From Sphingosinicellaceae bacterium (GTDB lineage: Bacteria > Pseudomonadota > Alphaproteobacteria > Sphingomonadales > Sphingomonadaceae), in contig JAYVLC010000009.1 of the NCBI GenBank assembly GCA_043759675.1, forward strand, positions 1 to 31,328: DNA of 31,328 nt, written 5' to 3'. The translations under genes were made by a program, and so were the position numbers. Numbering within the stretch: the stretch's first letter is position 1; every line of letters starts with the position of its first letter. The notes beneath the pieces were generated by a model, which was not told where the DNA came from, did no database searches, and was given only the letters and a program-made list of their open reading frames with translations. This document shows positions 1-31,328 of this stretch, one piece after another.

Positions 1-2
1 TG

Positions 3-2915
3 ACGCGCGATGATCCGATGCGGCTGGCGCGAGCGACGGTGCTGTTGCCCAATCGCCGCGCCGAGCGGGCGCTGACCGAAGCGTTTGTGAGGCTGTCAGA
101 CGACAACGGCCTGCTGCTCCCGCGCATGACACCGGTCGGCGATGTTGATGAAGATGATGCGCTCGGGGCGTTTGCCGACGACATGGCAGCGGGTGCAGCG
201 TTCGCACCGGCCGTCGACGACTGCAAACAGCGGCTGGTTCTGACCGGGCTGGTGAAGCGCTACCTCAACACGCTGGGGGATAGGGCGACGGCGGTCGAGG
301 CGATGCGGCTGGCCGACGATTTGCGGAGGACGTTGTCGCGACTCCTGTCGGAGGACGTCGCGCCGGACGCTTTGCGAGATCTGGATGTCGGGGGTTTGGC
401 GACCCATTGGGAGAAAACGCTCAGATTCCTGTCGATCATCGTCGATGTCTGGCCAGGCATTTTGGCAGATGAGGGGGAAATTGACCGGGCGCAGCGCAAA
501 AATGTCCTTCTGCGCGCCTGGAGCGACCGGATCGAGCGTACACCGCCGTCGGAGATGATTGTCGCTGCGGGCATGGTTTCAACCTCCCCGGTCATCGGAC
601 GGATGCTTGGCAAGATCGCGCGACTGCCGGATGGCATGGTGGTTTTGCCGGGGCTTGATCTCGCGATGTCCGATGCGGAGTGGGGCGCAATCGCATGTCG
701 TCTTGCCACGCCCGAAGCGCCGCCACGCCGGGAAAGCGAGGCGCATCCGCAGTTCGGCTTTCGCTGCCTGCTGGCGCGCATGTCCGTGTCACGGGCCGAG
801 GTCGGGAGCTGGGGCTGGACCAGTCAGTTCGATGGCCCGTCGTCACGGACAACCGCGGTCGCCCGCGCAATGGCCCCAGCGGCGTTTACCGGCGACTGGC
901 GTTCGCTCGATATTGGCGTCGATGCGTTGCGCGGTGTTCGGCTGATCGAGGCGGCCAATCCGGGCGAGGAAGCGCTGGTTATCGCGCTGGCGCTCCGGCG
1001 GCAGCTTGAGGCCCCGGGGCGGACCGCTGCGTTGGTGACGCCGGACCGGGGGCTTGCACGGCGCGTTGCAGCGCAGTTGGCGCGGTGGGACGTGCAGCTT
1101 GATGATTCCGCCGGTATCCCGCTTGGGAGGACCCCGCCCGGGACTTTTGTGCTCGCTCTGGTCGAGGTGGCAGCACAGGGGTTTGCACCCGTGCCGCTGC
1201 TGGCGCTGTTGAAACACCCGCTGGTACGCAGCACTGACAGGCTTGGCTGGCTTGACCGGGTTCGACAATTGGACCTTGCGCTGCGGGGGGTGCGGCCCCC
1301 GCCGGGGCTGGATGGCATCGGCGGGCAGCTTCACGACCGGCGGCTGGACGCAACGGCACGACATGATGCGGCGGCTGAGGCGGCCTTGGCGACGCTGGAG
1401 GGCTGGTGGCCGGGTGTCCAAACGGTGCTGGAGCCGTTGGAGCGGCTGTTCTCGGCAACGTCGGTTTCGCTGACCGACCTGATCGACCGGGTTCGCAGTG
1501 CCGGTGAATCGTTGGCGGGCGAGGACTTGTGGGGCCGTCCCGCTGGTCGGGCATTGAGTGACGTTTTTGCTCAATTGGCTGCTCACGGTCACCGCCTTGC
1601 CCCATTTGATCCCCCCGATGCGCCGGGGCTGATCGCTGCGTTTCTGGATGAAGTACCGGTCCGCCCGCCGTTCGGCAAACACCCGCGGCTGGCGGTTTAC
1701 GGTCTGCTGGAAGCAAGGCTGCAGCGCGCCGACCTGATGATCCTTGGCGGGCTGAACGAGGGGGTCTGGCCAGCGCTGGCGAAGCCCGACCCCTGGCTCG
1801 CGCCCGCCGCACGGTCGCAACTGGGCCTGCCGGGGCTGGAGGCGCGCATCGGGCTTGCGGCGCATGATTTCGTGCAGGCGATGGGCGCAAAGCGGGTGAT
1901 CGTGACGCGGGCGCGGCGGGACGCCAGCGCGCCGACTGTTGCGTCGCGCTTCTGGTTGCGGCTTGAGGCGATCAGCGGCGACAGGTTGCAGCGGGACGTT
2001 GAATTGCTGGCGATCGCGCGGGGGCTTGATACCGCGGTGGAGGTTCGGTCGGCACCACGCCCGGCACCTGCGCCGCCTGCCGACCTGCGTCCCCGTCAGA
2101 TATCTGTGACAGGTGTCGAGAAATTGAAGGCGGACCCATATAGCTTTTATGCGGAGCAAATGCTGGGCCTGCGCAAGCTCCAGGCGCTGGATGTGGACCC
2201 GACGGCGGCGGATCGGGGCACGTTTCTCCATGCGGTGCTGGAGAGGTGGATCAAGGAAAAGCCCGACGATCCGGCGCATTTGAAAGCGCTTGCCGACCTG
2301 ATGCTCGCCGCTGACTTTGGTCACCATCCAACGATGATGGCGCTGTGGGCGCCGCGGGTGCGCCGGGCCATCGACTGGGTTGCGGAGGAAATGGCCGCAT
2401 GGGAGGCCACGGGCTGGCAGCCAGTCATGGCAGAGGCCCAAGGGAGGATCGAGCTGTCGAACGGCGTGACGCTGACCGGCAAGGCCGACCGGATCGACCG
2501 ACAGGTGGACGGCAGTTTGGCGATTGTCGATTACAAGACGGGCAAGCCGCCGAGCCATGCGCAGCTGGAAAGCGGCTATGCGCTGCAATTGGGGTTGCTC
2601 GCGTGGTTGGCAGCGGACGGGCACGTTCGTGATCTTCCGGCCGGCGTGGTGAGCGCGCTGCGATATTGGAAATTGTCAGGTGGCAGTGATCCGGGGAACG
2701 CCAGCGATCCGTTGATGCATAGCCGCAAACCATGGAGCGATCCCGGGACGTTCATCGACAGCTCGATGGCGCATTTTTTCGCGCTTTGTGAGACGTTGCT
2801 GCTCGGCGAGGCCCCGTTTACCGCCAAGCTGCACCCGGACTATTCGAAGCGCTACACCGATCACGACCATCTGGCGCGGGTGGCGGAATGGCTGGGCCGG
2901 GGAGAGGGGGCATGA
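3..2915 (+). CDS. addB: Double-strand break repair protein AddB (5'-truncated by window edge)
   Basis: Frame is open from position 3 (TRDDPMRLARATVLLPNRRA), so the true start lies upstream. C-terminal PD-(D/E)XK nuclease motif GKADRID...IVDYKTG; ATGA overlap with addA. Confidence 0.93.
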   Translation, partial: TRDDPMRLARATVLLPNRRAERALTEAFVRLSDDNGLLLPRMTPVGDVDEDDALGAFADDMAAGAAFAPAVDDCKQRLVLTGLVKRYLNTLGDRATAVEAMRLADDLRRTLSRLLSEDVAPDALRDLDVGGLATHWEKTLRFLSIIVDVWPGILADEGEIDRAQRKNVLLRAWSDRIERTPPSEMIVAAGMVSTSPVIGRMLGKIARLPDGMVVLPGLDLAMSDAEWGAIACRLATPEAPPRRESEAHPQFGFRCLLARMSVSRAEVGSWGWTSQFDGPSSRTTAVARAMAPAAFTGDWRSLDIGVDALRGVRLIEAANPGEEALVIALALRRQLEAPGRTAALVTPDRGLARRVAAQLARWDVQLDDSAGIPLGRTPPGTFVLALVEVAAQGFAPVPLLALLKHPLVRSTDRLGWLDRVRQLDLALRGVRPPPGLDGIGGQLHDRRLDATARHDAAAEAALATLEGWWPGVQTVLEPLERLFSATSVSLTDLIDRVRSAGESLAGEDLWGRPAGRALSDVFAQLAAHGHRLAPFDPPDAPGLIAAFLDEVPVRPPFGKHPRLAVYGLLEARLQRADLMILGGLNEGVWPALAKPDPWLAPAARSQLGLPGLEARIGLAAHDFVQAMGAKRVIVTRARRDASAPTVASRFWLRLEAISGDRLQRDVELLAIARGLDTAVEVRSAPRPAPAPPADLRPRQISVTGVEKLKADPYSFYAEQMLGLRKLQALDVDPTAADRGTFLHAVLERWIKEKPDDPAHLKALADLMLAADFGHHPTMMALWAPRVRRAIDWVAEEMAAWEATGWQPVMAEAQGRIELSNGVTLTGKADRIDRQVDGSLAIVDYKTGKPPSHAQLESGYALQLGLLAWLAADGHVRDLPAGVVSALRYWKLSGGSDPGNASDPLMHSRKPWSDPGTFIDSSMAHFFALCETLLLGEAPFTAKLHPDYSKRYTDHDHLARVAEWLGRGEGA

Positions 2916-5900
2916 CGGCCAAGCCACTCCTGCCGTTGCGGCCCAACCAGAACCGCGCCGCCAACCCTTGGGACAATGCGTGGGTGTCGGCATCGGCGGG
3001 GACGGGGAAGACACAGGTGCTGACGGCGCGTGTGCTCCGGTTGTTGCTGACCGGAGCGGCGCCCGAGCGCATTTTATGCCTGACCTTCACCAAGGCGGCA
3101 GCCGCCGAAATGCAGGGCCGGATTTTTGACCGGCTGACCCGCTGGGTTCGGTGCGACGATGCCGGACTGGATGCTGACCTGCTGGCGCTGGGTGAAGCAC
3201 CGGACGGGGACTTGCGCGGGCAGGCCCGCCGGTTGTTTGCGCGGGTCGTTGACGCGCGCGGCGGGCTGGCGGTGCAGACCTTCCACAGTTTTGCGCAGTC
3301 GCTGCTGGCCGGATTTCCAGTCGAGGCCGGGATCACACCGGGCTTTGCCGTGCTGGATGACCGGACCGGTGTTGAGTTGCGGGGGCGGGTCTTGGCGGCT
3401 GCGCTGGCGGATCGGACCTTTGCCGACGATGTCGCGACCCTGGTCGTCAAGCTAGGCGAGGACAAGCTGCACGCCGTCATCCAGACCCTGCTTGGCAAGC
3501 GGGAGGGTCTGCGCGCCATCGGCAACCCGATGGGATATCAAGCCCTGCTGCGGCGCGAGCTGGGGTTGCCAACCGACGGCGACCGGCAGGCAGTGATTGG
3601 CGATGCGTTGACGCGGTTCGACCGCGCCGGGTTGAAGATGTTTGCTGACGGACTTGAGGCAGACGGTGGCGCGCGCGCCGTGGAGCGTGCGGCGATGCTG
3701 TACGACTGGCTTGGCCAAGGCGTGACGGTCAGTGAGGCTTCATTCAAGTGTGTCGAAAAGATATTCGTCGTCGATGGCCGCCTATCCGGAAACCTGATTA
3801 CGGCGAAAATGAAGAAGAGCGGCGTCCTGCCCGACCTGGCGCAACGGCTGTGCGACGCATGCCTTGTCATCGCCGAGATCGGCGCGCGGTTCGATCTGGT
3901 TGACGCAGCAGCGCTGCATCTGCGGGTTGGTCATACGATCGAGACGGCGTACCGGGTGCAAAAGGCGCGCAGTGGCGTCCTGGATTTTGATGACATGATC
4001 GCGGGCGCGGCCCGGATGCTCGGCGCTGATGGCATGGGCGAGTGGGTCAGGTTCAAGCTCGACGAGCGCATCGACCATATTCTGGTCGACGAGGGCCAGG
4101 ACACCAATGAGGCGCAGTGGCGGATCACGCAGGCGATCGCTGACGAATTTTTCGCTGGACGCGGTGCGCGCGAGGATGTGCACCGGACGCTGTTTGCCGT
4201 CGGTGATTACAAGCAATCGATCTTCAGTTTTCAGGGCTCCGATCCCCGCGTGTTCAACGCCTATCGTGAGCATTTTGCCGGGATGGCGGAAGATGCTGGG
4301 CAGCCATTCCATGACGTGCCGCTTGCGGAATCATTCCGGTCAGGTGGGGCAATTCTTGAGGTCGTCGATCAGGTGATTGGCGACCTTGGGTTCAACGCAC
4401 TGGGGCTTGACATGGCACCCGAGCCGCACCGGGTCGGGCGCGTCGGCGACCCGGCAGCACGCGTGACACTTTGGCCGCCGATCCTTGCCGGCGCGGGCGA
4501 GGCCGACGATCCCGAAACCGAGGCGGACTGGCTGCCCGGGCAGGTGCAACGGCTTGCCCAGCGGATCGCGAAACAGATCCGGCACTGGCTTGATGATCCA
4601 GCGATGCGACTGGCCGACGGGCGGCGGGTGCGGCCCGAGGACATATTGGTGCTGGTCCGGTCGCGCGGCGAGTTCGTCGGGGCGCTGGTTGCCAATCTGC
4701 ATGCGCAGAATGTGCCGGTGGCGGGTGTTGACCGTCTGCGGCTGACCGCGCCGATTGCGGTGCAGGACTGTCTGGCGCTGATCCGCTTTGCGTTGCAGCC
4801 CGACGATGACCTGACATTGGCGAGCCTGCTGACGTCGCCGTTTCTCGGCTGGGATCAGGAGAGATTGTTTGAGGCCGCGCATGACCGTGGCCGTGGGGTG
4901 CCGTTGTGGCGACGGCTGCGTGCGATGGGATCCGACTGGGCAAAGGCGGCGGATGGCTGGCTGGGTGAAGTGCTGCGCATCGCCGATCTTATGCCGCCGC
5001 ACGAGTTTCTGGAGACTATCCTGTCCGGCAAGCTTGGTGGGCGGGCCAAGCTGCTGGCGCGGCTGGGGGAAGAAGCGCGCGATCAGGTCGAGGCGCTGCT
5101 GGCCCAGGCCCTGGCGTTCGAGGCGGGTCATGCACCGTCGTTGCAGGGCTTCCTTGCGTGGATCGAGAATGACGAGTTTGACCTGAAGCGTGACCCCGAA
5201 GCCCCGAACGAGTCAGTGCGTGTGATGACAGTGCACGGGGCCAAGGGCTTGCAGGCCCCGGTGGTGGTGCTCGCCGATGCGGCGCGGGGACCGGGTGGCC
5301 GGTCGCCTGACCATGTGACGCTGGGCTGGGGCCGGAACGGTGAGGCGGTGCCGATCTTTTTCGGTGGCAAAGCGGGGCGCATCGGGCCTGTGGCAGACCA
5401 GCTTGCCGCCGACGAGATCGCGGCGATGGAGGAGCATTGGCGGCTGCTGTACGTCGCGATGACGCGGGCCGAGGACATGCTGTTTGTCGGCGGTGCGCTA
5501 GGGGCGCGCGAGACAAAATCCGGGATATCCCCCGACGCCTGGCATGCGAGAGTGCGAACGGCGATGTCCGGGCTTGGTGCGGTCGCAACCGAGGATGCGC
5601 TCTGGGGCGGGGAGGTGATGACCTATGCGCGGGGAGTTCCCCTGGCCGTAGCCGAGCGCGTGGCAAGTGCGACACCAGAGGTGGTGCGCATCCCCGGCTG
5701 GGCGCGAGTGTCACCGGCGAGCGAGCCATCGCCGCCGCGCCCGCTGTCGCCGTCACAGATCGCGTCGGACGATGTCGCATCGCCGCCGCCGACCCCGGGC
5801 ATGGTCGAGGCGGCGCGTAAAGGGACGCTGCTGCACAAATTGTTCGAGCGGCTGCCTGCGGTTGCTGCGGACCGGCGGCGGGAGGCCGCGGAGGCATGGC

Positions 5901-6316
5901 TGGTGCGGCAGGCGGGCGACCTTGATGCAGGCGTCCGCACCGGCCTTGTCGGCAAGGCGCTGGCCATCATCGAGGCTCCGGCCTTTGCCGACGTATTTGG
6001 CCCCGACGCGCTGGCGGAAGCCCCGGTTGCCGCAGTGGTCGACGGGGTGGTGATCGCTGGCAAGGTTGACCGGCTGCTGGTCCAGCCCGACCGGGTGCAG
6101 GTGATCGATTTCAAGACCGGCTATCATGTCCCGGCGTCGGCAGCCGGGGTATCAACCTATTATCTGAAGCAGATGGCGGCCTATACCGCAGCACTGGCCC
6201 GGATATTCCCCGGTCGCCGGATTGAAGCATTGCTGCTTTACACCGAGCAAGCGCGGATGATTGAATTGCCGGAGGAATTACTGGCCGCAAACGCGCCGAA
6301 GCTCATGTCAGCATGA
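2912..6316 (+). CDS. addA: Double-strand break repair helicase/nuclease AddA
   Basis: Walker A SASAGTGKT, motif II ILVDEGQDT, MTVHGAKGLQ, LLYVAMTRAED, and nuclease GKVDRL...IDFKTG. Start set at ATG 2912, which overlaps the addB stop, with GGAGAGGGGG upstream. Confidence 0.95.
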   Translation: MTAKPLLPLRPNQNRAANPWDNAWVSASAGTGKTQVLTARVLRLLLTGAAPERILCLTFTKAAAAEMQGRIFDRLTRWVRCDDAGLDADLLALGEAPDGDLRGQARRLFARVVDARGGLAVQTFHSFAQSLLAGFPVEAGITPGFAVLDDRTGVELRGRVLAAALADRTFADDVATLVVKLGEDKLHAVIQTLLGKREGLRAIGNPMGYQALLRRELGLPTDGDRQAVIGDALTRFDRAGLKMFADGLEADGGARAVERAAMLYDWLGQGVTVSEASFKCVEKIFVVDGRLSGNLITAKMKKSGVLPDLAQRLCDACLVIAEIGARFDLVDAAALHLRVGHTIETAYRVQKARSGVLDFDDMIAGAARMLGADGMGEWVRFKLDERIDHILVDEGQDTNEAQWRITQAIADEFFAGRGAREDVHRTLFAVGDYKQSIFSFQGSDPRVFNAYREHFAGMAEDAGQPFHDVPLAESFRSGGAILEVVDQVIGDLGFNALGLDMAPEPHRVGRVGDPAARVTLWPPILAGAGEADDPETEADWLPGQVQRLAQRIAKQIRHWLDDPAMRLADGRRVRPEDILVLVRSRGEFVGALVANLHAQNVPVAGVDRLRLTAPIAVQDCLALIRFALQPDDDLTLASLLTSPFLGWDQERLFEAAHDRGRGVPLWRRLRAMGSDWAKAADGWLGEVLRIADLMPPHEFLETILSGKLGGRAKLLARLGEEARDQVEALLAQALAFEAGHAPSLQGFLAWIENDEFDLKRDPEAPNESVRVMTVHGAKGLQAPVVVLADAARGPGGRSPDHVTLGWGRNGEAVPIFFGGKAGRIGPVADQLAADEIAAMEEHWRLLYVAMTRAEDMLFVGGALGARETKSGISPDAWHARVRTAMSGLGAVATEDALWGGEVMTYARGVPLAVAERVASATPEVVRIPGWARVSPASEPSPPRPLSPSQIASDDVASPPPTPGMVEAARKGTLLHKLFERLPAVAADRRREAAEAWLVRQAGDLDAGVRTGLVGKALAIIEAPAFADVFGPDALAEAPVAAVVDGVVIAGKVDRLLVQPDRVQVIDFKTGYHVPASAAGVSTYYLKQMAAYTAALARIFPGRRIEALLLYTEQARMIELPEELLAANAPKLMSA

Positions 6317-6470
6317 ACGCCGCATAGATCACATAGAACCAGCTGAAGATGCCGTGCAGGATCGCCCACAGGATCGAGTGGTTGTTGGTGTAGCTGATGG
6401 CGATGGCGAGGGCGGAGCCGAAGCTGATGCCGGCCTTTACCGTGTTGCCGACGTGGCTTGAATTGCTCAT
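6303..6470 (-). CDS. Small (55 aa) hydrophobic membrane protein of unknown function
   Basis: MSNSSHVGNTVKAGISFGSALAIAISYTNNHSILWAILHGIFSWFYVIYAAFMLT. AGGAGG lies 4 nt before ATG 6470, codons are strongly GC3-biased, and there are two hydrophobic segments. Overlaps the addA 3' end by 14 nt. Confidence 0.8.
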   Translation of the reverse strand: MSNSSHVGNTVKAGISFGSALAIAISYTNNHSILWAILHGIFSWFYVIYAAFMLT

Positions 6471-6530
6471 GCGTCCTCCTGCGATAGCTTTGCTACCCGA
6501 TGTAAAACCAAAGGTCATGCCAGCTGCCGA

Positions 6531-6559
6531 TTGACCCGCCGGGGGTGCCACCCTAACTC
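6531..6559 (+). promoter_or_regulatory. Putative sigma70-family promoter of trxA
   Basis: TTGACC (6531-6536), N17, TAACTC (6554-6559); AAGGAG RBS at 6577-6582. Confidence 0.6.
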
Positions 6560-6588
6560 TGCTGCAACGCCATGCAAGGAGTTTACCG

Positions 6589-6912
6589 ATGTCCGCCTCC
6601 AAGGTCACTGATGCCACATTCCACGCCGACGTGATCAGCGCCGATAAACCAGTATTGGTCGATTTCTGGGCCGAATGGTGCGGTCCGTGCAAGCAGATCG
6701 GTCCGTCGCTGGATGAACTTTCCAGCGAGATGGCCGATCAGGTGACGATCGTGAAATTGAACATCGACGAGAACCCCGATGCGCCGAGCAAATATGGCGT
6801 GCGCGGCATTCCGACGATGATCCTGTTCAAAAATGGTGCCGCCGCCGCCACTGCGGTCGGTGCCCGGCCCAAGGGTGCGATCAAAAGCTGGCTGGAGGGG
6901 GCGCTGGTTTAG
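6589..6912 (+). CDS. trxA: Thioredoxin
   Basis: VDFWAEWCGPCK active site, VRGIPT, 107 aa; follows addA as is usual in Alphaproteobacteria. Confidence 0.97.
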   Translation: MSASKVTDATFHADVISADKPVLVDFWAEWCGPCKQIGPSLDELSSEMADQVTIVKLNIDENPDAPSKYGVRGIPTMILFKNGAAAATAVGARPKGAIKSWLEGALV

Positions 6913-7925
6913 AGCCGGTCGATAGCTGCTTTGGTCAGCGGCGCGGCAGCCAATGCCGCGTCGAGTGCCTCGCGCCATTTTGGCCCCTTGTTTCGGGCTG
7001 TTTCATAGGCGTCGAGGAGTTCGGAGGGGCGATCCTCGGCGAGCGCGTCAATCAGCGCCGCCGCCTGCCCCAGATCTTTGCGCGCCTTCAGCCGGTTCGG
7101 TCCGCGACGGCGCTGCGATACGATCAGCTTGTGAACCGCGTAACGCTCGGGCCGGGGAATCTGCACGAGCGTCCCGGAGCGGTGGATGGCTACAGCGGGG
7201 ATCGGCTCGGCGATCAGGAAGTTCAGGAAGTGCAGGCTTTGCGCCCAGACGCCCAGGCTCTTTAGCTGGCGCGGGCCTTCGTCGTCCTCGAATGAAGGTG
7301 TCAGGAAATCGACCCTCGTCGTGCTGCCGGGCATATGCCAGTGCGCGGTGCGCTGATGTTTGTGGATCGATGGGGTGGGCGTAAGTCTGAGTTCAGCGAA
7401 GCCTTCGGCGAGCGACGGCGAGACGTTGTCATCGAGGACGAGGGTTAGACGCTCGAATGCCGCGATATCGACATCTTCGGTCACTGCGAGCGATTGGCGC
7501 GTGACGCGGAGGCCAAGGACGGAATCGTACATCCGGAAGGCATGGGTACCGACGAGGGTCCCGCCCAGTCGGAAAACGCCGACCTTGGCCATCGCGTCGA
7601 GAATCCGGGCCGTTGTCCGGTCGGGCGCGGGGAGCATCGCGGCCCGTAGCTGCGCGGCGAGTACCCCGCAATGGCGGTCGAAATCGTGCGCGTCCTTCCG
7701 GTCGGCTCGGGCGCGTTCCATGCGTTCGCGCAGGTCGGGAGAATCCGGCCCGATATAGCGTTGCACGGTTCGTTCTCCGATGCGTAACTTGGCGTACCAG
7801 TAGGACCGGTCGCCGCGTTCGATCAGGACCGGCGTACCGTCCAAGGGGTCGGCCGCGCGCATCAGATGCGCGTCGAGCAGGCTCTGATAGGTCGTTTGAA
7901 CCGAAAGAGGCAGCTGTTCTACCAT
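6909..7925 (-). CDS. GSU2403-family nucleotidyltransferase-fold protein
   Basis: LVGTHAF, TEDVDIA (DxD) and YAVHKLIVSQRR...KARKDL.QA pattern. ATG 7925 chosen; in-frame GTGs at 7931 and 7934 are alternatives. The stop overlaps the trxA stop by convergent overlap (4 nt). Confidence 0.75.
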   Translation of the reverse strand: MVEQLPLSVQTTYQSLLDAHLMRAADPLDGTPVLIERGDRSYWYAKLRIGERTVQRYIGPDSPDLRERMERARADRKDAHDFDRHCGVLAAQLRAAMLPAPDRTTARILDAMAKVGVFRLGGTLVGTHAFRMYDSVLGLRVTRQSLAVTEDVDIAAFERLTLVLDDNVSPSLAEGFAELRLTPTPSIHKHQRTAHWHMPGSTTRVDFLTPSFEDDEGPRQLKSLGVWAQSLHFLNFLIAEPIPAVAIHRSGTLVQIPRPERYAVHKLIVSQRRRGPNRLKARKDLGQAAALIDALAEDRPSELLDAYETARNKGPKWREALDAALAAAPLTKAAIDRL

Positions 7926-8036
7926 ATGCACCACAGTTTGGAATTCTGTGGTGCATATACCATGTGCACCACAGATTCAACTTCTGTGGTACATGCGGCA
8001 CCCGGTTACACTACACGAGCAACTTTTGTAGTGTAA
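7924..8036. repeat. Array of three related inverted repeats, consensus TRCACYACAS-N9-YTGTRGTRYA
   Basis: IR1 ATATGCACCACAG (7924-7936) N9 CTGTGGTGCATAT (7946-7958), a perfect 13-bp repeat. IR2 TGCACCACAG (7965-7974) N9 CTGTGGTACA (7984-7993). IR3 TACACTACAC (8007-8016) N9 TTGTAGTGTA (8026-8035), which contains perfect TTACACTACA/TGTAGTGTAA arms. Confidence 0.9.
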
Positions 8037-8037
8037 A

Positions 8038-9282
8038 TCAGGTCCGGTAATCGGCGTTGATCGAGATGTAGCCGTGGGTCAGGTCGCAGGTCCAGACGGT
8101 GGCACGGCCATCGCCGAGGCCGAGCGCGACACCGATGTCGATGTTGCTGCCGCGCAAATGTGCCGCGACCGGTGCTTCGTCATAGCCCTCGACAGCCAGG
8201 CCGTCTTTTGCAACCAGCGTGGTGCCGAAGCGGATCGCCAGCCGGTCGCGGTCGGCGGCTTCACCAGCTTTGCCGACGGCCATGACGACGCGGCCCCAAT
8301 TGGCGTCCTCGCCGGCCATCGCGGTCTTGACGAGCGGGGAGTTGGCGATGCTGAGCGCGATGGTCCGGGCGGCAGAGTCGGTTTCGGCGCCGTTGACGCT
8401 GATGGTGATGAATTTCGACGCGCCTTCACCGTCGCGGACGACCTGTTGCGCGAGCTCGCGGCACAGGTCGGTCAGCGCGGACTGGAAGGCATCGGCCCCG
8501 ACGCTGGACCAGCCCGCCAGCGGCGTGTTGGCAGCGGCACCGGTGGCAAAGGCGAGGACCGTGTCAGATGTTGACGTGTCACCATCGACGGTGATGCAGC
8601 TGAAACTCTGCTGGTTCGCGGCTGACAGCATGGTTTGCAGAAAGGCAGGTTCCACAGCTGCATCGGTGAAGATGAAGCCCAGCATCGTTGCCATGTCCGG
8701 CGCGATCATCCCGGACCCTTTAATGAAACCGACGAGATTGACGGTCATTCCATCCACAACCGCCTGCGTGACGGCGGCCTTGGGAAATGTGTCCGTCGTC
8801 ATGATCGTCGAGGCGGCATCTTCCCAGGTTGCGGTGCTGCCAGCGTTCAGCTTGGCAAAGGCCGAGGCGAGACCGGAGCGGGCCTTGTCGATCGGCAGTG
8901 GCACACCGATCACGCCAGTGGACGCGACAAACACCTGTTCCGCCGCGCAGCCAAGGGCGGCTCCGGCGGCGTCGAGAATGGCCTGAACCGCAGCGACGCC
9001 CTTGCCACCGGTGAAGGCGTTGGAATTACCTGCGTTGACGACCAGCGCCCGGGCCGAGCCGCCACCCAGCGCCCTGCGGCACCAGTCAACCTCGGGCGAG
9101 GGGCATTTGGATTGGGTCAGGACACCAGCCACAGTTGTACCGGGGATGAATTCCGCCAACGTGAGGTCCGTGCGCTCCCAGGCCTTGTAGCCGGCGCGGC
9201 TCACGGCCAGCCGAACCCCTGCGATATCGGGGAGATCGGGAAAGCGCGCTGGCGCCAGCGGGGAGCGGATGATTTCGGCCAT
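8038..9282 (-). CDS. argJ: Bifunctional ornithine acetyltransferase/N-acetylglutamate synthase ArgJ
   Basis: KGSGMIAPDMATML autocleavage motif, VDGDTSTSDT, DGEGASK, EDANWGRV, DLTHGYISINADYRT. Start set at MAEIIRSPLAP (ATG 9282) rather than 9408. Confidence 0.95.
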   Translation of the reverse strand: MAEIIRSPLAPARFPDLPDIAGVRLAVSRAGYKAWERTDLTLAEFIPGTTVAGVLTQSKCPSPEVDWCRRALGGGSARALVVNAGNSNAFTGGKGVAAVQAILDAAGAALGCAAEQVFVASTGVIGVPLPIDKARSGLASAFAKLNAGSTATWEDAASTIMTTDTFPKAAVTQAVVDGMTVNLVGFIKGSGMIAPDMATMLGFIFTDAAVEPAFLQTMLSAANQQSFSCITVDGDTSTSDTVLAFATGAAANTPLAGWSSVGADAFQSALTDLCRELAQQVVRDGEGASKFITISVNGAETDSAARTIALSIANSPLVKTAMAGEDANWGRVVMAVGKAGEAADRDRLAIRFGTTLVAKDGLAVEGYDEAPVAAHLRGSNIDIGVALGLGDGRATVWTCDLTHGYISINADYRT

Positions 9283-9339
9283 CGAAGCGCGATAGCACTG
9301 CCGCGTCGCCCAAGGTAGAGGGTCAATGGGCCACTTCAA

Positions 9340-9368
9340 TTGACTATCGGCCCCCTCGTCCCTAAATC
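9340..9368 (+). promoter_or_regulatory. Putative sigma70 promoter of secA
   Basis: TTGACT (9340-9345), N17, TAAATC (9363-9368); CCTAAATC resembles the Caulobacter-type GCTANAWC -10. Confidence 0.65.
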
Positions 9369-9417
9369 CCCGCGGTTCCTCGCGCGGGCGTTTGGCGCTC
9401 GCATTCAAGGTATTTAC

Positions 9418-12153
9418 ATGTCGATCTTCGGCGGCCTCGCCAAACGCATCTTCGGTTCATCCAATGACCGCTACGTCCGGTCGTTGCAGCCGCTCGTTCA
9501 GCGCATCAACGCACTGGAGCCCAATATCGAGGCCCTGACGGACGAGGAGCTGCGCGGTCAGACCGCGCTGTTCCGGGCGCGATTGGCCGAGGGCGAGACG
9601 CTTGATGATCTGATGCCCGAGGCGTTCGCCACGGTCCGCGAGGCATCGAAGCGGACGCTGGGTCAGCGCCACTATGATGTGCAGATGATCGGAGGGATCG
9701 TCCTGCACCGGGGCGAAATCGCCGAAATGCGCACCGGCGAAGGCAAGACGCTGGTGGCGACGCTCGCGGTGTACCTGAACGCGCTGGCCGGCAAGGGGAC
9801 CCATGTCGTTACGGTGAACGATTATCTGGCGCGGCGCGACTCCGCCTGGATGGGCCAGATCTACGGCTTTCTGGGGCTGTCGGTCGGGGTCATCGTCCCC
9901 GGCATCAATGACGAGGAGCGCCGCGAGGCTTATGCCTGCGACATCACCTATGGCACCAACAACGAGTTCGGCTTCGATTTCCTGCGCGACAATATGAAAT
10001 ATTCGCGCGAAGCGATGGTGCAGCGGCCATTCTTCTTCGCCGTGGTCGATGAGGTGGACTCGATCCTGATCGACGAGGCACGGACGCCGCTGATCATTTC
10101 GGGGCCGACCGAGGACAAGTCCGAGCTTTATATGACGGTTGATGCCGTGGTGAAGCAGCTTGATGAGGGTGATTGGGAGAAGGATGAGAAGGCCAAGTCG
10201 ATCATCCTGACCGAGGACGGCACCGAGAAGGTCGAACGGATGTTCGAGGCGGCTGGGATGCTCGAAGGTGAAAATCTGTATGACTTCGAGAACACCCAGA
10301 TCGTCCATCACCTCAATCAGGCGCTGCGCGCCAATGTGATGTTCAAGCGGGACATCGATTACATCGAACGCGACGGCAAGATCGTCATCATCGATGAATT
10401 CACCGGGCGCATGATGGACGGCAGGCGCTGGTCCGATGGCCTGCATCAGGCGGTCGAAGCCAAGGAGGGCGCCGCGATCCAGCCGGAGAACCAGACGCTG
10501 GCCAGCGTCACGTTCCAGAATTACTTCCGCATGTACCCCAAGCTTGGCGGCATGACGGGAACAGCGGCGACCGAGGCCGCCGAATTTTACGAAATCTACA
10601 AGCTGAATGTCGTCGAAATTCCGACCAACGTCGAGGTCAGGCGGATTGATGTCGACGACGAATTCTACAAAAACGAGAGCGACAAATTCGGGGCCATCGT
10701 CAAGTCAATCCGGGAGGCATCGCTGAAAGGCCAGCCGACCCTGGTCGGCACGGTGTCAATCGAGAAGTCGGAGCTTTTGTCCGAATATCTGAAGACGGAA
10801 AACGTCAAGCACAGCGTGCTGAACGCGCGCTTCCATGAGCAGGAGGCGCATATCGTCGCGCAGGCCGGGCGGCTGGGCGCGGTGACAATTGCGACCAACA
10901 TGGCGGGGCGCGGCACTGACATTCAGCTCGGTGGCAATTTCGATGCGCGCGTTGGAGACGAGCTGGCAGACTTAGCTCCGGGGCCGGAGCGCGATGCAGC
11001 GATCGAACGGATCAGGTCCGAAGTCCAGACCGAACGGGAGGCCGTGCGCGCGGCTGGCGGACTGTTCGTGCTCGGCACCGAGCGGCACGAGAGCCGCCGC
11101 ATCGACAATCAGCTGCGCGGTCGCTCGGGCCGGCAGGGGGATCCGGGCCTATCTCGCTTTTACCTAAGCTTGGATGATGACCTGCTGCGGATCTTTGGCC
11201 AGCAGAATATGCTGAGCCGGCTGATGAATTCCGGGCTTGAGGAGGGTGAAGCGATTATCCACCCGTGGATTTCGAAGGCGATTGAGACGGCGCAGAAAAA
11301 GGTTGAGGCGCGAAACTACGAGGTCCGCAAACAGCTGCTGCAATATGATGATGTGATGAATGACCAGCGCAAGGTCATTTATGAACAGCGCGCCGATGTG
11401 ATGGATTCGGACACCGTCGGTGATGTGGTGGCCGATATGCGCACTGAGACGGTCAATGAGCTGGTCGCTGCGCATTGTCCGCAGAATGCCTATCCCGAGC
11501 AATGGGATGCTGATGGCCTGAAGGCCGGATTGGCACAGACCTTCGCGCTCGACCTGCCGATCGAGGCCTGGGTCAAGGAAGAGGCGGTTGATCAGGAAAA
11601 CTTCATCGAGCGGATTGATGCGGCAGCCAATGACGCCATGGCCGCCAAGGCTGCGGAGATTCCGCCCGAGACCTGGATTCAGATCGAGAAGAATTTCATG
11701 CTTCAGGCGATCGACCACCACTGGAAGGAGCATCTGTCGACACTGGATGCCCTGCGCGCGGTCATCCATCTGCGCGCCTATGCGCAGAAGACCCCGCTCA
11801 ATGAGTATAAGCAGGAGGCATTTGCGCTGTTCGAGCGTCTTCTCGGCCAGATCCGGGAGGATGTAACGCGGATGCTGTCAGTGGCGCAGTTCCAGATGAC
11901 CCCGCCCGAGCCGGCCTATAATCCGCAAGGATTTGTCACCACGCACCTCGACCCCATGACAGGTGAAAATGAGGCGGCCTTTGGTAGCGGGCTGTCCGGT
12001 ATGCCGATGCCGGCGGCGCTCCCGCCTCCCGAACAATATGGCCCGGGGTTTGATCCGCAGAACGTCGAGAGCTGGACCCGCAGCGTCAGCCGCAATCAGC
12101 CTTGCCCGTGCGGGACGGGCAGAAAATTCAAACACTGCCACGGGGCTTTGTAG
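9418..12153 (+). CDS. secA: Preprotein translocase ATPase SecA
   Basis: [50 protein letters not shown], and C-terminal SEC-C motif [18 protein letters not shown]. Start ATG 9418. Confidence 0.98.
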
Positions 12154-12157
12154 CGGC

Positions 12158-12201
12158 GTGACACCTGGCCGAATGTTGGCTATATGATGGCCAACATTCG
12201 G
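12158..12201 (+). promoter_or_regulatory. Toxin-antitoxin promoter with palindromic operator
   Basis: GTGACA (12158-12163), N17, TATATG (12181-12186). A perfect 12-bp inverted repeat, CCGAATGTTGGC (12169-12180)/GCCAACATTCGG (12190-12201), flanks the -10. Confidence 0.75.
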
Positions 12202-12209
12202 AGACGGTG

Positions 12210-12470
12210 ATGGCGAGCTATAGCATTGCGGAGGCAAAAAACCGGTTTTCGGCGCTCATTGATGCTGCCGAGCGTGGTGAGGAGGTCGAGATCACCCGCT
12301 ATGGACGGCCGGTCGTCGCAATCGTGCCTAGCGGCCATGCGCACCACCTGCCGCCAAAGACAACGACGTGGGAGTCAATCCAGCGCATCCGTGACAAATT
12401 CGCTGACTGTGGGGTCGCAAACATTAACGGTGTCGCTCTGGTCGAGCAGGGCCGGGAAGAAGACTGGTGA
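12210..12470 (+). CDS. Phd/YefM-family (prevent-host-death) antitoxin
   Basis: MASYSIAEAKNRFSALIDAAERGEEVEITRYGRPV N-terminal signature; GGAG RBS; GTGA overlap with the PIN toxin. Confidence 0.88.
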   Translation: MASYSIAEAKNRFSALIDAAERGEEVEITRYGRPVVAIVPSGHAHHLPPKTTTWESIQRIRDKFADCGVANINGVALVEQGREEDW

Positions 12471-12901
12471 CCTATTTCGACGCAAGCGCCTTTGTGTCGT
12501 TCTTCCTAGGAGATGTGCACAGCGATGGCGTTAGGGCGTTTGTCGAGCGGCAGCCTAGCGTCGTGATCAGCGACCTGACGTTGATCGAATTTGCTTCCGC
12601 CGTGTCCCGGGCCGTCAGAACCCGACGCCTGAGCCCGGCACGGGGTCAGGAGTTGCTGCTCGATGTCGATGTATGGGCGTTGAACGAAGCGATCCGGTTC
12701 GACATCTCGACTGCGGACATTCGCGTTGCCGATAGGCATGTCCGCCAGTTCGACCTCGGCCTGCGGCCACCCGATGCAATCCATATCGCCATATGTCAGA
12801 GGCTTGGCCTCGCGCTGGCGACGTGCGATGACACGCAGGCGAACGCGGCGCGGGTGCTGGGTGTCGGTGTGATCAATCTGTCTGCGGGGGCAATCCCATG
12901 A
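12467..12901 (+). CDS. vapC: VapC-family PIN-domain ribonuclease toxin
   Basis: YFDASA, IEFASA, LRPPDAIHIA and LATCD give the acidic PIN active-site residues; 144 aa, directly after the antitoxin. Confidence 0.88.
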   Translation: MTYFDASAFVSFFLGDVHSDGVRAFVERQPSVVISDLTLIEFASAVSRAVRTRRLSPARGQELLLDVDVWALNEAIRFDISTADIRVADRHVRQFDLGLRPPDAIHIAICQRLGLALATCDDTQANAARVLGVGVINLSAGAIP

Positions 12902-14166
12902 AGTTCACTGTCGCAATGTTGACGGCGCTGCTTGCCGCCGCTGCCCACGCCGACACGGTCGTCGTCACCGCAGACCGGATGGTCGACGTGGTTGCGGGGC
13001 GCATGGTGGAGAAGCCTGTCGTTGTGATCACCGATGGGCGGATCGTATCGGTCGGGACGCAGGGAGCGGCGATACCCGCGGGCGCTCGGCGGGTTGACCT
13101 GCCGGGGATGACGCTGCTGCCGGGCCTCATCGACATGCATGTCCACCTGACCAGTCTGGCCGAGATTGGCGGCTATCGGCGACTGGAGTTCACCGACAGT
13201 TTCTGGACCGCAGTTGGTGTTGCGAACGCCAGGAAGACACTTGATGCCGGGTTCACCACGGTGCGCAATGTCGGCGCGTCGGACTTCGGGGATGTCGCGT
13301 TGCGGCAGGCGATTGATGGCGGCTGGATTCCGGGGCCGCGCGTCGTGACGGCGACCTGGGCTATCGGCGCAACCGGTGGCCACTGCGACGACACCGGACT
13401 GCCACCGTCCTATGATTATAAGGCGGTGTCGCAGGTCGACAGCCCTGATGCGGGACGGGCCAAGGTTCGCTGGCTGAAAAAATACGGCGCACAAGTCATT
13501 AAAATCTGTGCGACGGGCGGGGTGTTCTCGCTCGGCGACGCGGTTGGGGCCCAACAGCTAACTGTCGAGGAAATGCGCGCCATCGTCGATGAAGCGCATA
13601 TGGCCGACATGAAGGTCGCCGCCCACGCCCATGGCGACGAAGGCATACGGGCGGCGATCAAGGCCGGAGTCGACACCATCGAACATGCAAGCCTTGCCAG
13701 CGATGCCGCGATTGCCGAGGCGAAGAAGGCGGGCACCTGGTTCTCCATGGACGTCTATAATGACGACTATATTCTGGCGACCGGCACCAGCAACGGCACG
13801 TTGCCCGAGAGTCTCGCCAAGGAAAAAGAGATCGGCCTGAAGCAGCGCCAGACCTTTCAGCGCGCCGTCAGGGCCGGCGTGAAGATGGTGTTCGGCAGTG
13901 ATGCCGGTGTTTACCCCCACGGCGACAATGGCCGACAGTTCGCCAAGATGGTCGAATGGGGCATGACCCCGATTCAGGCAATCCAGGCGGCAACTGTCAG
14001 TGCCGGGGAAGCACTGGGCCGGTCAAAGGATGTCGGTGCGATTGAGGCGGGCCGCTGGGGCGACATGATCGCCGTTGCGGGTGACCCGCTGGCCGATGTG
14101 CGGGTGCTGGAGACCGTGCCATTCGTCATGAAGGGCGGCGTGGTGGAGAAGACGTCGGCGAAATAG
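12898..14166 (+). CDS. Secreted metal-dependent amidohydrolase (COG1228; Xaa-Pro dipeptidase/carboxypeptidase-like)
   Basis: Signal peptide MKFTVAMLTALLAAAAHA; PGLIDMHVH, IKICATGG (carbamylated Lys position), AHAHG, IEH and FGSDAG. Confidence 0.85.
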   Translation: MKFTVAMLTALLAAAAHADTVVVTADRMVDVVAGRMVEKPVVVITDGRIVSVGTQGAAIPAGARRVDLPGMTLLPGLIDMHVHLTSLAEIGGYRRLEFTDSFWTAVGVANARKTLDAGFTTVRNVGASDFGDVALRQAIDGGWIPGPRVVTATWAIGATGGHCDDTGLPPSYDYKAVSQVDSPDAGRAKVRWLKKYGAQVIKICATGGVFSLGDAVGAQQLTVEEMRAIVDEAHMADMKVAAHAHGDEGIRAAIKAGVDTIEHASLASDAAIAEAKKAGTWFSMDVYNDDYILATGTSNGTLPESLAKEKEIGLKQRQTFQRAVRAGVKMVFGSDAGVYPHGDNGRQFAKMVEWGMTPIQAIQAATVSAGEALGRSKDVGAIEAGRWGDMIAVAGDPLADVRVLETVPFVMKGGVVEKTSAK

Positions 14167-14173
14167 CTGCCGA

Positions 14174-15481
14174 CTAAACGTTCGATCCCACCATCTCCGG
14201 CCAGTCGGGCAGGGCCAGTTTGACGGGCTTGCCATCCAATGTGGTGGCGAGGTGGAGGAGGAAGCTGGCGATGCCGGCGGCGCCTTGCATGTAGCCGGTC
14301 TGGGCCTCGACAAAGTCGGGGCGGTCGCGGTGTTCGGCCTGGACCCAGTGGCGCTGGTCGTCGTGCAAGACGCTCGCACCCAGAATAACGTCGGCGCACC
14401 GTCTGGCCAGGTCCAGATATCGCGTCTCGCCAGTCCGGCTGGCCAGCAGTAGCGCGAACTCGCCAATGCCGGCATCGCCGCAGCACTGGCCATAGTTGTT
14501 CCAAAGTCCGACCGACCGGGCTTCGGGTGCGCCGAGTGCCTCAAGCCCGCGCACGAGGGCTTTGGCGTGACCGAGCCAGGCCGCTTCGCCGGTGATGTCA
14601 GACAGCTCGAGGAACAGGCGACCGGTGCCAGCGGGGCCGTGGCACTGGCCAAGATAAAAGATCGGGTCGGCGGCTTCTTCGGTGCGGCAAACAAGGCAGC
14701 CGTCGCCGACCGGGGTGGCGCGGCTCAGCACATAGCGCGCGGCCTCGCACGCGGCGTGGAGGAAGCGGCGGTCGCCGGTGGCGCGAAAAAGCTGTGCCAT
14801 CAGATAGCCGACGCCTGCCCCGCCGTGGGCGAAGTTCGGGGTGGTGAAGGGGAAGGGCATGTCTGACATCAGCCGCCAGCGCAGGCCATCGGGATCACTT
14901 TCGGCGACGTCGAGCAAGCGGTCTCCGGTCGCCACGGCCCAGGCAAGCGCCTCGGGATGGAGGCCAGCCCGGTGCGCGTGGAGCATCACCAGGGCAGCCC
15001 CTGCGGATCCGACCGATTGATCATAGATTTCCCGGTCCCCGGTGAAGCCCGTGATGTCGGAAAACGGCATCGGCTCAATCCAGCCAAGGCCTTGGCCAAA
15101 TTCAGTGGCCTGCGCCCGCAGCCGGGCCAGACAGTCCCCGGCCAATGCCAGAAAGTCTTCGCGGCCACTGACCCGGCCAACTTCCCCCAAAGCAAAGGCA
15201 TAGCCGGGCCAGCCGGTGGCAACGCTGACCGACAGCCAGTCGGTTCGGGAAAGGTAAGCCGCGATTTCGTCGCCCGCCGCGACTGCCTGACTAAGCCGTT
15301 CGGCGTCGCCGGTGGCCGCATGCATTTCGAGCAGCAACAACAGGATGCCAGCCGAGCCATGGTACAGGCTGCGGTCGCGCCGGTCAGACCCGGCAGCGCG
15401 CCGCCAGCGCGCAGTGTCAGGCAGTCGCTGGGCACCGATAAAGTTGGCGGCCTGCCCGGCGGCCTCCAAATATTTGCTCAT
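14174..15481 (-). CDS. Lanthionine synthetase C-like (LanC/LanCL) protein, standalone
   Basis: Seven GxxG helix-hairpin motifs (YHGSAG, ATGWPG, SVGSAG, AHGGAG, CHGPAG, CCGDAG, MQGAAG) typical of the LanC alpha/alpha toroid; catalytic His and Zn-ligand positions retained. Confidence 0.82.
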   Translation of the reverse strand: MSKYLEAAGQAANFIGAQRLPDTARWRRAAGSDRRDRSLYHGSAGILLLLLEMHAATGDAERLSQAVAAGDEIAAYLSRTDWLSVSVATGWPGYAFALGEVGRVSGREDFLALAGDCLARLRAQATEFGQGLGWIEPMPFSDITGFTGDREIYDQSVGSAGAALVMLHAHRAGLHPEALAWAVATGDRLLDVAESDPDGLRWRLMSDMPFPFTTPNFAHGGAGVGYLMAQLFRATGDRRFLHAACEAARYVLSRATPVGDGCLVCRTEEAADPIFYLGQCHGPAGTGRLFLELSDITGEAAWLGHAKALVRGLEALGAPEARSVGLWNNYGQCCGDAGIGEFALLLASRTGETRYLDLARRCADVILGASVLHDDQRHWVQAEHRDRPDFVEAQTGYMQGAAGIASFLLHLATTLDGKPVKLALPDWPEMVGSNV

Positions 15482-16884
15482 GCGGCAGCACTTTCATCAT
15501 CATTTGCATCGGCCGGACGGGCGACCGTCCAGCCGCCGGGTCGGCGTGCCAGCACCAGTTCGTGGTAAAGCAGCGCGACGACGACGAGGGCGATCACCAG
15601 GAATTCGCCCGGCCGTCCCGTTTCGGTGTCGCGCCACGCAAGAACGGCGAGCCAGGCGGCCCCGATGAAGCTGAGAATGTGCGTGAGCGGATAAAGCGGC
15701 GCGCGGTAGGTGCCGGGGAGACCGGTCAGCTTGCGCCGCCGCCCGATCAGGCCACCGAGATTGAGGCCGGTCCAGCCGACGATGCCGAGCGCCGCCGCGA
15801 TGATGACGAGCACCCTGAGGCCAAGAAAGCAGAAGGCCATTGCGACAAGGCCGACCGCCAGCGTCGCGACCCAGGGGGAGTTCAGGCGCGGATGCAGCCG
15901 GACCAGTGCCGTGTTGACCGGCTGCGACCAGATCCGGTCGCGGCCCGAGCTGAAGGCAAAACGCCCATAGCAGATGATCCCGGCGAGATTGGCGTTGAAG
16001 ATCGCAGCGGCAATGGCAAGGCTGGTGATCGTCGCAACCGCGGGCGAGGCGCGCTCTGCAATGAAGGCTGCAAAGGGCGATTCAGCGGCGAGGATGGTTG
16101 GCAGGTCGCTCGCCCCGATAACCAGCCCGAGCACTGGCAGCAGCATTGTCGAAATGGCGATCAGCGAGATGATGATGATCAGTCGCCCGACCTGGACCGG
16201 ATTGTGTAGCTCTTCGCTGAAATAGACGGATTGCCCAGCCCCGCTGGTTGCCCAGGACGCCGAGGTGACCGCGACCGCGAGAACACCGAACGACACTGGC
16301 TCGGCCAGCCCGGCGGTGAAATGGATCGGCGACACCAGCACCTCCGCCAGTCCGCGCACAGGCTCGGCAAAGCCAAGTCCGCTGACCAGCGCCAGCGCCG
16401 CCAGTTCGATCGCCAGGAACAGGCCGGTGATGATCGCTCCGGTGCGGACGTTGAGCATGGCGCACCCGGTCGACAGGGCCAGCGCCGCGAGGGCAGTGGG
16501 AACCGCCGGGAGGTCGGGGATGACGACGCGCAGATACAAGGCAATGCCCGTCGCGGTCAGCGCAAGGAATACCGGTGCGCCGAGCAGGGTGAGGCAAAAG
16601 CTGACAAACCCCCAACGTGGCCCGAGCGTGTTGCCGATCATGGCATAGTCGCCGCCCGCGGTCGGGAAGGATGATCCGAGTTCAGCCTGGGCAAAGGTGA
16701 ATATCAACGTCAGCCCGCCGCCGAGCAGGAACGCCAGCGCCACACCCGTTCCGGCCTGATGAGTGATGTCCGCACCGGCGATGAAAACTGATGCGGCCGG
16801 TGACAGGGTCGAAAGCGTCAGCAGCGCTACGGCCACCGGCCCCAAACTCCGCCGCAATGATCCGGTCGCCGGTGTCTCTGCCAT
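15478..16884 (-). CDS. APC-superfamily amino acid/polyamine permease
   Basis: LRRSLG N-terminal motif, AELGSSFPTAGGDY, YFSEEL, RFAFSSGRD, HPRLNSPW; about 12 hydrophobic segments; ATGA overlap with the LanC-like gene. Confidence 0.88.
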   Translation of the reverse strand: MAETPATGSLRRSLGPVAVALLTLSTLSPAASVFIAGADITHQAGTGVALAFLLGGGLTLIFTFAQAELGSSFPTAGGDYAMIGNTLGPRWGFVSFCLTLLGAPVFLALTATGIALYLRVVIPDLPAVPTALAALALSTGCAMLNVRTGAIITGLFLAIELAALALVSGLGFAEPVRGLAEVLVSPIHFTAGLAEPVSFGVLAVAVTSASWATSGAGQSVYFSEELHNPVQVGRLIIIISLIAISTMLLPVLGLVIGASDLPTILAAESPFAAFIAERASPAVATITSLAIAAAIFNANLAGIICYGRFAFSSGRDRIWSQPVNTALVRLHPRLNSPWVATLAVGLVAMAFCFLGLRVLVIIAAALGIVGWTGLNLGGLIGRRRKLTGLPGTYRAPLYPLTHILSFIGAAWLAVLAWRDTETGRPGEFLVIALVVVALLYHELVLARRPGGWTVARPADANDDESAAA

Positions 16885-17120
16885 GATATTTGCCCCCGTC
16901 CCCGGGCCGGATAAGGTGGCAGCCGTACCGGGATGTCAACTGCCCGGATTGATCAGTCGCTGGTCCGAAGTGGCGCGGCGGCAATCAGGGTCACAGTCGG
17001 GGCGGTGGCACCGCAACGGGGGTACCCGCGAATTAAATGGCAATTTGTTGTTAACTATGTAGCCTGCCGCGCGGGGGGGTAGTCCCCCGGACCAGATTGG
17101 TCAAAACAGAGGGGAAGACC

Positions 17121-17465
17121 ATGAACAAGATATCGTCCGTATCGGGGCTTGTTGCGTTGTTGCTTGCTGTTGTCGCGGCATTTATCGCCATTCCGCAATT
17201 GGATGTCGCAGCGGCTCTCGTTGGGCTGGGGATCGTTGCCGGTCTGTCCTATACCGAAGATCGGTTGCATGGGTTGCTTCTTGCTGTGTTGGCCTATCCG
17301 GTTGTGTCAGCAGCCGTGACCCAGATCCCCGTCGCCGGGGTCAATCTCGGCAAAATTGCAACCAATGTCGGCCTCGTTGCGGCGGGCGTTGGAGCGACCG
17401 TGCTCACGGTGCGCCTGATCGCGATCATGAAGGCAAATGTTGGCACGTTGACCGGCAAAGCCTGA
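17121..17465 (+). CDS. Hypothetical integral membrane protein (114 aa)
   Basis: GAGGGGAAG RBS before ATG 17121, 3-4 hydrophobic segments, followed by a GC-rich hairpin. Confidence 0.75.
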   Translation: MNKISSVSGLVALLLAVVAAFIAIPQLDVAAALVGLGIVAGLSYTEDRLHGLLLAVLAYPVVSAAVTQIPVAGVNLGKIATNVGLVAAGVGATVLTVRLIAIMKANVGTLTGKA

Positions 17466-17474
17466 ATTTCGGTG

Positions 17475-17509
17475 CGGGGCCTGCTGTTGGAGCAGGCCCC
17501 GTGCACTTT
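17475..17509 (+). terminator. Possible intrinsic terminator hairpin
   Basis: CGGGGCCTGCT (17475-17485)/AGCAGGCCCCG (17491-17501) 11-bp stem; only a weak U tract (CACTTT) follows. Confidence 0.5.
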
Positions 17510-17549
17510 GCGGGACCTGTTCTGGCACCCGCAAGCTGCCAAATCGCCC

Positions 17550-17578
17550 TTGACCCTGTGGGACTCGGCGCGTATAGG
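17550..17578 (+). promoter_or_regulatory. Putative sigma70 promoter of the str (rpsL) operon
   Basis: TTGACC (17550-17555), N17, TATAGG (17573-17578), implying a leader of about 215 nt. Confidence 0.7.
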
Positions 17579-17800
17579 CCGCCCTCACTCGCGGGCTGGT
17601 GGTAGGTAAGCAACCTAAACGCTGTCCTGGAACGAGTTTAGATACGCACATGCGTGAGTGAGGTCCGGCCGGGCTTCGATTGAAGGTTCCGGCATCGCCT
17701 CGCGGATGGCTCCCGTCTTATGGCGGGGTATTGCCGTTGGCGCATGTCGAGCTGAGATTCACTGCCGCACGCGGCGAACTGTTGAAGGCCTGAAACACGC

Positions 17801-18172
17801 ATGCCGACGATCAACCAGCTGGTCCGCAAGGGCCGCACCCCGCAGCGAGTGCGCGAGACCGCGCCAGCTATGGAGTCCTGCCCGCAAAAGCGCGGTGTTT
17901 GCACGCGCGTCTATACAACGACCCCGAAGAAGCCGAACTCGGCACTCCGCAAGGTCGCCAAGGTGCGCTTGACCAACGGCTTTGAAGTCATCGGTTATAT
18001 CCCCGGCGAAGGTCATAATCTGCAGGAGCACTCGGTCGTGCTTATCCGCGGCGGCCGCGTTAAGGATCTTCCCGGCGTGCGCTACCATGTGCTTCGCGGC
18101 GTGCTCGACACGCAGGGCGTCAAGGATCGCAAGCAGAGCCGTTCGAAATACGGCGCCAAGCGGCCGAAGTAA
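17801..18172 (+). CDS. rpsL: 30S ribosomal protein S12
   Basis: [33 protein letters not shown]. Confidence 0.99.
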
Positions 18173-18184
18173 GGAACGAACCGG

Positions 18185-18655
18185 ATGTCACGTCGTCGTC
18201 GCCCAGAGAAGCGCGAAATCCTGCCCGATCCCCGTTACGGGGACGTCACATTGACCAAGTTCATGAATTTGGTGATGTACGAAGGCAAGAAATCGGTTGC
18301 CGAGCAGATCGTTTACGGAGCTCTCGATGTTGTCGAGCAGCGCGCCCGTCGCGAACCGATCGGTGTGTTCCATGATGCGCTGGCGAATGTTCGCCCGGCC
18401 ATCGAAGTTCGCAGCCGCCGCGTTGGTGGTGCGACCTATCAGGTTCCCGTCGAGGTTCGTCCGGAGCGTTCGCAGGCACTGGCCATTCGCTGGCTGATTG
18501 GTGCAGCGCGTAATCGCAGCGAGCACACGATGTCGGCGCGCCTGTCGGGCGAGCTGATGGATGCTGCAAACAACCGCGGCACCGCCGTCAAGAAACGCGA
18601 AGATACGCACCGGATGGCCGAAGCCAACCGCGCCTTCTCGCATTACCGCTGGTAG
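18185..18655 (+). CDS. rpsG: 30S ribosomal protein S7
   Basis: [40 protein letters not shown]. Confidence 0.99.
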
Positions 18656-18667
18656 CCGGAAACAGTC

Positions 18668-20743
18668 ATGGCACGCGTCCACCCACTCTCGATGTACCGT
18701 AACATTGGCATCATGGCCCATATTGATGCCGGGAAAACGACGACCACCGAGCGGATTCTTTATTATACCGGCAAGTCCTACAAGATCGGCGAAGTGCATG
18801 AAGGCACCGCGACGATGGACTGGATGGAGCAAGAGCAGGAGCGGGGGATCACGATCACCTCCGCTGCAACGACCTGTTTTTGGAACGATCACCGGATCAA
18901 CATCATCGACACGCCGGGCCATGTCGATTTCACCATTGAAGTTGAGCGGTCGCTGCGCGTTCTCGATGGTGCGGTTGCCTGCTTCGACGGGGTTGCCGGC
19001 GTTGAGCCGCAGTCCGAGACGGTGTGGCGCCAGGCCGAAAAATACAAAGTGCCGCGCATGTGCTTCGTCAACAAGCTTGACCGCACCGGCGCGAATTTCG
19101 AGCGCTGCGTCGAGATGATCAAGGATCGCCTCGGCGCGCGTCCGGCCGTCCTGTACCTGCCGATCGGTATTGAGGGCACCTTCAAGGGCCTTGTTGACCT
19201 GGTTGAGAATCGCGCGATCATCTGGCTCGAAGAGTCGCTGGGTGCAAAGTTTGAATATCAGGCGATCCCCGAGGATCTCGCTGACGCTGCCGCGATTGCC
19301 CGGTCTGAGCTGATCGAAATGGCTGTCGAGCAGGATGACGACATCATGGAGGCGTATCTGGAGGGCACCGAGCCTGACACCGCCACCCTGAAAGCGCTGA
19401 TCCGCAAGGGCACGCTGAATTTCTCCTTCGTTCCGGTGCTGTGTGGTTCGGCGTTCAAGAACAAGGGCGTTCAACCGCTGCTCGATGCCGTGGTCGATTA
19501 CCTGCCGTCGCCACTCGACATCATCGATGTTCAAGGCCTGAAGCTCGACGGTGTGACCCCGGATTCGCGTCCGGCAACGGACGATGCGCCATTCTCGGCG
19601 CTGGCGTTCAAGATTATGACCGACCCCTTCGTCGGGACGCTGACGTTTGCCCGTATTTATTCGGGCAAGATGGATGCGGCGTCGATCGTGCTCAACTCGG
19701 TCAAGGACAAGCGCGAGAAGATCGGTCGGATGCTGCTGATGCACGCAAACGACCGTGAAGATATCAAAGAGGCATTCGCCGGTGATATCGTCGCACTCGT
19801 TGGGCTGAAAGATACGACGACTGGTGACACATTGTGCTCGCCAACCTCGCCGATCATCCTTGAGCGGATGGAGTTCCCGGACCCGGTCATCGAGGTGGCC
19901 GTCGAGCCAAAGACCAAGGCCGACCAGGAAAAGATGGGCATCGCGCTCAACCGGTTGGCGCAGGAGGATCCATCCTTCCGCGTCACCTCGGACCAGGAGA
20001 GCGGCCAGACGATCATCAAGGGAATGGGCGAGCTCCACCTCGAGATTCTCGTTGACCGGATGCGCCGTGAATTCAAGGTCGAGGCCAATGTCGGCGCGCC
20101 GCAGGTTGCCTACCGCGAGTCTCTCGCCCGCAAGGTCGATGTCGATTACACCCACAAAAAGCAGTCGGGCGGTTCCGGCCAGTTTGGTCGCATCAAATTC
20201 TCGGTCGAGCCAGGTGAGCGCGGCCAGGGCGTCGTCTTTGTTGACGAGGTCAAGGGCGGAAATATTCCCAAGGAATATATCCCGGCCGTCGAGAAGGGTA
20301 TTCGCGAGATTGCGGCGTCGGGTTCGTTGATCGGGTTTCCGATCATCGATTTTACGGCCCGGCTGTATGACGGCGCGTACCATGATGTTGACTCCAGTGC
20401 GCTGGCGTTCGAAATCACCGGTCGTGGCGGCATGCGTGAGGCGGCCACCAAGGCCGGTATCAAGCTGCTCGAGCCGATGATGAAGGTTGAAGTTGTAACC
20501 CCTGAAGATTTCATGGGTGACTGCATCGGCGACCTGAACTCACGGCGCGGACAGATCCAGGGCACCGACAGCCGCGGCAACGCGCAGGTGATCGAGGCCA
20601 TGGTGCCGCTGGCGAACATGTTCGGCTACGTCAATCAGCTCCGGTCGATGACCCAGGGCCGGGCGCAATATTCGATGCAGTTCAGTCATTACGAGGAAGT
20701 GCCCGCAAACGTCGCGGAAGAGATTAAGGCAAAGCTGGCTTAG
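18668..20743 (+). CDS. fusA: Elongation factor G
   Basis: [39 protein letters not shown]. Confidence 0.99.
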
Positions 20744-20787
20744 GCCCGCAGACACCCATCCAGAGATCAAGCTAGAGGACGAGCAAG

Positions 20788-21981
20788 ATGGCCAAAGCGA
20801 AATTCGAGCGGAACAAGCCGCACTGCAACATTGGGACCATTGGTCACGTCGACCATGGCAAGACGTCGCTGACAGCAGCGATCACCAAGATCCTGGCCGA
20901 GACCGGCGGTGCCAAGTTCACGGCCTATGCCGACATCGACAAGGCTCCCGAGGAGCGCGAGCGCGGTATCACCATTTCGACGGCGCACGTGGAATATGAG
21001 ACGGCAGCCCGTCACTACGCCCACGTCGATTGCCCCGGCCATGCCGATTATGTGAAGAACATGATCACCGGAGCTGCGCAGATGGACGGCGCGATCCTCG
21101 TCGTTTCGGCGACCGATGGCCCGATGCCGCAGACCCGCGAGCACATCCTGCTCGCCAAGCAGGTCGGCGTTCCGCAGATGGTCGTGTTCATGAACAAGGT
21201 CGATCTGGTCGACGACGCCGAGATTCTCGAGCTCGTTGAGCTGGAGATCCGCGAGTTGCTTTCGAAGTATGACTTTGATGGTGACAATATTCCGATCATC
21301 CAGGGCTCGGCAGTCAAGGCGCTCGATGGCACCAACGATGACATCGGTCGCGAATCGATCATCAAGCTGATGGCAGCTGTCGATAGCTGGATCCCGCAGC
21401 CGGAGCGTCCGCTCGACAAGCCGTTCCTGATGCCGATCGAGGATGTGTTCTCGATCTCGGGTCGCGGTACCGTTGTCACCGGCCGCGTCGAGAGCGGCAT
21501 CGTCAAGGTCGGCGAGGAAGTCGAAATCGTCGGCATCCAGACCGTCGTCCGCAAAACCGTCGTCACCGGCGTCGAAATGTTCCGCAAGCTGCTCGATCAG
21601 GGCCAGGCTGGCGACAACATCGGCGCGCTGGTTCGTGGCGTTGGCCGTGAGGAAGTTGAGCGCGGCCAAGTTCTCTGCAAGCCCGGTTCGATCAAGCCGC
21701 ACACCGACTTCTCGGCAGAAATCTACGTGCTGTCGAAGGACGAGGGTGGCCGTCACACGCCGTTCTTTGCGAACTATCGTCCGCAATTCTATTTCCGCAC
21801 CACCGATGTCACCGGAACCGTCGAGCTGCCAGAGGGCACCGAGATGGTCATGCCGGGCGACAATGTGACGCTGACCGTCAAGCTCATCGCACCAATCGCG
21901 ATGGATCAAGGTCTGCGCTTCGCTATTCGTGAAGGTGGCCGGACCGTTGGCGCCGGCGTCGTCGCGAGCATCAGCAAGTAA
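20788..21981 (+). CDS. tuf: Elongation factor Tu
   Basis: [48 protein letters not shown]. Confidence 0.99.
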
Positions 21982-21989
21982 GTATGTTA

Positions 21990-22031
21990 CGACCGCCCGG
22001 CAGGGTCACCTGCCGGGCGGTCGCGGTTTTT
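21990..22031 (+). terminator. Terminator-like hairpin between tuf and rpsJ
   Basis: Perfect 15-bp stem CGACCGCCCGGCAGG (21990-22004)/CCTGCCGGGCGGTCG (22009-22023), GTCA loop, then CGGTTTTT. Confidence 0.65.
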
Positions 22032-22056
22032 GTGAAACGAATAAAGCGGTATTGAG

Positions 22057-22371
22057 ATGGAAACGCAGAACATTCGCATCCGGCTGAAAGCCTTCGACCA
22101 CCGTGTGCTCGATCAGGCCACCGGTGAGATTGCCGATACCGCAAAGCGCACTGGTGCGTCGATCCGTGGTCCAATCCCGATGCCGACGCGCATCGAAAAG
22201 TTCACGGTCAACCGCTCACCGCACGTTGATAAGAAATCGCGTGAACAATTCGAAGTTCGCACCTATAAGCGCCTCCTCGACATCGTTCAGCCAACGCCAC
22301 AGACGGTGGATGCGCTGATGAAGCTCGACCTCGCCGCAGGTGTGGACGTGGAAATCAAGCTGCAGGCCTAG
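22057..22371 (+). CDS. rpsJ: 30S ribosomal protein S10
   Basis: [24 protein letters not shown]. Confidence 0.99.
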
Positions 22372-22389
22372 GTCTGCAGTCGAAGTGGT

Positions 22390-22485
22390 CGTCATCCCCG
22401 CGAAGGCGGGGACCTAGTGCGATCAAAAGCGCGAGCGAAGCTCGCAAGTTGTTGTTGGGCTGGGTTCCCGCCTTCGCGGGAATGA
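22390..22485. repeat. CGTC-type REP dimer (inverted pair)
   Basis: CGTCATCCCCGCGAAGGCGGGGACC at 22390 and an inverted copy GGTTCCCGCCTTCGCGGGAATGA ending at 22485 (22/25 matches); central GCGAGC-GAA-GCTCGC hairpin. Confidence 0.8.
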
Positions 22486-22542
22486 TAGTTCGGGTTTTAG
22501 CTCAAGCCCCCGGGAGGGGCCTCTGATGGAAGGAATTGGGTC

Positions 22543-23283
22543 ATGCGCACTGGCGTGATCGCGAAGAAGTTGGGAATGACACGGTTGTTTCAGGACGACG
22601 GGCGCCATGTGCCTGTAACCGTCCTGTCGCTGGAGAATTGCCAGGTTGTCGCGCACCGCACCCTCGCCGACGATGGCTATGTGGCCGTCCAGCTCGGTGC
22701 AGGCGTTGCGAAAGCAAAGAATCTGACGAAGCCTGAGCGCGGCCATTTCGGCAAAGCCGAAGTGGAGCCAAAGGCCCGCGTTCGCGAATTCCGCGTTGCC
22801 GAGGATGCCCTCGTCGATGTTGGTGCCACCCTGTCGGCAGATCACTTCATTGCCGGTCAGATGGTCGACATTTCCGGGCAGACCCAGGGCAAGGGCTACC
22901 AGGGCGTCATGAAGCGCTGGAATTTCCGCGGTCTGCGCGCCACCCACGGTGTCTCGGTCTCGCATCGCTCGGCTGGTTCGACCGGTCAGCGTCAGGATCC
23001 AGGCAAGGTCTTCAAGAACAAGAAGATGGCCGGCCACATGGGCGACCGTCAGCGTACGCAGCAGAACCTCGAAGTCGTCTCAACCGATGTCGAGCGCGGC
23101 CTGATCTTCGTCAAGGGCTCGGTGCCCGGAAGCAAGGGTGCGTGGCTGTTGGTCCGCGATTCCGTCAAGATTGCCCGCCCGGAAGGTGCCGCTTACCCGG
23201 CATCGGTCAAGCAGGCTGCCACTCTCGCGACCGAGGCGCCCGCACCGGCCGCCGTGGACGCGACCGATGGCCAGGAAGGTTAA
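22543..23283 (+). CDS. rplC: 50S ribosomal protein L3
   Basis: [15 protein letters not shown]-like [45 protein letters not shown]. Confidence 0.98.
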
Positions 23284-23286
23284 GCC

Positions 23287-23910
23287 ATGAAGGTCGATGT
23301 AAAGACCCTCGACGCCGGCAAGGCCGGATCGATCGAGCTGAACGATGCAGTCTTCGGACTTGAAGCCCGCAAGGACATTCTGTTCCGCGTCATCAACTGG
23401 CAGCTCGCCAACCGTCGCGCCACGGCGCGGGGCGCGCGCGAACGGTCAGATGTGCGGCGTACCGGCAAGAAGCTCGGCAATCAGAAGGGCGGCGGTACCG
23501 CTCGTCACGGCAACCGGGCTGCACCGCAGTTCACTGGTGGTGGCAAGGCGCACGGTCCACGGGTCCGGGCATTCACCCAGTCGCTGAACAAGAAGGTTCG
23601 GGCACTCGGCCTGAAGACCGCACTGTCGGTCAAGGCTGCCGAGGGCAAGCTGATGATCGTCGATAGTCTGGCGCTTGGCGAGGCGAAGACCAAGTCATTG
23701 CTGGCGCGGCTGGCTGGCTTGGGCGTCACCAACGGCCTGTTCATCGACGGCGAGGCGGTTGATGCCAATTTCCTGATGGCGTGCGCCAACCTGCACAAGG
23801 TTGACGTGATGCCGGCGGTTGGCGCGAACGTTTATGACATTCTCAACCACGACATGCTGGTGCTGACCCGCGCAGGCGTCGAGAAGCTGGAGGCGCGGTT
23901 CAATGGCTAA
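23287..23910 (+). CDS. rplD: 50S ribosomal protein L4
   Basis: [35 protein letters not shown]. Confidence 0.98.
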
Positions 23911-24229
23911 GGCTCCGAAGAAGGCCGCTGGCGCTGCCATCGACCTCAAACATTATGACGTGGTGCGCAAACCGCACATCACCGAAAAAGCGACACTGCT
24001 TTCCGAGCACAACCAGGTAGTGTTCAAGGTCGCGACCGACGCAACAAAGCCTCAGATCCGCGCTGCGGTCGAAGCCTTGTTCAACGTCAAGGTCACGGGC
24101 GTGAACACGCTTGTCCAAAAGGGCAAGACCAAGCGCTGGAAGGGCAAACCCTACATGCGTTCCGATGAGAAGAAGGCGATCATTACGCTCGCCGAAGGCT
24201 CATCGATCGACGTGACCACCGGCATTTGA
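23903..24229 (+). CDS. rplW: 50S ribosomal protein L23
   Basis: [29 protein letters not shown]. Confidence 0.98.
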
Positions 24230-24245
24230 GCGGGCAGGACTCGAC

Positions 24246-25082
24246 ATGGCATTGAAGAAATATAATCCAACCAGCCCGGGCCGCCGCGGCCTTGTGCTTG
24301 TTGACCGTTCGGCGCTCCACAAGGGCAAGCCGGTCAAGGCGCTGACCGAAGGTCTGAAAAAGACCGGTGGCCGCAACAATATGGGCCACGCCACGTCGCG
24401 CGGCATCGGTGGCGGTCACAAGCAGCGTTACCGCATCATCGATTTCAAACGCCGCAAGTGGGACATGCCCGCAACTGTCGAGCGTTTGGAATATGATCCG
24501 AACCGCACGGCGTTCATCGCGCTGGTGAATTATCCAGACGGTGAGCAGACCTATATCATCGCGCCGCAGCGCCTGGCCCCCGGCGACACGATTGTTGCGG
24601 GCAAGAAGGTCGATGTGAAGCCGGGCAACGCGATGGAGATCGGTCAGATGCCGATTGGCACCATTGTCCACAACGTCGAGATGAAGCCTTTGAAGGGCGG
24701 CCAGCTTGCCCGTTCGGCTGGAACCTTCATCCAGGTCGTCGGTCGCGATAGTGGCATGGTGATCATCCGGCTGAACTCCGGCGAGCAGCGTTACATCCGC
24801 GCCGATTGCATGGCGACGGTTGGTGCGGTCTCAAACCCGGACAATGCCAACACTTATCTGGCGAAGGCCGGTCGCAACCGCTGGCTCGGTCGTCGGCCGC
24901 TGTCACGCGGTGTTGCCAAGAACCCGGTCGACCATCCGCATGGCGGCGGCGAAGGCCGCACCTCCGGCGGCCGTCATCCGGTTACGCCTTGGGGCAAGCC
25001 GACCAAGGGTGCCAAGACCCGCCACAATAAGTCGACGGATAATATGATCATCCGTTCGCGTCACGCTAAGAAGAAGAGGTAG
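24246..25082 (+). CDS. rplB: 50S ribosomal protein L2
   Basis: [40 protein letters not shown]. Confidence 0.99.
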
Positions 25083-25087
25083 CCGCG

Positions 25088-25366
25088 ATGGCACGTTCCG
25101 TCTGGAAAGGCCCGTTCGTCGAGCTCAGCCTTCTGAAAAAGGCCGAGACCGCACAGGACAGCGGCGCACGCGGTGTGATCAAGACCTGGTCACGTCGTTC
25201 AACCATCCTGCCGCAGTTCGTTGGACTTACGTTCAGCGTTTACAACGGCAAGAAATTCATTCCGGTCTCGGTCAACGAGGACATGGTCGGTCACAAGCTC
25301 GGTGAATTCTCGCCGACGCGGACCTTCCCTGGTCACGCGGCCGACAAGAAGGCGAAACGCTCATGA
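25088..25366 (+). CDS. rpsS: 30S ribosomal protein S19
   Basis: [35 protein letters not shown]. Confidence 0.99.
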
Positions 25367-25758
25367 GCAAGGGTCCAAACCCGCGCCGTGTTGGCGAACG
25401 TGAGGCGTTCGCTGTCGCGACCACCATTCGTGGTTCGGCGCAGAAACTCAATCTTGTCGCGGGTCTGATCCGTGGGAAGAAGGCTGGCGAAGCCCTGAAC
25501 ATTCTGCAGTTCTCGACAAAAGGCATGGCAGAGGCGGTCCGCAAGGTTCTGGCGTCGGCCATCGCCAATGCCGAAAACAACCACAATCTCGACGTCGATG
25601 CGCTGGTTGTGAAGGAAGCTTCGGTCGGCAAGGCGCTGATCATGAAGCGCTTTACGCCGCGGGCTCGTGGTCGTGCAGCGCAGATCATCAAGCCGTTCAG
25701 CCGGGTCCGTATCGTGGTCCGCGAGCGCGACGAAGCGCCGGCACAGGAGCAAGCATAA
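25363..25758 (+). CDS. rplV: 50S ribosomal protein L22
   Basis: [21 protein letters not shown]. Confidence 0.98.
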
Positions 25759-26453
25759 TGGGTCAAAAGTCGTCACCCATCGGTCTGCGCCTGCAGATCA
25801 ACCGTACTTGGGACTCGCGCTGGTTCGCCCGCGGTGAGGATTATGGCCGGCTGCTTCTTGAAGACCTGAAGATTCGCGCCTTCATCCTGAAGACGTTGAC
25901 TCAGGCCGCCATTTCGAAGGTCGTGATCGAGCGTCCTGCAAAACTGTGCCGCGTGTCGATCTATGCTGCCCGTCCGGGCGTGATCATCGGCAAGAAGGGC
26001 GCCGATATCGAGAAACTGAAGGCCCAGGTCGGGACGATGACCAAGAGCGCCGTGTCGCTCAACATCGTTGAAATCCGGAAGCCAGAAGTTGATTCAAAGC
26101 TGGTGGCGCAGGGTGTTGCCGATCAACTTGAGCGTCGTATCGCCTTTCGTCGTGCCATGAAGCGGGCGGTGCAATCAGCACTGCGCCTTGGGGCCGAGGG
26201 TATTCGGATCACCTGCTCGGGTCGTTTGGGCGGCGCGGAAATCGCCCGGACCGAATGGTACCGCGAGGGCCGGGTGCCGTTGCACACGCTGCGCGGGAAT
26301 GTCGATTATGCCGAGGCGCAGGCCCACACCGCTTATGGTGTTTGCGGCGTCAAGGTTTGGATTTTCAAGGGCGAAATCCTTGGCCACGATCCGATGGCTC
26401 AGGACCGGCTCATGATGGAAGCGCAAACGTCGGGAGTCCGACCAGCGCGATAA
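25758..26453 (+). CDS. rpsC: 30S ribosomal protein S3
   Basis: [34 protein letters not shown]. Confidence 0.99.
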
Positions 26454-26510
26454 GGGCCATACCCCTTATCGCCTGATCGGCCGACGAACGGTGTCAGAAG
26501 GCGAATAGAA

Positions 26511-26933
26511 ATGCTGCAACCGAAACGGACCAAGTTCCGCAAGGCCTTCAAGGGCCGTATCAAGGGTGACGCCAAAGGCGGAACCACATTGAACTTTGGT
26601 GCCTTTGGCCTGAAGGCGATGGAGCCTGACCGGATTACGGCCCGGCAGATCGAGGCGGCTCGCCGTGCGATTACCCGCCACATCAAGCGTGCGGGCCGGT
26701 TGTGGATTCGGATTTTCCCGGATGTCCCGGTATCGTCAAAGCCTGCCGAAGTCCGCATGGGCAAGGGCAAGGGCGCGCCGGAATTCTGGGCTGCCCGCGT
26801 CAAGCCAGGCCGGATCATGTTTGAGCTCGATGGCGTTCCGCACGACATCGCAGTCGTCGCTTTCGAGCGCGCCGCCGCCAAGCTTCCCATCAAGACCAAG
26901 GTGATCGTCCGCCTTGGTGAACTCCACGCATAA
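26511..26933 (+). CDS. rplP: 50S ribosomal protein L16
   Basis: [23 protein letters not shown]. Confidence 0.99.
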
Positions 26934-26945
26934 GGAGGGCGACCC

Positions 26946-27149
26946 GTGAAAATTGCCGATCTCCGCAGCAACAGCGACGACCAGCTCGTCGAGCAGCTCG
27001 GTCAGCTGAAGAAGGAGCAGTTCAATCTGCGCTTCCAGGCTGCCACTGGCCAGCTTGAGAAGCCGTCGCGGGTTCGCGCCGTGCGCCGCACCATTGCACA
27101 AATTCAGACGTTGCAGACCGAGCGGACCCAATCCGCTTCGGCTGCGTAA
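26946..27149 (+). CDS. rpmC: 50S ribosomal protein L29
   Basis: [22 protein letters not shown]; GTG start after AAGGAGG. Confidence 0.97.
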
Positions 27150-27158
27150 GGAGGACAT

Positions 27159-27395
27159 ATGCCGAAGCGCGTCCTGCAGGGCACGGTTGTGTCGGACAAG
27201 CCAGATAAGACGGTGGTCGTTCTCGTTGAGCGTAAGGTCAAGCACCCGCTCTACGGAAAGATCATGCGTCGTTCGAAGAAGTATCACGCCCACGACGAAC
27301 TGAACGCCATCAAGGCGGGCGAAACGGTGCGCATTGAAGAATGTGCTCCGATTTCGAAGCAGAAGACGTGGCGCGTTCTTGAGAAGGTCGCCTAG
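27159..27395 (+). CDS. rpsQ: 30S ribosomal protein S17
   Basis: GTVVSDK.DKTVVV, HPLYGK, PISKQK.W. Confidence 0.98.
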
Positions 27396-27397
27396 CC

Positions 27398-27766
27398 ATG
27401 ATCCAGATGCAGACGAATCTCGATGTCGCTGACAACAGCGGCGCGAAACGGGTGCAGTGCATCAAGGTGCTCGGCGGCTCGAAGCGCCGGGTTGCCGGCG
27501 TTGGCGACACGATTGTGGTGTCGGTCAAGGAAGCACAGCCCAAGGGCCGCGTGAAGAAGGGTGACGTGCACCGCGCCGTCGTCGTTCGCACGGCGAAGGA
27601 TATCCGGCGCGCTGACGGCTCGGTCATCCGGTTTGACGGCAATGCCGCCGTTCTCATCAACAAGAATGAGGAGCCGATTGGCACCCGCATCTTCGGGCCG
27701 GTTGTGCGCGAGTTGCGCGCTTCGGGCCACATGAAGATTATCAGCCTTGCTCCGGAGGTGCTGTAA
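27398..27766 (+). CDS. rplN: 50S ribosomal protein L14
   Basis: [34 protein letters not shown]. Confidence 0.99.
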
Positions 27767-28086
27767 TGAGCGCTGCAAAGATCAAGAAGGGTGACAAGGT
27801 CGTCGTCCTGTCCGGCAAGGACAAGGGCAAGCACGGCGAAGTCGTCCGCTCGATGCCAAAGACCGGCAAGGTTGTGGTTGGCGGGATCAACATGATCAAG
27901 CGCCACACCAAGCCGTCGCAGGGCGACCCGCAGGGTGGCATCAAGCTTCGCGAAGCCCCGATGCACGTGTGCAAGGTGGCGATTGAGGACCCCAAGACCG
28001 GCAAGCCGACGCGCGTCGGATTCCGTATTGAGAACGGCCAGAAGGTGCGTGTCGCCAAGCGGTCCGGTGAGGTGATAAATGGCTGA
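27766..28086 (+). CDS. rplX: 50S ribosomal protein L24
   Basis: [18 protein letters not shown] (KOW motif), GKPTRVGF. Confidence 0.98.
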
Positions 28087-28663
28087 GGCAACGCTGACTC
28101 CGCGCATGAAGCGGATGTACGACGAGACGATCAAAGCCGCTCTGACGGAAAAGTTTGGCTATAAGAACGCCATGCAGGTCCCCAAGATCGACAAGATTGT
28201 CATCAACATGGGCGTTGGCGAAGCGACCCAGGACAAGAAGAAGGTCGATGTTGCCGCTGGCGAGATGATGCTGCTCGCCGGGCAGAAGCCTGTCATCAAC
28301 AAAGCGAAAAAGTCCGTTGCGCAGTTCAAGCTGCGTGAAGGCATGCCAATTGGCTGCAAGGTCACGCTGCGTCGCGAGAAGATGTACGAATTTCTCGATC
28401 GGCTGATCACCATCGCGCTGCCGCGCGTCCGCGATTTTCGCGGTCTGAACCCGGCATCGTTCGACGGTCGCGGCAATTATGCGATGGGCCTCAAGGAGCA
28501 GATCGTGTTCCCGGAGATCAACTATGACCGGATCGACAAGATCCGCGGCATGGACGTCATCGTTACCACCACGGCGAACACCGATGAAGAAGCGCGCGAG
28601 CTGCTGCGGGCTTTCGGATTTCCGTTCACCGACCGTCAGGATGAGACCCGCAAGGCCGCCTAG
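28079..28663 (+). CDS. rplE: 50S ribosomal protein L5
   Basis: [35 protein letters not shown]. Confidence 0.99.
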
Positions 28664-28703
28664 TCAGGCGTAACCAGCAGGCTCAAGGAGAAGACCCAAA
28701 GTC

Positions 28704-29009
28704 ATGGCGAAAAAGAGTTCGATCAACAAGAATGAGCGTCGCAAAGCGATGGTCAAGCAATATGCCGGCAAGTTTGCCGCGCTGAAGGCTGTGGCCAACG
28801 ACGAAACGCTCGACGACGCGGAGCGCCTGATGGCGCGCCTGAAGATGGCGACCTTGCCGCGCAATGCGAACCCGACCCGGGTTCGCAACCGCTGCATGGT
28901 AACCGGCCGTTCGCGCGCCGTTTATCGCAAGTTCAAACTGAGCCGGATCATGATCCGCGAATTGGGCAACAAAGGCCTGATTCCCGGTCTGACCAAGTCC
29001 AGCTGGTAA
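28704..29009 (+). CDS. rpsN: 30S ribosomal protein S14 (101-aa, non-zinc-ribbon type)
   Basis: [32 protein letters not shown]; only one Cys. Confidence 0.98.
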
Positions 29010-29022
29010 GGGAGGGTAAATC

Positions 29023-29418
29023 ATGTCGATGACCGATCCCCTGGGCGATATGCTCACCCGCATCCGCAACGGCCAACAGGCTCGCAAGGACAGTGTGCTG
29101 ACGCCAGCATCAAAGCTGCGCGCCCGCGTACTCGATGTGCTGCAGCGCGAAGGCTATATCCGCGGATATTCCGAGGATGTGACTGCCACGCACCCGGCAA
29201 TCCGCATCGAGCTGAAGTATTTCGAAGGCGCGCCGGCCATTCAATATGTCCAGCGCGTGTCGAAGCCAGGCCGCCGTGTCTATTCTGGCTCGAAAGAGCT
29301 GCCGCGGGTCCGCAACGGCCTTGGCATCACCATCATCTCGACGCCAAAGGGCGTTCTGTCCGACGCGGAAGCGCGCGAGCAGAATGTTGGCGGCGAGCTG
29401 CTCTGCCAGGTGTTCTGA
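29023..29418 (+). CDS. rpsH: 30S ribosomal protein S8
   Basis: [29 protein letters not shown]. Confidence 0.99.
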
Positions 29419-29420
29419 TC

Positions 29421-29954
29421 ATGTCACGCATTGGAAAGAAGCCGGTTCCAGTTCCGGCCGGTGTCACCGCCGCCATCGAGAACGGCACCCTGTCGGTCGC
29501 CGGACCAAAGGGCGTCCTCACGCTGAAGACCTCTGACGACATCACCTACACCATCGGCGAGGGCGAGATTAAGGTCATGCCCGCCAACGAGACCAAGCGT
29601 GCACGCGCCTTCTGGGGCATGCAGCGGACGCTCGTTTCGAACCTGGTGGTTGGCGTATCCGACGGGTTCACCAAAATTCTCGACATCACCGGCGTCGGTT
29701 ACCGGGCAGCAGCGCAGGGCGAAATCCTGAACCTGCAGCTCGGCTACAGCCACCACGTCAACTACGCGATCCCGACGGGTATCACGATCAAAACGCCGGA
29801 TCAGACCACAGTCGAAATCTCCGGTGCTGATCGCCAGAAGGTTGGTCAGGTTGCTGCTGAAATCCGTCGCTGGCGCAAGCCCGAGCCTTACAAGGGCAAG
29901 GGTATCAAATACCGCGGTGAACGTATCTTCCGCAAAGAAGGGAAGAAGAAATAG
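29421..29954 (+). CDS. rplF: 50S ribosomal protein L6
   Basis: [27 protein letters not shown]. Confidence 0.99.
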
Positions 29955-29956
29955 CC

Positions 29957-30313
29957 ATGGCGAAGAATCTTTCCCTGTTCGAACGTCGCCGCCAACGGGT
30001 GCGGACCTCGCTCCGCAAGAATGCGGGCGGACGTCCACGCCTGTCGGTGCACCGTTCGTCGCAGCATATCTATGCACAGATCATCGACGATGCAGCCGGG
30101 CAGACGCTCGCGTCGGCATCGACGCTGGAAAAGGACGGGCGCGGGTCAACCGGCGCTACAGCAGCGGCGGCTGGCGATGTCGGCAAGCGGCTGGCAGAGC
30201 GCGCCAAGGCTGCAGGCGTCAGCACGGTCGTGTTCGACCGTGGCGGCTTCCTGTTCCACGGACGCGTCAAGGCGCTGGCGGAAGCTGCCCGCGAAGCCGG
30301 ATTGGAGTTCTAA
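29957..30313 (+). CDS. rplR: 50S ribosomal protein L18
   Basis: [33 protein letters not shown]. Confidence 0.99.
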
Positions 30314-31033
30314 ATGGCTGACGACAACATTCCTTCGGCTGATGCCGCACCTGGTGGTGATGCCCCCCGCAGCCCGCGCGGCGGACGTGGCCGTGCAGGT
30401 CCAGGCGGCGGCGCAGGCGCAGGTCGTGGCCCCGGCGGCGACCGCAATCGCGGTGGCCGTCGTGACGATCGGCGTCAGGGCGCGACCGACGATCAGGGCA
30501 ATGAACTGATCGAGAAGCTGGTCCACATCAACCGCGTGTCCAAGACCGTGAAGGGTGGAAAGCGCTTCGGCTTTGCAGCTCTGGTGGTCGTCGGCGACGG
30601 CAAGGGTCGCGTCGGCTTTGGCAAGGGCAAGGCCCGCGAGGTGCCTGAGGCTATCCAGAAGGGTACCGCTGCTGCCAAGAAGGCGATGGTTCGTGTCCCG
30701 CTTCGCGATGGCCGCACGCTGCACCATGATGCTTACGGGCATTTCGGCGCCGGCAAGGTCCATGTTCGGTCGGCACCGCAAGGGACTGGCATCATCGCCG
30801 GTGGTCCAATGCGCGCGATTTTCGAATCATTGGGGGTTGCCGACGTCGTGACCAAGTCGGTTGGGACCAACAATCCGTACAATATGATCCGTGCAACGTT
30901 TGAGGCGCTGACGGCGCAGACGTCGCCGAAGTCAGTTGCACAGCGTCGTGGCAAGAAGATCGCTGACCTGATTGGGCGGCGTGGCGACGCAAAGGGCGCG
31001 GCTGTTGAAGCCGAAGCCGAACTCGCTGTCTGA
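30314..31033 (+). CDS. rpsE: 30S ribosomal protein S5 with long Gly/Arg-rich N-terminal extension
   Basis: [31 protein letters not shown]. Confidence 0.98.
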
Positions 31034-31043
31034 GGATAGAGCA

Positions 31044-31220
31044 ATGGCAACCATCAAAGTCACGCAGACCGGATCCCCGATCCGCCGCCAACCGGACCAG
31101 CGTGCAACGCTGGTTGGGCTGGGGCTGAACAAGATGCACAAGACGCGCGAGCTGGAGGATACGCCTTCGGTGCGCGGCATGATCCGCAAAGTCAGTCACA
31201 TGGTAAGGGTCGAGTCGTAG
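31044..31220 (+). CDS. rpmD: 50S ribosomal protein L30
   Basis: [33 protein letters not shown]; start ATG 31044. Confidence 0.97.
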
Positions 31221-31238
31221 TTTAAATCACCGCTCTTG

Positions 31239-31318
31239 CCGTCATCCTGACGAAAGTCAGGACCTCGTCGAGAGTAGTTGATGGCCATTGGAGGTCCTGA
31301 CTTTCGTCAGGATGACGG
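31239..31318. repeat. CGTC-type REP dimer with perfect 28-bp inverted arms
   Basis: CCGTCATCCTGACGAAAGTCAGGACCTC (31239-31266)/GAGGTCCTGACTTTCGTCAGGATGACGG (31291-31318), 24-bp spacer; the left arm folds as CCTGAC-GAAA-GTCAGG. Confidence 0.85.
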
Positions 31319-31328
31319 GGCGTTTTGA

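Follow-up and report, generated by a model that had tools for sequence, protein, structure and literature searches.

Tandem palindromes upstream of a solo nucleotidyltransferase gene as candidate operators for the N-terminal domain of its own product

In AbiEi/AbiEii of Streptococcus agalactiae and Rv2827c/Rv2826c of M. tuberculosis, expression of a toxin-like enzyme with a nucleotidyltransferase (NTase) fold is under the control of a partner protein that attaches to inverted repeats in the promoter from which it is itself expressed. In the first of these systems, the partner, AbiEi (COG5340), is encoded separately and consists of two domains, the N-terminal one a winged helix, and the AbiE toxin belongs to DUF1814. 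Regulation and toxicity can also reside in one chain: CapRel SJ46 is a fused, single-polypeptide toxin-antitoxin in which a phage protein is sensed by the antitoxin domain at the C terminus. We know of no DNA operator role for CapRel SJ46. In the type III system ToxIN, ToxI consists of direct repeats that are conserved from end to end, and the endoRNase toxin processes them. For the enzyme considered here, the closest solved bacterial toxin folds are those of MenT1/MenA1 (Rv0078A/Rv0078B, PDB 8an4/8an5), in which MenA1 is a separate small antitoxin.

The locus described here shares with the AbiE and Rv2827c systems an NTase-fold, toxin-like enzyme and inverted repeats that we predict to be bound by a module produced from the same promoter. 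It lies in the window, by which we mean the whole stretch of 31,328 nt that was analyzed. Three tandem palindromes (IR1 to IR3, numbered from the start codon) occupy the 112 bp separating the stop codon of argJ from the start of a solo gene for a PF12281 NTase. The features referred to throughout are as follows.

6589-6912, plus strand: trxA (thioredoxin), convergent with the NTase gene, the two stops overlapping; together with argJ it bounds a variable slot
6909-7625, minus strand: NTase domain, PF12281 (NTP_transf_8), MenT1-like, from its Pfam match, Foldseek and intact motifs
7626-7925, minus strand: N-terminal DUF6788-like domain (codons 1-100), proposed DNA binder, from AF2 models with pLDDT 87-88
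7927-7955, no strand: IR1, proximal palindrome, TGCACCACAG-N9-CTGTGGTGCA, perfect
7952-7980, minus strand: putative promoter B, TTGAAT (7980-7975, in the IR2 spacer)-N17-TATGCA (7957-7952, at the outer edge of IR1), 7/12 consensus positions
7965-7993, no strand: IR2, middle palindrome, arms as in IR1, one mismatch
8007-8035, no strand: IR3, distal variant palindrome, TACACTACA-N11-TGTAGTGTA, perfect, with 10-bp arms at 8006-8036
8008-8037, minus strand: putative promoter A, TTTACA (8037-8032)-N18-TAGTGT (8013-8008), inside IR3, 8/12 consensus positions
8038-9408, minus strand: argJ (PF01960), co-directional with the NTase gene and upstream of the array, stop codon TGA at 8040-8038

We propose, at a probability of roughly 70%, that a dimer of the DUF6788-like domain at the protein's N terminus uses the palindromes as its operators, and that they would provide negative autoregulation of a MenT1-like, fused toxin-antitoxin-type module. 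A preliminary description of this DNA had read the array as operators of a dimeric repressor, which might be the NTase. Comparative evidence now favors that suggestion: sites are found at 28 of 32 loci, their arms change with the protein, their half-sites keep a fixed offset of 19-20 bp, and they accompany a lone N-terminal domain.

A re-reading of the window showed that the sequences, gaps and coordinates originally given for three tandem palindromes within 7924-8036 are all correct, as are the gaps of 9 and 13 nt between them; the direct periods are 38 and 42 nt. Each palindrome spans 29 bp, with arms of 9-10 bp around an AT-rich spacer of 9-11 bp. A common 10-9-10 layout had been described for all three. 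In this register, IR1 is perfect, IR2 has one mismatch, and the innermost pair of IR3 is mismatched; IR3 is perfect as 10-N11-10. The first account had overlooked how tightly the array abuts both genes. The perfect arms of IR1 reach 13 bp (7924-7936/7946-7958), and its right arm takes in the A and T of the NTase ATG (7925-7924); at the distal end, the argJ stop codon (8038-8040) is followed by one base and then by IR3. Relative to the ATG, the six half-sites begin at about -110, -90, -68, -48, -30 and -10, and the right arm of IR2 forms with the left arm of IR1 an everted pair that also has a 9-nt spacing. The low GC content noted for the region was confirmed (54/120, or 0.45, over 7921-8040, against 0.625 for the whole window).

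The reported paired change in IR3, mirrored in both arms, is likewise real (TACACTACA/TGTAGTGTA against TGCACCACA/TGTGGTGCA). It amounts to two altered positions per half-site relative to IR1 and IR2, and the resulting half-site is identical to that of a homolog with 62% identity (locus L038). IR3 is probably a site of different affinity. The promoter of Rv2827c is a multi-repeat, mixed-affinity one (PMC7319586), and by analogy its repeats would parallel the pairing of IR1 and IR2 with the variant IR3.

The degenerate motif that describes these sites is confined, in the window, to the three palindromes, and it arose 0 times in 100 dinucleotide shuffles. A scan of the genome, proposed at the outset as a check, gave a concordant result: in this assembly (2.4 Mb in 349 contigs, 92.6% complete), the only other match has two mismatches, and a reversed-pattern control matched more often. 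When 400 genomes of the family were scanned, the motif exceeded the control rate only in the window's own genome and in a sister genome, G003. A genome-wide REP-like element is thus ruled out, since the motif is unique in its own genome and at chance level in the family genomes except G003. The array is also not an intrinsic terminator of argJ: a terminator scan found none between argJ and the array and none in the array itself, and a T-run is absent.

The gene downstream of the array runs on the minus strand from the ATG at 7925 to 6909 and encodes a protein of 338 aa. Residues 104-310 match PF12281 above the gathering score (E 1.4e-60; 205 bits against a cut-off of 26.3). The pol-beta-type catalytic motifs are intact, G-[ST] as G126 T127 and DxD as D151 D153, and are invariant in 37 sequences. 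In a Foldseek search, the top match to the NTase domain was a fungal NTase-like protein (5uvd, E 6.1e-4), and MenT1 (8an4/8an5) occupied ranks 2-5 (E about 1e-3, probability 1.0, TM-score by target 0.53-0.62); the domain also resembles TglT/MenT3 and ANT(2''). The G-[ST] and DxD motifs are conserved between MenT1 and this enzyme, but their identity is about 16%, and growth inhibition by nucleotide addition to tRNA acceptor ends, as expected of a MenT-type toxin, is for this family a prediction from structural similarity. Sequence searches of the PDB gave no match for the protein, nor did defense-system (PADLOC) or NCBIfam models.

AF2 models place a separate domain ahead of the enzyme, consisting of a helix (residues 7-22), a three-stranded sheet (31-37, 40-49 and 52-60) and a long helix (63-95) that leads into the NTase domain. 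The sheet contains the invariant residues Y42-W43-Y44 (the YWY motif), Y57 and G59, and residues 30-60, which make up the sheet region, are positively charged overall (net +3). Foldseek and VIA-align returned no significant solved relative of this domain, and their matches were dominated by the long helix; among the weak fold matches were the arm-binding domain of an integrase (3jtz, E 0.23) and coiled-coil proteins with XRCC4/SAS-6-like heads. In AFDB, the fold recurs in many small stand-alone proteins and in NTase fusions, all of them uncharacterized.

A profile search with the N-terminal domain reached 1100 protein clusters and matched, at E 2.6e-26, a 98-aa protein (P0135) that has PF20586 (DUF6788) on record. 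A local Pfam scan matched PF20586 neither to residues 1-100 nor to that 98-aa protein, and the precomputed PF20586 matches on close homologs are mostly weak or faint. The assignment of the domain to DUF6788 is therefore tentative and rests on these precomputed annotations together with the profile link. Homologs are labeled PF12281 plus PF20586 and bear the NCBI name 'GSU2403 family nucleotidyltransferase fold protein'. PF12281 and PF20586 are labels without a known function, and a full-text literature search for the GSU2403, DUF6788, NTP_transf_8 and PF12281 family found no papers.

These features set the protein apart from the systems to which it is most readily compared. Whereas AbiEi is a separate winged-helix protein, the putative binder here, a domain built of a helix, a three-stranded sheet and a long helix, forms one chain with a PF12281 enzyme, and the site geometry is 9-N11-9. 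The locus does not belong to the AbiE-type toxin-antitoxins, as its enzyme is PF12281 and not DUF1814, it lacks a partner gene, and it matches no PADLOC model. In Foldseek, the full model reaches AbiEi at rank 32 with E 0.13, and the likeness to AbiE is one of analogy, not homology. With CapRel SJ46 it has in common a regulatory or neutralizing module joined to a toxin-like enzyme in one protein, encoded by a solo gene; the domains themselves are unrelated.

Homology searches found at least 2928 homologs of the protein at E ≤ 0.001, and the gene family is present on 455 plasmid records, including those of Rhizobium, Sinorhizobium, Agrobacterium and Paracoccus. We compared 32 homologous loci (36-100% identity) from many genomic contexts, 27 of them drawn from 400 sampled genomes of the class. 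Start codons were set by alignment and in-frame stops, and a palindrome was scored when it had a 9/10 arm match and a span of 25-33 bp within 130 nt of the start codon. The search upstream of homologs, another check suggested by the preliminary description, was positive: at least one palindrome (1-3 each) precedes the gene at 28/32 loci, and two or more do so at 19/32. On average, a locus has 1.66 palindromes, whereas dinucleotide shuffles have 0.025 and 133-nt stretches taken elsewhere in these loci have 0.07. Imperfect copies are present at the four loci scored as negative.

Individual homologs illustrate how the sites move and change. One with 94% identity shares both the argJ context and the three sites. 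At a metagenomic locus whose NTase is 83% identical (L034), IR1 is present, IR2 has doubly compensated arms (TGTGCCACA/TGTGGCACA) and IR3 is half degenerate. The 62% identical homolog mentioned above, which lies beside the 3' end of a tRNA, has two sites with the IR3-type half-site TTACACTAC. The layout typical of the family also precedes PDEN_RS23705 on plasmid 1 of Paracoccus denitrificans PD1222. Because the contexts differ between homologs (argJ, a GST-like gene, tRNA, L9, Mur ligase, a plasmid gene), we conclude that the sites travel with the gene. No conserved neighboring gene able to supply a regulator was found in the window or in the compared contexts.

The arms of the palindromes are specific to lineages, examples being TGCACCACA, TACACTACA, TACCCTACA, TACCCCACA, TACCACACA, TGTTCAACA, TGCCCAACG, TGTGCAGCA, GTTATACGCA and GTTATGCTTA. 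Within one locus, the arms are common to all palindromes and the spacers differ, which indicates sequence-specific recognition of a dyad. Spacers are AT-rich across the family, and that of IR2 (AAGTTGAAT, minus strand) is kept in all four related loci. The geometry of the sites is conserved throughout: the offset from forward to reverse half-site is 19 or 20 bp in every locus, and in most cases 1-25 nt separate the end of the proximal site from the start codon. Measured between centers, the next site upstream is 38-40 bp away in the subgroup of the window and 55-60 bp away in that with GTTATACGCA arms. Most homologs have two sites; three occur only in the window's sublineage and a few others. 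Half-sites diverge together with the protein, with significant Mantel correlations that are confounded by common descent (r = 0.71 for the N-terminal domain and 0.60 for the NTase domain). The correlation is no proof of recognition, since co-inheritance alone would yield such co-divergence of site and protein.

Some genes encode the N-terminal domain without an intact enzyme. We inspected four short matches to this domain, and palindromes lie upstream of all four. Three are not genuine two-gene versions: one is a fused gene broken at the linker by an in-frame TAG (L067/L068), one is broken there by a frameshift (L073), and a third is probably broken in the same way as the latter (L072). The fourth (L069/L070) is an orphan, a 102-aa N-domain protein with no NTase downstream, and its two perfect palindromes end 2 nt before the ATG. 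As this orphan gene keeps its palindromes, the sites follow the N-terminal module.

From these comparisons, we envisage a self-contained, horizontally mobile single-gene module in which an N-terminal DUF6788-like domain of ~100 aa is fused to a MenT1-like NTase. A dimer of the N-terminal domain would read two half-sites of 9 bp each, with starts offset by 19-20 bp, or about two helical turns, which would put both half-sites on the same face of the DNA. One dimer would occupy each 29-bp palindrome, and three dimers would coat the 112-bp region. Occupied sites would cover any promoter as well as the start codon, and so repress the protein's own gene. The encoded protein is the candidate binder because the gene has no conserved neighbor and the motif is missing from the rest of the genome. 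We infer binding by the N-terminal domain, its dimeric state, repression and a fused toxin-antitoxin or defense behavior from sequence comparison; the domain may also restrain the enzyme, as a cis-antitoxin would.

The promoter proposed earlier over IR3, TTTACA-N18-TAGTGT, is indeed present on the minus strand (promoter A), but it scores below the threshold of the promoter scan, and no sigma-70-like promoter passes the scan of the region. Promoter B is kept in the 94% and 83% identical homologs. Both candidates are weak and neither is decisive; we assume that operator and promoter overlap, and either candidate would lie under the bound protein. A Shine-Dalgarno-like core is present in just 4/32 homologs and missing in 28/32, which suggests that initiation may be leaderless or otherwise noncanonical. 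At L038 and at another locus, L039, promoter-like half-sites analogous to promoter A are so placed that they would give a leaderless mRNA.

A more far-reaching version of this proposal is possible, and we advance it tentatively, as one that we would not expect to hold in full. The DUF6788-like domain may be a previously unrecognized sequence-specific DNA-binding fold, in which a helix, a three-stranded sheet with the invariant YWY and a long dimerizing helix are combined and whose half-site specificity has widely diversified. Operator binding might then both repress the gene and prevent the MenT1-like enzyme from acting, which would make a toxin-antitoxin or defense switch out of a single polypeptide tethered to DNA. 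Its translation would proceed in the absence of a Shine-Dalgarno sequence, perhaps on a leaderless mRNA.

An unlikely alternative is that the palindromes act as RNA. Read-through from argJ, or a promoter in IR3, would produce a leader with three hairpins, of which the IR1 hairpin would bury the AUG and thereby throttle translation or stabilize the mRNA. The minus-strand RNA does fold into three hairpins (-70.7 kcal/mol, z = -6.6) with bases 1-2 of the AUG inside the IR1 stem, and both the scarcity of Shine-Dalgarno-like cores among the homologs and the missing terminator between argJ and the array are compatible with such a leader. The sequencing runs in which the locus was found are DNA metagenomes only. 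The pattern of variation argues otherwise than RNA. Among 27 arm mismatches, 10 are of G·U type on the sense strand, 8 of A·C type and 9 other, which amounts to no G·U preference. One stem sequence is common to all hairpins of a locus, as structure alone would not require, and the outer span is fixed while the unpaired center that remains after inner pairing, the loop, varies from 3 to 17 nt and spacers are not conserved. A known RNA family was also not recognized, the best Rfam match reaching 24 bits against gathering thresholds of 41-100. Given the lack of G·U bias, the common stem sequence, the fixed outer geometry and the empty Rfam search, we argue that a protein reading double-stranded DNA, rather than RNA structure, is the primary constraint on the palindromes. 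Occlusion of the start codon may nonetheless occur at the RNA level alongside the operator role, as a secondary consequence of symmetry.

The palindromes might instead be operators for a protein other than the NTase, be it a regulator of the host or a repressor encoded elsewhere. The fact that the fold of the N-terminal domain matches no solved DNA binder could be cited in favor. We nevertheless consider this distinctly improbable: no other copy of the motif exists in the genome, the arms vary with the cassette and not with a conserved host factor, the cassette resides in unrelated hosts and on plasmids without a conserved neighbor, and the orphan N-domain gene retains its sites.

The surroundings of the gene raise the question of whether the palindromes serve mobility. 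In the window, addB/addA lie upstream of trxA, and secA is divergent from argJ. The NTase gene is accessory, as it was not found in three genomes of the same genus, two of them 99% complete, and the cargo of the trxA-argJ slot differs among relatives: one genome (G001) has molybdopterin oxidase-like and cytochrome c-like genes there, identified by reading the sequence, and other family members have 0.8-1.4 kb of different cargo between trxA and argJ. In G003, a GST-like gene beside argJ is followed by two palindromes related to those of the window, without an NTase. The metagenomic locus L034 has the same GST-like 3' end, followed by three palindromes and the NTase. The G003 palindromes align to its distal and middle sites and are relics with 1 and about 3 arm mismatches. 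From this alignment, the ancestral order was likely argJ, the GST-like gene, IR3-IR2-IR1, the NTase gene and trxA, and G003 is best described as having lost IR1 and the NTase gene, its palindromes being decaying relics of the deletion. The same alignment disposes of the G003 palindromes as evidence that such sites are independent of the NTase. The window's genome is without the GST-like gene.

This turnover, an array that abuts the argJ stop, and a G003 deletion breakpoint just beyond the relic equivalent of IR2 could all suggest that the gene entered the trxA-argJ slot by means of the palindromes, serving in recombination or mobility as res-, att- or dif-like sites or as hairpin ends. We find this highly improbable. 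The window genes addAB, trxA, argJ and secA include no partner gene, recombinase or transposase near the NTase gene, and no matching site was found at the 3' end of the gene in the compared loci; on these grounds, the array is not a res/att-type recombination site. In all contexts, moreover, the sites are fixed relative to the start codon and not to cassette ends, and their sequences vary by lineage, unlike att or dif cores.

There is equally little to recommend a type III-like RNA antitoxin, in which ~38-42-nt tandem repeats would be transcribed and processed to small RNAs that neutralize the NTase toxin or serve as decoy acceptor stems. In its favor, the substrates of MenT-type enzymes are RNA 3' ends, and a toxin-like gene directly follows three units in tandem (periods of 38 and 42 nt), much as the ~36-45-nt tandem repeats of ToxIN lie immediately upstream of its toxin gene, but conservation between the units is restricted to the dyad-symmetric arms, with differing spacers, where in type III systems the complete repeat is conserved. 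In addition, the enzyme here is an NTase, most homologs have two units (55-60 bp apart and not tandem in class II), the arms lack a G·U bias, and the orphan N-domain gene retains its sites without a toxin, so that the locus does not belong to the type III systems.

We therefore return to self-operators as the favored account of the array. As a kind, the self-repressed, toxin-antitoxin-like NTase module is known; the fold of the binder, its fusion to the enzyme and the rule that its sites obey have not been described. The proposed operator rule comprises two 9-bp half-sites at an offset of 19-20 bp, in most cases a pair of sites ending no more than about 25 nt from the start codon, and arms that are specific to the lineage. 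For annotation, it explains the AT-rich palindrome arrays found beside such genes and the relic arrays that persist after gene loss. It also offers an experimental handle on a MenT-like enzyme that would carry its own putative regulator in the same polypeptide, and P. denitrificans PD1222, with PDEN_RS23705 on its plasmid 1, is a cultured carrier of the family. Across the family, the lineage series of protein and site pairs could show how an unstudied domain reads DNA.

The convergent trxA and argJ genes enclose an interval (6912-8038 in the window; relatives L076-L094) that is a variable slot across the bacterial family, holding differing cargo of 0.8-1.6 kb in the window and these relatives. 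The cargo was identified by reading in three genomes, as follows.

The window's genome: the NTase cassette (the PF12281 nucleotidyltransferase gene and its upstream palindromes).
G001, a related genome: a molybdopterin oxidase-like and cytochrome c-like pair.
G003, the sister genome: a GST-like gene.

G003 has no NTase gene, and two decaying palindromes are still present there between trxA and the GST-like gene (locus L017, 1331-1397; G003:C8:81830-81896). These palindromes are a deletion relic of the NTase cassette, with the breakpoint just beyond the site equivalent to IR2, the middle palindrome of the window.

Of the 32 homologous loci, 28 lack a Shine-Dalgarno-like core within 20 nt upstream of the start codon. 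At several, a palindrome half-site (e.g., TATAAC or TAnnGT) occupies the position expected for the -10 box of a leaderless mRNA.

In several metagenomic homologues, the fused gene is broken precisely at the linker between the NTase and its N-terminal, DUF6788-like domain (N-domain).

L067 (633-650) and L068: in-frame TAG at the linker, found in two samples.
L073, about 890-950: frameshift at the linker.
L072, about 1560-1612: probable frameshift at the linker.

Such breaks could be due to gene decay or to errors in assembly, or could mark a path towards two-gene versions. Marine metagenomes also encode an orphan N-domain protein of 102 aa with no NTase downstream (L069, 1920-2309; L070, 25-415), whose gene is preceded by two perfect palindromes (TTCCACAGCAAAA...TTTTGCTGTGGAA) ending 2 nt 5' of the ATG.

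Elsewhere in the window, a further palindrome with perfect arms lies just after secA.

12170-12202: palindrome, 12-N9-12, CCGAATGTTGGC...GCCAACATTCGG.
12207-12470: Phd/YefM-like antitoxin ORF, starting 5-8 nt past the palindrome.
12467-12901: PIN/VapC-like ORF, overlapping the antitoxin ORF.

Judged from sequence, the whole interval (12170-12901) resembles a conventional type II toxin-antitoxin pair preceded by a putative operator of its own. At 21990-22032, a GC-rich hairpin (15-bp stem, 4-nt loop) and the T-run after it form a canonical intrinsic terminator 3' of the ORF ending at 21981.

A solo NTase homologue, PDEN_RS23705 (54% identical), is carried on plasmid 1 of Paracoccus denitrificans PD1222 (NC_008688.1). 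It has two palindromes of the TACCCCACA/TGCCCCACG type (L095, 1360-1446), the proximal one ending 7 nt 5' of the ATG. As PD1222 is a cultured model strain, this locus is convenient for experiments.
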